Of a stretch of 64,000 nt of DNA, positions 1-64,000 are shown piece after piece. A model generated the notes under the pieces. The model had not been told where the DNA came from. It worked only from the letters and a program-made list of their open reading frames with translations, and did no database searches. Source of the DNA: Candidatus Parcubacteria bacterium (GTDB lineage: Bacteria; Patescibacteriota; Patescibacteriia; UBA1558; GWA2-36-10). Where the stretch lies: positions 64,390 through 128,389 of the forward strand of contig JABHSK010000007.1 of NCBI GenBank assembly GCA_018669975.1, read 5' to 3'. Positions within the stretch are counted from its first letter, which is position 1, and every line of letters starts with the position of its first letter. The position numbers and the translations under genes were made by a program.

Positions 1-73
1 GTGGTTAATAAACATTTTTATAGTTGTTACTACACTTTTTTGTATCTTTTTCTATAAAATTTTTGTATATAAT

Positions 74-391
74 GTGGCTCTAGTGCCAAAGCTGGTTGTG
101 TATTATGAAATATGGAGTTATTCCGCGTATTCTTTAGTGTTAACCATGTTAATGTTGTCAGGAGTTATTGTTTTATTTTCTAAGTTAAAAAAATCTGAAA
201 GCGTATTTAAATTTCAACTTAAGTTAATTTTAGTAGCAGTTATTATGGGGACTATAGCTGGTAGTTATTTTAATTTATTTTTGATGTATTTTCATAATTG
301 TGATTATAACCATTTAGGTCCGTTGTTCACTTTATTAATGAATTTTGCAGTTTTTTATTTAATAATGTCTCCAAAAATTATTAAAGAATAA
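74..391 (+). CDS. small polytopic membrane protein; C-terminal motif (NHLGPLFTLLMNFAVFYLI) paralogous to the C-terminus of the next ORF; possible duplicated fragment of a 7TM sensor domain
   Basis: Hydrophobic ORF; shared C-terminal motif with ORF 394..1083 (NGLGPLFTVFMNAVVFYLIFS); no other homology recognised. Confidence 0.35.
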   Translation: MALVPKLVVYYEIWSYSAYSLVLTMLMLSGVIVLFSKLKKSESVFKFQLKLILVAVIMGTIAGSYFNLFLMYFHNCDYNHLGPLFTLLMNFAVFYLIMSPKIIKE

Positions 392-393
392 TT

Positions 394-1083
394 ATGAATC
401 CCAATTTACAAAATTATATTTTATTGATAGCAGGGCTGATTAACCTGATAATGAGTATTTTTATTATTTCCCGAGGTTGGAAGAACAAGGTAAATTTATA
501 TTTTAGCTTATTAACTTTTTTTAATTTTTTATGGGCTGGTGGGTTATTTATATCTAGGTCAACTGCTGATGTGGGTATAACCTCATTATTTAGTAGGAGT
601 ACGTATGTTTCAGCTATAGCAATTATAATTTCGCTCCTTTATTTTGTCATTTATTTTCCTTATAAGAGTAAAGAATTGCATAGTTGGCAAAAAATAATTA
701 TTTGGGTACCAGCCATGCTTTTGTCCGTTATAATTTTTACAAATTATTTTATAGTAGAATTTATAACCGCTTATAGTGAATATGAATTTATATCTGTATT
801 TTATAAACCAATATTTTTGATATACGTACTATATTTTGTATCATTAGCCTCATTCTCTATTTATTATTTGTTGGATAAATATAAGGGTGCTGTAATTACT
901 TTTAGAAAGCAGACAGGCTTATTATTAATAACCATAATTATTGGTTTAATATTTGGTGCATATTTTGATCTATTTTTGATATACATGGGAGATTTTAGGT
1001 TTAATGGTTTGGGTCCATTATTTACAGTTTTTATGAATGCAGTAGTATTTTATTTAATATTTTCATCTAAGAAAGAAAAGTAA
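394..1083 (+). CDS. standalone 7TM membrane protein resembling the N-terminal 7TM sensor domain of histidine kinases (HisKA_7TM-like), no kinase domain
   Basis: About 7 predicted TM helices; ISRGWKNKVNLYFSLLTFFNFLWAGGLF resembles FVKNRASLRNRIFGITSLMTAIWSIGFF at N-terminus of the HK at 7261; 2 nt after previous ORF. Confidence 0.5.
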   Translation: MNPNLQNYILLIAGLINLIMSIFIISRGWKNKVNLYFSLLTFFNFLWAGGLFISRSTADVGITSLFSRSTYVSAIAIIISLLYFVIYFPYKSKELHSWQKIIIWVPAMLLSVIIFTNYFIVEFITAYSEYEFISVFYKPIFLIYVLYFVSLASFSIYYLLDKYKGAVITFRKQTGLLLITIIIGLIFGAYFDLFLIYMGDFRFNGLGPLFTVFMNAVVFYLIFSSKKEK

Positions 1084-1091
1084 TTTAATTC

Positions 1092-2078
1092 ATGTCTAAG
1101 GAAAAGAAAAAAATTGTTGTATTGTTTGCCGGCGGCACTTGTTTACTTGATAAACAAGGGCATATTTTGACTATAAAAGAAAAAACAGATATAGATAGTT
1201 GGCTGCAACAAATGCCAGAATTAAATATTTTAGCTGACATCAAGCCTATTTTAATATCTGGAGAAGATGAGATCATCACGTCGCAGATTTGGGAAAAACT
1301 AGCCTTAACTATCTTGGATAATTTTGTTGAAGCAGACGGTTTTGTAGTAGTTACCAAGATTGATCAATTGATTGAAACCTCTTTGGCCTTAGATTTTATG
1401 CTGCAGCATTTTCAAAAAACTATCATTACCACTTCTTCTTATGTTAGTGGTACTAGTTTTGTGGATAAAAAAGAGACAATCAATACTCTTAAATCTAAAT
1501 TTGGTGGTTTAGGGCTAAGAGCTAACTTAATTAATGCTTTGCAGGTAGCCGATCAACCATTGCCTGGACCAGCTTTGATGTTTGGCTCTCGTTTGATTCC
1601 GGCTATTACAACAATTTATCAGCAACCAGGAGATATTAATTTTTTTAGTAGCCTAGATGGTGTATATTGGGGTAAGGTAGATTTTGGTGTTAATGTAAAA
1701 TCTGGTTTATCCTATTCTAGTCATAAGTCCAAGATTTATAGAAAAATAGCAGCAGACGTCCTGGTGCTAGACGATATACCAGGGGTACCTTGGAATTTTG
1801 CTAAAGAGCAAGCGGTAAAATATAAAGCTATATTTATCAAAGTAAAACCATTTCAAGCCCTAGATACCGACAAGCAAAAGCAAATTGGCCAGTGGAAACA
1901 GCCAGTAGTATTGTATAATCAACAAACTGTCATGGACGCTAAAGGTGTGGTGGCTATTTCAGGTTGTACAGAGCAAGCGGCTATAGTCAAAACTATGTGG
2001 GCAGTTGCTCATCATGCCAAATTGGCAGACTTCAAAGTAGTGATGCAGCAAAATATAATTGGAGAGTTCATAAATTAA
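1092..2078 (+). CDS. L-asparaginase-fold family protein (asparaginase/glutaminase-like)
   Basis: N-terminal VVLFAGGT motif similar to asparaginase TGGTIAG; DGFVVVTKIDQLIETSLALDFML resembles the hDGiVVtHGTDTmeETA region but without a clean HGTDT. Confidence 0.45.
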   Translation: MSKEKKKIVVLFAGGTCLLDKQGHILTIKEKTDIDSWLQQMPELNILADIKPILISGEDEIITSQIWEKLALTILDNFVEADGFVVVTKIDQLIETSLALDFMLQHFQKTIITTSSYVSGTSFVDKKETINTLKSKFGGLGLRANLINALQVADQPLPGPALMFGSRLIPAITTIYQQPGDINFFSSLDGVYWGKVDFGVNVKSGLSYSSHKSKIYRKIAADVLVLDDIPGVPWNFAKEQAVKYKAIFIKVKPFQALDTDKQKQIGQWKQPVVLYNQQTVMDAKGVVAISGCTEQAAIVKTMWAVAHHAKLADFKVVMQQNIIGEFIN

Positions 2079-2089
2079 TTTGGTCCAAC

Positions 2090-2674
2090 ATGAAGATTTA
2101 TTTTTATTCAAGTAATGCCGAACAGGGTAACGATAGTAAACAAATTGTTTCTTGGTTGAAGAAGTCGGGCGTAAAAGTCATAGACCATTCTTTTGTAAGT
2201 GCAAAATCTCAGTCTAGTAGCAGTGATCAATCTTTATCAAAGGTTGATGCTTTAGTTGTACATGGTAGTAAAATGGATGCTAAAAGTGGCTATTGGACAG
2301 CTCTGGCCTTGTCACAAAATAAAGATGTTCTATGTTTATTACCCCAAGGATCAAAGGTTGACGAAGCGCTTAGTGGTTTGCAGACAGATAGTAATTTTGC
2401 CAAAAAATTACATGTTATCTTCTATCAACCAGCAGATTTGCAGGAAAAAATATTAAATTTTTTACGTTTGTTGGATCAGGATAATCTACGAGACCTTTTT
2501 AATATTAAATATACTTTGAGGGTATCACGTAAAATTAATGATTATCTTAATTGGAAGGCGGATAAATTAAGTGTGCGTAAGGCAGACTGGCTTAGAGATA
2601 GGATTCAGGATATAATAAAGGATGATAGTGGTTATCAAAAACACCTGGCAGAGAAGTATAAATTAAACAAGTAG
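2090..2674 (+). CDS. hypothetical protein (start moved to ATG at 2090 immediately after stop of upstream gene)
   Basis: Track ORF 1964..2674 overlaps upstream CDS in another frame; internal Met (MKIYFYSS) at 2090 follows upstream TAA; no family recognised. Confidence 0.4.
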   Translation: MKIYFYSSNAEQGNDSKQIVSWLKKSGVKVIDHSFVSAKSQSSSSDQSLSKVDALVVHGSKMDAKSGYWTALALSQNKDVLCLLPQGSKVDEALSGLQTDSNFAKKLHVIFYQPADLQEKILNFLRLLDQDNLRDLFNIKYTLRVSRKINDYLNWKADKLSVRKADWLRDRIQDIIKDDSGYQKHLAEKYKLNK

Positions 2675-2676
2675 CT

Positions 2677-3480
2677 ATGGTAAAAAAAGAGTGGCGACGA
2701 GATTTTAAAGTTATTCCTGGAGTAGCTGATAGGGCTCAGCCTTTTGAGATTATTACTGGTGACAAGCATGAGACGTTAGTTGTTATGGTCCATGGTTTTA
2801 CTGGTTCACCCTATATAATGAAGCATTTAGCAGAATTCTTAGCAGAAGCTGGCTTAGATGTCAAAGCAATTCTTTTGGCTGGCCACGGTAGAAGTCCGCA
2901 GGCTCTAGGTAAGACCAACCACCAAGATTGGTATCAGTCAGTGGATGAAGTGGTGACTGCCAATATAGATAAATATGAAAATATATTTTTAGTGGGGCAT
3001 TCTTTTGGGGCTAACATGTCTATTCATGCTGCTATAAAGTATCCAAAGATAAAAGGAATAATATCTTTAGGGGTGTCTATTAGTATTATTGATGAAATAT
3101 GGATTAGACTACTTTTGCCTCTAGCTAGAATTTTTAAAAAGCAGTATAAAAAAAGGTGGATTAAAAAAGAAACCGCAGAACGTTTGCATGCCACTGGTAG
3201 GTATACACATATTCCAATTAGAAATATCGTTCAGTTCTATAGTTTTATAGATAATTTCACTAAAAAAGAAATCCCCAAACTTAAGTGTCCTATTTTGGTG
3301 ATGCATTCACGTGAAGATGAGGTGTCACATCCTCGTGGTTCAGAATTTTTATTTAAGAGATTAACGATGGAGGATAAAGAGTTGTTTATCTTGGACAAGA
3401 ATAATCATGGACTATTACACAAGACTAGGCGTGATTTTGTTTTTAATAAAATTGTAAGATTTATTGAAAAACGTAGCTAG
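2677..3480 (+). CDS. alpha/beta-fold hydrolase (carboxylesterase/thioesterase-like)
   Basis: GHSFG nucleophile elbow (GxSxG), HGFTGSP oxyanion region, conserved His near C-terminus (NHGLLH). Confidence 0.7.
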   Translation: MVKKEWRRDFKVIPGVADRAQPFEIITGDKHETLVVMVHGFTGSPYIMKHLAEFLAEAGLDVKAILLAGHGRSPQALGKTNHQDWYQSVDEVVTANIDKYENIFLVGHSFGANMSIHAAIKYPKIKGIISLGVSISIIDEIWIRLLLPLARIFKKQYKKRWIKKETAERLHATGRYTHIPIRNIVQFYSFIDNFTKKEIPKLKCPILVMHSREDEVSHPRGSEFLFKRLTMEDKELFILDKNNHGLLHKTRRDFVFNKIVRFIEKRS

Positions 3481-3523
3481 GGTATTTGGTCTTGATATTT
3501 TATCTAAAAAATGGTGTGGTTTG

Positions 3524-3552
3524 TTGTAGCACTGTTTTTTTTATGGTAAAAT
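3524..3552 (+). promoter_or_regulatory. putative sigma70-type promoter (TTGTAG-17-TGgTAAAAT) upstream of acyl-CoA ligase operon
   Basis: -35 TTGTAG 3524-3529, 17-nt spacer, extended -10 TGgTAAAAT ending 3552; 90-bp gap between genes. Confidence 0.3.
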
Positions 3553-3570
3553 TAAGCATATCTGTAATTT

Positions 3571-5277
3571 ATGCAAAAAACAGTTTTAGCTAAGTTTAGA
3601 AGAATTGTGGAGGGACATGGAGACAGCACAGCGCTGGCCTTTTTGGATAGAGGAAAATATAAAGAAATCAGCTATCAAGAGCTAGATCAGTACCGCAATA
3701 AGCTAGCTAGTTGGATGAAACAACATGGCTGGCAAAAGGGTGATAAATTTGCCTTGATGCTTGGCAATGGTCCAGAGTGGATTATAGCCGATTTAGCTGC
3801 CGCTAGTCTTGGTTTGGTAATAGTGCCAATCCATACAACATATAATGCAGAATATATTCGTAAGATAGTGGCGCATGCAGAGCTTAAATATTTGATTATT
3901 GATAGTGAATTATTTACTAAACATGAGGTAGTAATTGGTAGCTTGGATTTTCAGCAGATAGTTATTATCGGTCAGCATGATAAAGAGAACACTAAAGTTG
4001 TTTCCTGGCCAGACTTGGATAACATTGGTTCAGATACGGACGTAGAAGATGAGGTGTTAGAGGATGATTTACATACTATTATTTATACTTCTGGTACTAC
4101 TGGAGACCCCAAAGGTGTGATGTTGTCACATAAGAACTTAATGAGTAATGCAGAATCTGCCAAACATAATGTAACAATTACAGCAGAGGATAGATTCTTT
4201 TCTTTTTTACCCTTATCACATGCCTTTGAGCGTATGGCCGGCTATTATGCACCAATTATTACTGGGTCCAGCATTTATTTTGCCCAGAGTACCAAGACTA
4301 TTGTAGATGATATCAAATTAGCCAAGCCGACTATTATGTCTTCTGTGCCGCGTATTTTTGAAAGAATTTATGGAAAAGTTTTTGATAATATAGAAAATAG
4401 TAGTAAATTTAAGAAAAAATTGTTTTTCAAGGGGCTACAGCTAGCAGTACTGAAGCGTAAGGATTTGTTAAAATTTTGGCAGTGGGGTCAGTGGAAATTG
4501 TTGGATATGGTAGTTTTGAAAAAAGTACGGCAGGTATTGGGGGGAGATTTGCGCCTGGCTATATCGGGTGGGGCTTCGTTGGACCTCAAGGTGATTAAAT
4601 TTTTTGATAATTTAGGTGTCAAAGTTATCGAGGGTTATGGTATGACCGAGACATCGCCGATTATTGCAGTTAATAAAACAGATGATTATCGCTATGGCAC
4701 AGTAGGTTTTCCTGTTGATTGTAATGAAATAATTATTGATGAGCACAAGGAAATATTGGTTCGTGGAGAGAATGTTATGATGGGGTATTATAATAATCCA
4801 GACACGACTAAAGAAGTAATAGATAATAATGGTTGGCTACATACTGGTGACTTAGGGTTTATCGATAGAGAGGGCTTTCTTACTATTGTTGGTCGAGCTA
4901 AAGATGTAATAATATTATCAACTGGTAAGAATATATTTCCTGAGCAGATTGAGAATGTCCTTAATGAGAGTCGTTATATTACGCAAAGTATGATTTATGG
5001 CGATAAGGACAAGCATATCTCAGCTTTAATAGTGCCAAATTTTGAGCAAATTAAAAGATGGTGTGCTAAGTATGGGCTACCCTTTGATTTAACAAATGAG
5101 AAAATATTAAATTTTTATCAGGATAAGATTGGGAGTAGATTAAAACATTTTGCCAAAGTAGAGCAAATAGATAATTTTACTTTGATAGATGAAGAATTTA
5201 GTCAGGAAAATGGTTTGTTAACCCCAACTTTAAAATTAAAGAGAAAAAAAATATTAAGTAGATATAAAATAGTATAG
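3571..5277 (+). CDS. long-chain-fatty-acid--CoA ligase (AMP-binding enzyme)
   Basis: AMP-binding signature YTSGTTGDPKGVMLSH; GYGMTE; C-terminal GWLHTGDLG...LKLKRKK typical of FACS/FadD. Confidence 0.85.
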   Translation: MQKTVLAKFRRIVEGHGDSTALAFLDRGKYKEISYQELDQYRNKLASWMKQHGWQKGDKFALMLGNGPEWIIADLAAASLGLVIVPIHTTYNAEYIRKIVAHAELKYLIIDSELFTKHEVVIGSLDFQQIVIIGQHDKENTKVVSWPDLDNIGSDTDVEDEVLEDDLHTIIYTSGTTGDPKGVMLSHKNLMSNAESAKHNVTITAEDRFFSFLPLSHAFERMAGYYAPIITGSSIYFAQSTKTIVDDIKLAKPTIMSSVPRIFERIYGKVFDNIENSSKFKKKLFFKGLQLAVLKRKDLLKFWQWGQWKLLDMVVLKKVRQVLGGDLRLAISGGASLDLKVIKFFDNLGVKVIEGYGMTETSPIIAVNKTDDYRYGTVGFPVDCNEIIIDEHKEILVRGENVMMGYYNNPDTTKEVIDNNGWLHTGDLGFIDREGFLTIVGRAKDVIILSTGKNIFPEQIENVLNESRYITQSMIYGDKDKHISALIVPNFEQIKRWCAKYGLPFDLTNEKILNFYQDKIGSRLKHFAKVEQIDNFTLIDEEFSQENGLLTPTLKLKRKKILSRYKIV

Positions 5278-5278
5278 T

Positions 5279-6487
5279 ATGGAAGAAATTAGAAGAATAC
5301 TTGAATATTTGGAAAAACATAACCTCTATCCAGATATGAGAATTATTCAGGGTGGTGCAGAACCTGAGGTAATAGTAGACGGTAAAAAAGTATTGATGTT
5401 TTCATCTAATAATTATTTGGGCTTAGCCACTCATCCAAAAGTGGTTAATGCTGCTATAGAGGCAACCAAGAAATATGGTGTAGGTGCAGATGGTTCACGA
5501 TTGTTGTCAGGAAATTTACAGGTTCATAGGGACTTCGAAATTGCTATAGCAAAATTTAAAGGTGGCGAGGATGCTATAGTTTGGCCTACGGGATATTCTG
5601 CTAATTTGGGTGTTATTACTGCAATAATGAATCCCCCAAAAATTGGACCGTTGGATTTTTTTAGACGTAAGGGTGTTATTTTAAGTGACTCATTAAATCA
5701 TGCTAGTATTGTTGATGCGTGTAAAATGAGTGGTCAAAAAGTTGTTGTTTATAAACATTGTAATACTGCTGATCTAGAGAAAAAATTAAAAAAATATAGC
5801 AAGAGAAAGAAGTTGGTTGTAACTGATGGCGTATTTAGTATGGATGGTGATGTTGCACCTCTTGATAAAATCACCCTCTTATGTAAGCGGTATGATGCTA
5901 TGTTGATGATTGATGAGGCTCATTCAACTGGGATGCAGGGTGAAAACGGTCATGGTACAGCAGAGCGTTTTGGCTTGGAGGCAGTTAAGGATATTGATAT
6001 TATCCTTGGAACATGTAGTAAGGCACTGGCTGCTACAGGTGGTTTTGTTGTGGGTAGTAAAGAGTTAATTAAATATCTTCGAATTGCGAGTCGTTCATAT
6101 ATTTTTTCAACCGCTATGACTCCTGCAGCCTCAGCTTCATTAATAGCCTCATTAAAAATTATTGAGAGTGAACCAGGAATTAGAGAAAAAATGTGGCAGA
6201 ATACAGAGTGCCTTAGGGCGGGTTTTAATAGTTTAGGATTTGATACATTATCTAGTGAAACTCAAATAATTCCAGTTTTAATTGGTCCTGATGATAAGGC
6301 TGTAGAATTCTCTCGTCGATTATTTAAAAGAGGGGTATATGCACCATGTGTTCGTTGGCCAGCTGTTGAAAAGGGAAAAGCGCGGATAAGATTTACGGTT
6401 ATGGCAACACACACGGTTGAACAAATTAATTTCTTACTTAAGACATGTGAGTCGATTGGTAGTGAGTTGAATTTACTAGTGAAATGA
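5279..6487 (+). CDS. alpha-oxoamine synthase family PLP enzyme (8-amino-7-oxononanoate synthase / serine palmitoyltransferase / CqsA-like acyl-CoA:amino acid C-acyltransferase)
   Basis: Class-II aminotransferase fold; PLP-lysine motif GTCSKALAATGGFV; SDSLNHASI; FSMDGD; translationally coupled (1-nt gap) to acyl-CoA ligase. Confidence 0.8.
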   Translation: MEEIRRILEYLEKHNLYPDMRIIQGGAEPEVIVDGKKVLMFSSNNYLGLATHPKVVNAAIEATKKYGVGADGSRLLSGNLQVHRDFEIAIAKFKGGEDAIVWPTGYSANLGVITAIMNPPKIGPLDFFRRKGVILSDSLNHASIVDACKMSGQKVVVYKHCNTADLEKKLKKYSKRKKLVVTDGVFSMDGDVAPLDKITLLCKRYDAMLMIDEAHSTGMQGENGHGTAERFGLEAVKDIDIILGTCSKALAATGGFVVGSKELIKYLRIASRSYIFSTAMTPAASASLIASLKIIESEPGIREKMWQNTECLRAGFNSLGFDTLSSETQIIPVLIGPDDKAVEFSRRLFKRGVYAPCVRWPAVEKGKARIRFTVMATHTVEQINFLLKTCESIGSELNLLVK

Positions 6488-6504
6488 TTGTTGGTTAAAT
6501 AAAT

Positions 6505-7254
6505 ATGTTTATGTTAGACATCAATAATTATAATTATAATGGTAAAAATTTAAAATCACCGTTAACGTATAATAAACTTAAGGGGATAATGTTTTTTTTA
6601 CCAATTTCATATTCTCGTGCCTCTGATATAATAAGTGGGTTAGAGGTCGTGCCAATTCGTATTTTACCACAAAAAGCTTTGCTTGGTTTGACGGTTTTTG
6701 ATTTTATCGATTCTCCTGTGGGACCATATAGGGAGTTGGCGTTAACAATACCGGTAGCATTAAACAATTTGTATAAACCGAATATTATCCCTTTACTTTT
6801 TCCAAAAGCACTTAGTAAGCATTTTGCTTTATATACAATTATGTTAGGGATGAATACGTTACATGGGCAGAAACATGCAAGTGAGATTTTTGGATACCCT
6901 GTATATAAAAATTTGTTAGATATTGATTTTAATTTCGACGGTGGTGTTGTAAGTGTAAAAATTAAGGATAATGGTAGTGATGTGTTAATTTTTAAAATTA
7001 ACGTAAACAAAAATTTTAAGGAGCATGAAAGAGTTTATCAGACTATTTTTCGAGTTGGCGAGGATACTAGATTGGTAGATTTATCTGCTTCAACAGTTGA
7101 ATCTGCAACCTATATGGACCGTTTAAATAATCTTCAACTTGGTAAGTCTTCTATTGCAAATAAAATCAATAATCTAGAACCATCAATGTTTAGTTTGCAA
7201 ACAAGTTTTTATAAAAATGCCATTGAAACACTAACTAATTCAGAGAATATATAA
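6505..7254 (+). CDS. acetoacetate decarboxylase (ADC)-like family protein
   Basis: Motif IDSPVGPYRELALTIPV resembles ADC HDTSGLGCYTESGQAIPV (D-S-x-x-G-x-Y-x-E-x4-IPV); ~250 aa consistent with ADC beta-cone fold; recalled alignment, not computed. Confidence 0.4.
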   Translation: MFMLDINNYNYNGKNLKSPLTYNKLKGIMFFLPISYSRASDIISGLEVVPIRILPQKALLGLTVFDFIDSPVGPYRELALTIPVALNNLYKPNIIPLLFPKALSKHFALYTIMLGMNTLHGQKHASEIFGYPVYKNLLDIDFNFDGGVVSVKIKDNGSDVLIFKINVNKNFKEHERVYQTIFRVGEDTRLVDLSASTVESATYMDRLNNLQLGKSSIANKINNLEPSMFSLQTSFYKNAIETLTNSENI

Positions 7255-7260
7255 AATATA

Positions 7261-10092
7261 ATGGGAATTGTTGTTTATTTTAAAATCGCCTTCATACTTG
7301 GAAGTATCCTATCATTGGGAATTTGGTGGCTTTTATTTGTTAAAAATAGAGCAAGTTTACGTAATAGGATTTTTGGTATCACTTCTTTAATGACCGCCAT
7401 ATGGAGTATTGGTTTTTTTGGATTAACAAGTGCTAACTCGTTAATCTCAGCAAGTTTATCACGGTGGTTTATGGAGGCTGGTTCAATTTTTATACCTGCA
7501 CTCTGGTACCATTTTATTTTTACACATTTAAACTTAAATAAGGAGCATTTCAAGAGAATACGTTTAATGTATGCTATTAGCGCAGTATTATGGGTATTAA
7601 ATATTCTAGATTTATTTATACCGGGATTATTTTCTAGTGGCATGTATCAGAAGCTATTTTTTCAATATTATCCAGGCGGTGGATTAGGATATTATCTTTT
7701 CTTTATCTATTTTGCGTTTGTTGCAGTGTACACAGTTTTTTATTTGCACAGGTATTTAAAGAGAAGGTCAGGGATGCAAAAAGAACAAATACGTTTTATT
7801 CTATTAGCCGCTTATTTTGGATTTGGTGGTGGAGGAATGACATTTTTAGTAACCTTTGGAATAGAAATACCACCATTCGGAATTTTTTTCTTTGCATTTT
7901 ATCCTATTGTTATTGCTTATGCAATTGTGAAGTATAGATTAATGAATATCCGGCTACTTATTACGCGTAGTATTTTATACGCAGTTTTAGTTGGTGCAGT
8001 AGCTAGTTTTTTCGCCCTATCAGTATTTGTGGTTGGTAATACTATTGGTGGTAATACTCAAACAAGTAAAATATTTACATATATTATCACCTCACTTATA
8101 GTGGTGGTATTTTTAGAGCCAGTCAAACGCACTTGGGCCAAAGTGACGGACAAGATTTTTTACAAAGATAAGATTGATTATCAAGAAGTCTTACAAGAGG
8201 TTGGCCTCGTAGTGGCTAGGGAAATCGATTTAGAAAAATTATTACAAAATTCTATTATTCTTTTGGCCGAGAAGTTAAAGATAAAAGAGGTCTCTGTTCT
8301 AGTGCCGACAAATAATCATTTTAATTTATTGACTAGCTCTCAACAAGGTAAGAGCAATTCTTCTTTGTCACAGGAGTTTATAGATTATCTACATTCAAAT
8401 AAAGACTTTGTTATAATAGAAGAATTGAATAGAAATAATGATAATGTACAAGAAAAGAAGTTAAGGTGTAAAATAGAGAGGTTTATCAAAGAGGCGGAGA
8501 TGCTAAATGCGGAAATGGTTATTCCGGTTATAGAGCAGGGAGAGTTAACAGCGGTGTTCTTATTTACCTCTAAGAGCTCCGGAGATTTATACGGTGATCA
8601 AGATATAGATTTCTTTAGAGTATTAATGCCACAGATAGCTACAGCTATCGAAAAATCTAAGCTCTATGAAGAAGTTGAAGAATTTAACCGTGAACTGCAA
8701 GCTAAAGTAGGGGAGAGAACTAAGAGTTTGCAGGAGGTTAATGCAACTCTGGAGGAGCGCAATAGATTTTTGACTACTATGCAAGCAGTGACTAATATGA
8801 TTAGTCGTACGCTAGATTTAAAGAAAGTCAATCAGATGATAGCCAATAGTATTGCCAGTGAGTTGGGATACGTAGGTGGTATCTTGAGCTTTATTGATTT
8901 TGAAGCCAACGTGCTTAGGGTTGGTGCTATTACTGACAATAAGGCTAACAGAAAATTGCTGAGTTTACTACCACAAGATCCTCATGAATATGAAACTAAA
9001 TTAGAACCAGGATTTAATAAGGGAGCTCAGACAGTTTTATTAGGTAAAATTAATTTCTCTGATAGAATGTCTGACTTTTTGTCACCGCCAGTAGATAAAG
9101 AAATAATGGATAAAATACAAGAAGAAGCGGGTGTTAAAACTATGGTGGGTGTGCCGATATTTTCGGAAGCCAAAATCATTGGTATTATCCATTTTTTATT
9201 ACAGGTAAAGCAAAAAAGAATTTCTTCTATGGACATCGAGATGATGGGAGCGCTGACTAATCAGGTTGGTATCGTGTCTCGTAACCTTAAATTGTATAAT
9301 AATTTACAGAAAGCAAATCTAGACATGCAAGAAGCAAATGTCCGTTTGCGTGAGTTAGATAAAGCTAAATCAGAATTTCTTTCTATTGCTTCCCATCAAC
9401 TTAGAACACCAATTTCAGCCATTAAAGGTTATTTGTCCATGATTATCGATGGAGATTTTGGTAAGGTGTCGCCGAATATTACTAAGGTGATTAAAGACTT
9501 GTTTGAGAGTGCTTCTAGATTGGCTAGATTAATCAATATTTTATTGAATGTATCTAGAATTGAATCTGGTCGACTTAAATTAGAAAAAAAGCCTATTCAA
9601 ATCAGTGATATGATTGATAGTGTAATAGTTGAGTTGATAAACCAAGCTACTCAAAAAGGTTTGAAATTGACTTATAAAAAACCAAAAGGAAATATTCCAA
9701 AGATTTTTGCTGACAGTGATAAGTTGAGGGAGGTGGTGCTTAATTTGGTAGATAATGCTATCAAGTATACACCAAAAGGTAAGGTGGAAATATCTCTAGA
9801 GTTTAATAAAGAACACATGACCTTTATGACCAAGGATTCTGGTATTGGTATTGATCCTAAAGAGGTTAAGAGTTTGTTTAGAAAATTTGTACGTGGTTCA
9901 GGTGTAGCACAGATCCATACTGGTGGTTCAGGTTTAGGTCTATTCATTGCTCAAAAGATTATCAAAGAACACAATGGGAAAGTTTGGGCAGAGAGCGAGG
10001 GTACAGGTAAGGGTTCAACATTTAAGTTTGTAGTGCCTTTGTATGATGAGTCAATGTTGAGTGATGGTGTTGATGAACACAAAGATAAATAA
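7261..10092 (+). CDS. sensor histidine kinase: N-terminal 7TM domain, GAF-like region(s), HisKA (SHQLRTPISAIKGY), HATPase_c (DNAIKYT...GGSGLGLFIAQKII); no receiver domain
   Basis: Clear H-box, N, G1 (DSGIGI), G2 (GGSGLGL) boxes; 6-nt gap from upstream gene. Confidence 0.85.
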   Translation: MGIVVYFKIAFILGSILSLGIWWLLFVKNRASLRNRIFGITSLMTAIWSIGFFGLTSANSLISASLSRWFMEAGSIFIPALWYHFIFTHLNLNKEHFKRIRLMYAISAVLWVLNILDLFIPGLFSSGMYQKLFFQYYPGGGLGYYLFFIYFAFVAVYTVFYLHRYLKRRSGMQKEQIRFILLAAYFGFGGGGMTFLVTFGIEIPPFGIFFFAFYPIVIAYAIVKYRLMNIRLLITRSILYAVLVGAVASFFALSVFVVGNTIGGNTQTSKIFTYIITSLIVVVFLEPVKRTWAKVTDKIFYKDKIDYQEVLQEVGLVVAREIDLEKLLQNSIILLAEKLKIKEVSVLVPTNNHFNLLTSSQQGKSNSSLSQEFIDYLHSNKDFVIIEELNRNNDNVQEKKLRCKIERFIKEAEMLNAEMVIPVIEQGELTAVFLFTSKSSGDLYGDQDIDFFRVLMPQIATAIEKSKLYEEVEEFNRELQAKVGERTKSLQEVNATLEERNRFLTTMQAVTNMISRTLDLKKVNQMIANSIASELGYVGGILSFIDFEANVLRVGAITDNKANRKLLSLLPQDPHEYETKLEPGFNKGAQTVLLGKINFSDRMSDFLSPPVDKEIMDKIQEEAGVKTMVGVPIFSEAKIIGIIHFLLQVKQKRISSMDIEMMGALTNQVGIVSRNLKLYNNLQKANLDMQEANVRLRELDKAKSEFLSIASHQLRTPISAIKGYLSMIIDGDFGKVSPNITKVIKDLFESASRLARLINILLNVSRIESGRLKLEKKPIQISDMIDSVIVELINQATQKGLKLTYKKPKGNIPKIFADSDKLREVVLNLVDNAIKYTPKGKVEISLEFNKEHMTFMTKDSGIGIDPKEVKSLFRKFVRGSGVAQIHTGGSGLGLFIAQKIIKEHNGKVWAESEGTGKGSTFKFVVPLYDESMLSDGVDEHKDK

Positions 10093-10093
10093 T

Positions 10094-10504
10094 ATGATAA
10101 AAAGAGTTAGAGCAGTTATTATAAAAGATAACAAAATACTTTTAATAAAAAGGGTGAAGCCCGAAGATAAATATTGGGCTGCACCAGGAGGAGGTGTTGA
10201 TCCAGGTGAGTCTGATAAACAGGCTTTGATCAGGGAGTGTCAGGAAGAGTTGGGCGTAAACGTAGAAGTATGTGAGTTATTTTTAGATATTATATCTGAA
10301 AAGCCAGCTACCAAAGGTCAGTTGGAATTTTTTTATGAATGCAAAATATTGTCTGGGAAGGTGGGTACAGGAGATGGTCCTGAGTATCAACCAGACTCAG
10401 GTTACATAGGCAGCTATCAGCCTGAATGGAGGGCTTTAGATGAATTATCATCTTTAGAATTACGCCCCCGACAACTTAAGGAAAAATTACTTATACACAA
10501 ATAA
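10094..10504 (+). CDS. NUDIX hydrolase
   Basis: Nudix box GGGVDPGESDKQALIRECQEELGV (Gx5Ex7REUxEExGU); start chosen at ATG 10094 overlapping HK stop. Confidence 0.8.
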   Translation: MIKRVRAVIIKDNKILLIKRVKPEDKYWAAPGGGVDPGESDKQALIRECQEELGVNVEVCELFLDIISEKPATKGQLEFFYECKILSGKVGTGDGPEYQPDSGYIGSYQPEWRALDELSSLELRPRQLKEKLLIHK

Positions 10505-10506
10505 TT

Positions 10507-10989
10507 TTGACAAAGATATTTATTTTTTTAACAGAGACTATTAAGCGTTTCTATCCTGAAAAAAGAGGTGATATACAAATTTCATTTGCTGGTGGAGACA
10601 CAGAGGAGCAAAGAAGAAGTATAGAATCTATTCATAAGATGTATAATCCGTTAGCGACTTCTGATAACCCAATATATAAAGAAAAAGCTGTAGTTATTTG
10701 TGACAAACCAATAGATCAGAAAGCAGAGAGTAAGTTAGAGGAATTTAAAAAAGGCTATCCTTATCTAGTAGAAAATAATCAATTATTTGAATTAGAAGCT
10801 ACTAGCTTAGAAGAATATTATCCAGAGGAGTGGAAGAAGACTTATGCAGAATCTAGGGAACTTGGTAAAAAAGGTGAAAAGACCACTTATGCCGAAGAAG
10901 TTGCAAGTCAGATAACAAAAGAACAGTTTGAGAAGGAAATGCCGATTTTGCATGAAGCATTAAACAGATGTTGGGAACTTTCATATTAG
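10507..10989 (+). CDS. hypothetical protein (TTG/alternative start in track)
   Basis: ORF only; acidic, no recognised motifs. Confidence 0.35.
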   Translation: MTKIFIFLTETIKRFYPEKRGDIQISFAGGDTEEQRRSIESIHKMYNPLATSDNPIYKEKAVVICDKPIDQKAESKLEEFKKGYPYLVENNQLFELEATSLEEYYPEEWKKTYAESRELGKKGEKTTYAEEVASQITKEQFEKEMPILHEALNRCWELSY

Positions 10990-11065
10990 GGTATGAAAGC
11001 TTTAATCAGTCAAACTAGCTCTTTAAGGTTATTATAAATCTTTTTAATCTGAGATTGAAGAATTT

Positions 11066-11287
11066 GTGCATAGAATAATGGATAGTCATAAAAGTGCTAT
11101 TGATGTTTTTGGTATCAGACAAAGGCCGGGAAAGGATATCAAGTCTTTAGGATCTATATTACAAAATATTAAGAATCCCAGAAAATATAAAGGGTATAAG
11201 AACCTTTTTGAGATAAAAGATATAGCTGCTATAACAGTCATTTGTCATTTTGCAGTAGTTTGTATAAAAGAAAAGGATAAAATATAA
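11066..11287 (+). pseudogene. truncated RelA/SpoT-type (small alarmone synthetase-like) nucleotidyltransferase fragment, 73 aa, GTG start
   Basis: GIRQRPGKDIKSLGSILQNIK...YKNLFEIKDIAAITVICHF matches the RelA_SpoT synthetase core (hisGRvKsiySi..K......DiaGiRvvc) but ORF ends ~20 aa later, lacking the C-terminal half of the domain; in-frame stop 9 nt upstream. Confidence 0.35.
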
Positions 11288-11303
11288 TCTCTAAGCCTAT
11301 AAA

Positions 11304-11334
11304 ATAACCACCAAATCTGGTGGTTATTTTTATT
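11304..11334 (+). terminator. rho-independent terminator (ATAACCACCA-aatc-TGGTGGTTAT + T-run)
   Basis: Perfect 10-bp inverted repeat followed by TTTTTATTT. Confidence 0.7.
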
Positions 11335-11362
11335 TCCAAAAACCTTTTAAAAATGTTATAAT
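11333..11362 (+). promoter_or_regulatory. putative promoter with extended -10 (TGtTATAAT) for the glycolytic operon
   Basis: TATAAT 11357-11362 with TG at -15/-14; weak -35 (TTTCCA). Confidence 0.3.
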
Positions 11363-11413
11363 ACTCACATAGAAAGCCCCCCAACAGGGGCCAGAATTAA
11401 GTAATTATAAAAT

Positions 11414-11782
11414 ATGAAAACAAGTTATTCCATAGCCTTTTTTATAGTCCTGTTAATAGTAGTATCGGGTCTAGTAGTTTTTTATGAAAAAGAGGATGAA
11501 GGTAAATCTAAAGTGCTATTGCAAACCTTAGAATGTCATTCAGATAAAATAGATAGCTCTGTGTCGGACTTAGACTCCGATACTAGCCTGATTGGCGCCA
11601 TGATTAGCTTCAAGGCAGTGCCCATAGATGAAGATACTAAAAATAAATTAACTGAACTACAAATAGTCCTAGACGAACATTCTTGGATTTTTGATTATGT
11701 AGTGGCTAAGATTCCTACTGATAGTTTATGTGAATTGACTAGCCAAGAGCAGGTGACTAGAGTATTTATACCAGAATTATAG
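11414..11782 (+). CDS. hypothetical membrane-anchored protein (N-terminal TM, acidic ectodomain)
   Basis: ORF with N-terminal hydrophobic helix; 4 nt upstream of pgk. Confidence 0.45.
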   Translation: MKTSYSIAFFIVLLIVVSGLVVFYEKEDEGKSKVLLQTLECHSDKIDSSVSDLDSDTSLIGAMISFKAVPIDEDTKNKLTELQIVLDEHSWIFDYVVAKIPTDSLCELTSQEQVTRVFIPEL

Positions 11783-11785
11783 AAT

Positions 11786-12946
11786 ATGAAGTTAAAAGAT
11801 ATTAAACAAATAAAAAATTTAACTGGTAAGCGAGTTTTATTGCGTCTTGATTTGAATGTGCCCATTGAAAAGGGTGAGGTGCCCAATAGTGGTACCTGGA
11901 GACTAGAGCGAGCTATTCCAACTATTAAATATTTAACTCGTAAAAAAGCGCGAGTGATTATTGTTGCTCATTTAGGAAGACCTGAAGGCAAGGTGATGTC
12001 CGAATTTACTATGCAGCCGGTATGTGAAAAATTGTCTCAGATGCTAGGGAAGACAATTGAGTTTTGGGCTGATGACTTTAGTGGTTATATTCAAGATAGT
12101 GAGGAAATGAGCAATGGCAGTGTGGCGATGATAGAAAACATCCGTTTTTATCGGGAAAAGAAAAATTGTAAACGTCTAGCTACTAGACTTAGTAAGTTGG
12201 CCGATATTTATGTCAATGATGCATTTGGCAATGTTCACCGTCAAGATGCTTCTATGCATGCTATTACCTATTATCTACCTAGTTATGCTGGATTATTGAT
12301 GACAGACGAAGTAAATTATTTATCCAAAGTATTAAAAACCAAGAAAGGCTTGTCAGTGATATTGGGTGGAGCTAAAGTGGCTACCAAAATAAAATTGATA
12401 GAGAAGTTTAGTAAAATGGCTGACCATGTTTGTTTGGGTGGTATTTTGGCTAATACTATGCTCAAGGCCTTGGATTATAAGGTTGGTAAATCAGTCTATG
12501 ATAAGGACTTCTTAGCTTTGGCCAAGCGTGCCTATAACGCCAAAAAGGTCCATTTACCGGAGGATTTGGTAGTTTGTAAAAACAAGAAATCAAAAAATTG
12601 TCAGACAGTAGAGATGGATAAGATCCCAGCTGGTATGATGTCTTTAGATCTGGGTCCTAAGACTATTAAAAAATATTTAGCCGAAATTAAGGCAGCCAAA
12701 TTGATTGTTTGGAATGGACCATTTGGATATTTTGAGAACAAACTTTTTGTACAGGGTTCAAAGAGCATGATGAAGGGTTTGGTTAAACTGCCAGCCAAGG
12801 TTATTATTGGTGGCGGGGAGACTGTTGAGCTGGCCAATCAACTTAAATTGAGCAAAGAATTTACTTTTGTGTCAACTGGTGGCGGTGCTATGTTGGCTTT
12901 TTTGCAGGGTAATAAATTACCGTCTTTAGAAAGATTGAAAAAATAA
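11786..12946 (+). CDS. pgk: phosphoglycerate kinase
   Basis: N-terminal RVLLRLDLNVP motif, GGGA...hinge motifs, length 386 aa. Confidence 0.95.
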   Translation: MKLKDIKQIKNLTGKRVLLRLDLNVPIEKGEVPNSGTWRLERAIPTIKYLTRKKARVIIVAHLGRPEGKVMSEFTMQPVCEKLSQMLGKTIEFWADDFSGYIQDSEEMSNGSVAMIENIRFYREKKNCKRLATRLSKLADIYVNDAFGNVHRQDASMHAITYYLPSYAGLLMTDEVNYLSKVLKTKKGLSVILGGAKVATKIKLIEKFSKMADHVCLGGILANTMLKALDYKVGKSVYDKDFLALAKRAYNAKKVHLPEDLVVCKNKKSKNCQTVEMDKIPAGMMSLDLGPKTIKKYLAEIKAAKLIVWNGPFGYFENKLFVQGSKSMMKGLVKLPAKVIIGGGETVELANQLKLSKEFTFVSTGGGAMLAFLQGNKLPSLERLKK

Positions 12947-12962
12947 TTTTTAAATAATAGAC

Positions 12963-14237
12963 ATGCCAGATAAAATAAAAAAAATAAGCGCCCTTGAGAT
13001 TTTAGACTCTCGTGGTAATCCAACAGTGCAGGTTAATATAGAGTTGTCCAATGGTACCATTGGTTCTGCTTCTGTGCCTTCAGGCGCCTCAACTGGACGT
13101 TTTGAAGCCTATGAGCTTAGAGATGGAGATACGCATAGATACGATGGTAAAGGGGTGCTCAAAGCAGTGGCCAATGTAAATACTGTTTTAAATGATGAAC
13201 TGCAAGGCATGCAGATTACAGAGCAAACCAAGATAGATGAGTTGATGATCAAGCTAGACGGCACTAAAAATAAAAGTAAGTTGGGTGCCAATGCTATTTT
13301 GGGTGTATCTTTAGCTGCTGCATCCACAGCTGCTAAGTCAACTGGCAAGCCATTGTATGAATATTTACGTAGCCTATACAATCCTAAATTAAAGAAAATG
13401 AAACTACCAACGCCAGTAGTTAATGTCATTAATGGTGGGGCTCATGGTAGTACCAATATAAATATTCAGGAATTTTGGATAGTTCCTATTAAAGCTAAAA
13501 CTTTTGCGGAAAAAATACGCCAAGCTAGCGAAATTTTCCATGAATTAGGTGATTTACTGCACGCTACTGGTTTAGATACTGACCTAGGTAATGAAGGCGG
13601 TTATTCACCAATGGTAAAATCACACAAGCAGGTGTTTGAATTCTTGATGCACGCTGTAGAAAAAAGTGGCTATGTGCCAGGTAAGGATATTGTTTTTGGT
13701 ATTGATGCCGGAGCCTCTGAATTTTATGATCAAGACAAAGAGGTTTACCAACTTAAATTGGAAGGACACGATTTTAATGCCGAGGAGTTGATTGATTATT
13801 ACCTTGATACTATGGAAATTTATCCATTGAGGTTTTTGGAAGATCCACTAGATCAAGAAGACTGGCATGCTTGGCAGCAATTTAGCAAGGAGCATTATAT
13901 CAAAGACAATGATGTTAAAATTATTGGCGATGATTTATTTGTCACCAATCAGACTAGATTAAAAAAAGGTATCGATATGGAGGTAGCCAATACCATCTTG
14001 ATTAAACCAAATCAGATTGGTACTTTAACCGAGACCATTGATACTATTAAGTTAGCGCAGGCTAATAAATACCAAATTGTAGTTTCTCACCGTAGTGGTG
14101 AGACTGCTGATACAACCATTGCTGATTTATCTGTGGCGGTTAATGCAGATTATATTAAGACTGGGTCAACTTCTAGAGGAGAGAGGACAGCCAAGTATAA
14201 TCGCTTATTAAACATTGAACAAGAATTAAGTAAATAA
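12963..14237 (+). CDS. eno: enolase (phosphopyruvate hydratase)
   Basis: ILDSRGNPTVQV N-terminus; IKxNQIGTLTET; SHRSGETxD motifs. Confidence 0.95.
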   Translation: MPDKIKKISALEILDSRGNPTVQVNIELSNGTIGSASVPSGASTGRFEAYELRDGDTHRYDGKGVLKAVANVNTVLNDELQGMQITEQTKIDELMIKLDGTKNKSKLGANAILGVSLAAASTAAKSTGKPLYEYLRSLYNPKLKKMKLPTPVVNVINGGAHGSTNINIQEFWIVPIKAKTFAEKIRQASEIFHELGDLLHATGLDTDLGNEGGYSPMVKSHKQVFEFLMHAVEKSGYVPGKDIVFGIDAGASEFYDQDKEVYQLKLEGHDFNAEELIDYYLDTMEIYPLRFLEDPLDQEDWHAWQQFSKEHYIKDNDVKIIGDDLFVTNQTRLKKGIDMEVANTILIKPNQIGTLTETIDTIKLAQANKYQIVVSHRSGETADTTIADLSVAVNADYIKTGSTSRGERTAKYNRLLNIEQELSK

Positions 14238-14257
14238 TAATATAGACAATATATATT

Positions 14258-15853
14258 ATGCCTATTTCAGCACCAATTACAGCTAAAGGGAAGAATCAAA
14301 TAAATAAGGGGGCACTACCGCTTGTTTTGGTGGTTTTGGATGGCTGGGGTCTCAACCCGACCAAAGAAGGTAATGCTATCGCTGAAGCCAACACCCCAGT
14401 AATGGATAGTCTTTATGAACAGTATCCAAATATGAAGCTGAATGCTTCCTCAAGCTATGTTGGCTTACCCAAGGGGCAGCCTGGTAATTCTGAGGCTGGT
14501 CATATGAATATTGGAGCTGGTAGAGTAGTAGAGCAAGATGCGGTATTGATTTCCAGGAGTATTAGTAATGGTACTTTTTTTAAGAATCCAGCTTTTTTGC
14601 AGGCCGCTCATCACGCCATCAAGAATAAATCTGATGTTCATCTAATGGGCTTGCTGGTAGACGGATCTAGTCCGCATTCTGATAATGATCACTTGTTATC
14701 ACTGATTAGTTTTTTTATTAGCTCTACCAAACGAGATATCTATCTACATCTGTTTACTGATGGTCGTGATAGTCCCAAGTTTGCAGCCCTTAAAGTTTTG
14801 GGGCAATATAAAAATATTTTCAATACTCCACGTATAAAAGTTGCCACTATCATGGGTCGTTTTTATTCTATGGATAGGAAGAAATCGTGGCAGCACACTA
14901 AAATGGCCTACGATTGTTTAGTTTCTGGCAAGGGGCACGCAGCCAGTACCCCCTTGGATGCAGTTAGTCAGGCCTACAATAGAGGAGAGAGTGACGAATT
15001 TATGACCCCATCCGTAATAGTAAAAAATGGCAAGCCAATTGGATCAATAAATGGAAAAGACTCTGTAGTATTTTTCAATTTGCGATCTGACCGAGCCAGG
15101 CAACTGGCCAAAGCGTTTACTCAAGATGATTTTGAGAAAAAAAACGGCGGTAATTTCAAGCGTGATAAAATAGTAGATGATCTATTGTTTGTGGCTTTGA
15201 CTGATTTTGGGCCAGATCTAGACAATATACTGACGGCTTATCCTGGTATTGATGTTCCTGATACACTACCTATGGCCATGCGTGAATTAAGTCAGGAATA
15301 TATAGCAGAGACAGAAAAATACGCTCACGTCACTTATTTTTTTAACGGTGGTTATGCTCATACTGTGGTTGGAGAAAAAAGAGTCAATATACCATCCAAA
15401 AATATTCCGTCCTATGATAAGATGCCAGAGATGAGTACTTTTGAAGTTGCTGATGCTGTGCTTAAAGCAGTTAGAGGAGGTAAGTCAGATTTTATTACTG
15501 TTAATTTTGCTGCACCAGATATGATTGGGCATACTGGTAATATAGAAGCAGCTGTCCAGGCAATTGAAGCTGTCGACAAGGCTTTGGGTAGCATTGTCAA
15601 AGCAGTTAAAAGTAAACAGGGAACAGTCGTGGTGCTTTCCGACCACGGTAATGCTGACGAGATGTTAAACTTGAAAACAGGAGAAGTTGTTACACAACAT
15701 TCAAAGTATTTGGTGCCTTTTATCTTAGTATCTGATAAAAAATATAATTTAGTTACAAAAGGTAAGTTGGGTAATGTGGCACCGACTATATTAGAAATTT
15801 TAAATATTACTAAACCGAAATTAATGACTTGTAAGTCTTTAATAAAAAAATAA
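14258..15853 (+). CDS. gpmI: 2,3-bisphosphoglycerate-independent phosphoglycerate mutase (copy 1)
   Basis: LVVLDGWG, GNSEAGHMNIGAGR (phospho-Ser motif), AHVTYFFNGG, DHGNADEM. Confidence 0.9.
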   Translation: MPISAPITAKGKNQINKGALPLVLVVLDGWGLNPTKEGNAIAEANTPVMDSLYEQYPNMKLNASSSYVGLPKGQPGNSEAGHMNIGAGRVVEQDAVLISRSISNGTFFKNPAFLQAAHHAIKNKSDVHLMGLLVDGSSPHSDNDHLLSLISFFISSTKRDIYLHLFTDGRDSPKFAALKVLGQYKNIFNTPRIKVATIMGRFYSMDRKKSWQHTKMAYDCLVSGKGHAASTPLDAVSQAYNRGESDEFMTPSVIVKNGKPIGSINGKDSVVFFNLRSDRARQLAKAFTQDDFEKKNGGNFKRDKIVDDLLFVALTDFGPDLDNILTAYPGIDVPDTLPMAMRELSQEYIAETEKYAHVTYFFNGGYAHTVVGEKRVNIPSKNIPSYDKMPEMSTFEVADAVLKAVRGGKSDFITVNFAAPDMIGHTGNIEAAVQAIEAVDKALGSIVKAVKSKQGTVVVLSDHGNADEMLNLKTGEVVTQHSKYLVPFILVSDKKYNLVTKGKLGNVAPTILEILNITKPKLMTCKSLIKK

Positions 15854-17431
15854 ATGCAGAGACCAAAACCAGTAGTACTAATAATTTTAGATGGATTCGG
15901 CATAGCTCCACCTTCACGAGCCAATGCTATTTCTTTGGCTAAAACGCCAAATTTTGATAAGTATGCCTCCAATTATCCAATTATGCCAGTATCAGCTAGC
16001 GGTGAAGCCGTTGGTTTGTCCTGGGGTGAAATGGGTAATTCACAGGTAGGTCATTTATCTTTAGGCTCAGGTATTATTCCTTATCAACTATTGCCTAGGA
16101 TTACCAAATCAGTTACCGATGGAGATTTCTATGAAAATGAAGCTTTTTTGAAGGCTTGTAAGCATGCCAAAAAGAATGACAGTGCCCTTCATATAATGGG
16201 CCTAGTTAGTAATGGAGGTATTCATAGTTATAATGAACATCTTTATGCTTTGGTAGAATTGGCACATAAGCAAAAAGTAAATAGGCTTTATATACATGCT
16301 TTTTTGGATGGTCGTGATACCCCGTACAATAGTGGTTTGACTTTTATTACCAAATTACAAGACAAGCTAAAAATCATTGGTATTGGTGCTATTGCTACTT
16401 TAGCAGGCCGTTTTCATGCTATGGATAGAGATAACCGTTGGGATAGAACTGAGGGAGCTTTTAGAGCTATAGTTGATGGTGTTTCAGCTAAGCAGTTTAA
16501 AGATCCTCTAGAAGCTATACAGAAATCATATGATGACAAAGTTTATGATGAGGAATTTATACCAACCGTGATTGTGGATGATGTTAATCAACCGCGTGGT
16601 AAAGTTAGCGATGGTGATGCAGTTATATTTTTTAATTTTAGGTCAGATAGAGCTAGGCAGCTAACCAAGGCTTTGGTGTTGCCCGGGTTTGAAAAATTTA
16701 AAAGAGAATACTTTAAAAATTTATACATGGCTACTATGGCCGAGTATGAAAAAGATTTGCCGGTTATTGTAGCTTTTCCACCACTGACCATTGAGATGCC
16801 TCTGGCTAGAGTGATCTCTGAAGCAGGATTGAAACAATTGCATATAGCTGAGACAGAGAAGTATGCCCATGTTACTTATTTTTTCAATGGCGGTAAAGAA
16901 ATTATTTATGAAGGAGAAGATAGAATATTAGTGCCATCGCCAGCAGTAACCTCCTATGATCAAAAACCAGCTATGTCTGCTCGTGAAATGACTGCCAAGA
17001 CTACACAGGCTATCAAAGAGGGAAAGTATGATTTTATAGTCATGAATTTTGCCAATGCGGATATGGTAGGACACACTGGTAATATGCAAGCGGCCATAGA
17101 GTCTATAGAAATTTTAGATCAGGTGGTTGCGGAAATTGTAGAAACTGCCTTATCATATGATGGCGTTTGCCTAATCACTTCTGATCACGGCAATGTAGAG
17201 GCTATGCATGATCCTCAAACTGGCGTGATAGATAAGGAGCATACAAATAATCCAGTACCTTTGTTTATTATAGGAAATGAATTTGCTGGAAAAAGTGTTT
17301 TGACTGGCGTGACAGGCACAGACCTTAGTCATGTTACACCAGTGGGTGTTTTGTCAGATATTTCCCCGACAGTTTTGAAAATTTTAGGAATAAAAAGACC
17401 ACCGGAGATGACCGGTAGCTCTTTAGTTTAA
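15854..17431 (+). CDS. gpmI: 2,3-bisphosphoglycerate-independent phosphoglycerate mutase paralog (copy 2, divergent)
   Basis: VVLIILDGFG, GNSQVGHLSLGSG, AHVTYFFNGG, DHGNVEAM; starts 1 nt after copy 1 stop. Confidence 0.85.
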   Translation: MQRPKPVVLIILDGFGIAPPSRANAISLAKTPNFDKYASNYPIMPVSASGEAVGLSWGEMGNSQVGHLSLGSGIIPYQLLPRITKSVTDGDFYENEAFLKACKHAKKNDSALHIMGLVSNGGIHSYNEHLYALVELAHKQKVNRLYIHAFLDGRDTPYNSGLTFITKLQDKLKIIGIGAIATLAGRFHAMDRDNRWDRTEGAFRAIVDGVSAKQFKDPLEAIQKSYDDKVYDEEFIPTVIVDDVNQPRGKVSDGDAVIFFNFRSDRARQLTKALVLPGFEKFKREYFKNLYMATMAEYEKDLPVIVAFPPLTIEMPLARVISEAGLKQLHIAETEKYAHVTYFFNGGKEIIYEGEDRILVPSPAVTSYDQKPAMSAREMTAKTTQAIKEGKYDFIVMNFANADMVGHTGNMQAAIESIEILDQVVAEIVETALSYDGVCLITSDHGNVEAMHDPQTGVIDKEHTNNPVPLFIIGNEFAGKSVLTGVTGTDLSHVTPVGVLSDISPTVLKILGIKRPPEMTGSSLV

Positions 17432-17439
17432 AGTTTAAA

Positions 17440-17871
17440 TTAAGACCAGATCATTATAGCGGCCATTGTCAGCACCAAGCTGATTAGGGATCCAACTATA
17501 ATTTCGATATTTTTATGACCGAAGCGCTCGTTTAGTACAGGAAATTTATATTCCTGCTTATCAGGCAGTTCTTTAATTAGCTTGTTGAGAATTTGTCCGT
17601 GAGTACCTAAATGCCAACGAATACCAGAGGCATCACGAATAGTAAATAGGGTGATAATGATAGCAATAGCAAATTCTGGAGAATCCATACCTTGGTAATA
17701 GCCCATGACTGTGGCCAGAGATACTACTAGAGCTGCATGACTAGAGGGCATACCGCCATAACTAAGTATAGATGGTAATGAAAAATTTCCCTTTAGTATT
17801 TCTATAATAACTTTAATTCCTTGGTTAATGATCATTATTGCCAAGGGTATGATAAATAATTTGTATTCCAT
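17440..17871 (-). CDS. divergent PAP2-family (acid phosphatase/vanadium haloperoxidase-related, DUF212-like) membrane protein
   Basis: GGMPSSHAALV motif and 4 TM helices typical of divergent PAP2 family. Confidence 0.55.
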   Translation of the reverse strand: MEYKLFIIPLAIMIINQGIKVIIEILKGNFSLPSILSYGGMPSSHAALVVSLATVMGYYQGMDSPEFAIAIIITLFTIRDASGIRWHLGTHGQILNKLIKELPDKQEYKFPVLNERFGHKNIEIIVGSLISLVLTMAAIMIWS

Positions 17872-17928
17872 AAGACGAATATATAATAATTATATACAAT
17901 CATTATAACAAAAATTAAGTAAAAGACA

Positions 17929-18681
17929 ATGAATATAATAGAAATTTCTTTTTTAGGGGTTGTTCAGGGTATAACAGAGTGGTTACCTGTTTCTAGCTCA
18001 GGGCACCTAGTATTATTTACACAATGGCTTAATATACAAGATTCTTCGTTGGCTTTTGATATATTTTTGCATGTAGCGAGTTTGGCGGTGATTATATTTT
18101 TCTTTAGAAAGCAAATCATCGAGGCTATTGAAAATTCTCTCAACAAAAGACATAAAAATAAAGACAAGAAAGACTGGTTGTGGTATATAGCTCTCAGTAG
18201 TTTAGTGACAGCAGTGGTTGGGTTGATATTTTATAGATACATGGGTGCTTTCCGAAATAGTGCTTCAGTATCAGATTGGTTACTGGTCACTTCTATTTTG
18301 TTGTTAGCTACAAAATTTAGTAAGGAGCATAAAAATATTGGTTGGGGACACGCCTTGGTACTTGGTTTAGCACAGGGTTTTGGTGTGTTGCCAGGCTTGT
18401 CTAGGAGTGGAGTGGTGATAGCAGTGGCTTTGATTATGGGTGTAAAGAAGAAACAAGCCTTTGAATATGCTTTTATTATGGCCATCCCAGCTATTCTAGG
18501 ATCATTTATCCTGTCACTAGGTGATTTTAACTGGCAATGGGTATATTTGATTGGTTTTGCTTTGACAGTAGTTGTTAGTTATTTAACTTTAAATTTATTA
18601 CGTATAATTATAAATAGGAATTATTTTTATTTATTTTTTATTTATACTTTACTTTTAGCATTAATCATTAAAACTCTCTAA
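17929..18681 (+). CDS. uppP: undecaprenyl-diphosphate phosphatase
   Basis: BacA/UppP N-terminus VVQGITEWLPVSSSGHL; GLSRSG motif; 8 TM. Confidence 0.9.
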   Translation: MNIIEISFLGVVQGITEWLPVSSSGHLVLFTQWLNIQDSSLAFDIFLHVASLAVIIFFFRKQIIEAIENSLNKRHKNKDKKDWLWYIALSSLVTAVVGLIFYRYMGAFRNSASVSDWLLVTSILLLATKFSKEHKNIGWGHALVLGLAQGFGVLPGLSRSGVVIAVALIMGVKKKQAFEYAFIMAIPAILGSFILSLGDFNWQWVYLIGFALTVVVSYLTLNLLRIIINRNYFYLFFIYTLLLALIIKTL

Positions 18682-19736
18682 TGCTTTATCCAGTTATTCT
18701 AGCAGGGGGGATAGGCAGTAGGCTGTGGCCGATATCAAATAGTAATCAGCCAAAACAGTTTAGAGCCTTGCTCAACGATAAAACTTTACTGCAAAATACA
18801 TATCAGAGGATTATTCAGGGCTTTGATCCAAAGTCAGTTTTTGTGACTACCAATTCAAATATGGCAGAGACTGTCATAGAGCAACTTGGTATTAAGCAGC
18901 AACAGTTGTTTGTTGAACCAATAGCCAAAGGTACAGCTATCGCTATTGGCTTGGCAGCTTTGCGTTTAACACAAATAGACAAAGAGGCAATCTTAGTTAC
19001 CATCAACAGTGATCACTACATTAAAGATGAGAAGGCCTATATAAAAACCATTAAACAGGCTGGTAAATTAGTTGAGAAGAACCCTGATAAAATGGTTTTG
19101 GTTGGAATAAAACCAGAATACCCTGAAACCGGTTATGGCTATATCGAACTTGGTAAAAAACAGCCTGGCCAGGTATATAATGTTGATTCATTTAGAGAGA
19201 AGCCAAATGTAAAAACTGCTCAACAGTACATCGAAGCTGGAAATTATCTTTGGAATCCAGCTATTTTTGTATGTCGAGCCAAACAACTATTAGCTTGGTA
19301 TAAACAATTTTTGCCAGAGATATACCAGGCTTTGATGGATATTAAAAAGCAAAAAACAATAGCCGCAATAAAGAAAATATATGAACAAGTTAAAAATGTC
19401 AGCATTGACATAGGCTTGTTAGAAAAGATGTCAGATATGTTGGTAATACCAGCAGATTTTGGTTGGGCTGATATTGGACACTGGCGCAGCTTGCGTGATG
19501 TGCAGTTGGTCAACAAGGGTGATGGTAATGTCACTAACAGTCAAACGGTGCTACTTGAAAGTAATAATAATTTGTTGTACAGTTTTAGTGGCAAGCTGGT
19601 GACTACCATTGGCGTACACGATATGATATTGGTAGAAACTGAGGATGTATTATTTCTCTGTCCAGCCGATAGGGTTCATGAGATTAAAGAATTATCAGCT
19701 GAAATTAAATCAAACAATTTAGATAAATACTTATGA
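18681..19736 (+). CDS. mannose-1-phosphate guanylyltransferase-like nucleotidyltransferase
   Basis: VILAGGIGSRLWPIS N-terminal NTP-transferase motif; ~350 aa ManC-like architecture. Confidence 0.75.
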   Translation: MLYPVILAGGIGSRLWPISNSNQPKQFRALLNDKTLLQNTYQRIIQGFDPKSVFVTTNSNMAETVIEQLGIKQQQLFVEPIAKGTAIAIGLAALRLTQIDKEAILVTINSDHYIKDEKAYIKTIKQAGKLVEKNPDKMVLVGIKPEYPETGYGYIELGKKQPGQVYNVDSFREKPNVKTAQQYIEAGNYLWNPAIFVCRAKQLLAWYKQFLPEIYQALMDIKKQKTIAAIKKIYEQVKNVSIDIGLLEKMSDMLVIPADFGWADIGHWRSLRDVQLVNKGDGNVTNSQTVLLESNNNLLYSFSGKLVTTIGVHDMILVETEDVLFLCPADRVHEIKELSAEIKSNNLDKYL

Positions 19737-20728
19737 TTCAAGTTATTATAAAATTTATTTTATTAGTGGGTGTGGTTATTTCCTTATGGTTTTTGACTGT
19801 GGTTATTTCTGGCAATGATCTAAATGAGCAAGATTCTTTTGTTATTGAAAGTGGTCAGGGAGTTAATCAGATCAGTGAAAACCTGCATAAAGAAAGTCTT
19901 ATAAAAAATAAATTTGTATTTGAAACTTGGCTATGGTTGAAAAAATCAGAGAGCAGAGTAGTGGCTGGCGTATATTCTCTACCAGATAATCTTTCTATTC
20001 GTCAATTGGCCAACATGTTGGTAGCTGGACCTGAAAAGGCACAGGGGTCTATCACGTTACTAGAAGGCTGGAGTAGACCTTTTATGGCTGAGGCAGTTGA
20101 TAAAATTGGTTTGTCTGAGCAGAAATTTTTGAGATTAACCAATAGTAAGTTAGACTGGGTGGACGATTATGATTTTTTAAATGATGCACCAAATAGCGCT
20201 ACCCTAGAGGGTTATATTTTTCCAGATACTTATTATATAGACGAGTATACTAATGAGGGTGATATAATTGTTAAATGTTTGAATAATTTTGATAGGAAGA
20301 TGACAGATAAGCTTCGGGATGAGGCTGACAGGCAAGGTAAGAGCATTTTTGAGGTTATTACCCTAGCTTCTATTATTGAGCGTGAAGTTCCAGTTTATGC
20401 AGATAAAAAAATGATTGCTGATATTTTTCTCAAACGTTTAGATGTTGATATGGGTCTACAGTCAGATGCTACTATTAATTTTATCACTGGTAAAAAAGAC
20501 CCTACCCCGTCACTGGATGATTTACAGGTAGATTCCCCATATAATACTTATAAGTATCGTGGTTTGACTCCAGGGCCGATTTCTAGTCCAGGGATAGATA
20601 GCATTGAGGCCGTTTTATACCCTAGCTCCAATGCCTATTATTATTTTTTAACTACCCCAGAAGGGGATGTAATCTATAGTGTAGATCATGATGAGCATGT
20701 AGCTAACAAGAATAAATATCTTAAGTAG
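19733..20728 (+). CDS. mltG: endolytic murein transglycosylase MltG (YceG family)
   Basis: N-terminal TM, YceG-like domain with LTPGPISSPG motif. Confidence 0.85.
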   Translation: MIQVIIKFILLVGVVISLWFLTVVISGNDLNEQDSFVIESGQGVNQISENLHKESLIKNKFVFETWLWLKKSESRVVAGVYSLPDNLSIRQLANMLVAGPEKAQGSITLLEGWSRPFMAEAVDKIGLSEQKFLRLTNSKLDWVDDYDFLNDAPNSATLEGYIFPDTYYIDEYTNEGDIIVKCLNNFDRKMTDKLRDEADRQGKSIFEVITLASIIEREVPVYADKKMIADIFLKRLDVDMGLQSDATINFITGKKDPTPSLDDLQVDSPYNTYKYRGLTPGPISSPGIDSIEAVLYPSSNAYYYFLTTPEGDVIYSVDHDEHVANKNKYLK

Positions 20729-20736
20729 AATTTCAG

Positions 20737-20765
20737 TTGACACTTTTTCATAGATAGTATATAAT
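20737..20765 (+). promoter_or_regulatory. consensus sigma70 promoter TTGACA-17-TATAAT for rplJL
   Basis: TTGACA 20737-20742, 17-nt spacer, TATAAT 20760-20765. Confidence 0.6.
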
Positions 20766-20771
20766 ATTTTC

Positions 20772-20912
20772 ATCAATCAAATATTGATACCGCAGACAGT
20801 GGGTTATTTAGCTAGTATTAGCTAAGTTATAAATCCTACCGAGGTGCCAAAAAGTAATTTTTAGGTAGTCTGCGGCTCTAATTCGCAGATTTTTTGTTTA
20901 AATAACAAATAT
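20772..20912 (+). ncRNA. ribosomal protein L10 (rplJ) leader-like structured 5'UTR with attenuator hairpin
   Basis: Long-range stem CCGCAGAC (20789-20796)/GTCTGCGG (20868-20875) enclosing ~70 nt, followed by hairpin TCTGCG-N9-CGCAGA + T6 immediately upstream of rplJ start. Confidence 0.5.
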
Positions 20913-21434
20913 ATGGCTAAAACTAAAGAACAAAAAAAGAAAATTTTGGACGTCTTGAAGGATAAGATAGCCAAGAGTAAGTCAGTTGTTTTTAGTTCTG
21001 ACAATGGTGCTACTGTACAATCAGTGGAATCTTTGAGAAAAGAACTAAGAGATAATGGTGCAGAGTACTTAGTTACCAAAAAGACTTTACTTAAATTAGC
21101 TACCAAAGACGTAGAGGGCGAAAATCAAGTCGAAGATTTAAGCGGTTCAGTTGGCTTAACATTATCCTATGAGGATGAAGCCACTGGAGCCAATGTGGTT
21201 AATAAATTTGCTAAGAAACAGGAGTCATTTGAGTTGTCAGGTGGTATCTTGGAAGGTGGATTTATTTTACCAGAAAAGATCAAAGTATTGGCTACTTTGC
21301 CAAGCAGAGAACAATTGCTAGCTAAATTGGTTGGTTCAATTCAATCACCAATTACAGGTATGGTTAGAGTTTTGAGCGGCAATACACGTGATTTAGTAGG
21401 TGTATTAAATGCTATCAAAGAAAAAAAGAGTTAA
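20913..21434 (+). CDS. rplJ: 50S ribosomal protein L10
   Basis: MAKTKEQKKKILDVLKDKI... typical L10 N-terminus and length. Confidence 0.95.
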   Translation: MAKTKEQKKKILDVLKDKIAKSKSVVFSSDNGATVQSVESLRKELRDNGAEYLVTKKTLLKLATKDVEGENQVEDLSGSVGLTLSYEDEATGANVVNKFAKKQESFELSGGILEGGFILPEKIKVLATLPSREQLLAKLVGSIQSPITGMVRVLSGNTRDLVGVLNAIKEKKS

Positions 21435-21467
21435 CATATAATTAATAATCAATAATAAATAAATATT

Positions 21468-21887
21468 ATGTCAGAAGAAAAAAAGACTGAAGAGAAAAAG
21501 GACGTAGCAGTACCTGCTAAATTCAAAGGTATTGTCGAGGAAATCGAAAAAATGTCAGTACTCGATTTATCAGAATTAGTTTCTCTTTTAGAAGACAAAT
21601 TTGGTGTTAGCGCTGCTGCTCCAGTAGCTATGGCTGCTGCTCCAGCTGGTGATGCCGGTGAAGCTGCTGAAGAAAAAACAAGCTTCAATGTTGAATTGAC
21701 TAGCACTGGTGACAACAAGATTGGTGTCATTAAAGCTATTAGAGAGATTACACAAATTGGATTAAAGGAAGCTAAGGACATGGCTGATGGTGCTCCAGTT
21801 ATTGTTAAAGAAGGTGTAGCTAAAGAAGAAGCCGAAGAACTTAAGAAAAAACTTGAGGAAGCCGGTGGTAGTGTTACCCTAAAATAA
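21468..21887 (+). CDS. rplL: 50S ribosomal protein L7/L12
   Basis: Ala-rich hinge and C-terminal [42 protein letters not shown]. Confidence 0.95.
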
Positions 21888-21903
21888 ATTACTCAATTAA
21901 AAA

Positions 21904-21937
21904 ACACCCTCGCAATGCGAGGGTGTTTTTGTTTTTA
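21904..21937. terminator. bidirectional intrinsic terminator (ACACCCTCGCAaTGCGAGGGTGT + T-run) shared by rplL (+) and the convergent minus-strand gene
   Basis: 11-bp inverted repeat followed by TTTTTGTTTTT; A-rich on other side. Confidence 0.75.
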
Positions 21938-24076
21938 GTTTATAGCCAAGAGGTATAGGTGATTGCCATTTAGTAAATAGATGGCTTTTTCTTCTGGGTC
22001 AACTGCCAGATCAGTTAGATTGTCAAATTTTTGAGAAGTATACTGGTCTTTTATGTTGCCCTCTTTATCCAAAACTATAATACGCATATTTTGTGGATCT
22101 ATAATATATAGATAGTCAGAATCGCGGAAAGTTTTAATGGTAGCCCCAGCACCTATAACTGGTCTAGGTTGATGGTAGTCAAAATCTTCTTCCTGACCCT
22201 TGAGGAAATTTCGGATATCGCCGTTGTTTTCAATAGTATAAATACTGCCATCGACAGTTAGGCTATTTGCCTGGGATATTTCTAACTCTTCTTTAAGCCA
22301 AATAGAACCGCCACCAAAGCTATTACCACGTTCAGGGTATTTGAATATTTGATTATTGGCAGCATCTAAAACATATAAGTTATTTCCATATATGGTTAGG
22401 TCAGTCACTTCAGTGTTGTTACTAACAGGCTTGAAGACCTCCAATGATTCTTTGTTAGCTAGATCAAATGTAAAATAGTTTAATTCGTTATCGGTACCGA
22501 GAGAACTCATAACTACCTTATCTTTTTCAGGCCAATCAGTCATAGAATTTACCACGACATCAGTAAAATTATCCAATGAAGTGAAAGTCTCATCTTTGAT
22601 CATGAAAATTTGATTGTCTGCTAGTAGATAGAAACTTCCATCTTTTTGGACAATATTTTGACTAGATAATATAGAGTCTACAGGGATAATGATTTCTACA
22701 GGGGAGGGCACGACGTGAATATGACGTACTTTATTTAGCTCATGGAAAGCTTTTTCTTTTATGTCGTCTATCTCAGCTTGTTGTTCAGGTGAATTAATAG
22801 GTGTATTATTGATAACTTCATTAATGGCTAAAATTATTTCTTCGGCTGCCTCTTCATCATTATAGATTAACTTAGCCTCTACTTCATTAAATTTATTATT
22901 TATTTCTTGTAGATTGTTATTAAAAGTTTCATCTTTTTGTTCGGTGTCTTTTTTTTGAGTTAAAAACACTAAACTCTGTAAAAATACAAGCAATATAATG
23001 AATAGGGCTATGATAGCTATTTTCTTTTTTGTGGTTAATTTTTGGAACCAGCCGTATTTTTTGTCTGTCATATTTTTAAGGCTGTCCAAAGTTTCCGCTT
23101 CTTTATTGCGTCTATATTTTCCAGAAAATACAAATAAAAGGCCATTTTTTATTTTTTGGTAGATATAAATAAGCATTTTCCAGATAGTTGCAAAGAATAA
23201 CCCAACTAGGCCAAAGAATTTTCCAATAAAGTGTAATGATTTTACATTTTTGAATCCCTTAGGGTCGATTACTAGTTTGGTGCGGGCAGCTGGAGCCTTG
23301 GATTTGGAAGAACGATAGTCTTGAGCTGATTTATCAGGTGTTAGTAGTGTCTTCTCATCTTCTGGATATATATCTTCAATGTTTTCTTCTTTAGCTTTGA
23401 TGTCGTCGGCAGTAATTTCAATATCAGCAGAGGTAGAGCTTTTTATAAGTAGTGAGTTGAAAGTGACGAAATCGGGTACAGTTTCTAGGAGTTCATTTAT
23501 CTTTAAAGCAGCACCTCTAGGTGTATAACGTTTGACTAGTTGTTTTATTTTTTCTCTAGAAATGTAATCAAAGAGTGAGTTAGTGGAGACCATCAGTACA
23601 TCCCGAGCATCTAATTGTCCACTGACTATGTCAGCAAAGATTTTAGTGGGATTAATGTCAGTGTTTTTTTCTAAAATAGGTGTTACTTGTCCATGGTGTA
23701 TTAATAAAGCATTGATATTACCAATGCTAGCCACGTAGACACTATCTCGATGGAAAATTCCCACAGCTAAATCAATAGTAGATAACCAATTTCTAATTTT
23801 TATAGAAGCACCTAAATTAGGTAATAATTGATTTAGTTCTTGTAAGATTTCTTCTAGTAGTATTTCAGGGTCTTCTTGGTTGCTGGTTTCGAAATAAGTA
23901 CTAGCTTGATTGATTATTTCATCAAGGGCTGACTGTTGATCTATCTTATGTTTGGGTAATTCTAGGATAAGAAACAAACGACCACGATCAGTGGGGTCGC
24001 TAATATATAGTTCAGAGAGTTCACGAGAATTGATGTGGTCGTGGGTGAATATTTTATTGTATTTTAGTTCAGCCAT
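21935..24076 (-). CDS. large single-pass membrane protein: N-terminal cytoplasmic degenerate PP2C-like domain, central TM helix, C-terminal extracytoplasmic beta-propeller-like (NHL/YVTN-like) repeats
   Basis: VYVASIGNINALLI and VLMVSTNSLFDYIS resemble PP2C motifs (xANVGDSRxxL, LLCSDGL) but lack the metal-binding Asp residues; TM IAIIALFIILLVFLQSLVFL; repeated NxxYVLD/NHLYLL motifs. Confidence 0.55.
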   Translation of the reverse strand: MAELKYNKIFTHDHINSRELSELYISDPTDRGRLFLILELPKHKIDQQSALDEIINQASTYFETSNQEDPEILLEEILQELNQLLPNLGASIKIRNWLSTIDLAVGIFHRDSVYVASIGNINALLIHHGQVTPILEKNTDINPTKIFADIVSGQLDARDVLMVSTNSLFDYISREKIKQLVKRYTPRGAALKINELLETVPDFVTFNSLLIKSSTSADIEITADDIKAKEENIEDIYPEDEKTLLTPDKSAQDYRSSKSKAPAARTKLVIDPKGFKNVKSLHFIGKFFGLVGLFFATIWKMLIYIYQKIKNGLLFVFSGKYRRNKEAETLDSLKNMTDKKYGWFQKLTTKKKIAIIALFIILLVFLQSLVFLTQKKDTEQKDETFNNNLQEINNKFNEVEAKLIYNDEEAAEEIILAINEVINNTPINSPEQQAEIDDIKEKAFHELNKVRHIHVVPSPVEIIIPVDSILSSQNIVQKDGSFYLLADNQIFMIKDETFTSLDNFTDVVVNSMTDWPEKDKVVMSSLGTDNELNYFTFDLANKESLEVFKPVSNNTEVTDLTIYGNNLYVLDAANNQIFKYPERGNSFGGGSIWLKEELEISQANSLTVDGSIYTIENNGDIRNFLKGQEEDFDYHQPRPVIGAGATIKTFRDSDYLYIIDPQNMRIIVLDKEGNIKDQYTSQKFDNLTDLAVDPEEKAIYLLNGNHLYLLAIN

Positions 24077-24147
24077 TTTACATTTGTTTCAAATAATATT
24101 ATACTATATTTAAAGGTTTTAGTAAATAAATCTCAAATCATTTATTT

Positions 24148-24765
24148 ATGCTTGAGCAAATTTTTAGTTCAGTAGCCAGAACCAAGATTTTAAAGCTTTT
24201 TTGTGTCCATGCCCAAGAAAAGTTTTTTATACGGGAATTAGCTCGTCGTTTGGACTTACAATTAAATTCTATTCGTAGAGAATTGAGTAATTTAGAGGAT
24301 TTTGGTATTCTGACTTCAGAGGAATCACAAGGTAAAAAGTATTATTTTACAAATCTTGATTTTGCTTTGTTTCCTGAAATAAAAAATTTGGTTTTTAAAT
24401 CTCTAGCCCTGGAAGAAATGGATATTGCTGATAAAATGTCTAAGATTCCAGGTTTAAAATTGTTAGTTTTTTCTGGAGTGTTAACTGAATCACCAGCAGC
24501 CACCGATGTATTGATAGTAGGTAAGGTAAATAAAACTAAGTTTGATCGTTATCTACGTAAAATATCCGAAGGATTGCCTGAAGATTTACGGTACACTTTT
24601 TTGTCTCTAAGTGATTATCTGTATCGTTTAGAAATAACCGATAAGTTTATTTATGATATTTGGTCAAACTCTAAGGTTATTGTGGTAGATAAAATATCTA
24701 AAGACATGAAGCAGCCGCAAATGATGGATTTTAATTTCAAGCATTTCAAAACAGATAAGAAATAA
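24148..24765 (+). CDS. winged-helix transcriptional regulator-like protein
   Basis: N-terminal RTKILKLFCV...FIRELARRLDLQLNSIRRELSNLEDFGIL (ArsR/MarR-like wHTH). Confidence 0.45.
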   Translation: MLEQIFSSVARTKILKLFCVHAQEKFFIRELARRLDLQLNSIRRELSNLEDFGILTSEESQGKKYYFTNLDFALFPEIKNLVFKSLALEEMDIADKMSKIPGLKLLVFSGVLTESPAATDVLIVGKVNKTKFDRYLRKISEGLPEDLRYTFLSLSDYLYRLEITDKFIYDIWSNSKVIVVDKISKDMKQPQMMDFNFKHFKTDKK

Positions 24766-25215
24766 TTATAGAGTTTATCAATGTTTATTATTAGATTTTT
24801 AGCTGCGCTAGCATTATTATCAGCTGGAGCCATACATACTTTTCCTGCTTTATGGTTAGCCTGGGATAGGCAAATGCAAGAAACGCCGCATCTTCATAAT
24901 ACCATAGGGCTGATTGCTTTTAGTTTAGGTATTTTAAATTTACTTTTATTATTTTATAAACCAAAAAAAAATTATTAATAAAAACAAAACTATGCCTAAA
25001 AAAACAAACAAGGAGCATAAGCCTAGAAAAAAAGAAGAGGGATTTGGTTTTCACACCGTGATTCTGATTACTATCTTTCTTTTTGTGATTGTCACTTTTG
25101 TAGTAATAGTTCTCTGGCTTCAGATGGAGTTCATTATAAGTGATATAGAGCAATTACGTAATAATTGTGAAACAGCTGGTCAATTTTTGAAGAATCTAGC
25201 ATAGAATAATTTATT

Positions 25216-25647
25216 ATGGCAAAGAATAATTTTGGATTTACTCTAGTAGAGTTATTAGTGGTTATAGCTATCATTGGCATTTTATCTTCTGTAGCTGTAT
25301 CGCAATTAAACATAGCTCGTAAAAAAGCTATGGTAGCAGCCGTAGAGGAATCCCTGGTTTCTTTAAAGTCAGCTGTTATACTTTGTTATGAGGAGGGTTT
25401 TTATTTAGCGGCTGATAATAGTGCTAGTAATATGTGTGAGGGATCAGAAAATCCTATAGCAGGGCTTAAGATATGTGGGGCTATTTTTGCGCCAACTTGG
25501 CCACATTTGCCAGATGGTTGGAGTTATGTTGATAATTGTTTAGGTGATCTTGGTCGTATGGCTATTTATGAGTTTCGTTATGCGGCTATGGACACCGACG
25601 GTAATAGAGTGGATTGTAATCACAATGGTTGTATTACTACACCTTAA
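25216..25647 (+). CDS. type IV pilin / pseudopilin (prepilin-type N-terminal cleavage/methylation domain)
   Basis: GFTLVELLVVIAIIGIL class III signal peptide; C-terminal Cys pair. Confidence 0.8.
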   Translation: MAKNNFGFTLVELLVVIAIIGILSSVAVSQLNIARKKAMVAAVEESLVSLKSAVILCYEEGFYLAADNSASNMCEGSENPIAGLKICGAIFAPTWPHLPDGWSYVDNCLGDLGRMAIYEFRYAAMDTDGNRVDCNHNGCITTP

Positions 25648-25655
25648 TTTTTTTT

Positions 25656-26084
25656 ATGATTTTAGCCTTACACGTTAAAGATAACAACAATGCCCAGTGG
25701 CTACTGATTGAAGATGGAAACATTGAATTTAGCCATGATTTTTCTATGGGAGTAGGTGAGGATAAAACCCTGGCTAGCTTAGATGATATTTTAAAAGAAA
25801 ATAAATTAGCCTTAGCTGATATTAAAGGTATGGTATTAGCGATTCGTGAGGCCAGTTTAACCCAGGTCAAATTATATACGGCCACTATTAATGCTTTGGG
25901 GTGGCAACATAGTTTACCAGTAATAGGTGAGTTCTATTTCACAGGAGAGTTTGATGTCTTATTACCCAAGTTATTAGATCGATTAGCTCAACAGTCAAAA
26001 TTTGAGCAACTAAAGGTTAAATATCAAAGGGGACCAGACATTACTATTAGTAAGAAACAACCCAAGTACAAGATATCCCAGTAG
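25656..26084 (+). CDS. TsaB/YeaZ-like protein (tRNA t6A biosynthesis partner), short form
   Basis: ILALHV...WLLIED N-terminus and ...LADIKGMVLAIREASLTQVKLYTATINALGWQHSLPVIG resemble TsaB (LALDTSTE...; GPGSFTGVRIG...PLIGV); start moved to ATG 25656. Confidence 0.3.
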   Translation: MILALHVKDNNNAQWLLIEDGNIEFSHDFSMGVGEDKTLASLDDILKENKLALADIKGMVLAIREASLTQVKLYTATINALGWQHSLPVIGEFYFTGEFDVLLPKLLDRLAQQSKFEQLKVKYQRGPDITISKKQPKYKISQ

Positions 26085-26115
26085 CTCTTAATAAGGTTTA
26101 TATTGGAATACATAG

Positions 26116-26150
26116 GCACTACTTGCATTAAAGTAGTGTTTTATGTTTTA
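26116..26150 (+). terminator. intrinsic terminator (GCACTACTT-gcatta-AAGTAGTGt + T-run)
   Basis: 9-bp inverted repeat followed by TTTTATGTTTT. Confidence 0.6.
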
Positions 26151-26160
26151 GTTTTGCACA

Positions 26161-26188
26161 AAGCCTGTGGATAAATGCAGGCTTTTTA
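26161..26188 (+). terminator. second intrinsic terminator (AAGCCTG-N10-CAGGCTT + T5)
   Basis: 7-bp inverted repeat + TTTTT. Confidence 0.5.
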
Positions 26189-26192
26189 TACA

Positions 26193-26260
26193 TTGACATT
26201 TTGGCGAACGGTGGGGTATAATGTATCTACGAACCACAAAAGTGGAAAAAAGTGGGGAAT
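26193..26260 (+). promoter_or_regulatory. dcw-cluster promoter (TTGACA-18-TATAAT) with MraZ-box-like GTGG(G) direct repeats at 10-nt spacing
   Basis: TTGACA 26193-26198, TATAAT 26217-26222; GTGGGG 26211-26216, GTGG 26242-26245, GTGGGG 26252-26257. Confidence 0.55.
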
Positions 26261-26284
26261 TTATAAAGCTATCTGTGGATAACT

Positions 26285-26716
26285 ATGTTTATTGGCGAGT
26301 ATAAATATAATTTAGATACAAAGAATCGCTTGGCTATGCCAAGTAAGTTTCGCAATTTGTTTAAAGACGGGGCAGTTATTACTAAAGGTTTAGATAATTG
26401 TCTTTTTGTTTATACTACTAAAGAATGGAAGAAATTAGCCGACAAGTTAGCCAACCTACCTTTTTCTCAGGCTAAGTCCCGTGCTTTTTCCCGTATGATG
26501 TTGGCTGGAGCTATGGATGTAAAGATAGATAAATTGGGTCGAGTTATCCTACCAGATTATTTGAAGCAATTTGCTAGCTTAAATAAAAAGGTGGTTTTAG
26601 CTGGTTTGTATAATCGTTTAGAGGTTTGGGATGAAAAGATGTGGAATAAGTATCAACGTACTTCTGAAAAAGATAGCAATGAGATAGCTGAAGGATTGGT
26701 AGATTTAGGTATTTAA
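26285..26716 (+). CDS. mraZ: transcriptional regulator MraZ
   Basis: MFIGEYKYNLDTKNRLAMPSKFR N-terminus; duplicated DXXXR motifs; 143 aa. Confidence 0.9.
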   Translation: MFIGEYKYNLDTKNRLAMPSKFRNLFKDGAVITKGLDNCLFVYTTKEWKKLADKLANLPFSQAKSRAFSRMMLAGAMDVKIDKLGRVILPDYLKQFASLNKKVVLAGLYNRLEVWDEKMWNKYQRTSEKDSNEIAEGLVDLGI

Positions 26717-26717
26717 T

Positions 26718-27692
26718 ATGCCAGTTGAATATCAGCATATTAGCGTGCTCAAACAGGAGATATTGGAGCTTATGAAACCTCAGCCAGGGCAACACTTTAT
26801 AGATGGTACTTTGGGTGGTGGAGGACATACAGAGAGCATATTAGAGCAAACATCACCAGATGGAAAAGTATTAGCTTTTGAGCTCGACGATAGAGCCATT
26901 AAAGCTGCTAAGAAAAGATTAAAGAAATATCAGGAAAGATTAATAATAGTTCATAAAAGTTACGTTCATTTAAAGCAGGAATTTAAAAAACATACAAAGG
27001 AATTTAAAAAGCCTTCAGGCATTATACTTGATTTGGGATTATCATCAGATCAACTTGACCGAGCCGATCGTGGTTTTTCTTTCAAGGATCATGGATCACT
27101 GGACATGAGATTTGATAAGAAAGGTCAAACATTAACCGCATCAGATATTATTTTGACGTGGCCTGAAGATAAATTGATCAAAATCTTCCGTGAGTATGGC
27201 GAGGTGAAACAGTCAAAACGACTGGCCAAGGGATTTATTCTCTGGCGTCAAACTTTAGTTAAACAAAAACAAAAAATGCTAAAGACTTCCATGCTTGTCT
27301 ACGTCATACTCCGGATTTTGAATATAAAACCCGATAGTGTAAAGAGGTTTAGAAAACATCCAGCTACCCAAGTATTTCAGAGTTTACGTATCGCTGTAAA
27401 CGGTGAGCTAGATAATTTACAATCAGTTTTACCACAAGCTATCGAAGTGTTACCAACGGGAGGCCGCTTGGCGGTCATCAGTTTTCATTCCCTTGAAGAT
27501 CGAATAGTAAAGCGTTATTTTAAAAAATTAGCCCAGAACTGTATCTGTCCACCAACCAATCCGATTTGTAATTGTGACAATGAAGCACAGGTTAAACTGG
27601 TTAATAAGCGGGCTATCAAGCCTAGTCAGGCAGAAATAACTAGCAATCCGCGAAGTCGTAGCGCTATTCTTAGAGTGATAGAGAAAGTATAA
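26718..27692 (+). CDS. rsmH: 16S rRNA (cytosine1402-N4)-methyltransferase RsmH (MraW)
   Basis: HISVL...FIDGTLGGGGHTE SAM-binding motif; gene order after mraZ. Confidence 0.9.
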   Translation: MPVEYQHISVLKQEILELMKPQPGQHFIDGTLGGGGHTESILEQTSPDGKVLAFELDDRAIKAAKKRLKKYQERLIIVHKSYVHLKQEFKKHTKEFKKPSGIILDLGLSSDQLDRADRGFSFKDHGSLDMRFDKKGQTLTASDIILTWPEDKLIKIFREYGEVKQSKRLAKGFILWRQTLVKQKQKMLKTSMLVYVILRILNIKPDSVKRFRKHPATQVFQSLRIAVNGELDNLQSVLPQAIEVLPTGGRLAVISFHSLEDRIVKRYFKKLAQNCICPPTNPICNCDNEAQVKLVNKRAIKPSQAEITSNPRSRSAILRVIEKV

Positions 27693-27715
27693 TATAAAAT
27701 AAAATAATAATTCCC

Positions 27716-28036
27716 ATGCAAAAATCACCAAAAGTTACAAATTTTTGGCACGGAGTAAAAAAATACAACACTCCAATAGTATTTTTTATTATCTTGTTCT
27801 GGACTATGATGCTGGTATCCAGTAATTATGCCAATAGTCAGAATTTAGAGAGAAACGATCTCACTAAGAATATTAGAGTGATTGAAGATGAAATTAGGTT
27901 GCTCAATACTACGGTTGGTGAATTACAGACTACGGAGAGGTTAGAAAATGAAAGCCAAAGATTAGACTTGGTGAAAATACAAACAAAAGACATTTATTAT
28001 ATTGATCAGACAAACGAAAAAGTTGCTTTAAAATAA
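27716..28036 (+). CDS. ftsL: cell division protein FtsL/DivIC-like
   Basis: Short bitopic protein (TM IVFFIILFWTMMLVS) with coiled-coil; conserved position between rsmH and ftsI. Confidence 0.5.
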   Translation: MQKSPKVTNFWHGVKKYNTPIVFFIILFWTMMLVSSNYANSQNLERNDLTKNIRVIEDEIRLLNTTVGELQTTERLENESQRLDLVKIQTKDIYYIDQTNEKVALK

Positions 28037-28054
28037 TAACGATTGTGATATAGT

Positions 28055-29863
28055 ATGCACTTTTCCCGAAGTAATAATTACCAGATATCTACTGTTAGAA
28101 TAAATATCCTGCAAGGGGGTATTTTTTTCTTGATGCTCTTAATGATTGGGCGTTTATTTTATGTGCAGATTATTCAAAATGATTATTATGCTGGATTAGG
28201 AGCGGAGCAACGTTCAGTTATTAAAAATATTCAACCAGAAAGAGGACGTATTTTTTCTTTAGTAGATAGTGCTAGCGCTATTGATGACTTGTATCCTTTA
28301 GCAGTTAATAAGGTTTATTATGAAATTGGTGTTGCACCTGCTAAAATTAGTCGTCCACAAAATGTGACGGATATCTTCGTCGAAGTATTGGAGCTAGAAG
28401 AGGAGGAGGTGCTAGCTAAAGTTAAAAAAGATTCTAGGCGTTACGAGGTTTTAGCTAGGGAGGCTCCTAGAGAAAAAGCTGAGCAGTTGCAGGTTAAACT
28501 AGAAGAACTTAGGTTTGATATTAATAAAGATAAGTCAGAGGAAGAACAAGTGCAGAGCCTGGAGGACATGGGAATAAGTTTTACCAAGAACATATTACGT
28601 TTTTATCCTGACAAAGAAATTGGTGCGCATATTTTGGGATTTTTAGGCTATGGCAATGATGGTTATTCTAGGGTTGGTAAATATGGCTTGGAAGGGTATT
28701 TCGAAAGTGATTTAGCTGGATATTTTGGACAGGTGATAGGTGAGGCAGATGTGGCTGGTCGTTTATTAGCTGACAATGATGGTAAACCAGTCCAAAACGG
28801 AGCAGATTTAGTATTAACCATTGATCGTACGGTTCAATACTCCACTTGTAAGGCTCTAGAAAAGGCTGTAGCTCGCTATGAGGCTGAAAGTGGTACAGTT
28901 ATTATCATGGACACTGAAACGGGCGCTATTCGAGCTATGTGTAATTATCCTAGTTTTGATCCTAATCAATATAATCAAGTAGAGACCGCAGAGGTCTTTA
29001 ATAATAATGCCGTTTATCATGTATATGAGCCAGGGTCAGTAATGAAGTCTATAGCCATGGCTATAGCAGTGGATCAGGGTAAAGTATCTCCGAGTACTAC
29101 TTATAATGATGAGGGTGAAATAAAATTTGCCGGAGGACAAGTGATCAGGAATGCCGGTAATAAAAAATATGGCTGGGTAGACATGAAGGAAGTACTGGCA
29201 GCTTCTATTAATACTGGTATCATTGAAGCCACCTCTGATATAAACAATAAGATTTTTGAGGACTACATGAAAAAGTTTGGTTTTGGTGAAAAGGTTGGTA
29301 TTAATATTAGCCAGGATAGTATGGGGGATATATCTTCTTTATCTAAAAAGGGGGATATATATAAAGCCACTGGATCCTATGGTCAAGGTTTGACGGTTAC
29401 TCCTTTACAGATGCTTAGTGCTATAAACGCCATAGCTAATCGTGGTAAACTGGTACAGCCTTATATGGTTAGTCAGATTATGTATAGTGATGAGATTATA
29501 GAGGACGTAGAACCCAAGGTGATCAGAGAGGTTATATCTAGTGGTTCGGCTGCACAGATATCAGCTATGATGGTGAATGTAGTTGATAGTGGACACGCCA
29601 GTAAGGCAGCTGTAGAGGGGTATTATGTGGCTGGCAAGACTGGTACTGCACAAGTTGCTAATCCAGAAACTGGTAAATATTTTGCAGATAAAACTATACA
29701 TAATTTTGTTGGTTTTGCACCAAATGAAAACCCTAAGTTTACTATGATTACTAAACTTGACTATCCTAGCGCAGCGCGCTATTCTGCCGATACTGCTGCT
29801 CCATTGTTTGGCGAGATAGCTAAATTTCTGTTAGAATATTATCAAATACCACCCAATAGATAA
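28055..29863 (+). CDS. ftsI: peptidoglycan D,D-transpeptidase FtsI (class B PBP)
   Basis: N-terminal TM; SxxK (SVMK), SxN (SINTG), KTG (GKTGTAQV) motifs. Confidence 0.9.
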   Translation: MHFSRSNNYQISTVRINILQGGIFFLMLLMIGRLFYVQIIQNDYYAGLGAEQRSVIKNIQPERGRIFSLVDSASAIDDLYPLAVNKVYYEIGVAPAKISRPQNVTDIFVEVLELEEEEVLAKVKKDSRRYEVLAREAPREKAEQLQVKLEELRFDINKDKSEEEQVQSLEDMGISFTKNILRFYPDKEIGAHILGFLGYGNDGYSRVGKYGLEGYFESDLAGYFGQVIGEADVAGRLLADNDGKPVQNGADLVLTIDRTVQYSTCKALEKAVARYEAESGTVIIMDTETGAIRAMCNYPSFDPNQYNQVETAEVFNNNAVYHVYEPGSVMKSIAMAIAVDQGKVSPSTTYNDEGEIKFAGGQVIRNAGNKKYGWVDMKEVLAASINTGIIEATSDINNKIFEDYMKKFGFGEKVGINISQDSMGDISSLSKKGDIYKATGSYGQGLTVTPLQMLSAINAIANRGKLVQPYMVSQIMYSDEIIEDVEPKVIREVISSGSAAQISAMMVNVVDSGHASKAAVEGYYVAGKTGTAQVANPETGKYFADKTIHNFVGFAPNENPKFTMITKLDYPSAARYSADTAAPLFGEIAKFLLEYYQIPPNR

Positions 29864-29874
29864 AAGTAAAGAAA

Positions 29875-31140
29875 ATGAAGAAAGTTCTACATTTTATATT
29901 AAAAATATTAGCTAAATTGGTGATTAGAAAATATCAACCAAAGGTTGTTGGTATTACGGGTAGTGTGGGAAAGACCTCTGCTAAAGAGGCTGTTTATTGT
30001 GTATTAAAAGATAATTTTAAGACACGTCGTAGTGTCAAAAATTATAATAATGAAATTGGCACACCATTGACTATTTTAGGTTGGAGTAACTCACCTGGTA
30101 AGAATTTATTTAGGTGGTTAGTTTTACTTGTGCGTTCCATAAAGTTAATTGTTCGTAAAGATACAAATTATCCGGAAGTCTTAATTTTAGAAATGGGAGC
30201 AGATCGTCCAGGAGACATCAAATATTTGATTTCTATTGCCAAGCCAAATATAGCAGTGATGACTGCCATTGGTCCTAGTCATATTGAGTATTTTGGTAGT
30301 CTTAAAAAAATTGTTAAAGAAAAAAGTAGCATTTTGAAAGATCTAAAGGATAAGGATTGGGCTATTATCAATCGAGATGATCCCGAGTTAAGTGGAGTAA
30401 TTGATGATATTAAAAATAATTTACTGACTTTTGGACAAAGAGAGGATAGTGATATTCATTTAATGGATGTGAAAATCACCAAGAGGGATGAAAAGTATGG
30501 CACTAGTTTTAAATTGAGAAATAAGGGTTCAGAGGTGCCAATGTTTTTACCAGCAGTGCTAGGTTGGCAACATGCTCAGGCAGCGGCCACTGCTTGTGCG
30601 GTAGGGGTAGCATTGGGGTTAAATATGGTAGAAATAAGCAAGAGCCTAAGTGAGTACGAACCAGCTCGTGGGCGTACTAATCTTATTTCAGGAGTAAAAT
30701 ATAGTCAGATTATTGATGATACCTATAATGCCTCACCGCAGTCTTCAAAAGTTGCTCTTAATATTTTGGCAGAGTTTCCTTCGGAGGGTAGAAAGATAGC
30801 AGTTTTTGGTGATATGTTGGAGCTAGGTGAAATGAGTGAAGAAGGGCATCGTGAAGTTGGCCGGGATCTAGTTAAGTTAGGAGTTGATTATTTATTTGTA
30901 ATAGGCGAAAGAGCTAGAGATATATCTAGAGCCGCTAAAGAATCTGGTATGCCAGAAGACAAAATTTTTCATTTCCCCTTTACTATGGAGGCAGGAGTAT
31001 TTTTGCAGGAAAGAATAAAGCCAGGTGATGTTATCCTGGTCAAGGGTTCTCGTGGTTCTAAAATGGAGCAAATGGTTTATGAAATTATGGCTAAGCCTTG
31101 GGAATCTAGAGAGTTATTAGTTGGACCAGTTATCAAATAA
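29875..31140 (+). CDS. murF: UDP-N-acetylmuramoyl-tripeptide--D-alanyl-D-alanine ligase MurF
   Basis: Mur ligase P-loop ITGSVGKTSAKE and MurF-typical NYNNEIGTPLTIL. Confidence 0.8.
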   Translation: MKKVLHFILKILAKLVIRKYQPKVVGITGSVGKTSAKEAVYCVLKDNFKTRRSVKNYNNEIGTPLTILGWSNSPGKNLFRWLVLLVRSIKLIVRKDTNYPEVLILEMGADRPGDIKYLISIAKPNIAVMTAIGPSHIEYFGSLKKIVKEKSSILKDLKDKDWAIINRDDPELSGVIDDIKNNLLTFGQREDSDIHLMDVKITKRDEKYGTSFKLRNKGSEVPMFLPAVLGWQHAQAAATACAVGVALGLNMVEISKSLSEYEPARGRTNLISGVKYSQIIDDTYNASPQSSKVALNILAEFPSEGRKIAVFGDMLELGEMSEEGHREVGRDLVKLGVDYLFVIGERARDISRAAKESGMPEDKIFHFPFTMEAGVFLQERIKPGDVILVKGSRGSKMEQMVYEIMAKPWESRELLVGPVIK

Positions 31141-31186
31141 GATTGACCTTTATCTGATTTTCTGTTAAAAATATACTTGTTTTTAT

Positions 31187-31261
31187 GGCCCCATCGTCTA
31201 GTGGCTAGGACGCCAGGTTCTCATCCTGGTAACCGGAGTTCGATTCTCCGTGGGGTCACCA
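31187..31261 (+). tRNA. tRNA-Glu (anticodon CUC), CCA encoded
   Basis: Cloverleaf: acceptor GGCCCCA/TGGGGTC, D-arm GTC-TAGTGGCTAG-GAC, anticodon arm CCAGG-TTCTCAT-CCTGG (anticodon CTC, U33, A37), T-arm CGGAG-TTCGATT-CTCCG, discriminator A, CCA. Confidence 0.8.
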
Positions 31262-31706
31262 CCACAAAAACACTTCTAATTTAGGGGTGATTTTTTGATA
31301 ATAAAAAAAGGCCCGTCAAAGCCTTTGTGTAGAATTAGGACTGATATGACGGGCTGGGTTTCGGGCATTTTGGGCACCCCTTTGGTCGTGAGTACACGAT
31401 TTTCAGGAATCTGTACCTTTCATGCACGGGCTGTTTCGAAACAACCCTATCGAACAGCACATATAGATTAGCATATATTGGTAATTTTGTCAATAGCTAT
31501 AGGGTTTTGGTAGTTAATTTGACATAAATAGTACATTATGTTATAAATAAAATACAATTAATAAATATTATGAATTTACACAGAATTGCCCAATTTAATA
31601 TGTACTGGTGTGATGTCACCAAGTCTAAATCAGGGAACCCAAAGCAACTGGGGCAATTTTTGTATGTTATGAAAAAGTAAGTATTTTTTGAATCGTGATA
31701 TAGAAA

Positions 31707-31732
31707 AACTGCCTCAGTCCGAGGCAGTTTTT
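31707..31732 (+). terminator. intrinsic terminator (CTGCCTC-agtcc-GAGGCAG + T6) upstream of GNAT gene
   Basis: 7-bp perfect inverted repeat + TTTTTT; implies a transcribed non-coding segment between tRNA and this point. Confidence 0.5.
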
Positions 31733-31762
31733 TGTTGGTTCTTTCAAAGAAAGAGGAGTGTC

Positions 31763-32335
31763 ATGAGTGATAGAGTGATTTTTCTCAAAGGTAAAAAGGT
31801 TATTATGCGGCCCATGAATCAGGAAACTGATATGGCTGATTTTCAGCGCTGGATCAATGATCCTGAAATCAGGCGGTTTTTGACCGGTTGCATGCCTATT
31901 TCTATGCAGCAGGAGGAAAAATGGTTTGATGCCTTGCCAGATCGTCATGGACATATTGCTTTAGCAATTGAGACCATCGAAGATGGTGTTTTGATTGGCA
32001 ATATGGCTTTGCATAATATTAATTGGATTTCTGGGACAGCAGTCACCGGTGCTTTGATTGGTAATATTGAGTATCAAGGCAGAGGGTATGGTACTGACGC
32101 CAAGATGACCTTGTTGAATTATGCCTTCAATACTTTGGGCTTGCGAAAGGTGTGCTCAGAAGTATTGGATTTTAATGGACGTAGCTTGCGTTACGCTGCT
32201 AAATGCGGGTATAAGGAAGAGGGTAGGTTGGTCCAACACAACTTGTTTAATGGAAAGTATTATGACAATGTTTTGTTGGCAGTTTTCAGAGAAGATTGGT
32301 TGCCTTTGTGGGAAAAATATCAGTTGCAAGATTAA
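31763..32335 (+). CDS. GNAT-family N-acetyltransferase (RimJ/RimL-like)
   Basis: GNAT fold motifs (IGNIEYQGRGYGTDA...LNYAF...L); strong SD AAGAGGAG 5 nt upstream of ATG 31763; elevated GC. Confidence 0.7.
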   Translation: MSDRVIFLKGKKVIMRPMNQETDMADFQRWINDPEIRRFLTGCMPISMQQEEKWFDALPDRHGHIALAIETIEDGVLIGNMALHNINWISGTAVTGALIGNIEYQGRGYGTDAKMTLLNYAFNTLGLRKVCSEVLDFNGRSLRYAAKCGYKEEGRLVQHNLFNGKYYDNVLLAVFREDWLPLWEKYQLQD

Positions 32336-32342
32336 GCTTGTT

Positions 32343-32376
32343 AGCCCTACGTCAGTTTGACGTGGGGCTTTATTTT
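32343..32376 (+). terminator. intrinsic terminator after GNAT gene
   Basis: AGCCCTACGTCA-gttt-GACGTGGGGCT + TTTATTTT. Confidence 0.6.
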
Positions 32377-32429
32377 AGTATAAGATAAATACAGCCAGCA
32401 CCAAGCCCTTTAAACCAGGAGGAAAATCC

Positions 32430-32609
32430 ATGGCCACTAAGAATAAAGGGCCTCGGAAGAGGTCTCCGTATGGTTTGGGCAAAAGACCGCCCAAAAGTTT
32501 CCGTAAATGGTTGAGAAGTTTATCCCGCTCAGAAATTCGTGAGCTTCGTGAAGAGATGTATTTGAGGAGACAAGAAAGGAGAGTTAAACTTGATAGCTAT
32601 GAACCATGA
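32430..32609 (+). CDS. 58-aa highly basic small protein (MATKNKGPRKRSPYGLGKRPPKSFRKWLRS...), not in ORF track
   Basis: ATG preceded by perfect SD AGGAGG (7-nt spacing); followed by strong terminator; K/R-rich (nucleic-acid-binding-like); manual translation. Confidence 0.45.
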   Translation: MATKNKGPRKRSPYGLGKRPPKSFRKWLRSLSRSEIRELREEMYLRRQERRVKLDSYEP

Positions 32610-32615
32610 TTCTCT

Positions 32616-32646
32616 ACCCTGTTAATTCAACAGGGTATTTTTTTTT
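32616..32646 (+). terminator. intrinsic terminator (ACCCTGTT-aattc-AACAGGGT + T10)
   Basis: 8-bp perfect inverted repeat followed by 10 T. Confidence 0.75.
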
Positions 32647-32648
32647 GC

Positions 32649-32715
32649 AAAAAAAAATCCGTCGGATGCCTAAGTTGGTTAACTGTTTGTATTGGCATTA
32701 TAAACATCCGACGGA
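32649..32715 (-). terminator. convergent terminator for minus-strand ORF (TCCGTCGGATG...CATCCGACGGA, T9 on minus strand)
   Basis: 11-bp inverted repeat with long loop; on minus strand followed by TTTTTTTTT. Confidence 0.4.
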
Positions 32716-32721
32716 CGCGTC

Positions 32722-33195
32722 CTAATTACTAGCTACAGTTTCTTCCTTTTTACGGGATTTTTGTTTGATAGGAGACGTCACTTGACGTCGGCTCTTGGTC
32801 GTTCCTGGTTGATCCACGGTAGCCGTGGTTTGACCACAAGATCCACTACCATTGACGCAGTGCTTGAGTTCCACCTTAATTTCGGCGAAATATTGATGCT
32901 TGAGCATCGCATTGGTCGGACTGGTGTAGAGTTGGTGAACGAGTTTTCGAGCCAGAATAAACTGATCGGGGTGATCTCTGAGGCGTCTCAGATCATTAAG
33001 AATGCTTGGCATGGAATGGTATACCAGGTTCAGGCATTTGTGATCTGCACTCCAAAGAGCGCGAATTACCTTGGCGATCGGAGCGATATCAGCTTGTGTG
33101 CGTGGGTATTTTTTTGCCCCCAGTAGACTGATCATGCCTCTCCAAATTGCGCTAGGTAACTGCCCCGTTGTGGGGTTTTGAGTTTCTCGTGCCAC
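32722..33195 (-). CDS. hypothetical protein, GC-rich (~50% GC), GTG start with GGGGGA RBS
   Basis: Longest ORF in a compositionally distinct segment; own RBS and terminator; no family recognised; overlapping + ORF 32761..33126 considered less likely. Confidence 0.4.
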   Translation of the reverse strand: MARETQNPTTGQLPSAIWRGMISLLGAKKYPRTQADIAPIAKVIRALWSADHKCLNLVYHSMPSILNDLRRLRDHPDQFILARKLVHQLYTSPTNAMLKHQYFAEIKVELKHCVNGSGSCGQTTATVDQPGTTKSRRQVTSPIKQKSRKKEETVASN

Positions 33196-33384
33196 GTTTC
33201 CCCCAGACTTAGTCTAGTTTTGTAATTTATGTTGACTGGTTAGAGTCAACGCTCCTCCTTGAGACAGTTTACAAACCACCCCCTTTCAATAGCTAGGTGT
33301 TATAAAGGACGCTTAATATAATTAATGAATAATATATTATAACACTGATTTAGTCAATATTTGTAAATATGCTATAATTAAAAC

Positions 33385-34122
33385 ATGAAAAAAGCTTTTA
33401 TTTTTGTAGTTTCTTTATTTTTGATGATACCTATTTGGTCACAAGCGCAGACTTTTGAGGATGCTGATCATGATGGTTTATCTAATATTGAAGAGATTGA
33501 GAGGTACCACACTGATCCATATAACGAAGATACAGATGGTGATGGTTATGTGGATAGTTTAGAGGTGTCTAATGGTTATTCTCCTAGGCATGGAGACTCT
33601 CAACGTTTGATTAGTGTGGATTCTGATAAGGATTACCTCAATGATGCTTGGGAATTAGTATTGGGTACAGGTCTGATGAATCCAGATTCAGATGGAGATT
33701 TGTATTTAGATGGCACAGAGGTTGCTGCTAGTTATGATCCTTTGAATGCTCAGCCAGTGAAATTAGACAAACTTATTAAAGTTAGCTTAGATGAACAGCG
33801 CTTAGAGTATTTTTTTGGTGGAAAGTTATTGGATTCATTTTTAATATCCAGTGGTTTAGATAGTATGCCAACGCCAGTAGGAGAGTTTAAAATATTAGAT
33901 AAAGTACCAGTCAAGCATTATGGTGGTGGTGATTATGATTATCCTAATACTAAATGGAATCTACATTTTACTACACAACGTTATAGATATTATATACACG
34001 GTGCCTATTGGCATGATAATTTTGGTGAACAGATGAGCCATGGCTGTGTTAATGTGGATTATGAACACATGGAGCCACTTTATTGGTGGTCTCAATATAA
34101 TACTAAAATTATTATTGAATAG
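33385..34122 (+). CDS. secreted L,D-transpeptidase (YkuD domain) with N-terminal thrombospondin-type-3-like Ca-binding repeats
   Basis: Signal peptide; repeats DADHDGLSNIEE / DTDGDGYVDSLE / DSDGDLYLDGTE; catalytic YIHGAYWHDNFGEQMSHGCVNV (LDT His...SHGC motif). Confidence 0.7.
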   Translation: MKKAFIFVVSLFLMIPIWSQAQTFEDADHDGLSNIEEIERYHTDPYNEDTDGDGYVDSLEVSNGYSPRHGDSQRLISVDSDKDYLNDAWELVLGTGLMNPDSDGDLYLDGTEVAASYDPLNAQPVKLDKLIKVSLDEQRLEYFFGGKLLDSFLISSGLDSMPTPVGEFKILDKVPVKHYGGGDYDYPNTKWNLHFTTQRYRYYIHGAYWHDNFGEQMSHGCVNVDYEHMEPLYWWSQYNTKIIIE

Positions 34123-34125
34123 AGC

Positions 34126-34437
34126 ATGAGATTTATTGTAGTATTTGTAACTTTATTTTTTTTAGCTAATATTCCTAATGTTTTAGCTGCTCCTGATTTT
34201 TCAGTAGAAACAGAACTTTGTAAGAGCACAGCGGGCATGGTTGATGTGGAATACAAGGTAGGCTTTAGATGTATCTGTCCAGAAAAATATAAGTGGTTTG
34301 ATGGCTTGGGTTGTTTGACTTCAAGTTCGGGTGTTGTTGATTATAGTAGTCATTATAATTTGATTGTATTATTAGCTGTAATTGGAATATTAATGTCAGT
34401 ATTCTTATACATATTTTTGATGTATAGAAAACAATAG
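34126..34437 (+). CDS. small Cys-containing secreted/membrane-anchored protein
   Basis: N-terminal signal peptide, C-terminal TM; no family recognised. Confidence 0.4.
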   Translation: MRFIVVFVTLFFLANIPNVLAAPDFSVETELCKSTAGMVDVEYKVGFRCICPEKYKWFDGLGCLTSSSGVVDYSSHYNLIVLLAVIGILMSVFLYIFLMYRKQ

Positions 34438-34464
34438 TTTAATTAATGATTAACAAATAAATAT

Positions 34465-34686
34465 ATGAAAAAATTATCATGTTCCGCTATGGGTGGTGGT
34501 GATAAATGTCAGGAGATTTTTGAGGGTGAAACAGCCGAAGAACTCCTGGAAAAGGCTACTAAGCATGTAATGGAGGCTCCAATTCATGAAGATTTAAGAC
34601 AAGAGATGGCTAGTCAAGATGAAGCAGGAAAAGCTAAATGGATGGAATCTTATAATAAGCTTTGGGAGGAGACTCTAGAAGTATAA
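34465..34686 (+). CDS. DUF1059-like small protein
   Basis: 73 aa with CxxxGxxC...ELLEKATKH...H pattern reminiscent of DUF1059. Confidence 0.4.
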   Translation: MKKLSCSAMGGGDKCQEIFEGETAEELLEKATKHVMEAPIHEDLRQEMASQDEAGKAKWMESYNKLWEETLEV

Positions 34687-34694
34687 AAAAATAT

Positions 34695-34730
34695 CCGCGT
34701 CCTGAGCGTAGTCGAGGGGCGCGGTTTTTT
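34695..34730. terminator. bidirectional intrinsic terminator between convergent genes
   Basis: CCGCGTCC...GGGCGCGG stem flanked by A-run and TTTTTT. Confidence 0.55.
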
Positions 34731-34740
34731 AATTAAAATT

Positions 34741-35049
34741 TTATTTTTTTTTACGGAAAGGCAATTCAGCTTGTTTGCCTAATAGCCCTAGGGTTATTTT
34801 TTTTCCCTTGGGCGTGAGTTTTATGTGTCTAATAAATAATTTATGTTGAGTTTTTTCTCCAAAGCCTACTAACAACCCTTTGTCAATTAGTCTTTCTATA
34901 CTTTTGGTAATAATATTAGCACGAATTTTTTTGGCTGGAGCTTTTTTAATATTACTATAAAATTTTTCCAGCACAACACGAGATATTTTAGCCCTATTGC
35001 TTTGCAAGGTTTGTTTGAGAATATATTTTTGTAGGCTGGATAATTTCAT
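34741..35049 (-). CDS. hypothetical basic protein (possible DNA-binding)
   Basis: ORF only; K/R-rich C-terminus. Confidence 0.4.
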   Translation of the reverse strand: MKLSSLQKYILKQTLQSNRAKISRVVLEKFYSNIKKAPAKKIRANIITKSIERLIDKGLLVGFGEKTQHKLFIRHIKLTPKGKKITLGLLGKQAELPFRKKK

Positions 35050-35050
35050 A

Positions 35051-35284
35051 TTATTTCATAACTATGGTTGGTTTTTTTAGTTTTTGACCAAAGTTTGATT
35101 TGTTCCACAGTCTCTCATGCAGATAATATAGAAACGCTTTTAGTATTTGCACCATAACTGCTTCTGTTAAACCAATACGCCAATCTTTATTGAGGATGGT
35201 TAAGATAGTAAAGGTGGTTATAAAAGCCAGGATAAACCAGGTTGTTGATTTTAGGAAACTACGAGAGTGATGTTCATGAAACAT
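35051..35284 (-). CDS. small membrane protein (DUF2061-like)
   Basis: Two predicted TM helices; 1-nt spacing to downstream gene. Confidence 0.35.
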   Translation of the reverse strand: MFHEHHSRSFLKSTTWFILAFITTFTILTILNKDWRIGLTEAVMVQILKAFLYYLHERLWNKSNFGQKLKKPTIVMK

Positions 35285-35375
35285 ATTTTTATTTTAGTAT
35301 TTTATGTTTATATTATTACACTATTTGCAGGATATGGCAAAATGATTTATAATTAATTCAGTTTACAATTTAATA

Positions 35376-35520
35376 AAAATTATCAAGAGTGCGGTGAGAG
35401 ATTTGGCTCGACGACCCGTCAGCAACCTGTCCTATTTTGGATAAGGTGCTAAGTCCAACCCTATGCAGGGAAAGATGGTGTATTTATCATTGACTTCCTT
35501 GCCGTGGAAGTTTTTTAATT
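35376..35520 (+). ncRNA. SAM-I (S-box) riboswitch with terminator expression platform, upstream of metK
   Basis: TATCAAGAGTGCGGTGAGAGATTTGGCTCGACGACCCGTCAGCAACC ... GGTGCTAAGTCC...GCAGGGAAAGATGGTG matches S-box consensus (yUAUCAAGAGnGGnGGAGGGAnnGGCCCnAUGAAnCCCnGCAACC...GGUGCUAAUUCCnGCAG...GAAAGAUGAG); terminator CTTCC-N8-GGAAG + T6 at 35494-35516. Confidence 0.85.
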
Positions 35521-35536
35521 ATTAAGTGTTAAGAAA

Positions 35537-36547
35537 ATGTTAAAAACAGCAGAAAATGTTAGCTTTGGTCACCCAGATAAGGTTTGTGATCAGATATCAG
35601 ATGCTATTTTAGATGAATGTCTAAAGCAGGACCCTCGTAGTCGAGTGGCAGTGGAGGCATTGGGTGGTCATGGTAAATTAAGTATTATGGGTGAGGTGAC
35701 TACCAATGCAAAGTTTGATGCCGCTGAGATTGCTAGGAAAATTTATCAGGAGATTGGTTACGAAGATAATCTAGACATTTTAGTAAACATTACTACCCAA
35801 AGTTCAGACATTGCTATGGGAGTAGATACTGGTGGCGCCGGTGACCAGGGTATTATGGTTGGTTATGCTTGTGATGAGACAGAAGAACTTTTACCATTAG
35901 AGCATGTGTTAGCAACTCGTTTAATTCGCAAATTGGAAGATGTGCGTTTAGCTGGTCAGTCTGAATTGGCTAAGTATCTTTTGCCAGACAGTAAAGCGCA
36001 AGTTACCTTAGATGGAAAGCAGGTAGACACAGTCGTTGTATCTACTCAACATCAGGATGATGTAGATTTTGACAAGTTGAAGAAGTTGGTTGAAGAAGAG
36101 GTTGTTAGACCAATTGTTCCTCAAGCTAATAATATTTATGTTAATCCAACTGGTCTTTTTGTTCAAGGTGGTTTTGAGGCAGATACTGGATTGACCGGGC
36201 GCAAGATTACAGCAGATAATTATGGTCCACAGGTTCCAGTAGGTGGAGGAGCGTTTTCTGGTAAAGATGCCACCAAGGTAGATAGATCAGCTGCTTACAT
36301 GGCACGTTATTTAGCTACTGAATATTTAAAGAAATATAATGCTAAAGAAGTAATTGTAAAATTAGCCTACGCCATTGGTAGACCGCAGCCAGTCATGGCT
36401 ACGGCTAATGTTGATGGGAAAAATGTAGAAATTAATGGTTATGATTTAAGTCCGGCTGGTATTATAGAAAAACTTAATTTAAGAAAACCACAATTTAGAG
36501 ACCGAGCTAGGTTTGGTTTCTTTTTGGACTTTGATATTGAGAATTAA
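35537..36547 (+). CDS. metK: S-adenosylmethionine synthetase, short form (336 aa)
   Basis: N-terminal SFGHPDKVCDQISDAILD (MetK GHPDK motif), GGGAFSGKD P-loop-like motif. Confidence 0.85.
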   Translation: MLKTAENVSFGHPDKVCDQISDAILDECLKQDPRSRVAVEALGGHGKLSIMGEVTTNAKFDAAEIARKIYQEIGYEDNLDILVNITTQSSDIAMGVDTGGAGDQGIMVGYACDETEELLPLEHVLATRLIRKLEDVRLAGQSELAKYLLPDSKAQVTLDGKQVDTVVVSTQHQDDVDFDKLKKLVEEEVVRPIVPQANNIYVNPTGLFVQGGFEADTGLTGRKITADNYGPQVPVGGGAFSGKDATKVDRSAAYMARYLATEYLKKYNAKEVIVKLAYAIGRPQPVMATANVDGKNVEINGYDLSPAGIIEKLNLRKPQFRDRARFGFFLDFDIEN

Positions 36548-36789
36548 GAGTTTGACCGCATTTGTGGGTTATGTAGTGAATAGGTGGGTCATCATTTATG
36601 GTGGCTCACTTATTTTTATTTTACACCTTAAACATTGTTATTTTAGGTGTTTTTTGTAAACAGGAAGTTGACATCTTTAATGAAGTGTGTATATCTAAAA
36701 CATGATTTATCCCTAATTTACTTAACAAAACTTAATAAATGTGTTATATTTCTAATTGATTTAATTAATAAATAATAAATATTAAATTT

Positions 36790-37071
36790 ATGGCAAAATT
36801 AACAAAATCTCAATTGCTTAATGTACTAGCTGAAAAGACTGGTATGAGCAAAAAAGAAGTCACCGCTTTTATGGAGACTTTTGCTGACTTAGCTTATAGC
36901 GAAGTCCAAGGAAGTGGAGAATTTGTCATCCCTGGTATTGGCAAATTAGTTAAAAAGGATAGAGCTGCTCGCATGGGTCGTAACCCAGCCACTGGCGAGA
37001 GCATTCACATTCCTGCTAAGACAGTTGTAAAATTCCGTGTAGCTAAAGCTGCTAAAGATGCTGTATTATAA
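36790..37071 (+). CDS. hup: DNA-binding protein HU
   Basis: MAKLTKSQLLNVLAEKTGMSKKEV...GRNPATGESIHIPAKTVVKFR classic HU/IHF fold. Confidence 0.9.
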   Translation: MAKLTKSQLLNVLAEKTGMSKKEVTAFMETFADLAYSEVQGSGEFVIPGIGKLVKKDRAARMGRNPATGESIHIPAKTVVKFRVAKAAKDAVL

Positions 37072-37149
37072 GCAAGATTAGAAAATATTATAAAAAAGGG
37101 CTTTCCGTAAAAAGAAGGCTCTTTTTTTATTTTATGATATTTAGTCTTA

Positions 37150-39255
37150 CTACCTTTTATACACAAAGATGGTAGTGACTCCATTGTCGATGAGTATTTT
37201 CTCATCAGCAGTTAGAGTGGCTTGATTGATGGCTTGTTTGGCACTGTGCCAATAATTATTTACTACAAAATATAATTGATCTACCTCAGCCTTGTCCATG
37301 GCATTGATAGCCTCTTCACGACTAGCATTTGTTTCAATCATGTTGAGATAATTTTGGTAAATATTATCTACTCCCAGGGGCATAGAGTAGTAGAAGTTGT
37401 CATTATAATAATTTGCAAAGCCAAATTCTGAGATAGCTGCCACACCAATCATTTGGTTAGCTAGAACTATATAGGGAGTCTCGCTGGCGTGTTCGTCTAT
37501 CAGGTTGACTGCCTTGATGTCACTCTGAGTAACATTTATACTTTTGGTGTTACTGTGTCGATCATATGTTGGGTAGGCAAAATATAAACTGACTGATATT
37601 ACAATTACAGTGATTACCATAATCCAGATTTTTTGAAAGATGCTTTTTTCTTTGTTGAGAGAGTCTTTGAATAAAAAGTAAATGCTAGTTAGAAATATTG
37701 GCAACAGAGTCAAAGCAATTAAATATATAATTCTGTTTATATAATCAAATTTTTGATAGTCAATTTGTAGATTGAATGACAAGAATATTTTGGCTAATAA
37801 ATAATTGATTAACAGTACACCAGTAAAGAGTAAGTGGCGTCTAAAGAATATGAATTTATGCTCTTTAAAGATGAAGAGGAGGCCAATTAGGACCATTAGT
37901 AAATATAACCAAACCATATTACCACCTATATTGTGAACCATGTCTAGCGGAAAGCTAAAGCTGCTATGCCAAGTAATAGTTGGTATATCAAACAATGGCC
38001 AAATTTGGAAAGAGAATATTTGTGACCAGGAAAATCCATTTATTTTCTGGTACACAGCAAGTAATAGTGGTAGAGCGACACTGGATAATAATAAAGTTAT
38101 CACATAGGCCAGGTTTCTTAACCAGGGCTTTTTTTTGATACGCAGCACAGATAACATAGCTGCTAGTGATAGTAGTGGTATACCACTGAGCGGATGTATA
38201 GTTAGTGTCATGGCTGCTACAGTCCAAAGAAAATAAAGACTAATTTTTTTACGGTTGATCTCAGGTAAAATAAAAATAGTAAAAGCTACCAATAAATAGG
38301 AAAAACTTTGAGGAGTAGTCATGATAGCAAAGCCTATACCCACAAAAGTGCTCCACAGGGTGCTGATGTAGCTAGCCTTGAATGACCATTTAAATCCATA
38401 ACGCAAGCCATAGAAGATACTACTAGGCCAAAGTAGACTAAAGAATAACGGGAGTAGTATTTTATTGGCAGTAGATAGGTCGATTTGTGAGATTTGATGA
38501 AAGAAAATACTAATTCCATATTGCCCTGTATATAGCCATAGACGTGGTTGGATAGTGCCAGTGTCATTTATTATATTTAAAGCAGTTTGGTGAATGAATG
38601 AATCATAGCCATAGCCTATTTTATATAGGATAATAGCTATGCTGCTCATCAGTAGAAAATGCCAACTGATTAACATGATATTTTTGGCAGTTTTTTTGTG
38701 TAGAAGGGAGATAATTAATAGTATATTGCTTAGAATAAATAAAGCCCAGAATTTATAATTAAGTATTTCCCATGGTGAGCGTATTAAGCCCAAACTAGCC
38801 TTTTTGAATAAAGCTATAAAGAGTACAGCGTCAATTAAAAAAACAACCGTTGGTAGAATAATGTTACGGAGATTATTCAGGCCTAATTTACTAAGATCAA
38901 GTCCAGTGAGATAGTAGTGTTGACTATGTAATTTTAAAGAGAGGAGTTCTATGATAATTGGTATGGACAGTAGCAAAAATAAAAATACCCAGAGATTTAC
39001 TTGGTAAACATGATAAATCAATGTATAGGCTAGACTGATGTAGGAAGATATTAGTATTAAACCCAAAGCATTTTTTAATCCTTTGTGTATTTGTGGGTAG
39101 AAAATATCGGCTAGTTTTTTGCTATTTAGCCATAAATATAAAACAGTAAAAATAGCCCCAAGGATTGGGGAGTGCAACCAGTAGGCGTTGGCTGAGATAA
39201 CCAAAACAAGAATAATTTGCACGATAATATTCTGTTGTCTGCTAAAAGTAATCAT
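37150..39255 (-). CDS. large polytopic membrane protein, putative GT-C-type glycosyltransferase (YfhO/ArnT/PMT-like) with C-terminal extracytoplasmic domain
   Basis: >12 predicted TM helices over ~560 aa then ~140-aa soluble C-terminal domain; architecture only, no catalytic motif verified. Confidence 0.5.
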   Translation of the reverse strand: MITFSRQQNIIVQIILVLVISANAYWLHSPILGAIFTVLYLWLNSKKLADIFYPQIHKGLKNALGLILISSYISLAYTLIYHVYQVNLWVFLFLLLSIPIIIELLSLKLHSQHYYLTGLDLSKLGLNNLRNIILPTVVFLIDAVLFIALFKKASLGLIRSPWEILNYKFWALFILSNILLIISLLHKKTAKNIMLISWHFLLMSSIAIILYKIGYGYDSFIHQTALNIINDTGTIQPRLWLYTGQYGISIFFHQISQIDLSTANKILLPLFFSLLWPSSIFYGLRYGFKWSFKASYISTLWSTFVGIGFAIMTTPQSFSYLLVAFTIFILPEINRKKISLYFLWTVAAMTLTIHPLSGIPLLSLAAMLSVLRIKKKPWLRNLAYVITLLLSSVALPLLLAVYQKINGFSWSQIFSFQIWPLFDIPTITWHSSFSFPLDMVHNIGGNMVWLYLLMVLIGLLFIFKEHKFIFFRRHLLFTGVLLINYLLAKIFLSFNLQIDYQKFDYINRIIYLIALTLLPIFLTSIYFLFKDSLNKEKSIFQKIWIMVITVIVISVSLYFAYPTYDRHSNTKSINVTQSDIKAVNLIDEHASETPYIVLANQMIGVAAISEFGFANYYNDNFYYSMPLGVDNIYQNYLNMIETNASREEAINAMDKAEVDQLYFVVNNYWHSAKQAINQATLTADEKILIDNGVTTIFVYKR

Positions 39256-39332
39256 AAAGACGCATCTATTGTAGCATAATTTAATACTTTTTTACACTTC
39301 TGTAAATAGCCAAGTTCTGCTACAATATAGGT

Positions 39333-39839
39333 ATGATAAAAGCTAATAAAATTAGTGTTATTATTATTTTTCGATATATCTGGTTGATTGTTGCGACATC
39401 TATTATTATATATATATTGGGCCAGGCAATTGTTACTACTAGAGAGATTGTTTATCAGATTGATAACAGTGATTCAATTACTAGAGATATTACTGGCTGG
39501 TATCCAGAACAACGTTTAGTTTTTGCTACAGAGGATCAGACCTTGAGAATAGTGGCTGAGCCTTTATATCTTCAAGCTTATATACCAGTTGATTTTAAAA
39601 CTTTAACTGTTGCGGGTGATATTTATTTTGGTGCTGAAACAATTAGGTTGGGTTTAAAACAAGCTGACGGCACATGGTCATATAGAGACATAGATGAAAA
39701 TAGTTTTAATTTTGAATATGATTTATCTCAGGCACAGGTTAAAAAAAATAAATTAGAAATGATTTTATCTATTCCCGATTTAACAGCCACCTCAACAGTG
39801 GTATTGGGTAATAATTGGTCTTTATTTTTAAACAGATGA
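39333..39839 (+). CDS. hypothetical membrane-anchored protein
   Basis: ORF with N-terminal TM helix. Confidence 0.4.
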   Translation: MIKANKISVIIIFRYIWLIVATSIIIYILGQAIVTTREIVYQIDNSDSITRDITGWYPEQRLVFATEDQTLRIVAEPLYLQAYIPVDFKTLTVAGDIYFGAETIRLGLKQADGTWSYRDIDENSFNFEYDLSQAQVKKNKLEMILSIPDLTATSTVVLGNNWSLFLNR

Positions 39840-40078
39840 GAATACTTTTTAGCTTAGTAAAAGATTTTTTTAATATAGCTCTAGGCACCTGGTTAATTTT
39901 GGTAGCATTTGAATTGGCTAAGCCAGGCATGGTGCAACGTTTTATAAATTTGGAGTATTGGCTTTATGCTTTAGTTCTGATTTATATTATGTATATAATT
40001 TTACGCCGTTGAGGTCTTTTATGGTATAATGTATATAGATTAGAAGAGCGTGATATCTAATATTCAATATTAGAAACA

Positions 40079-41425
40079 ATGACAAAACAAAAACAAAAAA
40101 TGCATGTAGTGGCAGTTGATATGGGCTATGGACACCAACGGGCGGCCTATCCATTTCTAGACAGTGCCTATAGAGACGTTATTAACGCCAACCACTACCA
40201 AGGTATCAGTAAGGCAGAACAAAATTCTTGGGAAAGTGGACGTAAATGGTATGAAATCATTTCCCGTTTTAAAGGGTTACCTTTTGTTGGTGAGGCGGCT
40301 TTTGCTATTATGGATCATTTTCAAAAGATTGATCCATTTTATCCTAAACGTGATCTCAGTAAACCATCTCAACAATTAAAGTATTTTCAAAAACAGATCA
40401 AGCGTGGCATGGGTAAGGACCTGATAGACGATCTCAATAAACGTATACCAAAAGGACACAAAACACCGTTACCATTTTTGGCTACTTTTTTTGTGCCAGC
40501 ATATTTTGCGGAATACTATGGCTATAAAGGTAAAATATATTGTGTGGTTTGTGATGCTGATGTAGCTCGTGCTTGGGCACCTTATTATTCTAAGACTAGT
40601 AAGATTGTTTATTTGGCTCCAAATAAGCGAACTAAATCTAGGCTGCAACTTTATGGTGTTAAATCTAGTAATATTCATGTGACAGGGTTTCCTTTACCCA
40701 AAGAGAATATAGGTGGTCCCAGTCAAAGGGTGGTCAAGGCTGATTTAAGAGATAGATTGTATAATTTAGATCCTAAAGGAGTCTATCGTAAAAAATATGC
40801 CAAACACATTGAAGATTATCTTTGTCCAACTAAAAACATTAAGAAGCCAAAGCGTCCATTGACTATTACTTTTGCAGTTGGTGGCGCTGGTGCCCAAAGA
40901 GAGTTGGGTATTACTTTGCTTAAGCGACTTCATAAGGATCTCAAGAAAAATAATATCCGTCTTAATTTGGTAGCTGGTGTACGTAATGATGTTTATCTTT
41001 ATTTTCAAAAGGCTCTCAAAGAATATTGTCTAGATAATTGTGGTGCTGTCAGGGTCATTTATGCAGAGGATAAAATGTCTTATTTTAAAGTGTTTAATAA
41101 AATATTGCGTAAAACTGATATTTTGTGGACCAAGCCATCTGAACTTACTTTCTATAGTGGTTTGGGTATTCCTATTATCATGTCAGAACCAATTGGATAT
41201 CAGGAAAGATATAATCGTGGTTGGCTATTTGCCATTGGTGCTGGTGTAGATAGTTTGAATCCAGAATATGTAGATGAGTGGTTATTTGATTGGTTAGATT
41301 CCGGTTGGTTAGCTGAAGCAGCTATGGAGGGATTCTTAGATGCTCCGAGAATGGGTGCTTATAATATTGAGAATATTGTCTTGCGTAATAAGATTAGTGA
41401 AATAGAAGATGTCCACTTGTTATAA
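40079..41425 (+). CDS. GT28 / MGDG-synthase-like glycosyltransferase (UgtP/diglucosyl-diacylglycerol synthase-like)
   Basis: N-terminal VDMGYGHQRAA (GxGH motif of MGDG_synth/MurG family); C-terminal TKPSELTFYSGLGIPIIMSEPIGYQERYNRGW parallels UgtP [34 protein letters not shown]. Confidence 0.55.
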   Translation: MTKQKQKMHVVAVDMGYGHQRAAYPFLDSAYRDVINANHYQGISKAEQNSWESGRKWYEIISRFKGLPFVGEAAFAIMDHFQKIDPFYPKRDLSKPSQQLKYFQKQIKRGMGKDLIDDLNKRIPKGHKTPLPFLATFFVPAYFAEYYGYKGKIYCVVCDADVARAWAPYYSKTSKIVYLAPNKRTKSRLQLYGVKSSNIHVTGFPLPKENIGGPSQRVVKADLRDRLYNLDPKGVYRKKYAKHIEDYLCPTKNIKKPKRPLTITFAVGGAGAQRELGITLLKRLHKDLKKNNIRLNLVAGVRNDVYLYFQKALKEYCLDNCGAVRVIYAEDKMSYFKVFNKILRKTDILWTKPSELTFYSGLGIPIIMSEPIGYQERYNRGWLFAIGAGVDSLNPEYVDEWLFDWLDSGWLAEAAMEGFLDAPRMGAYNIENIVLRNKISEIEDVHLL

Positions 41426-41428
41426 TCT

Positions 41429-42760
41429 ATGATAATAAAAAATCTTAAAATAAATTTTTACAAGAGCATCAAACAATCGATGGATCTTAGTTTGGATAGG
41501 GTCAATATTTTTATTGGTCAAAATAATAGTGGTAAGAGTAATATCTTGGATGCCATTGAATTTACTTTGAGTGAACACTCAGAGGACCACACTTTGTATT
41601 ATGAAAAATCAGATATAGATATCACGATTGAATTTACTGATCAAACACAAGCCAAATATAAATTACCGGGCAAGGAGGGAGTGCTCAGTCTTAAGGGTCA
41701 GCAAAAGCATCTTAATTTTCCAGGTGCTACTTTGCCAGACAACAAGGCTTTAACTCATATGCTGAGCACGCATTTTAAGAGACTAGATACAGAGGCTTTT
41801 ACAGACTTTGAGCAAATAGAAGAAGATTTTCAGGATCTATTTAATTATCCAAGTCAGTTGGATAGATTTAAAGAAATACTTAAACATCATTTTCCCAAGA
41901 TTTCTGCTACCAAAAATGCATTAGATATTCGTTATGAAAACGAGGGTTTATATGAAGGCAAGAGAAGAGTGACTATCGATAGGCTTGGTTCTGGCTTTCA
42001 GCGCATTTTCACAATGCTTTTGTATATTTTTCATCCTAAATATTCAATAGTGATGATTGGCGAGCCAGAAATTCATTTGCATCCAGCTATTGCCAAAAAA
42101 CTTCTTTGGGCTATGCAGAATAGCAATGCTGGTCAGATATTATTTACTACACATTCACCATTGTTTATTACACCGATGACTTTGCCACAGGTAGTAAGAG
42201 TGACTAAACATGAAAATACTACGCAGGCTTTTGCACTTTCGCAGGTTAAATATAACTACAAACGTCTAATACAAGAACTTAATGCAGACAATCTAGAGAT
42301 GTTTTTTACTGATGAGGTTGTTTTGGTGGAAGGTGTATCAGATAAATTATTGATTCGTGGTTTGATAGATAAGTTTTATCAAGGAGATAGAGCTATTAAA
42401 GTGATTCAAGCTCACGGTAAGGGTAATGTTAAAATATATGCAGATTTGTTAAAAATTTTTAAAATTTCTTTTACTGTTGTTTTGGATAAAGATGCTATAA
42501 AAAGTAATCATCTAAGAGAGTTGTTGCGGCATCTAGATATCCATATGCCACCGTTGAACACGGAAGATTTAATTGAGCAGCTCAAGAAGTATAGTATTTT
42601 TATTCTACCCAATGGAGATTTGGAGGCTAATTATCCACGCAAGTATCAGTTGGGAGATAGTAAATCACTCAATGCTTTGCATGCCGCTAATTTAGTTAGT
42701 GAAAAGGATTTTAATTCCAAGGTCATGGAAAATTTAAAAGCAATAATAGATAACTTATAA
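41429..42760 (+). CDS. OLD-family ATP-dependent endonuclease (ABC-type ATPase N-domain + C-terminal Toprim)
   Basis: Walker A GQNNSGKSN; Walker B/D-loop IVMIGEPEIHLHP; H-loop FTTHSPLF; Toprim-like EVVLVEGVSDKLLIRGL ... VVLDKDA; 3 nt after upstream gene. Confidence 0.6.
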   Translation: MIIKNLKINFYKSIKQSMDLSLDRVNIFIGQNNSGKSNILDAIEFTLSEHSEDHTLYYEKSDIDITIEFTDQTQAKYKLPGKEGVLSLKGQQKHLNFPGATLPDNKALTHMLSTHFKRLDTEAFTDFEQIEEDFQDLFNYPSQLDRFKEILKHHFPKISATKNALDIRYENEGLYEGKRRVTIDRLGSGFQRIFTMLLYIFHPKYSIVMIGEPEIHLHPAIAKKLLWAMQNSNAGQILFTTHSPLFITPMTLPQVVRVTKHENTTQAFALSQVKYNYKRLIQELNADNLEMFFTDEVVLVEGVSDKLLIRGLIDKFYQGDRAIKVIQAHGKGNVKIYADLLKIFKISFTVVLDKDAIKSNHLRELLRHLDIHMPPLNTEDLIEQLKKYSIFILPNGDLEANYPRKYQLGDSKSLNALHAANLVSEKDFNSKVMENLKAIIDNL

Positions 42761-42764
42761 AAAT

Positions 42765-43706
42765 ATGTCTTGGTTATTAGTAGCAGTTATAGCTTATTCT
42801 ATTTTAGCCGTTGTTAATGTAGCGGATAAATTTATGCTGGAAAAAGTTATTCCAGCGGCTAAGACCTACGCTTTTTTGGTAGGTGTTACTGGTTTACTTG
42901 TTTTTGTAGTTGCTCCATGGTTTTTGGAGTGGCCAGGCTTTAATTTATTTTTGTTAAATATAATTACGGGTGTGTTTTTTGCTGGTGGTTTATTGTTCTT
43001 GTATACAGCGCTTAGAGATGCAGAGGTGACCAAGATATTTACCTTGACTGGGGGGGCAGTACCGGTATTTATTATTTGGTTGTCTATTATATTTTTTCAC
43101 GAACGTTTTAGTCCGTGGCAATGGTTGGCAGTGTGCTTTTTGATTGCGGGTACAGTTATGATTTCCTGGGTTTCTGGGGAGCACGGAGTCTGGACTAGAA
43201 TTAAAGAATGGTTGCACATAAAGCATGATAAAAAAATACGCAGTATACTATTTGCAGTTCTAGCTGCTGCATGTTTTGCTATATTTTGGGTAGGCACCAA
43301 GTATGCTTACAACACTCAAGCATTTGTCAGTGCGTTTTTGTGGATTAGGCTGGGTACATTTTTGGCAGTAATTTTGATGTTGGTAAACGGAAATAGTCGT
43401 CGGGAAATTTTTGATGATTTGCAGCAATCAAATACTAATAAAGATAATAAGTTTATTTTTATGGGTGTTCAGGGCTTGGGAGCCATCGGGTCAGTTTTAC
43501 AAAATTATGCAGTCTCACTTGGCTCAGTAGCTTTAGTGACATCTTTGCAGGGTTTGCAGTATGCATTACTTTTGGTGATGAGTGCCATTGTGACCGCTTT
43601 CTTACCAAACATCATCAAGGAGTATAATCCTAGGAGAATTATTATTCAAAAGATTGTGGCAGTATTGATAATTGGTCTGGGGTTGTATTTTTTGGCTATT
43701 TATTAG
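42765..43706 (+). CDS. DMT-superfamily (EamA-like) permease
   Basis: ~10 TM helices in two repeated halves. Confidence 0.5.
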   Translation: MSWLLVAVIAYSILAVVNVADKFMLEKVIPAAKTYAFLVGVTGLLVFVVAPWFLEWPGFNLFLLNIITGVFFAGGLLFLYTALRDAEVTKIFTLTGGAVPVFIIWLSIIFFHERFSPWQWLAVCFLIAGTVMISWVSGEHGVWTRIKEWLHIKHDKKIRSILFAVLAAACFAIFWVGTKYAYNTQAFVSAFLWIRLGTFLAVILMLVNGNSRREIFDDLQQSNTNKDNKFIFMGVQGLGAIGSVLQNYAVSLGSVALVTSLQGLQYALLLVMSAIVTAFLPNIIKEYNPRRIIIQKIVAVLIIGLGLYFLAIY

Positions 43707-43710
43707 GAAC

Positions 43711-44721
43711 ATGAGGTTTAAAAAGAAAAAGAAACTAGTTATTTGGTTTATCATAATACTAATTGGTATTTGGTATTTTAAATTTGCCAGCCATCATCCA
43801 CATAAAATAGACCTGCAAGCCAAGGATGATTTTTGGGGTGTGACTTACTCACCTAAGTTTGCCTATGAGCTTGGTTTGGATTGGGAAGAGACTTATTTAG
43901 CCATGATTGATGATATTAAAGTAAGAAATGTTCGTCTACCTATCTATTGGGATCAAATAGAGGTCGAAGAAGGGCAATATGATTTTAGTGTTTATGATTA
44001 TATTCTTGATGAGGGTGCCAAACGAGATGTAGAGTTTGTAGTCAATGTCGGTTGGAGATTGCCGCGTTGGCCAGAATGTCATACGCCCCAGTGGGCAAAA
44101 GGAGAGGATTTAGATATTATCAAGGCCAAGTCTCTGTCTATGATTAAATTGGTTGTAGAAAGATATAAAGATAGACCCGAGATAGTAGCTTGGCAAGTAG
44201 AGAACGAGCCCTTGTTAGATTGGTTTGGAGAGTGTCCAGAGGGTGATGAAGATTTACTCAAGCAAGAAGTAGCGTTTGTGAAAGATATGGATGATAGGCC
44301 AATTATAATTTCTGCTTCCGGAGAATTAAGTGGTTGGCATAAGGAAGTGGAGATTGCGGATACTTTTGCTACTACCATGTATCGCGTAGTTTGGAATCCT
44401 TGGTTTAAATATTTTAGGTACCCTTTGCCAGCTTGGTTTTATAAATTAAAATTAGACTTAGCTGGTGCTAGCCCAGAACAGGCTATTGTCAGTGAGTTGC
44501 AGGCAGAGCCTTGGGTGCCCAATGGAACGTTAGATAATATTACTTTTGATGAATATGATAAATCATTTAGTCCAGAACAATTTAAGGCCAATTTGCAATT
44601 TGCTATTAATGTAGATTTCAAACAAACTTATCTATGGGGCATAGAATGGTGGTATCTACAAAAAGAAAAGGGTGATACTAGATATTGGGACATTGCCAGA
44701 GATATTTTTGCTAGGCAATAA
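43711..44721 (+). CDS. membrane-anchored glycoside hydrolase, clan GH-A (GH5/GH113-like)
   Basis: N-terminal TM; WQVENEP catalytic acid/base NEP motif typical of clan GH-A; start set to ATG 43711 after upstream stop. Confidence 0.5.
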   Translation: MRFKKKKKLVIWFIIILIGIWYFKFASHHPHKIDLQAKDDFWGVTYSPKFAYELGLDWEETYLAMIDDIKVRNVRLPIYWDQIEVEEGQYDFSVYDYILDEGAKRDVEFVVNVGWRLPRWPECHTPQWAKGEDLDIIKAKSLSMIKLVVERYKDRPEIVAWQVENEPLLDWFGECPEGDEDLLKQEVAFVKDMDDRPIIISASGELSGWHKEVEIADTFATTMYRVVWNPWFKYFRYPLPAWFYKLKLDLAGASPEQAIVSELQAEPWVPNGTLDNITFDEYDKSFSPEQFKANLQFAINVDFKQTYLWGIEWWYLQKEKGDTRYWDIARDIFARQ

Positions 44722-44778
44722 AAATATTGACATTTTACTTATTTAAAGGATAATAAACAAATAATTATATTTATTTAT

Positions 44779-46140
44779 ATGAGTTTTGAAAACACAGGAA
44801 AATCAAGCAAAAGGCAGGAGCCAAATACTTCAGCTGACAGTCCAGAAGCAGAACTTTCTGCAGAAACAGTAGAGGCTTTAATGGAGGCAGCTATTATTCA
44901 TGGTCAGAAGCATAATGAGGGTCAGAATGCTGTTATTTTTAGAGTACAGGTAAGCAAGTTGCCCGAAGAAGCTTTGCATCAAATTTTTACTGCCCAAGGT
45001 AAAGAGGTGCCAACTGGAAAGTTAGCTAGTAAAGTAATTAAGGTTTATGTTAGTGCGGCAGCATTAAACGAAGCCAATAATCATCAGGAGATATTTGACT
45101 TGGTGCAGGGACAAGATGATCAGGAGGGTATGGCTATAGTGCCAGAGCCACACGTCAATGCAGAACTAGCTATCAGGACAGATACCATGAAAGAAAGGTT
45201 GGTAGAAGCTGGCATTAGTGTCCAGCGCGATAAAGTTGGTGTGATGATGATGGATTTTGTTAAAGGAATTGATTTGATGACACATATTTACAGAGGGATT
45301 ATCAAGAATTTACCCGAAGAAGATTTTAAGATGATTTATCCGGATGCTAACATAATCAAGAAAGAGTTGGAGGAGAATCCAGACGCAGTAGATTTTGCTA
45401 GACTTGAAGAAGCTATTGTTTTTGCTTTAGCTATTCAGGGTTCTGATGCTGGTGAGAGTACAGAGGATAGGATTAGGCGTGACTTAGGAAATAGAAGTAG
45501 GGTATTTGATTCTTTCCAAAAGCTAGGTTTGACTATCAATCCAGAAATTTTAGCTAGAGTTAGAAAGACAGTGTCATTATTAAATAGTAATAATATATAT
45601 CATAATGATTTGCATGAACGAAACATTATGATAGAGACAGATGATGAGGGTGAATTAGTAGATGTATTTTTAATTGATTTTGACAAGGTCTCTGGCACCA
45701 AGGATGAATCTTGGGGTGGAGATATGGGTGTGGTGTCTGAATATGGTAAGTTAACAAAAACAAAGGAAGAGCTTGTACAAGAGAAAAAGGATAAAGAAAT
45801 ACAAGATGCAATTGATTTTGTTGAAAAGGTTAAGAAGCACAGGAAAAAAGAATGGGAGGAGTTTGAAGAAAGTATTAGGGATTTGATAGGTAAGAAATAT
45901 CCGAAGATATTAGAGTACTTAGATAAAGATATTCAACATTTTGCTAATACCCATGGTAATATTTCTCCAGAACAATTGGCAGCTGGTATTATTTTAGAGC
46001 TATCCAAAACAGAGCCAAAATTAGCTAGAGATTTTATTGAATATAAGCGTAGTAATCCAGGTGGAGGAGGAAGGCCGTTTATAAATTTATTAATTAAACT
46101 TTTGCCACATATCGAGGTTGAAGATGAGGCAGAAGAATAG
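44779..46140 (+). CDS. atypical protein-kinase-like (PKL/APH-like) domain protein
   Basis: KVIKVYV (beta3 Lys), catalytic-loop-like HNDLHERNIMI (HxDLHxxN), LIDFDKV (DFG-equivalent); no signal peptide; acidic termini. Confidence 0.45.
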   Translation: MSFENTGKSSKRQEPNTSADSPEAELSAETVEALMEAAIIHGQKHNEGQNAVIFRVQVSKLPEEALHQIFTAQGKEVPTGKLASKVIKVYVSAAALNEANNHQEIFDLVQGQDDQEGMAIVPEPHVNAELAIRTDTMKERLVEAGISVQRDKVGVMMMDFVKGIDLMTHIYRGIIKNLPEEDFKMIYPDANIIKKELEENPDAVDFARLEEAIVFALAIQGSDAGESTEDRIRRDLGNRSRVFDSFQKLGLTINPEILARVRKTVSLLNSNNIYHNDLHERNIMIETDDEGELVDVFLIDFDKVSGTKDESWGGDMGVVSEYGKLTKTKEELVQEKKDKEIQDAIDFVEKVKKHRKKEWEEFEESIRDLIGKKYPKILEYLDKDIQHFANTHGNISPEQLAAGIILELSKTEPKLARDFIEYKRSNPGGGGRPFINLLIKLLPHIEVEDEAEE

Positions 46141-46144
46141 ACTA

Positions 46145-46173
46145 TTGACAAATCTAATATTTATGTGTATAAT
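46145..46173 (+). promoter_or_regulatory. perfect consensus promoter TTGACA-17-TATAAT
   Basis: TTGACA 46145-46150, spacer 17, TATAAT 46168-46173. Confidence 0.55.
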
Positions 46174-46242
46174 AGCACATCCTAAAGTTATCAATTTTTT
46201 ATTAGTCCACCCAATAGCCATACAACAAAAGGAGAACCGTTT

Positions 46243-46416
46243 ATGATTGTATTGAGTGCTGACATAAAAAAATCATTCAGAGAGTCCTTCGAAGTAAGAG
46301 GGTACACAGTTGAATTCAAGGATGATCATGTCTTGGTGACTAAGGATGGTAAACCTGAAAAGATTACCAATAAAAAGGTGATGCAATACATCGAAGCCTT
46401 CAGTCCAGAGGATTGA
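46243..46416 (+). CDS. 57-aa small protein (MIVLSADIKKSFRESFEVRGYTVEFKDDHVLVTKDGKPEKITNKKVMQYIEAFSPED), not in ORF track
   Basis: ATG with GGAG RBS 7 nt upstream, downstream of consensus promoter; manual translation; no family recognised. Confidence 0.35.
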   Translation: MIVLSADIKKSFRESFEVRGYTVEFKDDHVLVTKDGKPEKITNKKVMQYIEAFSPED

Positions 46417-46514
46417 GATACACACAATGTGATCAAAAAAACTTCGAATAGCACGCCGTTTCTGTCTCTTTTGAGTCAGATTTGCCTCGTTGGCTTGTCC
46501 AGCGGGGTTTTTTC

Positions 46515-46543
46515 TTGTTTTTGGTAGCGATTTTTGGTATAAT
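46515..46543 (+). promoter_or_regulatory. putative promoter (TTGTTT-17-TGgTATAAT) for subtilase gene
   Basis: Extended -10 TGGTATAAT ending 46543; -35 TTGTTT. Confidence 0.4.
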
Positions 46544-46572
46544 TTAAGCAAATTATTAAGGTAAAAACCATT

Positions 46573-48591
46573 GTGAAACGCAACAAAAAAATAGCCTTGT
46601 TGGGTGTATTTTTACTACTGTTTGCCAACAACACGCAGGCCTTTAGTCAGGATTACACACCACGTGATGCGCATTTGAAATATCAAAGTTATTTTAACTT
46701 GATAAACATTGAACCAAGTTGGTCCAATGATTTGGAGGTGAATAAAGAAGTGGTAGTGGCAGTTTTGGATTCCGGAGTCGATATAGATCATCCGGACCTA
46801 AGCGACAACATTTGGGTAAATAGTGGTGAAATACCAGATGATGGCATTGATAATGATGGTAATAGTTATATTGATGATGTGCATGGTTGGGATTTTGTAG
46901 AGAGTAATAATGATCCAAATCCAACATTGGGAGCAGATTATAATCCAGTGGCTATTAATCATGGTACAGTTGTAGCTGGTATTATTGCAGCTGTGGCTAA
47001 TCAGGAGGGTATTATTGGTATTGCTCCTAACGCTAAGATTATGCCGCTTAAGATATTAAATGAAAAAGGTTCAGGCAATACCATGCTTTTATCTCAGGCA
47101 ATTGATTATGCTGTAGAAAATGGAGCAGATATCATTAATCTTAGTTTAGTAGGTGATTTTTACGATGATTTTTTACAAGATTCTGTAGAGAATGCCTATA
47201 AGAGCGGGGTATTAGTAGTAGCTGCTTCGGGCAATGAAGATGATGAAGGTATTGATTTAGATATAGAGCCACATTATCCGGTTTGTGATATCGATGAGAT
47301 TGACAGGGTGGCTGGTGTAGCAGCTGTGTCTGCTAGCAGGAGACTCACTCCTTTTTCAAATTATGGTCAAGGATGTATTGATATTTCTGCGCCAGGAGTT
47401 CGTTTTTATACTACTACATATTTTAATGCTGATATTCCAGAGTTTGCCAAACTGTATAGCAATGGTTGGTCTGGTACTTCAGTCGCAGCGCCAGTTGTGG
47501 CTGCTACAGCTGCTTTGCTTAAAAGTCATTATGCAGATTTAAGGCCATATGACATTATGACTATTTTGAATGCCACTGCGCAGGATTTGGAAGAAGATAA
47601 TCCAGAACTTTATCGTGATATGGGTAGTGGTTTGATAGATGTAGGTGCAGCTATAAATTATGCTGAAGATTACTACAATCAATATGTAAAAATATTATTA
47701 GCACCAAAGGCTGGTCTGCCACCGGAGATTTTGATAATGGATAACGAGGGAGATTTAGAAAGCGTCTTTTTGGCTTACGGAGCCAAGTTTAAGGGTGGTG
47801 TTAATATAGCAGTTGGTGATGTTAACGATGACGGTGCTACTGAAATTATTACTGCACCGATGGCTGGTGGAGGACCACATATCCGCGTTTTTGATATGAG
47901 TGGAGGATTGGTTTCTGAATTTTTTGCCTATCAACATGATTTTTATGGCGGTGTTAATATAGCAGTTGGTGATGTTAATAAAGATGGTATTGATGAAATT
48001 ATTACTGCACCGATGGCTGGTGGAGGACCACACGTTAGAGTTTTTGATATGAGTGGCGCTTTAATTTCAGAATTTTTTCCTTATGAGCATGATTTCTACG
48101 GCGGTGTTAATATAGCAGTTGGTGATGTTAATAAAGATGGCGCTGATGAAATTATTACTGCACCGATGAGTAAACACGTGCCAGAGATTAAGGTTTACAC
48201 TTACAATAATAGAAGAAAGAGTAGTTTTTTTGCCTATGGTGTAGATATGACTAATGGTGTTAAAGTAACTGTGGCAGATGTTAATAATGATACTTGGCCA
48301 GAGATAGTAACTGTGCCCGCCAAAGGTAGGTCACCAGAGGTAAAGATGTTTAGTATTAGAGGTAGACTTAAAGGTCAATTTACAGCTTATAGCAAAAGCT
48401 TAACGTCCGGTATTAGTATTTTAGCTCGTGATATATCAGGAGATAAAATGCCGGAGATTTTAACTCTACCAAGTAAAGGTTCAGCAGCTTTATTGGAGTC
48501 CTACGATTCCAAGGGTTTAGAGAAAGATAGTTTTTATCTACGAGATCCAGAAGATAAAAATGGTTATAATTTTGAAATATTGTCCAAATAA
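46573..48591 (+). CDS. secreted S8-family serine peptidase (subtilisin-like) with C-terminal tandem FG-GAP/VCBS-like repeats
   Basis: Catalytic triad motifs VAVLDSGVD (Asp), HGTVVAGIIAA (His), GTSVAAPVVAATAALL (Ser); signal peptide; 5 repeats of ~51 aa (F.AY...GGVNIAVGDVNxDG.DEIITAPMAGGGPH.RVFD); GTG start. Confidence 0.85.
   Translation: MKRNKKIALLGVFLLLFANNTQAFSQDYTPRDAHLKYQSYFNLINIEPSWSNDLEVNKEVVVAVLDSGVDIDHPDLSDNIWVNSGEIPDDGIDNDGNSYIDDVHGWDFVESNNDPNPTLGADYNPVAINHGTVVAGIIAAVANQEGIIGIAPNAKIMPLKILNEKGSGNTMLLSQAIDYAVENGADIINLSLVGDFYDDFLQDSVENAYKSGVLVVAASGNEDDEGIDLDIEPHYPVCDIDEIDRVAGVAAVSASRRLTPFSNYGQGCIDISAPGVRFYTTTYFNADIPEFAKLYSNGWSGTSVAAPVVAATAALLKSHYADLRPYDIMTILNATAQDLEEDNPELYRDMGSGLIDVGAAINYAEDYYNQYVKILLAPKAGLPPEILIMDNEGDLESVFLAYGAKFKGGVNIAVGDVNDDGATEIITAPMAGGGPHIRVFDMSGGLVSEFFAYQHDFYGGVNIAVGDVNKDGIDEIITAPMAGGGPHVRVFDMSGALISEFFPYEHDFYGGVNIAVGDVNKDGADEIITAPMSKHVPEIKVYTYNNRRKSSFFAYGVDMTNGVKVTVADVNNDTWPEIVTVPAKGRSPEVKMFSIRGRLKGQFTAYSKSLTSGISILARDISGDKMPEILTLPSKGSAALLESYDSKGLEKDSFYLRDPEDKNGYNFEILSK
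47794..48252 (+). repeat. three near-identical 153-bp tandem DNA repeats inside the subtilase gene (encode FG-GAP-like repeats)
   Basis: Repeat units begin ~47794, 47947, 48100 (ggyggtgttaatatagcagttggtgatgttaa...); period 153 nt. Confidence 0.8.
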
Positions 48592-48600
48592 TTTACAGAC

Positions 48601-49299
48601 ATGCAAATTAGTGTAATTATTCCCGCTTACAATGAAGAAGGTGTTATAGCTGATACTATCAAGGAAATCAGAGGATTTTTGCAGGATAATTTTGAGAGTT
48701 TTGAAATTGTGGTAGTTGATGACAAATCGACTGATAGCACTTTAAATATAATCCAATCACTGGCAGATGTTAGAGCGGTAAAAAATATAAAAAATCATGG
48801 CAAAGGATATTCTGTAGCCAAGGGTGTTAAAGTAGCCAAGGGTGATCTAATTTTATTTATGGATGCTGATAATTCTACTCGGATAGTAGAACTGCAAAAG
48901 TTTTTACCACAAATAAAAGATTATCCAATTGTAATTGGCTCTAGGGGACTCAAAGACTCAGATGTGCAGATTAAGCAAAATTTTATCAAAGCTTTTTTGG
49001 GAAAAGCTGGTAATATGTTGATACGCATATTAGTGGCGCCTAGGATTAGTGATACACAGTGTGGATTTAAGTTGTTTACAAAGGAATCAAAATATTTGTT
49101 TGATAAGTTGACCATAGAGCGTTGGGGATTTGATTTTGAGTTGATTTTTTTGGCTAGAAAATATAGTTTAAAGATTAAAGAAGTGCCAGTAGTTTGGCGG
49201 AACAACTTTGATTCAAAGGTGACCTGGTTGGGTTATGTTTCAACTCTGTTGCAGGTATTCAAGGTTCGTTTGAATAATATTTTAGGAAAATATAATTAA
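48601..49299 (+). CDS. GT2 glycosyltransferase (polyprenyl-phosphate sugar synthase, DPM1/GtrB-like)
   Basis: ISVIIPAYNEEG, VVVDDKSTD (DxD region), GT-A fold length 232 aa. Confidence 0.75.
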   Translation: MQISVIIPAYNEEGVIADTIKEIRGFLQDNFESFEIVVVDDKSTDSTLNIIQSLADVRAVKNIKNHGKGYSVAKGVKVAKGDLILFMDADNSTRIVELQKFLPQIKDYPIVIGSRGLKDSDVQIKQNFIKAFLGKAGNMLIRILVAPRISDTQCGFKLFTKESKYLFDKLTIERWGFDFELIFLARKYSLKIKEVPVVWRNNFDSKVTWLGYVSTLLQVFKVRLNNILGKYN

Positions 49300-49318
49300 A
49301 ATAAAATAATTTAAAAAT

Positions 49319-50353
49319 ATGGCAATAAAAGTTTACTTTGAAAAAAAGAATATATTGATATTAGGTGGAGCTGGATTTATTGGTTCACACTTGTGTGAAC
49401 ATTTAGTAAAGGCAGGGGGCAATGTCATTTGTGTAGATAATTTTGTTTCCAGTGATGTTGATAACATTCGAGCTTTATTAGAATATCCAAACTTTGAATT
49501 CGTGAAACATGATATCACTGAAGATATAGATTATGGCACTCTACCAGGATTGAAAAAGTTTGAAGTAGAGGTGCAAGGATTTCAAGAGATATATAACTTG
49601 GCTTGTCCGACTGCACCAAAAGATTATACTAAATTTCCGATTAAGACTGCTATAGCAAATTCGGTTGGTGTAGTTAAAAGTTTAGAGTTAGCGAAGCAAT
49701 ATAAATCTAGATATTTATTAGCTTCAACCTCAGCGGTTTATGGTAAACCACCAGAGAATGGAAAAGCGGTTAAAGAGGATTACTATGGTCTGTTAGATTT
49801 TCTTGGTCCTCGTGCTTGTTATAACGAAGGTAAACGTTTTGCGGAGACCTTGGTGATGACTTATAGGGATACTTATCAACTTAATACTAGTATAGCTAGA
49901 ATCTTTAGTACTTATGGTCCGAGGATGTTACAACAGAGCGGACGACAGGTGCCAGATTTCATTAGGTCTGCTGTAAAGAACGAGAATGTGATGGTTGCTG
50001 GCGATGAAAAATCACTTTTAAGTTTTTGTTATGTTAAGGATGTGGTTGAGGGTATGATATCTTTGATGGCTTCTGAGATTAGCGAGCCAATTAATTTTGG
50101 CAGTGGTAGTCCGCAAACTTTATCTGAGGTTGCTAAAAAAGTAATTGAAATTATTAATTCAAGTTCAGAGGTGAAGTATACCCAGAAGTATGCCTATACA
50201 ATGCAACCTGCTATTCCTGATATTAATAAAGCTAAAAATGAATTGAATTGGTTTCCATTGGTTTCCATTGATGAAGGTCTTAAGTTGGCAGTCGATTATT
50301 TTAAGGGTACAGCTTTTTTACACAGACCAACAATACAATCACAAGAAGAATAA
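49319..50353 (+). CDS. UDP-glucuronate decarboxylase (UDP-xylose synthase, UXS/ArnA-decarboxylase-like SDR)
   Basis: ILILGGAGFIGSHLCEHL...VICVDNFVSSDVDNI...FEFVKHDITE closely parallels UXS; YNEGKRFAETL catalytic YxxxK. Confidence 0.7.
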   Translation: MAIKVYFEKKNILILGGAGFIGSHLCEHLVKAGGNVICVDNFVSSDVDNIRALLEYPNFEFVKHDITEDIDYGTLPGLKKFEVEVQGFQEIYNLACPTAPKDYTKFPIKTAIANSVGVVKSLELAKQYKSRYLLASTSAVYGKPPENGKAVKEDYYGLLDFLGPRACYNEGKRFAETLVMTYRDTYQLNTSIARIFSTYGPRMLQQSGRQVPDFIRSAVKNENVMVAGDEKSLLSFCYVKDVVEGMISLMASEISEPINFGSGSPQTLSEVAKKVIEIINSSSEVKYTQKYAYTMQPAIPDINKAKNELNWFPLVSIDEGLKLAVDYFKGTAFLHRPTIQSQEE

Positions 50354-50359
50354 TTTTTT

Positions 50360-51022
50360 ATGAAAATTTTTGTTGTTATACCAGCCTGGAATGAAGCCAA
50401 AAGAATCAGACAAGTTTTACAAAGTCTGATTTCTTTGCCTTATGAGGTGGTAGTAGTTGATGATGCGTCTACCGATGAGACAGCAGAAATAGTTAGGGAG
50501 TTTCCAGTTTATTTATTGAGACACAGACTCAATCGTGATCAGGGAGCAGCCTTACAAACAGGTAATGATTTTGCATTAAGCCATGGGGCTGATGTGATAG
50601 TGCATTTTGATGCCGACGGGCAATTTTTAGTAGAAGAGATAAAAGATTTAGCACAGCCAGTCATTGACGGAGTTTGTGATGTAGTATTTGGCTCTAGATT
50701 TTTGGAAAAGAAGTCAAAGATGCCTTGGTTCAAAAAGAATATTATGTTTCCCATAGCCAGGTTAGTTAATCGAATTCTCCTGGGTATCAAATTGACTGAT
50801 CCACAAAGTGGTTTTAGAGTGTTGTCTAGACAGGTAGCCGAGGCTATTATCATCGAGCAAGATGGTAAAGCACATTGTAGTGAAATTGCTGCTAAAGTTT
50901 TTGAACATAAGTTTAAAGTCAAGGAAGTACCAATGACAGTTATTTACCATGAGTTTGGTCAAGGTTTAAGCGGTGGTATTAAAATAGTGAAGGATTTAAT
51001 ATTTAGTAAGTTATTAAAATGA
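50360..51022 (+). CDS. GT2 glycosyltransferase (polyprenyl-phosphate sugar synthase-like)
   Basis: IFVVIPAWNEAKRI, VVVDDASTDET, HFDADGQ (DxD). Confidence 0.75.
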   Translation: MKIFVVIPAWNEAKRIRQVLQSLISLPYEVVVVDDASTDETAEIVREFPVYLLRHRLNRDQGAALQTGNDFALSHGADVIVHFDADGQFLVEEIKDLAQPVIDGVCDVVFGSRFLEKKSKMPWFKKNIMFPIARLVNRILLGIKLTDPQSGFRVLSRQVAEAIIIEQDGKAHCSEIAAKVFEHKFKVKEVPMTVIYHEFGQGLSGGIKIVKDLIFSKLLK

Positions 51023-51351
51023 TTTTTTTACAAAGTGTAGTCACCTTATTTATTATTGTAATTCTGTTCAAATTATTTAGACAGCGACAGAGTGGAAAAT
51101 TATCCCTGGGAGCGTTTATTTTTTGGTTTATATTATGGTTATTGGTAGCGGTTGTTTTTTGGCAACCAGAGACAACCTCTTACATGGCAAATCGTTTAGG
51201 GATAGGCCGAGGAGCTGACTTAGCTGTTTATTTGTCTATATTGGCAATATTTTACCTGTTGTTTAGAATTTTTGTCCGTCTCAACAAGATTGATGCGGAA
51301 ATTACTAAAGTAGTCAGAAAGGACGCCATTAAAAATGTTGAAAAAAAATAA
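51019..51351 (+). CDS. small 3-TM membrane protein (DUF2304-like, typical partner of polyprenyl-P GT2 enzymes)
   Basis: 110 aa, three hydrophobic helices, overlaps flanking genes by 4 and 17 nt. Confidence 0.45.
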   Translation: MIFLQSVVTLFIIVILFKLFRQRQSGKLSLGAFIFWFILWLLVAVVFWQPETTSYMANRLGIGRGADLAVYLSILAIFYLLFRIFVRLNKIDAEITKVVRKDAIKNVEKK

Positions 51352-52387
51352 AGTCATAATTATTATAGCTAGTTATAACGGTCAAAATTATTGGCCTGGA
51401 TTGATGCCTTTGCTGAGTCAGGAAAAGTATCATGATTTTGATTTAGAAATATTAGTAGTAGATAATAATTCTAGTGATCAATCGGTAGCTTATTTGAGGG
51501 AAAATTATCCAGAAGTTAAGTTAATCGTTAATAAGGAAAATACTGGCTTCGTCGGTGCTAATAATATCGGCTATCAATATGCTGTTCAGCAGAAGGCCGA
51601 TTTTATTTATTTATTAAATCAAGATACCGTGATAGAGTCCGGGTTTTTACAACCTCTTTATGATTTTGCTAAGCAAAATAAGTTTGGTTCCTTGCAATCA
51701 AAACTTAGACTGTGGGATAAGCAGGATAGGATTAATACTATTGGTAACGCTATCCATTTTTTAGGTTTTGGCTTTAGTAAGAAATCAGGGCAGGTAGATG
51801 ATAATAAACAAAAAATAAGTCAGATAAACTATGCTTCTGGTGCAGGTGTATTCATTTCCATGGCAGCTCTGCGAGATTTGGGAGGGTTATTTGATGAAAC
51901 CATGTTCATGTATTTAGAGGACCTTGATTTGGGTTGGTCTTTGCAACTATTGGGTTATGATAATTATTTGATACCAGAGAGTATCATTTATCATAAGTAT
52001 GAATTTAGTCGTGGCATGAAGCATTTACACTGGTTTGAGAGAAATAGAATATGGACCATGTTAAAAAATTATAAGTTGCCCACCTTGATTATGATATTAC
52101 CGGCTTGTTTAATTATGGAAATTGGTCAATTATTTTTTGCTTTAATGAATAAAAGGTTTTGGCAAAAAATTCGTGCGTATTCTTTTTTATTATCACCACG
52201 GCAATTGCGTGTTTTATTAAAGAAAAGAAAATATATTCAAGCTAAACGTAAACGTAGTGATAGACAGGTCGTTTATAAATTTTCTGGTAGGATATTATTT
52301 CAACCACTTGATTCAGTTTTATTAAAGATATCAAATTTTGTTTTTGGTTTTTATTGGCTCCTAATTAAGAATTTTATTTTTTGGTAA
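51335..52387 (+). CDS. GT2 glycosyltransferase with C-terminal membrane segment
   Basis: IIIIASYNGQNY, VVDNNSSDQS, GT-A fold motifs; hydrophobic C-terminus. Confidence 0.65.
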   Translation: MLKKNKVIIIIASYNGQNYWPGLMPLLSQEKYHDFDLEILVVDNNSSDQSVAYLRENYPEVKLIVNKENTGFVGANNIGYQYAVQQKADFIYLLNQDTVIESGFLQPLYDFAKQNKFGSLQSKLRLWDKQDRINTIGNAIHFLGFGFSKKSGQVDDNKQKISQINYASGAGVFISMAALRDLGGLFDETMFMYLEDLDLGWSLQLLGYDNYLIPESIIYHKYEFSRGMKHLHWFERNRIWTMLKNYKLPTLIMILPACLIMEIGQLFFALMNKRFWQKIRAYSFLLSPRQLRVLLKKRKYIQAKRKRSDRQVVYKFSGRILFQPLDSVLLKISNFVFGFYWLLIKNFIFW

Positions 52388-53535
52388 TGAAAATAGCAGA
52401 AGTCTGTTCAACTTTTCCACCCTACAAAGGAGGCATGGGTAATGTGGCATATTACAATGCCTGGTCTTTGTCTACCCTTGGTCATGAGGTGACAGTTTTT
52501 ACACCTCGCTACAAAGAGGACAAACAGCACGCTGATGAATATCCCTTTAAGGTGCAACGTCTTCGTCCTTGGTTTAAATATGGTAATGCAGGCATCTTGC
52601 CACAATTAATGTGGAAATTATTGAAATTTGATGTTATTCATCTCCATTATCCATTTTTTGGTGGTTCAGAAATTATTTATTTTTTAGATAAATTTAAAGA
52701 TTTAAAATTAGTGGTTACCTATCATATGGATGTGGTAGGTAAGGGTAAGTTGTTGTCAAAGTTTTTTAACTGGCATAGTAATCATGTTTTGCCACGTATA
52801 TTAGATTGTGCTGATAAAGTAATAGTAACATCTTGGGATTATGCAGAATCTTCAAGTCTTAAGGATAGATTGAAAACAGAGCCTGAAAAATTTACTGCAA
52901 TTCCTTGTGGGGTTAATCATTTACTTTTTAAACCTAGATTTAGAGATAAGAATATTTTGAATAAGTACGGCCTAGGTGATAAAAAGGTAATTTTGTTTGT
53001 TGGCGCTTTAGATAAGGCACATTATTTTAAGGGTGTTAATATTTTATTGCAGGCCGTTAATAAGCTAGCTGATAGTGATGATTTTAGATTGGTAATTGTT
53101 GGTGATGGTGATTTACGAGGTAGTTATGAAAGCTTGGTAGATAGTTTAGGTTTGAACAATAAAGTTATTTTTGCTGGTTTTATACCAGATAATCTCTTGC
53201 CAAAATATTATAGTGTGGCTGATATATTTGTTTTGCCATCTATAGATAAATCAGAAGCCTTTGGTATTGTTTCTTTGGAGGCTATGTCTTCTGGTGTGCC
53301 AGTAATTGCAGCTGACTTGCCAGGAGTTCGTTCAGTGGTAGATAAGAAAGAGACTGGCCTATTGGTAAAACCGGGCAGTGTAGATAACCTAGCAGATATG
53401 ATAAAGTATTTACTTAAGAATCCAAAGATCGCTAAGAGCTTAGGTAAAGCTGGTCGAGCTAAAGTTTTGGAGCTATATACCTGGGAAAAAATAGGGTATA
53501 AATTAGATAATATATTTAGGAGTATTGAAAAATGA
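52381..53535 (+). CDS. GT4 (GT-B) glycosyltransferase
   Basis: EAFGIVSLEAMSSGVPVIAADLPGVRSVV (E-x7-E GT4 motif). Confidence 0.8.
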   Translation: MVMKIAEVCSTFPPYKGGMGNVAYYNAWSLSTLGHEVTVFTPRYKEDKQHADEYPFKVQRLRPWFKYGNAGILPQLMWKLLKFDVIHLHYPFFGGSEIIYFLDKFKDLKLVVTYHMDVVGKGKLLSKFFNWHSNHVLPRILDCADKVIVTSWDYAESSSLKDRLKTEPEKFTAIPCGVNHLLFKPRFRDKNILNKYGLGDKKVILFVGALDKAHYFKGVNILLQAVNKLADSDDFRLVIVGDGDLRGSYESLVDSLGLNNKVIFAGFIPDNLLPKYYSVADIFVLPSIDKSEAFGIVSLEAMSSGVPVIAADLPGVRSVVDKKETGLLVKPGSVDNLADMIKYLLKNPKIAKSLGKAGRAKVLELYTWEKIGYKLDNIFRSIEK

Positions 53536-54752
53536 AGATAGGTATTATTTCCAATTTATATCCACCGTTTATTAGGGGTGGTGCAGAAGTTATTGCTGCA
53601 GCTGAGGCTGAAGGTTTAAAAAAAGCCTGGCAGCATGTTTTTGTAATTTCTAGTCGACCCAAGAACATTAGAGTACGTGGTGGTCGATTAATGGGATCCA
53701 AATCTATAACTCAAGACGAAATTAATGAGGTGTCTGTTTTTCGTTTTAATCCTATTAATATTTATTATTACCTAAACGATTTTAAATATCCTGGTTTTGT
53801 GCGTCTACTATGGCACTTGTTTGATATGTTTAATATTTTTTCTTATTTTAGTGTTAAAAAAATATTGAAGGAAGAAAAACCAGATTTAGTAATCACGCAT
53901 AATTTGATGGGTTTGGGTTTTTTAATACCTAGATTACTGCGTCAATTAAAAATCAAACATATACACACTATTCATGATGTGCAATTGGTGACGCCGTCCG
54001 GTTTGATTATTAAAGATAAGGAGCAAGCCTGGCAGCATAAGCTTTTTACTTTTATAGGTTACGTTAAGGTAATGCGTTGGTTAATGGGTTCGCCAGAAAT
54101 TATTATTTCGCCATCTAAGTTTTTATTAAACTATTATAAACAGAGTAATTTTTTTGCTAAGTCAAAAAAAGTTTATTTACCCAATCCGGTTAAAGGAGCG
54201 ATTGATATAAAAAAAGAAAGTAGTCAAAATTTAGAGTTATTGTATTTAGGGCAGGTGCATAAAGCTAAAGGGGTTTTAGATTTAGTTAAGCATTTTGAAA
54301 AAATAAAATTGCCACATATTCGATTGCATGTAGTTGGTGTAGGGCAAGATATGTCCAAGGCTAAAAAATTGGCCAAAGACGATAAAAGGATTCATTTTCA
54401 TGGTTGGATGCAACACAGCTCTTTGATGCCGCTATTGTCCAAGATGGACACCTTAATTGTACCATCTATGTGTTATGAAAATTCGCCAGCTGTGATTTAC
54501 GAAGCACTGAGTATGGGATTGCCAGTTATGGCAGCTGATATAGGTGGTGTGCCAGAGTTAATAATTGAGGGAAAAAATGGCTGGATATTTACTGCTGGAA
54601 ATTTTGATGAATTAAATAAAAAAATAATTAGTTTATACAAGCAACGTGATAAGATAAAACTGATGTCTGAAAATTGTCGGCGTAGTGTTGCTAAATATAA
54701 TATAGATAATTATACAGAGAAAATTTTAGAGTTAGCCAATGAAACTAAGTAA
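53532..54752 (+). CDS. GT4 (GT-B) glycosyltransferase
   Basis: CYENSPAVIYEALSMGLPVMAADIGGVPELI GT4 motif. Confidence 0.8.
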   Translation: MKIGIISNLYPPFIRGGAEVIAAAEAEGLKKAWQHVFVISSRPKNIRVRGGRLMGSKSITQDEINEVSVFRFNPINIYYYLNDFKYPGFVRLLWHLFDMFNIFSYFSVKKILKEEKPDLVITHNLMGLGFLIPRLLRQLKIKHIHTIHDVQLVTPSGLIIKDKEQAWQHKLFTFIGYVKVMRWLMGSPEIIISPSKFLLNYYKQSNFFAKSKKVYLPNPVKGAIDIKKESSQNLELLYLGQVHKAKGVLDLVKHFEKIKLPHIRLHVVGVGQDMSKAKKLAKDDKRIHFHGWMQHSSLMPLLSKMDTLIVPSMCYENSPAVIYEALSMGLPVMAADIGGVPELIIEGKNGWIFTAGNFDELNKKIISLYKQRDKIKLMSENCRRSVAKYNIDNYTEKILELANETK

Positions 54753-56370
54753 AGAAAAAAAATATAATATAATCCTACTTTTTTTGTGCGTGTTATTTTT
54801 TGTATTGTATAGTTTTACAGTAGTAGCTGCTTGGCTGCCGCAATGGCTAAACCTCAAGCACCTAATCTTTAATTGGCCTGACGCCAATGCCAATTATTTT
54901 TTTGCTAAATTATTTGCTGAACAGGGAGTGTTGTCCTGGCACGAGCCATTTAATAGTATTACTGATAATTTGTTGCACACTAGAAGTATTAATGTTGTCG
55001 ATGCTAATTTAGTACCGATGACTTTTTTACCAGTATTAATACTTTTTGGTTTAGCGGCTAAGCTATTTGGTCCTTTTGGAATTTTATTTTTAACGCCGCT
55101 ACTGGCTACTTTGACAGTTTATATTATTTATTGTTTATCTTTTTATATATTTAAAGATTTAGATTTATCATTTTTGATTGCTTTGTTATTTTTCCCTTTG
55201 GCGCCTTGGTTATATTTCTCTAACATTGTGATGTTGCCGACTGTGTTATTCATCTTTTTAGTTAGTGGTGGTTGGTTGGCGATAGCTAAGAGTTTGGCCA
55301 CAAAAAATAATATTTGGTGGATAATAGGTGCCTTATTTTTGTCGTTAGCTGTGGTGGTGCGTCCTACAGAGGTGTTATGGTTAGCTTTAGTTTGGGTTTT
55401 TGTGATTTATATAAACAGAAAAAGACTTAAGTATCAAAGGTGTTTAGTGGGAGTGTTAATTTTTCTAGCAGTATTTATAACGTTTTTGTCTTTTAATAAA
55501 TTGATCTACGGTGGATACCTCAGCTTTGGTTATTTAAATCTGCAATCGGGTACGCTACCTACAGAATTTAGTGGGCAACAGAGTCGCAATGTATTTGATT
55601 CCGTTAAATTACTATTAATGCCTTTTGGTTTTGATTTTTTATTGATAGTTAAAAATTTTGTAAAATATTTTGTAAATATTATTTGGTATCATGTATTATT
55701 TGCCGCAGCTGGATTTATTTTACTATCGACCAACAAAAAACTTAGTTTAACTTGGAAGAAATATTTTTTACTGACGCCTTTTGTGTTCATATTAATTTTG
55801 TTGTTTTATGGCTCATGGGATTTAGCAGATCCTCTAGTAAAAGAATTAAACACCATCAGCATTTCTTATGTGCGTTATTTTATGCCATTGTATATTTGGT
55901 TGTTGCCTTTGTCAGCCTATGCCATTAAGAAATTATTTAGCAGTAAAGATAAAACTAATCAATTAGCTTATTATGTAATTATCTTCGCGTTAGCTATTTT
56001 ATCTATTAAGGTAGCTTTTTATGCTAAACATGATGGTTTATTTAAAAATAAAGAAAATTTACTAAACTATAGCCAGCAGTACGAGGGAGTGTATGAACTT
56101 GTACCAGAAGATGCTATTATTATTACTGACAGAAGTGACAAGGTGTTTTTCCCGCAATATCAGGTAATTGTGCCACAGGGTGATTTGCCTTTGTGGCCGA
56201 GGATTTCTAAGATTGTTGATAATCAAAATATTTACTATTTTACTGATAAATCTGAGCAGGAGATTGATAATCAACGTGTAGTGGCTAATTCAAATGGTGT
56301 TGCCATTGGTAATTTAGTTGAGATTGATAAAAAATTTAAATTATATAAAATAATTAGAATAACAAGATAA
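54739..56370 (+). CDS. polytopic membrane protein, putative GT-C glycosyltransferase (ArnT/PMT-like) with C-terminal soluble domain
   Basis: ~12 TM helices followed by ~120-aa hydrophilic C-terminus; architecture only. Confidence 0.5.
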   Translation: MKLSKEKKYNIILLFLCVLFFVLYSFTVVAAWLPQWLNLKHLIFNWPDANANYFFAKLFAEQGVLSWHEPFNSITDNLLHTRSINVVDANLVPMTFLPVLILFGLAAKLFGPFGILFLTPLLATLTVYIIYCLSFYIFKDLDLSFLIALLFFPLAPWLYFSNIVMLPTVLFIFLVSGGWLAIAKSLATKNNIWWIIGALFLSLAVVVRPTEVLWLALVWVFVIYINRKRLKYQRCLVGVLIFLAVFITFLSFNKLIYGGYLSFGYLNLQSGTLPTEFSGQQSRNVFDSVKLLLMPFGFDFLLIVKNFVKYFVNIIWYHVLFAAAGFILLSTNKKLSLTWKKYFLLTPFVFILILLFYGSWDLADPLVKELNTISISYVRYFMPLYIWLLPLSAYAIKKLFSSKDKTNQLAYYVIIFALAILSIKVAFYAKHDGLFKNKENLLNYSQQYEGVYELVPEDAIIITDRSDKVFFPQYQVIVPQGDLPLWPRISKIVDNQNIYYFTDKSEQEIDNQRVVANSNGVAIGNLVEIDKKFKLYKIIRITR

Positions 56371-56374
56371 AAAA

Positions 56375-56782
56375 ATGGATTGTCTATTTTGTAAAATCGT
56401 TAATAAGGAATTGCCTAGCAAGGTTCTTTATGAGGATGATAAGTTTGTGTGTTTCATGGATATAAATCCACACACTAAAGGGCATTGTTTAGTTATACCA
56501 AAGGAGCACGCAGAAAATTTTACTGCTTTGGATAATGACACTGTTGGTGAATTTGCTAAATTAGTGCACCGCATTGCACCACAAGTAGCTGGTATGATGA
56601 AAGCCGATGCATACAATGTGGGTATGAATAATGGAGCTGCCGCCGGACAGGTAATTGGTCATGTGCATTGGCACATTATTCCACGTTATCGAAATGATGG
56701 TTTAGAGTATTGGGGTATTAATGAGGAGGAAGTAAGTAAGTTGGATGAAAGGTTTACCGAATTAGACGGCAAGATAAAATAA
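56375..56782 (+). CDS. HIT-family (histidine triad) hydrolase
   Basis: HVHWHIIPR histidine triad, CxxC N-terminal region; 135 aa. Confidence 0.85.
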   Translation: MDCLFCKIVNKELPSKVLYEDDKFVCFMDINPHTKGHCLVIPKEHAENFTALDNDTVGEFAKLVHRIAPQVAGMMKADAYNVGMNNGAAAGQVIGHVHWHIIPRYRNDGLEYWGINEEEVSKLDERFTELDGKIK

Positions 56783-56785
56783 AGT

Positions 56786-57724
56786 ATGAATTTATTAGTG
56801 ACAGGAGGAGCTGGTTTTATTGGCTCCAACTTTATTCATTACATTTTAAATAAATATCCTGACTATCAGGTTGTTAATTTAGATATTTTGACTTACGCTG
56901 GTGATTTAGAGAATTTGAAAGAAATTTCAAATCATTCAAGCTATACTTTTGTTAAAGGTGATATCAATGATTATCAATTAGTAACAAAGATAGTTAAAGA
57001 GCATCAAATTGATGTAATAGTGCATTTAGCTGCTGAAAGTCATGTGGATAGGTCTATTATTGGGCCAGATGTTTTTTTGCAGACTAATATTCTTGGTACT
57101 GCTAATTTACTTAAGGTGGCTTTGGAAAATAACAAGCTGAGGTTTCATCACGTATCTACTGACGAAGTGTTCGGTAGTCTTGGTCAGACAGGAAAGTTTG
57201 ATGAGGGCACTGCCTATGATCCACGTAGTCCCTATTCAGCATCTAAGGCGGCTTCTGATCATTTAGTGAGAACTTATTATCATACTTATGATTTGCCAAT
57301 CACTATCAGTAATTGTTCAAATAATTATGGTCCACGTCAGCACTCAGAAAAGTTGATTCCTTTATTTATAAATAATTTATTGCAAGATAAAAAAGTGCCC
57401 TTATATGGCAAAGGGGATAATGTTAGAGATTGGTTATATGTAGATGATCATTGTAGTGCTTTGGATTTAATTATCCATCAGGGTAAAATTGGTGATACTT
57501 ATTGTATTGGCGGTGATAGTGAGCAAACTAATCAGCAGATAGCAGATGTATTGTTGCAAAAATTAGGCAAGGGAAAAGATTTAATTGAATATGTGACAGA
57601 TAGGCCTGGGCATGATTTTAGATACGCTATAGATTTTTCTAAGATAGAAAAAGAATTAGGTTGGCAGCCAAGCGTGAGCTTTGAAGAGGGTATAGATAAG
57701 ACTATTGAATGGTATAAAAAATGA
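56786..57724 (+). CDS. rfbB: dTDP-glucose 4,6-dehydratase
   Basis: MNLLVTGGAGFIGSNF, catalytic YSASKAASDHLV (YxxxK), TDEV. Confidence 0.85.
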   Translation: MNLLVTGGAGFIGSNFIHYILNKYPDYQVVNLDILTYAGDLENLKEISNHSSYTFVKGDINDYQLVTKIVKEHQIDVIVHLAAESHVDRSIIGPDVFLQTNILGTANLLKVALENNKLRFHHVSTDEVFGSLGQTGKFDEGTAYDPRSPYSASKAASDHLVRTYYHTYDLPITISNCSNNYGPRQHSEKLIPLFINNLLQDKKVPLYGKGDNVRDWLYVDDHCSALDLIIHQGKIGDTYCIGGDSEQTNQQIADVLLQKLGKGKDLIEYVTDRPGHDFRYAIDFSKIEKELGWQPSVSFEEGIDKTIEWYKK

Positions 57725-58554
57725 AAATATTAATTTTAGGTAAAGGATATATTGGTCGGCGTTGTGCTGATACTTGGAACGATGCAGTTATTTCTGATAA
57801 GTTCATTAAAAGTACGGAAGATGTTTTGCAGTTATTAGATAAACACAGTCCAGACGTCGTGCTTAATGCTGCTGGCGTTGTTGGTAAACCAAACGTTGAT
57901 TGGTGTGAGACTCACCAGCTAGAAACCATAGAAGGCAATACTGTTTTACCACTCTTGATTGCCAAGGCTTGCCAAGCTAGAAATGTGTACTTGTTGCATA
58001 TTGGCACTGGTTGTATTTTTTACGGTGAAGCTCCAGATGGTGAAGCTTGGACAGAGGATGATTATGCTAATCCAGTGGCAGTTTATACTCGTTGTAAGTA
58101 TGCGGCTGATTTAGCATTAGCTACCATGGATAATGTTGGAATTGGTAGAATTCGTATGCCCATAGATCACATTCCTCATAAAGCCAATTTAATAGATAAG
58201 GTAGCTTCTTTTAAACGAGTGATAGATGTGGATAACAGCGTTACTATTATAGAAGATATGATGCAGGTTTTTCATCAATTATTAGAAAAAAGGGCTAGTG
58301 GTGTTTTTCATGTTACTAATCCTGGATCCATTAAACATAAAGAAATTCTATCATTGTATGAGAAATATGTTGATTCCCAACACAATAATGAGTGGATTAC
58401 AGAGGAGCAATTAGTTAGTCAGGGATTGGCAGATAAAAAAAGATCAAATAACATTATGGTGTCTCATAATTTAGCTAAAGTAGGTATTAGCATGAGACCA
58501 ATTATGGAGGCTATGGAAGATACCATGAAAAAATACGCTAAATATAAAAAATGA
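57721..58554 (+). CDS. dTDP-4-keto-6-deoxyhexose reductase-like SDR (RfbD-like)
   Basis: MKILILGKGYIGRR Rossmann start; YTRCKYAADL (YxxxK); position between rfbB and rfbA; 4-nt overlaps. Confidence 0.5.
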   Translation: MKILILGKGYIGRRCADTWNDAVISDKFIKSTEDVLQLLDKHSPDVVLNAAGVVGKPNVDWCETHQLETIEGNTVLPLLIAKACQARNVYLLHIGTGCIFYGEAPDGEAWTEDDYANPVAVYTRCKYAADLALATMDNVGIGRIRMPIDHIPHKANLIDKVASFKRVIDVDNSVTIIEDMMQVFHQLLEKRASGVFHVTNPGSIKHKEILSLYEKYVDSQHNNEWITEEQLVSQGLADKKRSNNIMVSHNLAKVGISMRPIMEAMEDTMKKYAKYKK

Positions 58555-58555
58555 T

Positions 58556-59275
58556 ATGAAAGGAATTATATTAGCTGGTGGAGCTGGCAGTAGATTACAT
58601 CCTCTAACTAGAGTAACAAGTAAACAATTGTTGCCAGTTTATGATAAACCGATGATTTTCTACCCCATGCAAACTTTAATTGATGGGGGCATAGAAGATA
58701 TTTTAATTATTTCAGATCCACATAATATTGGTAATTTTGTTAAATTATTTGGTTCTGGTCGTGATTTCGGAGTTAAAATAACCTATGAGGTGCAGGATAG
58801 ACCAGAGGGCTTGGCGCAGGCATTTATACTAGGTAAAAATTTTATTGGTGATGATAATGTCACTATGATTTTAGGAGATAACCTTTTTGTTGGCGATGAT
58901 GATTTTCTTAAGGCGGCTATCAAGAATTTTGAAAAAGGCGGCAGAGTCTTTGCTAAAGAGGTTAAAGATCCGCATAGATTTGGTGTGGTAGAGTTCGATG
59001 CTCAGCAAAATGTACTTAGTATCGAAGAGAAGCCTGATAAACCAAAAAGTAATTTTGCAGTGACAGGATTATATATTTATGATAACAGTGTCATTAATAA
59101 AGCTGAAAACTTAAAACCATCTGCTAGAGGAGAGCTAGAGATTACAGATCTTAATAATTTGTATCTTAAAGAAGGAAATTTAGATGTAAAAATTTATGAT
59201 CATTATTGGTTAGATACCGGAACCTTTGATTCGTTACTGGAAGCTGGCAATAAGATCGCGGCATTAAAAAAATAA
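58556..59275 (+). CDS. rfbA: glucose-1-phosphate thymidylyltransferase
   Basis: MKGIILAGGAGSRLHPLT; GLAQAF; sugar-nucleotidyltransferase fold. Confidence 0.8.
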   Translation: MKGIILAGGAGSRLHPLTRVTSKQLLPVYDKPMIFYPMQTLIDGGIEDILIISDPHNIGNFVKLFGSGRDFGVKITYEVQDRPEGLAQAFILGKNFIGDDNVTMILGDNLFVGDDDFLKAAIKNFEKGGRVFAKEVKDPHRFGVVEFDAQQNVLSIEEKPDKPKSNFAVTGLYIYDNSVINKAENLKPSARGELEITDLNNLYLKEGNLDVKIYDHYWLDTGTFDSLLEAGNKIAALKK

Positions 59276-59276
59276 T

Positions 59277-59501
59277 ATGGAAGATAAAATAAATAAAATA
59301 TTAGATAAGGTGCGGCCGGCATTAGAGCGTGACGGTGGTGACTTGGAACTAGTAGAGTACGACAAAAAAAATAAAGTCGTAAAAGTTAGATTACAAGGCG
59401 CATGCGCGCATTGTCCGTTGGCCGATGTTACTCTCAAAAATATTATTGAGCAGGAGATTAGGGTGGCTATTCCAGAAATAAAAGAAGTAATAGCAGTTTA
59501 A
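59277..59501 (+). CDS. NifU-like (Nfu) Fe-S cluster carrier domain protein
   Basis: VRPALERDGGDLELVEYD...GACAHCP (CxxC) typical Nfu/NifU C-terminal domain. Confidence 0.75.
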   Translation: MEDKINKILDKVRPALERDGGDLELVEYDKKNKVVKVRLQGACAHCPLADVTLKNIIEQEIRVAIPEIKEVIAV

Positions 59502-59510
59502 TATAAACAT

Positions 59511-59732
59511 ATGAAAAAATTAATTAAGACCCAATTTTTTGTTTTACTTTTGGGTACAGTTTTTGCTTGGGGAAATTTTGGAGTTGAGCTTAACAATTGG
59601 TTAAATGATAAGGCTTGTACTACTGGCTGTGCGGTGGGCGCCAATCCATTTGTTACTCCATGTTTTTTTGGAGCTTTATTTTTTACGCTAGCTTTTGTAC
59701 TGAGTATTAAGATGCTTAAAAAGAGTAAATAA
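59511..59732 (+). CDS. small 2-TM membrane protein
   Basis: ORF with two hydrophobic helices and Cys cluster. Confidence 0.35.
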   Translation: MKKLIKTQFFVLLLGTVFAWGNFGVELNNWLNDKACTTGCAVGANPFVTPCFFGALFFTLAFVLSIKMLKKSK

Positions 59733-59736
59733 AAAA

Positions 59737-59757
59737 CCCGCTGTTTTGGCCAGCGGG
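59737..59757. terminator. bidirectional hairpin (CCCGCTG-ttttggc-CAGCGGG) flanked by A7 / (minus) T7
   Basis: 7-bp inverted repeat; T-run on minus strand side. Confidence 0.5.
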
Positions 59758-59776
59758 CGCGCCATTGTTGTTAGTC

Positions 59777-60133
59777 CTATGGTTTTTCTTCCTCTTCCGA
59801 GGGGAGGAAGGTCTGTTGATGGTCGATTGCTATGGGCGCTATGCGTTCACGCTGGAGATGCTGGAGATGCACCTGGGCATCAGTTTGATTGGCACAGATG
59901 CCGTGGTGGGCATCGGTCAGCATGTTGGCATAGACGGTCTGGCGATGACCATGCGGATTATTGACGAATATCTTGAGTCCACTAGGACCACCATCATCCA
60001 GAAATGAAATAATCTGGAAAGGTCCGAGAACATCGGTGGGACCTTCGGGGTCCTGCCAGAGGATGGTCCAAAAAGTGGAGCCTTCCGGGAATGTAACTTG
60101 AAGTTCCTGGGGATCGGTGATTACTTTCACCAT
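59777..60133 (-). CDS. hypothetical protein encoded in a GC-rich (~52% GC) islet
   Basis: ATG preceded by strong SD GGAGG (7 nt); composition far above window average; no family recognised. Confidence 0.5.
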   Translation of the reverse strand: MVKVITDPQELQVTFPEGSTFWTILWQDPEGPTDVLGPFQIISFLDDGGPSGLKIFVNNPHGHRQTVYANMLTDAHHGICANQTDAQVHLQHLQRERIAPIAIDHQQTFLPSEEEEKP

Positions 60134-60302
60134 GATTGCGCCTCCTGCTAGAGTTTCGGACTTTTAACGATTTTATGGGCTTAAAAAGAGCTTTAGTATA
60201 ATTAGAAATACTTATTATAATATCATATTTTGGTGTTTTTGTCAACACCAATAAAAGTTGACTTTATAACCAGAAATTGCTGTAATTTAGCAGTAGTTTT
60301 TT

Positions 60303-60704
60303 TTGTTTAAATATGGTAAAATTGCTGTACACATAAATATGGAATTATTAAGAAAAGCAAAGGTTTTTTATAGAGACCGGCTAGTTTTTTGGCTATTGAA
60401 TTTCTCAATTCTCTTTATTCTAGGTACTTGGGCACTTTTTTTAATTAAAAAAATAGAGCAGGGACCACTAACAGTACTGCACTATAATATTTATGTTGGT
60501 ATTGATATGTTTGGCCATTCTAAATGGCTGTATATAGTTCCGGGCATTGTTTTAGCTTTTACCTTACTCAACATTTATCTAGCCGTCCTACTTTGGACGA
60601 AGCAGAGGATAATGAGCTATTTCTTATTAGTATCGTCTTTATTAGTGAATAGTATAATATTTATTTATATTTTTAATATCCTTAATCGTAATTTAAATGC
60701 CTGA
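60303..60704 (+). CDS. small polytopic membrane protein
   Basis: 3-4 hydrophobic helices; overlaps mraY start by 8 nt. Confidence 0.4.
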   Translation: MFKYGKIAVHINMELLRKAKVFYRDRLVFWLLNFSILFILGTWALFLIKKIEQGPLTVLHYNIYVGIDMFGHSKWLYIVPGIVLAFTLLNIYLAVLLWTKQRIMSYFLLVSSLLVNSIIFIYIFNILNRNLNA

Positions 60705-61749
60705 TACAGAGATAATTAAAATTCTTGCTTTAACTAGTATTAGTTTTTTTCTAGCCATTATTATGACACCGGCTTGGACTCATTTTTTGTATAAATACAA
60801 ACTGGTAAAAAATATTCGCAGTGACGGACAGACACCACTTTTTTCTAAAATGCACAAAACTAAAGCTGGAACACCTACCATGGGTGGAGTATTGATTTGG
60901 ATGACGGTTTTAGTGTTAGCAATTGTCTTCTTTTGGTTTAGTAAGTTATGGCCAAATACTCTGATAGGTTCATTCAATTTTCTCAGTCGAGGTGAAACTT
61001 ATTTACCATTGGGCGCTTTGGTGGCTTCAGCCTTAGTTGGTTTGCTCGATGATTGGTTTAATGTCACTAGACAGGGTGGCGGCAAAGGCGGTGGATTAAC
61101 AGTTAAGCATAGACTGTTGATTTATGCTTTAATTGCTATCTTTGGAGCCTGGTGGTTTTATTTTAAATTAGATTGGGAAACAGTACGCGTACCTTTTATA
61201 GGTACATTTGAACTTGGTTGGTGGTTTATTCCATTTTTTATATTTATTATTGTTGGCACAGCTTTTTCTGTAAACGAAGCAGATGGTTTAGATGGTTTGG
61301 CAGCCGGTATAGTTTTAGCCGCCTTTGCCGCCTATGGTACGATTGCTTTTGTCCAAGGACAATATAATTTGGCTACTTTTTGTGGAGTTATTGCTGGTGC
61401 CTTGCTTTCCTTTCTCTGGTTTAATATTAATCCAGCGCGATTTTTTATGGGGGATACGGGTGCAATGTCTCTTGGTGTTGCCTTGGGTATAGTGGCAATG
61501 CTGACGGGATACCCTTTGTTGTTGCCAATTATTGGCTTTTTGTTGATGTTAGAAACTTTGTCAGTAATTATTCAACTCGCATCAAAAAAGATTCGCAAGA
61601 AAAAAGTATTTTTGTCAGCACCAATACATCATCATTTTGAGGCCAAGGGTTGGCCAGAGACTAAGGTTGTTATGAGGTTTTGGATTATTGCTGGAGTGTT
61701 GGCAGTATTAGGTTTGATCATAGCAGTGATTGATTTGCGTTTATGGTAG
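60697..61749 (+). CDS. mraY: phospho-N-acetylmuramoyl-pentapeptide transferase
   Basis: GTPTMGGVLIW, DDWFNV, NEADGLDGLAAG, FFMGDTGAMSLG signature motifs. Confidence 0.95.
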   Translation: MPDTEIIKILALTSISFFLAIIMTPAWTHFLYKYKLVKNIRSDGQTPLFSKMHKTKAGTPTMGGVLIWMTVLVLAIVFFWFSKLWPNTLIGSFNFLSRGETYLPLGALVASALVGLLDDWFNVTRQGGGKGGGLTVKHRLLIYALIAIFGAWWFYFKLDWETVRVPFIGTFELGWWFIPFFIFIIVGTAFSVNEADGLDGLAAGIVLAAFAAYGTIAFVQGQYNLATFCGVIAGALLSFLWFNINPARFFMGDTGAMSLGVALGIVAMLTGYPLLLPIIGFLLMLETLSVIIQLASKKIRKKKVFLSAPIHHHFEAKGWPETKVVMRFWIIAGVLAVLGLIIAVIDLRLW

Positions 61750-63149
61750 GGAGCTTTAAAGACAAAAGAGTTTTGATTATGGGACTGGGACTGCACGGAG
61801 GTGCAGTGGCAGTGGTCAAATGGCTGCTTAAAAATAAGAGTAAATTGACTATTACGGATGTTAAAACTAAGCAAGAACTCAAAAATAGTTTAGACAAAAT
61901 TAAAACTAAACAGAAAATAAAATATACTCTAGGCGGACATGATATAAAAGATTTTGTAGATCAGGATTTGATTGTGCAAAATCCAGGTGTTCCAGCTGAT
62001 TCTAAATATTTAATTAAAGCTAGGCAAAACAAAATCCCGATTGTTAATGAAGCGGTGATGTTTTTTGGCTTGTATCCTGGTAAATCTATTGGCATTACTG
62101 GTACTAGAGGAAAGTCTACTACAGCCACTATTTTACATCATATTTTAAAGACAAAAATTAAGAGCAATGTAGTAGCTGGAAATATTGCCACCAACCCAAT
62201 GTTTACTGTTTTGGATAAAATAAAAAAGAACACTTGGCCGGTGTTAGAGTTGTCTAGTTGGCATCTAGAAAATATGGCAGAGTATAAGAAATCACCGCAT
62301 ATCGCCGTAGTTACAAATGTTTTAGTTGACCATCTTAATCGTTATAAAAATTTTGCAGCTTATAAAAAAGCCAAGTTGGCCATAGTAAAAAATCAAAACA
62401 AGGATGACATCGCAGTTTTGAATGCTGATAATGTGCATAGTTATGGTTTTGCTAAGCAGACCAAAGCCAAGAAGTTTTTCTTTTCTTTACACAAAAAGGT
62501 TCGTGGAGCGTATCTATGTAAGGATTGGATTTGTTTTTATGATGGCCAGAAAAAATCACGTATCATGCCGATTCAAGAGATTAAGCTTTTGGGTGAACAT
62601 AATTTAGCTAATATTTTAGCAGCCGTGACGGTAGCCAAGATTATTGGTGTGGGTAATAAAAATATTCGTCTAGCTGTTAGTAAATTCAAAGGGGTTGATT
62701 ATCGATTACAATATAAGGGACGAGTCAAGGGTATTGATATTTTTAATGACTCTACCTCTACTACACCTGATGCTACTCAAGCAGCATTGAGAGCCATGCA
62801 ATGTCGCCAGGTTGTTTTAATTGCTGGAGGTGAGGATAAACAACTTGATTATCGAGGACTAGCTAAAACTATTAAAGAGATTGCTAATTTTGTAATATTG
62901 TTATCTGGTACTGGCAGTGAAAAATTAATTAAGGAATTGACCAAGATAGATTATCCAGCGTATAAGTTAGTGACAGATATAAATAAATTAAAAAATGCTT
63001 GGCGCTTGTCACTTAAGCATGTTAATAAGCAAGCGGGCTGTATATTGTTTTCGCCAGCTGCAGCCAGTTTCAACATGTTTGATAATGAGTTCGATAGAGC
63101 TAAGCAATTTGATAAATTATTCGATGGTGAGAAGAAGACGAAAAAATAA
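61743..63149 (+). CDS. murD: UDP-N-acetylmuramoylalanine--D-glutamate ligase
   Basis: N-terminal Rossmann VLIMGLGLHGGAVAV; Mur ligase P-loop GITGTRGKSTTATIL; position after mraY. Confidence 0.8.
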   Translation: MVGSFKDKRVLIMGLGLHGGAVAVVKWLLKNKSKLTITDVKTKQELKNSLDKIKTKQKIKYTLGGHDIKDFVDQDLIVQNPGVPADSKYLIKARQNKIPIVNEAVMFFGLYPGKSIGITGTRGKSTTATILHHILKTKIKSNVVAGNIATNPMFTVLDKIKKNTWPVLELSSWHLENMAEYKKSPHIAVVTNVLVDHLNRYKNFAAYKKAKLAIVKNQNKDDIAVLNADNVHSYGFAKQTKAKKFFFSLHKKVRGAYLCKDWICFYDGQKKSRIMPIQEIKLLGEHNLANILAAVTVAKIIGVGNKNIRLAVSKFKGVDYRLQYKGRVKGIDIFNDSTSTTPDATQAALRAMQCRQVVLIAGGEDKQLDYRGLAKTIKEIANFVILLSGTGSEKLIKELTKIDYPAYKLVTDINKLKNAWRLSLKHVNKQAGCILFSPAAASFNMFDNEFDRAKQFDKLFDGEKKTKK

Positions 63150-64000
63150 TTTACTAAGCTGGTTGATTAAACCTTTTGTAGAAAAAGGTGGATCGGTTCA
63201 TCAGCCAGATATTGTTTTATTGATAGTAATTGGTTTACTATTATTTTTTGGACTATTCTTTTTATCATCCGCCTCTTCTAGTATAGCCTTTTTTCGTCAC
63301 GGTGATACTTATCGTTTTGTTAAACAACAAATAACCCATGGTTTATTGCCGGGAACTCTTTTGTTTTACGCAGCCTTACGAGTAGACTATAAATTTTATC
63401 GTAAGATTAGCTTAGTATTTTTGGCGCTATCTTTTTTATTTTTAGGCTTAGTGTTTATTCCTAGTTTAACAGGTGGTTTTGGTACAGCTCAGTCATGGGT
63501 GTCTCTCGGTAGTTTTTCATTTCAACCTAGTGAATTTGTAAAGTTATTTTTTATATTATTTTTAGCTGGATGGTTTGATCGTAAAGGTAAGGATATTAGA
63601 AGTCTAACAGCCTCCACTATTCCTTTTATAATTATTTTATTGTTGATTAGTGCCTTGTTAATTAAGCAGCCCGATATAGGTACTTTGAGTATTATTATTT
63701 TTACAGCGTTAATTATTTATTTTGCTGCAGGTGCTAGATGGACTCATTTTATATCTATTCTGGTTGCAGGTGCAATAGCTTTTGGGGCCATGATTAAAGC
63801 TGCTCCTTATCGCATGCATCGTTTTGTGGCTTGGATCAATCCAGAGGCTGATCCACAAGGGATCGGTTGGCAGATAAAACAATCTTTGATAGCGATTGGA
63901 TCAGGTGGATGGTTTGGTATGGGATTAGGAGCCTCTAGGCAAAAATCATATTTACCGATGCCAGCTAATGATTCTATTTTTGCAGTTATTGCTGAAGAAA
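63124..64000 (+). CDS. ftsW: SEDS-family peptidoglycan glycosyltransferase FtsW (partial, runs off window end)
   Basis: Manual translation from ATG 63124 (overlaps murD end): ...SLTGGFGTAQSWVSLGSFSFQPSEFVKLFFILFLAGW... conserved FtsW/RodA loop motif. Confidence 0.8.
   Translation, partial: MVRRRRKNNLLSWLIKPFVEKGGSVHQPDIVLLIVIGLLLFFGLFFLSSASSSIAFFRHGDTYRFVKQQITHGLLPGTLLFYAALRVDYKFYRKISLVFLALSFLFLGLVFIPSLTGGFGTAQSWVSLGSFSFQPSEFVKLFFILFLAGWFDRKGKDIRSLTASTIPFIIILLLISALLIKQPDIGTLSIIIFTALIIYFAAGARWTHFISILVAGAIAFGAMIKAAPYRMHRFVAWINPEADPQGIGWQIKQSLIAIGSGGWFGMGLGASRQKSYLPMPANDSIFAVIAEE

What the first reader, a model, noticed from the sequence alone, without database searches (positions are those of the whole stretch)
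40079..43706. Standalone OLD-family ATPase-Toprim nuclease (candidate anti-phage defence gene) translationally coupled to a glycolipid-type glycosyltransferase
ORF 41429-42760 has the ABC-ATPase motifs typical of OLD/AAA_21 proteins (GQNNSGKSN; IGEPEIHLHP; TTHSP). Its C-terminal segment matches the Toprim core of OLD nucleases (VVLVEGVSDKLLI, then a DKD motif). Established knowledge: OLD-family proteins (class 1 standalone; class 2 = Gabija GajA with UvrD-like GajB; PARIS AriA/B) are phage-defence nucleases. Here no helicase partner follows (next is a DMT permease), so it resembles a class-1 OLD. It starts 3 nt after a GT28/MGDG-synthase-like gene, an unusual context. At 443 aa it is shorter than P2 Old (~586 aa).
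Basis: partly seen in the sequence, partly recalled or inferred. Interest (0 to 1): 0.6.

Follow-up and report, generated by a model that had tools for sequence, protein, structure and literature searches.

The report
Compact OLD nuclease in CPR operon
This is a real but unusually small OLD-family ATPase-nuclease gene that was inserted long ago into a cell-envelope operon of one group of ultra-small (Patescibacteria) bacteria and has been kept there ever since, so its link to the neighbouring glycosyltransferase is positional and an anti-phage role is plausible but unproven.

Summary
ORF 41429-42760 (443 aa) is an OLD-family ABC-ATPase + Toprim protein by Pfam, PADLOC and fold (top hit TsOLD 6p74). 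The Toprim catalytic residues are invariant in 119 orthologs. No helicase, reverse transcriptase or AriB partner occurs in about 55 related loci.

- The upstream gene has a GT-B fold (Pfam DUF6938), but GT28/MGDG-synthase membership was not met.
- Its family is CPR-wide and far larger than the OLD clade. Relatives at 63% GT identity or less have DUF6938->EamA->GH-like->GT2 with no OLD. So OLD was inserted into a pre-existing envelope operon.
- Every locus with GT identity of about 64% or more carries OLD in that slot.
- OLD co-diverges with its neighbours (Mantel r 0.75-0.85; 18 of 25 shared tree splits), at an ordinary rate and with host-like codon usage.

The protein is closest to the uncharacterised CPR/DPANN clade "U2" of Yang et al. 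2025, not to classes 1-5. It lacks about 85 residues relative to TsOLD. The Walker B acidic residue is Gly here, and varies D/N/S/G across orthologs.

The most likely function is a nucleotide-gated two-metal nuclease. A fixed single-gene defence role is slightly favoured over a Cran1-like housekeeping role.

The parts
40079..41425 (+). DUF6938 protein (448 aa). It has a GT-B glycosyltransferase-like fold and is the first gene of the conserved envelope operon. It provides context and is not an obligate partner of OLD.
   Evidence: Pfam gives only PF22053 DUF6938, 8.6e-14. The AF2 model has pLDDT 84.4. Foldseek hits include UGT708C1, WaaG, MGD1, UDP-GlcNAc 2-epimerases and MurG. The family has at least 7,590 homolog clusters. 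It occurs without OLD in L085, L086, L087, L088 and L092.
41429..42760 (+). Compact OLD-family protein (443 aa). The N-terminal ABC ATPase covers about aa 1-275 and the C-terminal OLD-type Toprim nuclease about aa 292-443.
   Evidence: Orthologs of about 420-450 aa are found at 49-87% identity.
41516..41539 (+). Walker A / P-loop, G30-QNNSGK36-S37.
   Evidence: G30, G35 and K36 are invariant in 119 orthologs.
42047..42085 (+). Walker B / D-loop segment, IVMIG211-E212-P-E214-IHL-H218-P. G211 occupies the position of TsOLD E276 (Walker B acid). H218 corresponds to D-loop H283.
   Evidence: The register comes from the phmmer alignment to 6p74 and the residue numbering in PMC7049728. Position 211 is D60/N34/S21/G3/E1 across orthologs. 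E212, E214 and H218 are invariant.
42146..42160 (+). H-loop, TTH242SP.
   Evidence: H242 is invariant and aligns to TsOLD H310.
42329..42343 (+). Toprim glutamate motif, E301-GVS-D305. These are the equivalents of metal A ligand E377 and metal B ligand D381 of TsOLD.
   Evidence: Alignment to 6p74. Both residues are 100% invariant. Residue roles are from PMC7049728.
42485..42493 (+). Toprim DxD motif, D353-K-D355. These are the equivalents of metal A ligands D431/D433 of TsOLD.
42617..42625 (+). D397-L-E399, the inferred second metal-B motif, matching S478-x-E480 in TsOLD and D541-x-E543 in P2 Old.
   Evidence: E399 is invariant and position 397 is D in 76% of orthologs. The equivalence rests on motif and spacing only, because sequence alignments stop at the DxD.
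42765..43706 (+). EamA/DMT-family permease (313 aa), the ancestral second gene of the operon.
   Evidence: Pfam EamA 6.7e-13. It directly follows DUF6938 in the OLD-less loci L085, L086 and L092.
43711..44721 (+). Membrane-anchored TIM-barrel glycoside-hydrolase-like protein (about 337 aa from the ATG at 43711). It is the last gene of the conserved 4-gene block.
   Evidence: Weak Pfam hits to GH42, GH5 and GH10. The ATG lies 4 nt after the EamA stop. It is conserved in all related loci.

Best explanation
ORF 41429-42760 encodes a compact, single-polypeptide OLD-family enzyme: an SMC/Rad50-like ABC nucleotide-binding domain fused to an OLD-type Toprim nuclease. It belongs to the small, uncharacterised CPR/DPANN clade called 'U2' by Yang et al. 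2025.

The gene was inserted once, between the DUF6938 (GT-B fold) gene and the EamA gene of an older Patescibacteria envelope operon. This happened in the ancestor of a Komeilibacteria-related clade, and the gene has been inherited vertically and co-expressed with that operon since. These evolutionary steps are shown.

Inferred mechanism: the protein oligomerises through its ATPase heads and a reduced insertion domain. It binds ATP through the invariant Walker A Lys, signature Gly, D-loop His and H-loop His. It uses nucleotide occupancy mainly as a switch rather than as fuel, because the Walker B acidic residue is dispensable in this clade and is Gly in this protein. That switch gates a two-metal Toprim active site (E301, D305, D353, D355, E399) that nicks or cleaves nucleic acid. 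DNA is the most likely substrate, but tRNA is possible, as for P2 Old.

Inferred biological role: a constitutively present, single-gene immune or genome-surveillance nuclease (class-1-like OLD) that has become fixed in this lineage. It is not a functional partner of the glycosyltransferase.
For: Identity:
- Pfam, PADLOC, PDB sequence and fold matches all point to the OLD family.
- K36, E212, E214, H218, H242, E301, D305, D353, D355, E399 and K412 are 100% invariant in 119 orthologs.
- Residue roles are taken from TsOLD and P2 mutagenesis (PMC7049728).

Clade:
- BLAST to the CPR members of U2 gives 31-37% identity over about 360-400 aa, E 1e-57 to 4e-74.
- U3 and U4 give only 1e-10 to 1e-16. 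TsOLD gives 4e-12.
- Only about 30 full-length compact clusters exist among 1.84 billion representatives.

Insertion and vertical descent:
- OLD-less operons DUF6938->EamA->GH->GT2 occur at 63% GT identity or less.
- OLD is present in all 36 OLD-selected loci where the contig reaches far enough, and in 4 of 4 loci chosen independently from the GT side at 65-71% identity.
- Mantel r for OLD against neighbours is 0.75-0.85, p = 2e-4.
- The OLD and GT trees share 18 of 25 bipartitions, against 0.3 expected at random.
- GC, GC3 and codon usage match the neighbours.
- Spacers within the operon are 3-4 nt, with no internal terminator above chance.

Defence-like features:
- All characterised bacterial OLDs are anti-phage (PMC10568477, PMC12392090, PMC13261556).
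- The clade is accessory at phylum scale and sits at three different loci in different lineages.
- The insertion junction also collects pilin-like, CAP-domain and IS-like genes in relatives.
- U2 mixes bacteria and archaea.

Switch idea:
- Position 211 is D/N/S/G, while TsOLD E276A has no ATPase activity.
- ATP binding regulates GajA and YbjD (PMC10568477, PMC13261556).
Against: - There is no experimental data for any U2 member.
- Long-term fixation, co-divergence with housekeeping neighbours, an ordinary substitution rate and the absence of any defence or mobile neighbour are unusual for defence genes. They match the pattern that led to the discovery of the non-defence OLD Cran1.
- Nuclease activity, substrate, oligomeric state and the effect of G211 are all inferred.
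- The metal-B and basic-residue mapping in the C-terminus could not be aligned.
- U2 membership rests on BLAST to truncated sequences, not on a phylogeny.
Confidence: 0.5

Rival explanations
1. Cran1-like housekeeping enzyme. In this lineage the OLD protein would be a domesticated nickase/ATPase that acts on the cell's own chromosome, for example in replication, segregation, repair or cell-cycle progression. It would be co-transcribed with envelope-growth genes and would not be an immune gene.
For: - The gene is fixed in every sampled member of the clade, sits at the same position, co-diverges with its neighbours and evolves at an ordinary rate.
- More distant orthologs also sit in stable housekeeping contexts: next to glycogen metabolism genes, GerM-domain genes or MetRS.
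- No defence genes lie nearby.
- The catalytic nuclease residues are invariant.
- There is a precedent. Sulfolobales Cran1 (class 5) is vertically inherited, in an operon with a membrane-protein gene, essential, and not antiviral (PMC12796447).
Against: - The clade is small, about 30 clusters at 50% identity.
- It is absent from most Patescibacteria that carry the same operon. So it is not needed for CPR biology in general.
- It occupies different loci in different lineages and shares a clade with DPANN archaea, which implies past transfers.
- E. coli ybjD shows that a chromosomally fixed OLD can still give anti-phage phenotypes (PMC13261556).
Confidence: 0.28
2. True functional module with the glycosyltransferase, permease and hydrolase. 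OLD would work together with DUF6938, EamA and the GH-like protein. Examples would be an ATPase that regulates or energises envelope glycan or glycolipid synthesis, or a restriction-like nuclease paired with a sugar-based DNA modification made by the GT-B enzyme.
For: The four genes are separated by 3-4 nt, or overlap, in many genomes. They stay together even where the outer flanks differ, as in L004, L026, L027 and L030-L033. T4-type DNA glucosyltransferases are also GT-B enzymes (general knowledge, not tested here).
Against: - DUF6938-EamA-GH-GT2 exists and is tightly packed without OLD in many Patescibacteria.
- The DUF6938 family has at least 7,590 clusters against 350 hits for OLD.
- OLD orthologs at 31-37% identity have none of these neighbours.
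- Other genes or gaps separate GT and OLD in L006, L089, L091 and L037/L044.
- The intact Toprim nuclease site has no obvious role in glycan synthesis.
Confidence: 0.05
3. Selfish or addictive nuclease. The gene would persist because losing it is harmful, for example as a toxin-like activity held in check by ATP or by a host factor. Benefit to the host would not be the reason for its retention.
For: Class 1 OLDs are toxic when deregulated: P2 Old kills recBC cells, and YbjD K35A is cytotoxic (PMC7049728, PMC13261556). The gene was inserted at a junction that accumulates other insertions.
Against: No antitoxin-like partner is conserved. The gene shows strong purifying selection across the whole protein and clade-wide retention at an ordinary rate, which does not require addiction.
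Confidence: 0.07
4. ABC-transporter ATPase subunit serving the downstream permease.
For: The protein has an ABC-type nucleotide-binding fold and lies next to a membrane permease.
Against: The ATPase is of the SMC/Rad50/OLD type (AAA_15/AAA_21/SMC_N) and carries a fused Toprim nuclease. EamA/DMT carriers are secondary transporters with no ATPase subunit (established knowledge). EamA occurs without OLD in relatives.
Confidence: 0.01

Closest known systems
Clade U2 of OLD-family proteins (Yang et al. 2025, EMBO Rep, PMC12796447, Dataset EV1). It is uncharacterised and contains CPR bacteria and DPANN archaea.
   Same: These are the best matches outside the protein's own orthologs. Parcubacteria OIP80295 gives 37% identity over 376 aa at E 4e-74. 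Patescibacteria MFA5030183 and the Kerfeldbacteria entries give E 1e-57 to 1e-62. They share the 'QELNADN.EMFFAD.V.LVEG.SD' Toprim entry motif and the EPE.HLHP motif.
   Different: Identity to the listed members is only 31-37%. The DPANN members carry a much longer insert in the ATPase domain. Nothing is known about function or context for U2. My placement is by BLAST against sequences truncated at about 400 aa, not by phylogeny.
Class 1 OLD nucleases: Thermus scotoductus OLD (PDB 6P74), P2 Old, Vibrio cholerae OLD and E. coli YbjD/OldB.
   Same: All are single polypeptides with no dedicated partner gene. All have an ABC ATPase plus an OLD-type Toprim and no class 2 C-terminal helical domain. 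TsOLD is the top sequence and fold hit. The metal A triad and the first metal B residue are conserved. YbjD is likewise a chromosomally fixed gene.
   Different: - It is 85 residues shorter than TsOLD (528 aa) and about 140 shorter than P2 Old. About 61 of the missing residues lie before the signature region, where TsOLD has its four-helix dimerisation domain. The model here shows only two helices, 127-154.
- The Walker B acid (E276 in TsOLD, D299 in P2, both essential) is Gly here and variable across the clade.
- Similarity to class 1 is remote, 17% identity in the structural alignment.
- It sits inside a housekeeping operon and is inherited vertically, whereas class 1 is rare and patchy: 0.45% of genomes according to Patel and Seed 2025, as cited in PMC13261556.
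Class 5 OLD / Cran1 of Sulfolobales (PMC12796447).
   Same: Both are lineage-restricted, vertically inherited OLD proteins in a conserved putative operon with a membrane-protein gene. Neither has defence neighbours, and both have intact ATPase and nuclease motifs.
   Different: They are in different domains of life and different clades (U11 against U2). Cran1 is essential and cell-cycle regulated by experiment, whereas nothing has been tested here. Here the operon demonstrably pre-dates the OLD gene.
Class 2 OLD, GajA of Gabija.
   Same: Same fold (Foldseek E about 1e-15) and strong PADLOC GajA profile hits. GajA is a precedent for ATP binding acting as an inhibitory switch rather than as fuel (PMC10568477).
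   Different: No GajB/UvrD-like helicase is adjacent in any of about 55 loci. The protein is about 130 aa shorter than GajA (575-578 aa).

Membership tests
OLD family (ATPase-Toprim nucleases) | N-terminal SMC/Rad50-type ABC ATPase domain with a Walker A lysine | tested here: met
   AAA_15 at 2.2e-25, AAA_21 at 1.2e-23 and SMC_N at 1.6e-10. G30, G35 and K36 are invariant in 119 orthologs.
OLD family (ATPase-Toprim nucleases) | C-terminal OLD-type Toprim domain | tested here: met
   PF20469 scores 50.2 bits against a 23.2 cut-off, over residues 292-355. The PADLOC Old profile gives 8.9e-37.
OLD family (ATPase-Toprim nucleases) | Metal A ligands: Toprim Glu plus DxD (TsOLD E377, D431, D433) | tested here: met
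   E301, D353 and D355 align to these residues and are 100% invariant.
OLD family (ATPase-Toprim nucleases) | Metal B ligands (TsOLD D381, S478, E480) and a nearby basic residue (R487; K550 in P2) | tested here: inconclusive
   D305 aligns to D381. D397-x-E399 and R404/K405 or the invariant K412 are plausible by motif and spacing. Sequence alignments end at the DxD, and model coordinates could not be inspected.
OLD family (ATPase-Toprim nucleases) | Overall fold like solved OLD proteins | tested here: met
   Foldseek gives 6p74 at E 4e-17, GajA at about 1e-15 and Eco8 OLD at 4e-14, ahead of SMC and Rad50 heads.
ATP-hydrolysing OLDs (TsOLD/P2 Old type). This is a catalytic property, not a family-defining feature. 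| Acidic Walker B residue (TsOLD E276, P2 D299), which is required for hydrolysis | tested here: not met
   The window protein has G211 at this position (register). Across orthologs it is D 50%, N 29%, S 18%, G 2.5% and E 1%. The neighbouring E212 and E214 are invariant.
Class 1 OLD | Single gene with no dedicated partner (context definition) | tested here: met
   No helicase, RT or AriB lies next to it in the window or in about 55 related loci. However, it is embedded in an operon and is not an isolated gene.
Class 1 OLD | Falls within the class 1 clade of the OLD phylogeny | tested here: inconclusive
   It is much closer to U2 members (183-228 bits) than to TsOLD (49 bits) or P2 Old (50 bits). 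No tree was built.
Class 2 OLD (Gabija GajA) | [quoted passage not shown] | tested here: not met
   The neighbours are DUF6938 and EamA. No helicase appears in any related locus.
Class 3 OLD (retron effector) | Adjacent reverse transcriptase and retron ncRNA | tested here: not met
   No RT domain is found among the neighbours. There is no Rfam hit near the gene in the window or in 7 relatives.
Class 4 OLD (PARIS AriA/AriB) | ATPase and Toprim split into two genes | tested here: not met
   Both domains are in one 443-aa ORF.
Class 5 OLD (Cran1, clade U11) | Membership of the Sulfolobales clade, and essentiality with a cell-cycle role | not testable with these tools
   Only the evolutionary pattern is shared: vertical descent and an operon with a membrane-protein gene. 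The protein is bacterial and closest to U2.
Clade U2 (Yang et al. 2025) | Groups with the listed U2 sequences | tested here: met
   blastp gives E 4e-74 to 8e-57 to the four CPR members of U2 and about 5e-27 to the DPANN members. U3 and U4 give 1e-10 to 1e-16. This is similarity only, not a phylogeny.
GT28 / MGDG-synthase-type glycosyltransferase (for ORF 40079-41425) | Match to GT28 or MGDG-synthase family models | tested here: not met
   No GT28 or MGDG_synth Pfam hit at E up to 0.1, only DUF6938. NCBIfam diglucosyl-DAG synthase scores 19.8 bits against a cut-off of 500.
GT-B fold glycosyltransferase superfamily (for ORF 40079-41425) | Two-Rossmann-domain GT-B fold | tested here: met
   The AF2 model has pLDDT 84.4. 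Foldseek hits to UGTs, WaaG, MGD1 (18% identity, TMt 0.58) and MurG are at E 1e-6 to 1e-4. UDP-GlcNAc 2-epimerases, which share the fold, are also hit. Transferase activity is not shown.
ABC transporter | ABC_tran-type NBD with a cognate ABC membrane domain | tested here: not met
   There is no ABC_tran hit. The NBD is SMC/OLD-type with a fused Toprim, and the neighbour is a DMT carrier.

The most novel reading that the evidence does not exclude
This could be a bacterial counterpart of archaeal Cran1. In that reading, an OLD-family nickase in a Komeilibacteria-related CPR lineage has been domesticated for a housekeeping job on the cell's own chromosome, such as replication, segregation or cell-cycle control. 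It would be hard-wired into an envelope-biogenesis operon so that chromosome processing and envelope growth are co-expressed, and its ATPase would have been reduced to a nucleotide sensor. More broadly, clade U2 could be a shared CPR/DPANN adaptation to the ultra-small episymbiotic lifestyle, not an immune gene.
Probability: 0.22. Interest if true: 0.65.

Novelty: new variant of a known kind. Interest (0 to 1): 0.4.

Why it matters
OLD proteins are treated almost by default as phage-defence nucleases, and tools such as PADLOC would flag this gene as 'Old/GajA'. This case shows a bacterial OLD clade that behaves like a stable lineage gene. It arose from a single insertion into a housekeeping operon, is fixed across a family- or order-level clade, diverges at the same rate as its neighbours, and appears to have a relaxed ATP-hydrolysis site alongside a perfectly conserved nuclease site.

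If it is defensive, it would be one of the few innate immune genes stably kept in the minimal genomes of CPR bacteria, and a naturally minimised OLD (443 aa) suited to mechanistic work. If it is not defensive, it extends the Cran1 precedent for non-immune OLD function to bacteria.

It is also a caution against reading function from tight gene spacing. The 'translational coupling' to the glycosyltransferase is an accident of where the gene landed.

Tried and rejected
- ABC-transporter ATPase for the EamA permease: rejected on domain type, the fused Toprim and the OLD-less operons.
- Obligate GT-OLD module or a sugar-based restriction-modification idea: rejected as the main reading. DUF6938 is CPR-wide without OLD, and distant OLD orthologs lack these neighbours.
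- Retron-like ncRNA partner: no Rfam family near OLD in the window or in 7 relatives. The GC-rich inserts downstream of OLD in some relatives are poorly conserved in the middle and absent from the window.
- Recent horizontal acquisition: GC, GC3 and codon usage cannot be told apart from the neighbours, and the composition profile is flat.
- Phage origin: only remote phage hits, with P2 old at 24% identity over 39% of the query. The best PHROG is of unknown function.
- Defence island: PADLOC on the four neighbours gave nothing except weak kinase-type hits for ORF 44779-46140.
- Extending the TsOLD alignment through the C-terminus with a profile failed, so the metal-B and basic-residue mapping stays inferred.
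- Literature: no paper in the library links CPR with OLD proteins or mentions DUF6938.
- The promoter-like hit at 41397-41426 inside the end of the GT gene ends 2 nt before the OLD ATG, so it cannot serve that start. Terminator-like hits in the operon are at chance level.

Full report
**1. Observation**

The three ORFs exist exactly as described: a 448-aa protein at 40079-41425, a 443-aa protein at 41429-42760, and a 313-aa protein at 42765-43706. The junctions are TAA+3 nt+ATG between GT and OLD and TAA+4 nt+ATG between OLD and EamA. The next gene most likely starts at the ATG at 43711, 4 nt after the EamA stop, not at the TTG at 43672 that the mechanical ORF list gives.

The 443-aa protein matches Pfam AAA_15 (2.2e-25), AAA_21 (1.2e-23) and OLD-like_TOPRIM PF20469 (3.8e-13), all above their curated cut-offs. 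In PADLOC it matches Old (8.9e-37) and many GajA profiles. Its best solved relative by sequence is the class 1 OLD of Thermus scotoductus, 6p74. The alignment covers Walker B through the Toprim DxD. An AlphaFold2 model built on 20 orthologs is confident (pLDDT 87.3, pTM 0.85). Its best structural matches are 6p74 (E 4e-17), then GajA, then retron Eco8 OLD, ahead of SMC and Rad50 heads.

**2. Catalytic anatomy**

I used the residue roles established for TsOLD and P2 Old (PMC7049728) and the HMMER register. The mapping is as follows.

| Role | TsOLD residue | This protein |
|---|---|---|
| Walker A | K34 | K36 |
| D-loop | H283 | H218 |
| H-loop | H310 | H242 |
| Metal A | E377, D431, D433 | E301, D353, D355 |
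| Metal B (first ligand) | D381 | D305 |

All of these, plus E212, E214, E399 and K412, are invariant in 119 full-length orthologs.

The second metal-B motif (S478-x-E480 in TsOLD, D541-x-E543 in P2) is probably D397-L-E399. The catalytic basic residue is probably R404/K405 or K412. These two assignments are inferred from motif and spacing only, because sequence alignments stop at the DxD even with a profile.

One position departs from the rule. The Walker B acidic residue is E276 in TsOLD, where E276A abolishes ATPase activity, and D299 in P2 Old, where D299A abolishes killing. It is Gly211 in this protein. Across orthologs it is D 50%, N 29%, S 18%, G 2.5% and E 1%. So the nuclease site and the ATP-binding elements are under strict constraint, while this hydrolysis residue is not.

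Relative to TsOLD (528 aa) the protein lacks about 85 residues. About 61 of them lie before the signature region, where TsOLD carries its four-helix dimerisation insert. The model shows only two helices there, at residues 127-154.

**3. Who else has it**

A search of 5.8 billion proteins found 350 hits. The top 120 are all 420-460 aa, 49-87% identical, and from Patescibacteria (Komeilibacteria, Parcubacteria, 'Nomurabacteria'). An exhaustive profile search of 1.84 billion cluster representatives found only about 30 full-length compact clusters (404-540 aa, above 195 bits). Below that, scores fall to ordinary 600-700-aa OLDs that match only the core. The clade is therefore small.

The Cran1 paper (PMC12796447) lists classes 1-4, a new class 5, and uncharacterised clades U1-U10. 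Its Dataset EV1 has a clade U2 made of CPR bacteria and DPANN archaea. The window protein matches the CPR members of U2 at 31-37% identity over about 360-400 aa (E 1e-57 to 4e-74). It matches the DPANN members at about 5e-27, and U3 and U4 at only 1e-10 to 1e-16. I therefore place it with U2, by similarity and not by phylogeny. Phage relatives are remote, with P2 old at 24% identity over 39% of the query.

**4. Context and history**

A scan of GTDB species representatives plus contig look-ups gave about 55 related loci. tblastn of the window's neighbours against them gives three tiers.

- Orthologs at 49% identity or more (36 loci): every one keeps DUF6938 -> OLD -> EamA -> GH-like wherever the contig reaches. 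Most also keep metK, HU, a 700-aa membrane protein and two small ORFs upstream, and an S8/FG-GAP peptidase, GT2 and epimerases downstream. Eight of these loci keep only the four-gene core in otherwise different surroundings.
- The ~42% group: keeps OLD-EamA-GH-like, with a CAP-domain gene between DUF6938 and OLD.
- The 31-37% group: has quite different but again stable housekeeping contexts. The gene sits between GerM-domain genes and a GDE/glycogen synthase/GH57 cluster, or directly after metRS.

No helicase, reverse transcriptase, AriB or other defence gene is adjacent anywhere.

The decisive result comes from the other direction. The DUF6938 family is very large (at least 7,590 clusters, 59-90% identical). 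In loci where DUF6938 is 63% identical or less to the window's copy, the operon reads DUF6938 -> EamA -> GH-like -> GT2 with 3-12 nt spacers and no OLD (L085, L086, L092). In L087 and L088, DUF6938 is instead followed by a pilin-like gene.

So OLD was inserted once into a pre-existing operon and is fixed in the descendant clade. The same junction also holds pilin-like genes (L006, L089, L029), a CAP-domain gene, an IS-like ORF and GC-rich non-coding inserts in various relatives. This marks it as an insertion-tolerant site.

**5. Mode of inheritance**

Pairwise distances of OLD correlate with those of GT, EamA and GH-like as strongly as those three correlate with each other. Over 32 loci, Mantel r is 0.85-0.90. 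Over 28 loci, after removing deep outliers and near-duplicates, r is 0.745-0.848 with p = 2e-4. Neighbour-joining trees of OLD and GT share 18 of 25 bipartitions. Label shuffles give a mean of 0.3 and a maximum of 4.

The mean p-distance of OLD is 0.455. It lies between those of GH-like (0.426) and EamA (0.484), so there is no sign of arms-race acceleration. GC (0.336), GC3 (0.295) and codon usage (cosine 0.947) match the neighbours. No terminator above chance lies within GT..GH. Strong promoter-like sites occur only after the block, at 44727-44754 and 46145-46173.

**6. The neighbours**

The DUF6938 protein has a confident GT-B fold (pLDDT 84.4). Foldseek hits at E 1e-6 to 1e-4 include plant UGTs, WaaG, MGD1 (18% identity), MurG and UDP-GlcNAc 2-epimerases. 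It has invariant G-loop-like motifs. It does not match the GT28 or MGDG-synthase models. 'GT-B-fold, probably a nucleotide-sugar enzyme' is as far as the evidence goes.

EamA is a DMT carrier. The fourth gene encodes a membrane-anchored TIM-barrel GH-like protein. Together with the GT2, GtrA and epimerase genes nearby, this is an envelope glycan or glycolipid locus.

**7. Interpretation**

- **Shown:** family identity, an intact nuclease site, the relaxed Walker B position, the absence of partner genes, a single insertion into an older operon, and fixation with co-divergence.
- **Inferred:** that the protein is an active, oligomeric, two-metal nuclease gated by nucleotide binding rather than driven by hydrolysis. 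GajA and YbjD are precedents for regulation by ATP binding (PMC10568477, PMC13261556). The substrate is also inferred. DNA nicking or cleavage is expected from TsOLD, VcOLD and Cran1, and tRNA cleavage is possible as in P2 Old (PMC12445682, title and abstract only).

For the biological role I slightly favour a fixed single-gene immune or surveillance nuclease. The reasons are:
- every characterised bacterial OLD is anti-phage;
- the clade is accessory at phylum scale;
- it has occupied three different loci;
- it shares a clade with archaea;
- it landed in an insertion hotspot.

The main rival is a Cran1-like housekeeping role. The fixation, the ordinary substitution rate and the housekeeping contexts support it. 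These tools cannot separate the two. A functional GT-OLD module and an ABC-transporter role are effectively excluded.

**8. Novelty and score**

The kind (OLD nuclease) is known, and the clade has been drawn in a published tree, but nothing about it has been described. Three features make it a new variant, not a new kind:
- the minimised architecture;
- the dispensable Walker B acid alongside an invariant nuclease site;
- the demonstrable insertion and fixation inside a CPR envelope operon.

Interest is moderate, at 0.4. It cautions against automatic 'defence' labels and against operon-based inference, and it is a candidate bacterial parallel to Cran1. It is not a surprise at the level of mechanism.

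Noticed in passing
L013:8330-8831, L016:8345-8844, L018:8345-8844, L019:8345-8789, L021:8330-8751 (also longer gaps at L003:9336-10306, L028:8336-9891, L090 about 7173-8725): Several relatives have a GC-rich (0.43-0.47 against about 0.35), ORF-poor insert of 420-500 bp between OLD and EamA that the window lacks. It starts with a terminator-like hairpin (AAAAAAATCTAGC...GCTAGAAAAAAA). It ends with a conserved TTTGTCAAGGG...TTTTGGCTAATATTAGCCAAAA promoter-like and palindrome segment. The middle is poorly conserved. No Rfam family matches. The minus strand of the L016 copy folds with z = -3.5 (0 of 100 shuffles) and the plus strand with z = -1.6. It could be an unknown structured RNA or a decayed element.
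   Followed up: partly
window 40079-41425; family: The DUF6938 protein is among the most conserved proteins in this neighbourhood. It has at least 7,590 clusters, 59-90% identity across Patescibacteria, and more than 120 invariant columns in 25 diverse sequences. It has a GT-B fold. Every source calls it 'hypothetical protein', and no paper in the library mentions DUF6938. A CPR-wide, probably essential envelope enzyme of unknown function may deserve study more than the OLD gene does.
   Followed up: partly
L006:6446-6997, L089:5832-6413, L029:9173-10288 and 8564-8998(-), L044:5568-6914, L087:6471-6911, L088:6433-6876: The junction just downstream of DUF6938 is an insertion hotspot. In different genomes it holds type IV pilin-like (N_methyl) genes, a CAP-domain secreted protein, a 144-aa Zn-ribbon/IS-like ORF, or the OLD gene.
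   Followed up: partly
window 44779-46140: A 453-aa protein has a weak Kdo/WaaP-type protein-kinase-like core (Pfam 3e-5; weak PADLOC MkoA and PD-T4-6 hits). It sits between the GH-like gene and the S8 peptidase. An 11-of-12 promoter-like site lies at 44727-44754. Among about 40 syntenic loci, a homolog (29% identity) is seen only in L013 and L021, so it is a variable insertion.
   Followed up: no
window 35377-35481; also L028:1068-1166 and L036:1038-1138: A SAM riboswitch (RF00162, 65 bits) lies upstream of metK (35537-36547), and the same arrangement is found in relatives. An L10 leader is at 20772-20905 and tRNA-Glu(CTC) at 31187-31261.
   Followed up: no
window 37150-39255 (- strand): A 701-aa polytopic membrane protein with no Pfam hit is conserved in synteny (42-64% identity) upstream of the operon in most relatives. 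It is followed on the + strand by a 168-aa and a 65-aa membrane ORF. It may be a GT-C-like or other envelope enzyme.
   Followed up: no
L006, L013, L016, L019, L020, L023, L024, L026, L028-L031 and other record titles: Many GTDB representative records that carry this Patescibacteria-specific syntenic block are titled 'uncultured Gammaproteobacteria bacterium' (TPA assemblies). The titles look like taxonomic mislabels.
   Followed up: no
window 43672-43711: The mechanical ORF list starts the GH-like gene at TTG 43672, overlapping EamA by 35 nt. The ATG at 43711 (MRFKKKKK..., 4 nt after the EamA stop) fits the ortholog lengths (337-341 aa) better.
   Followed up: yes
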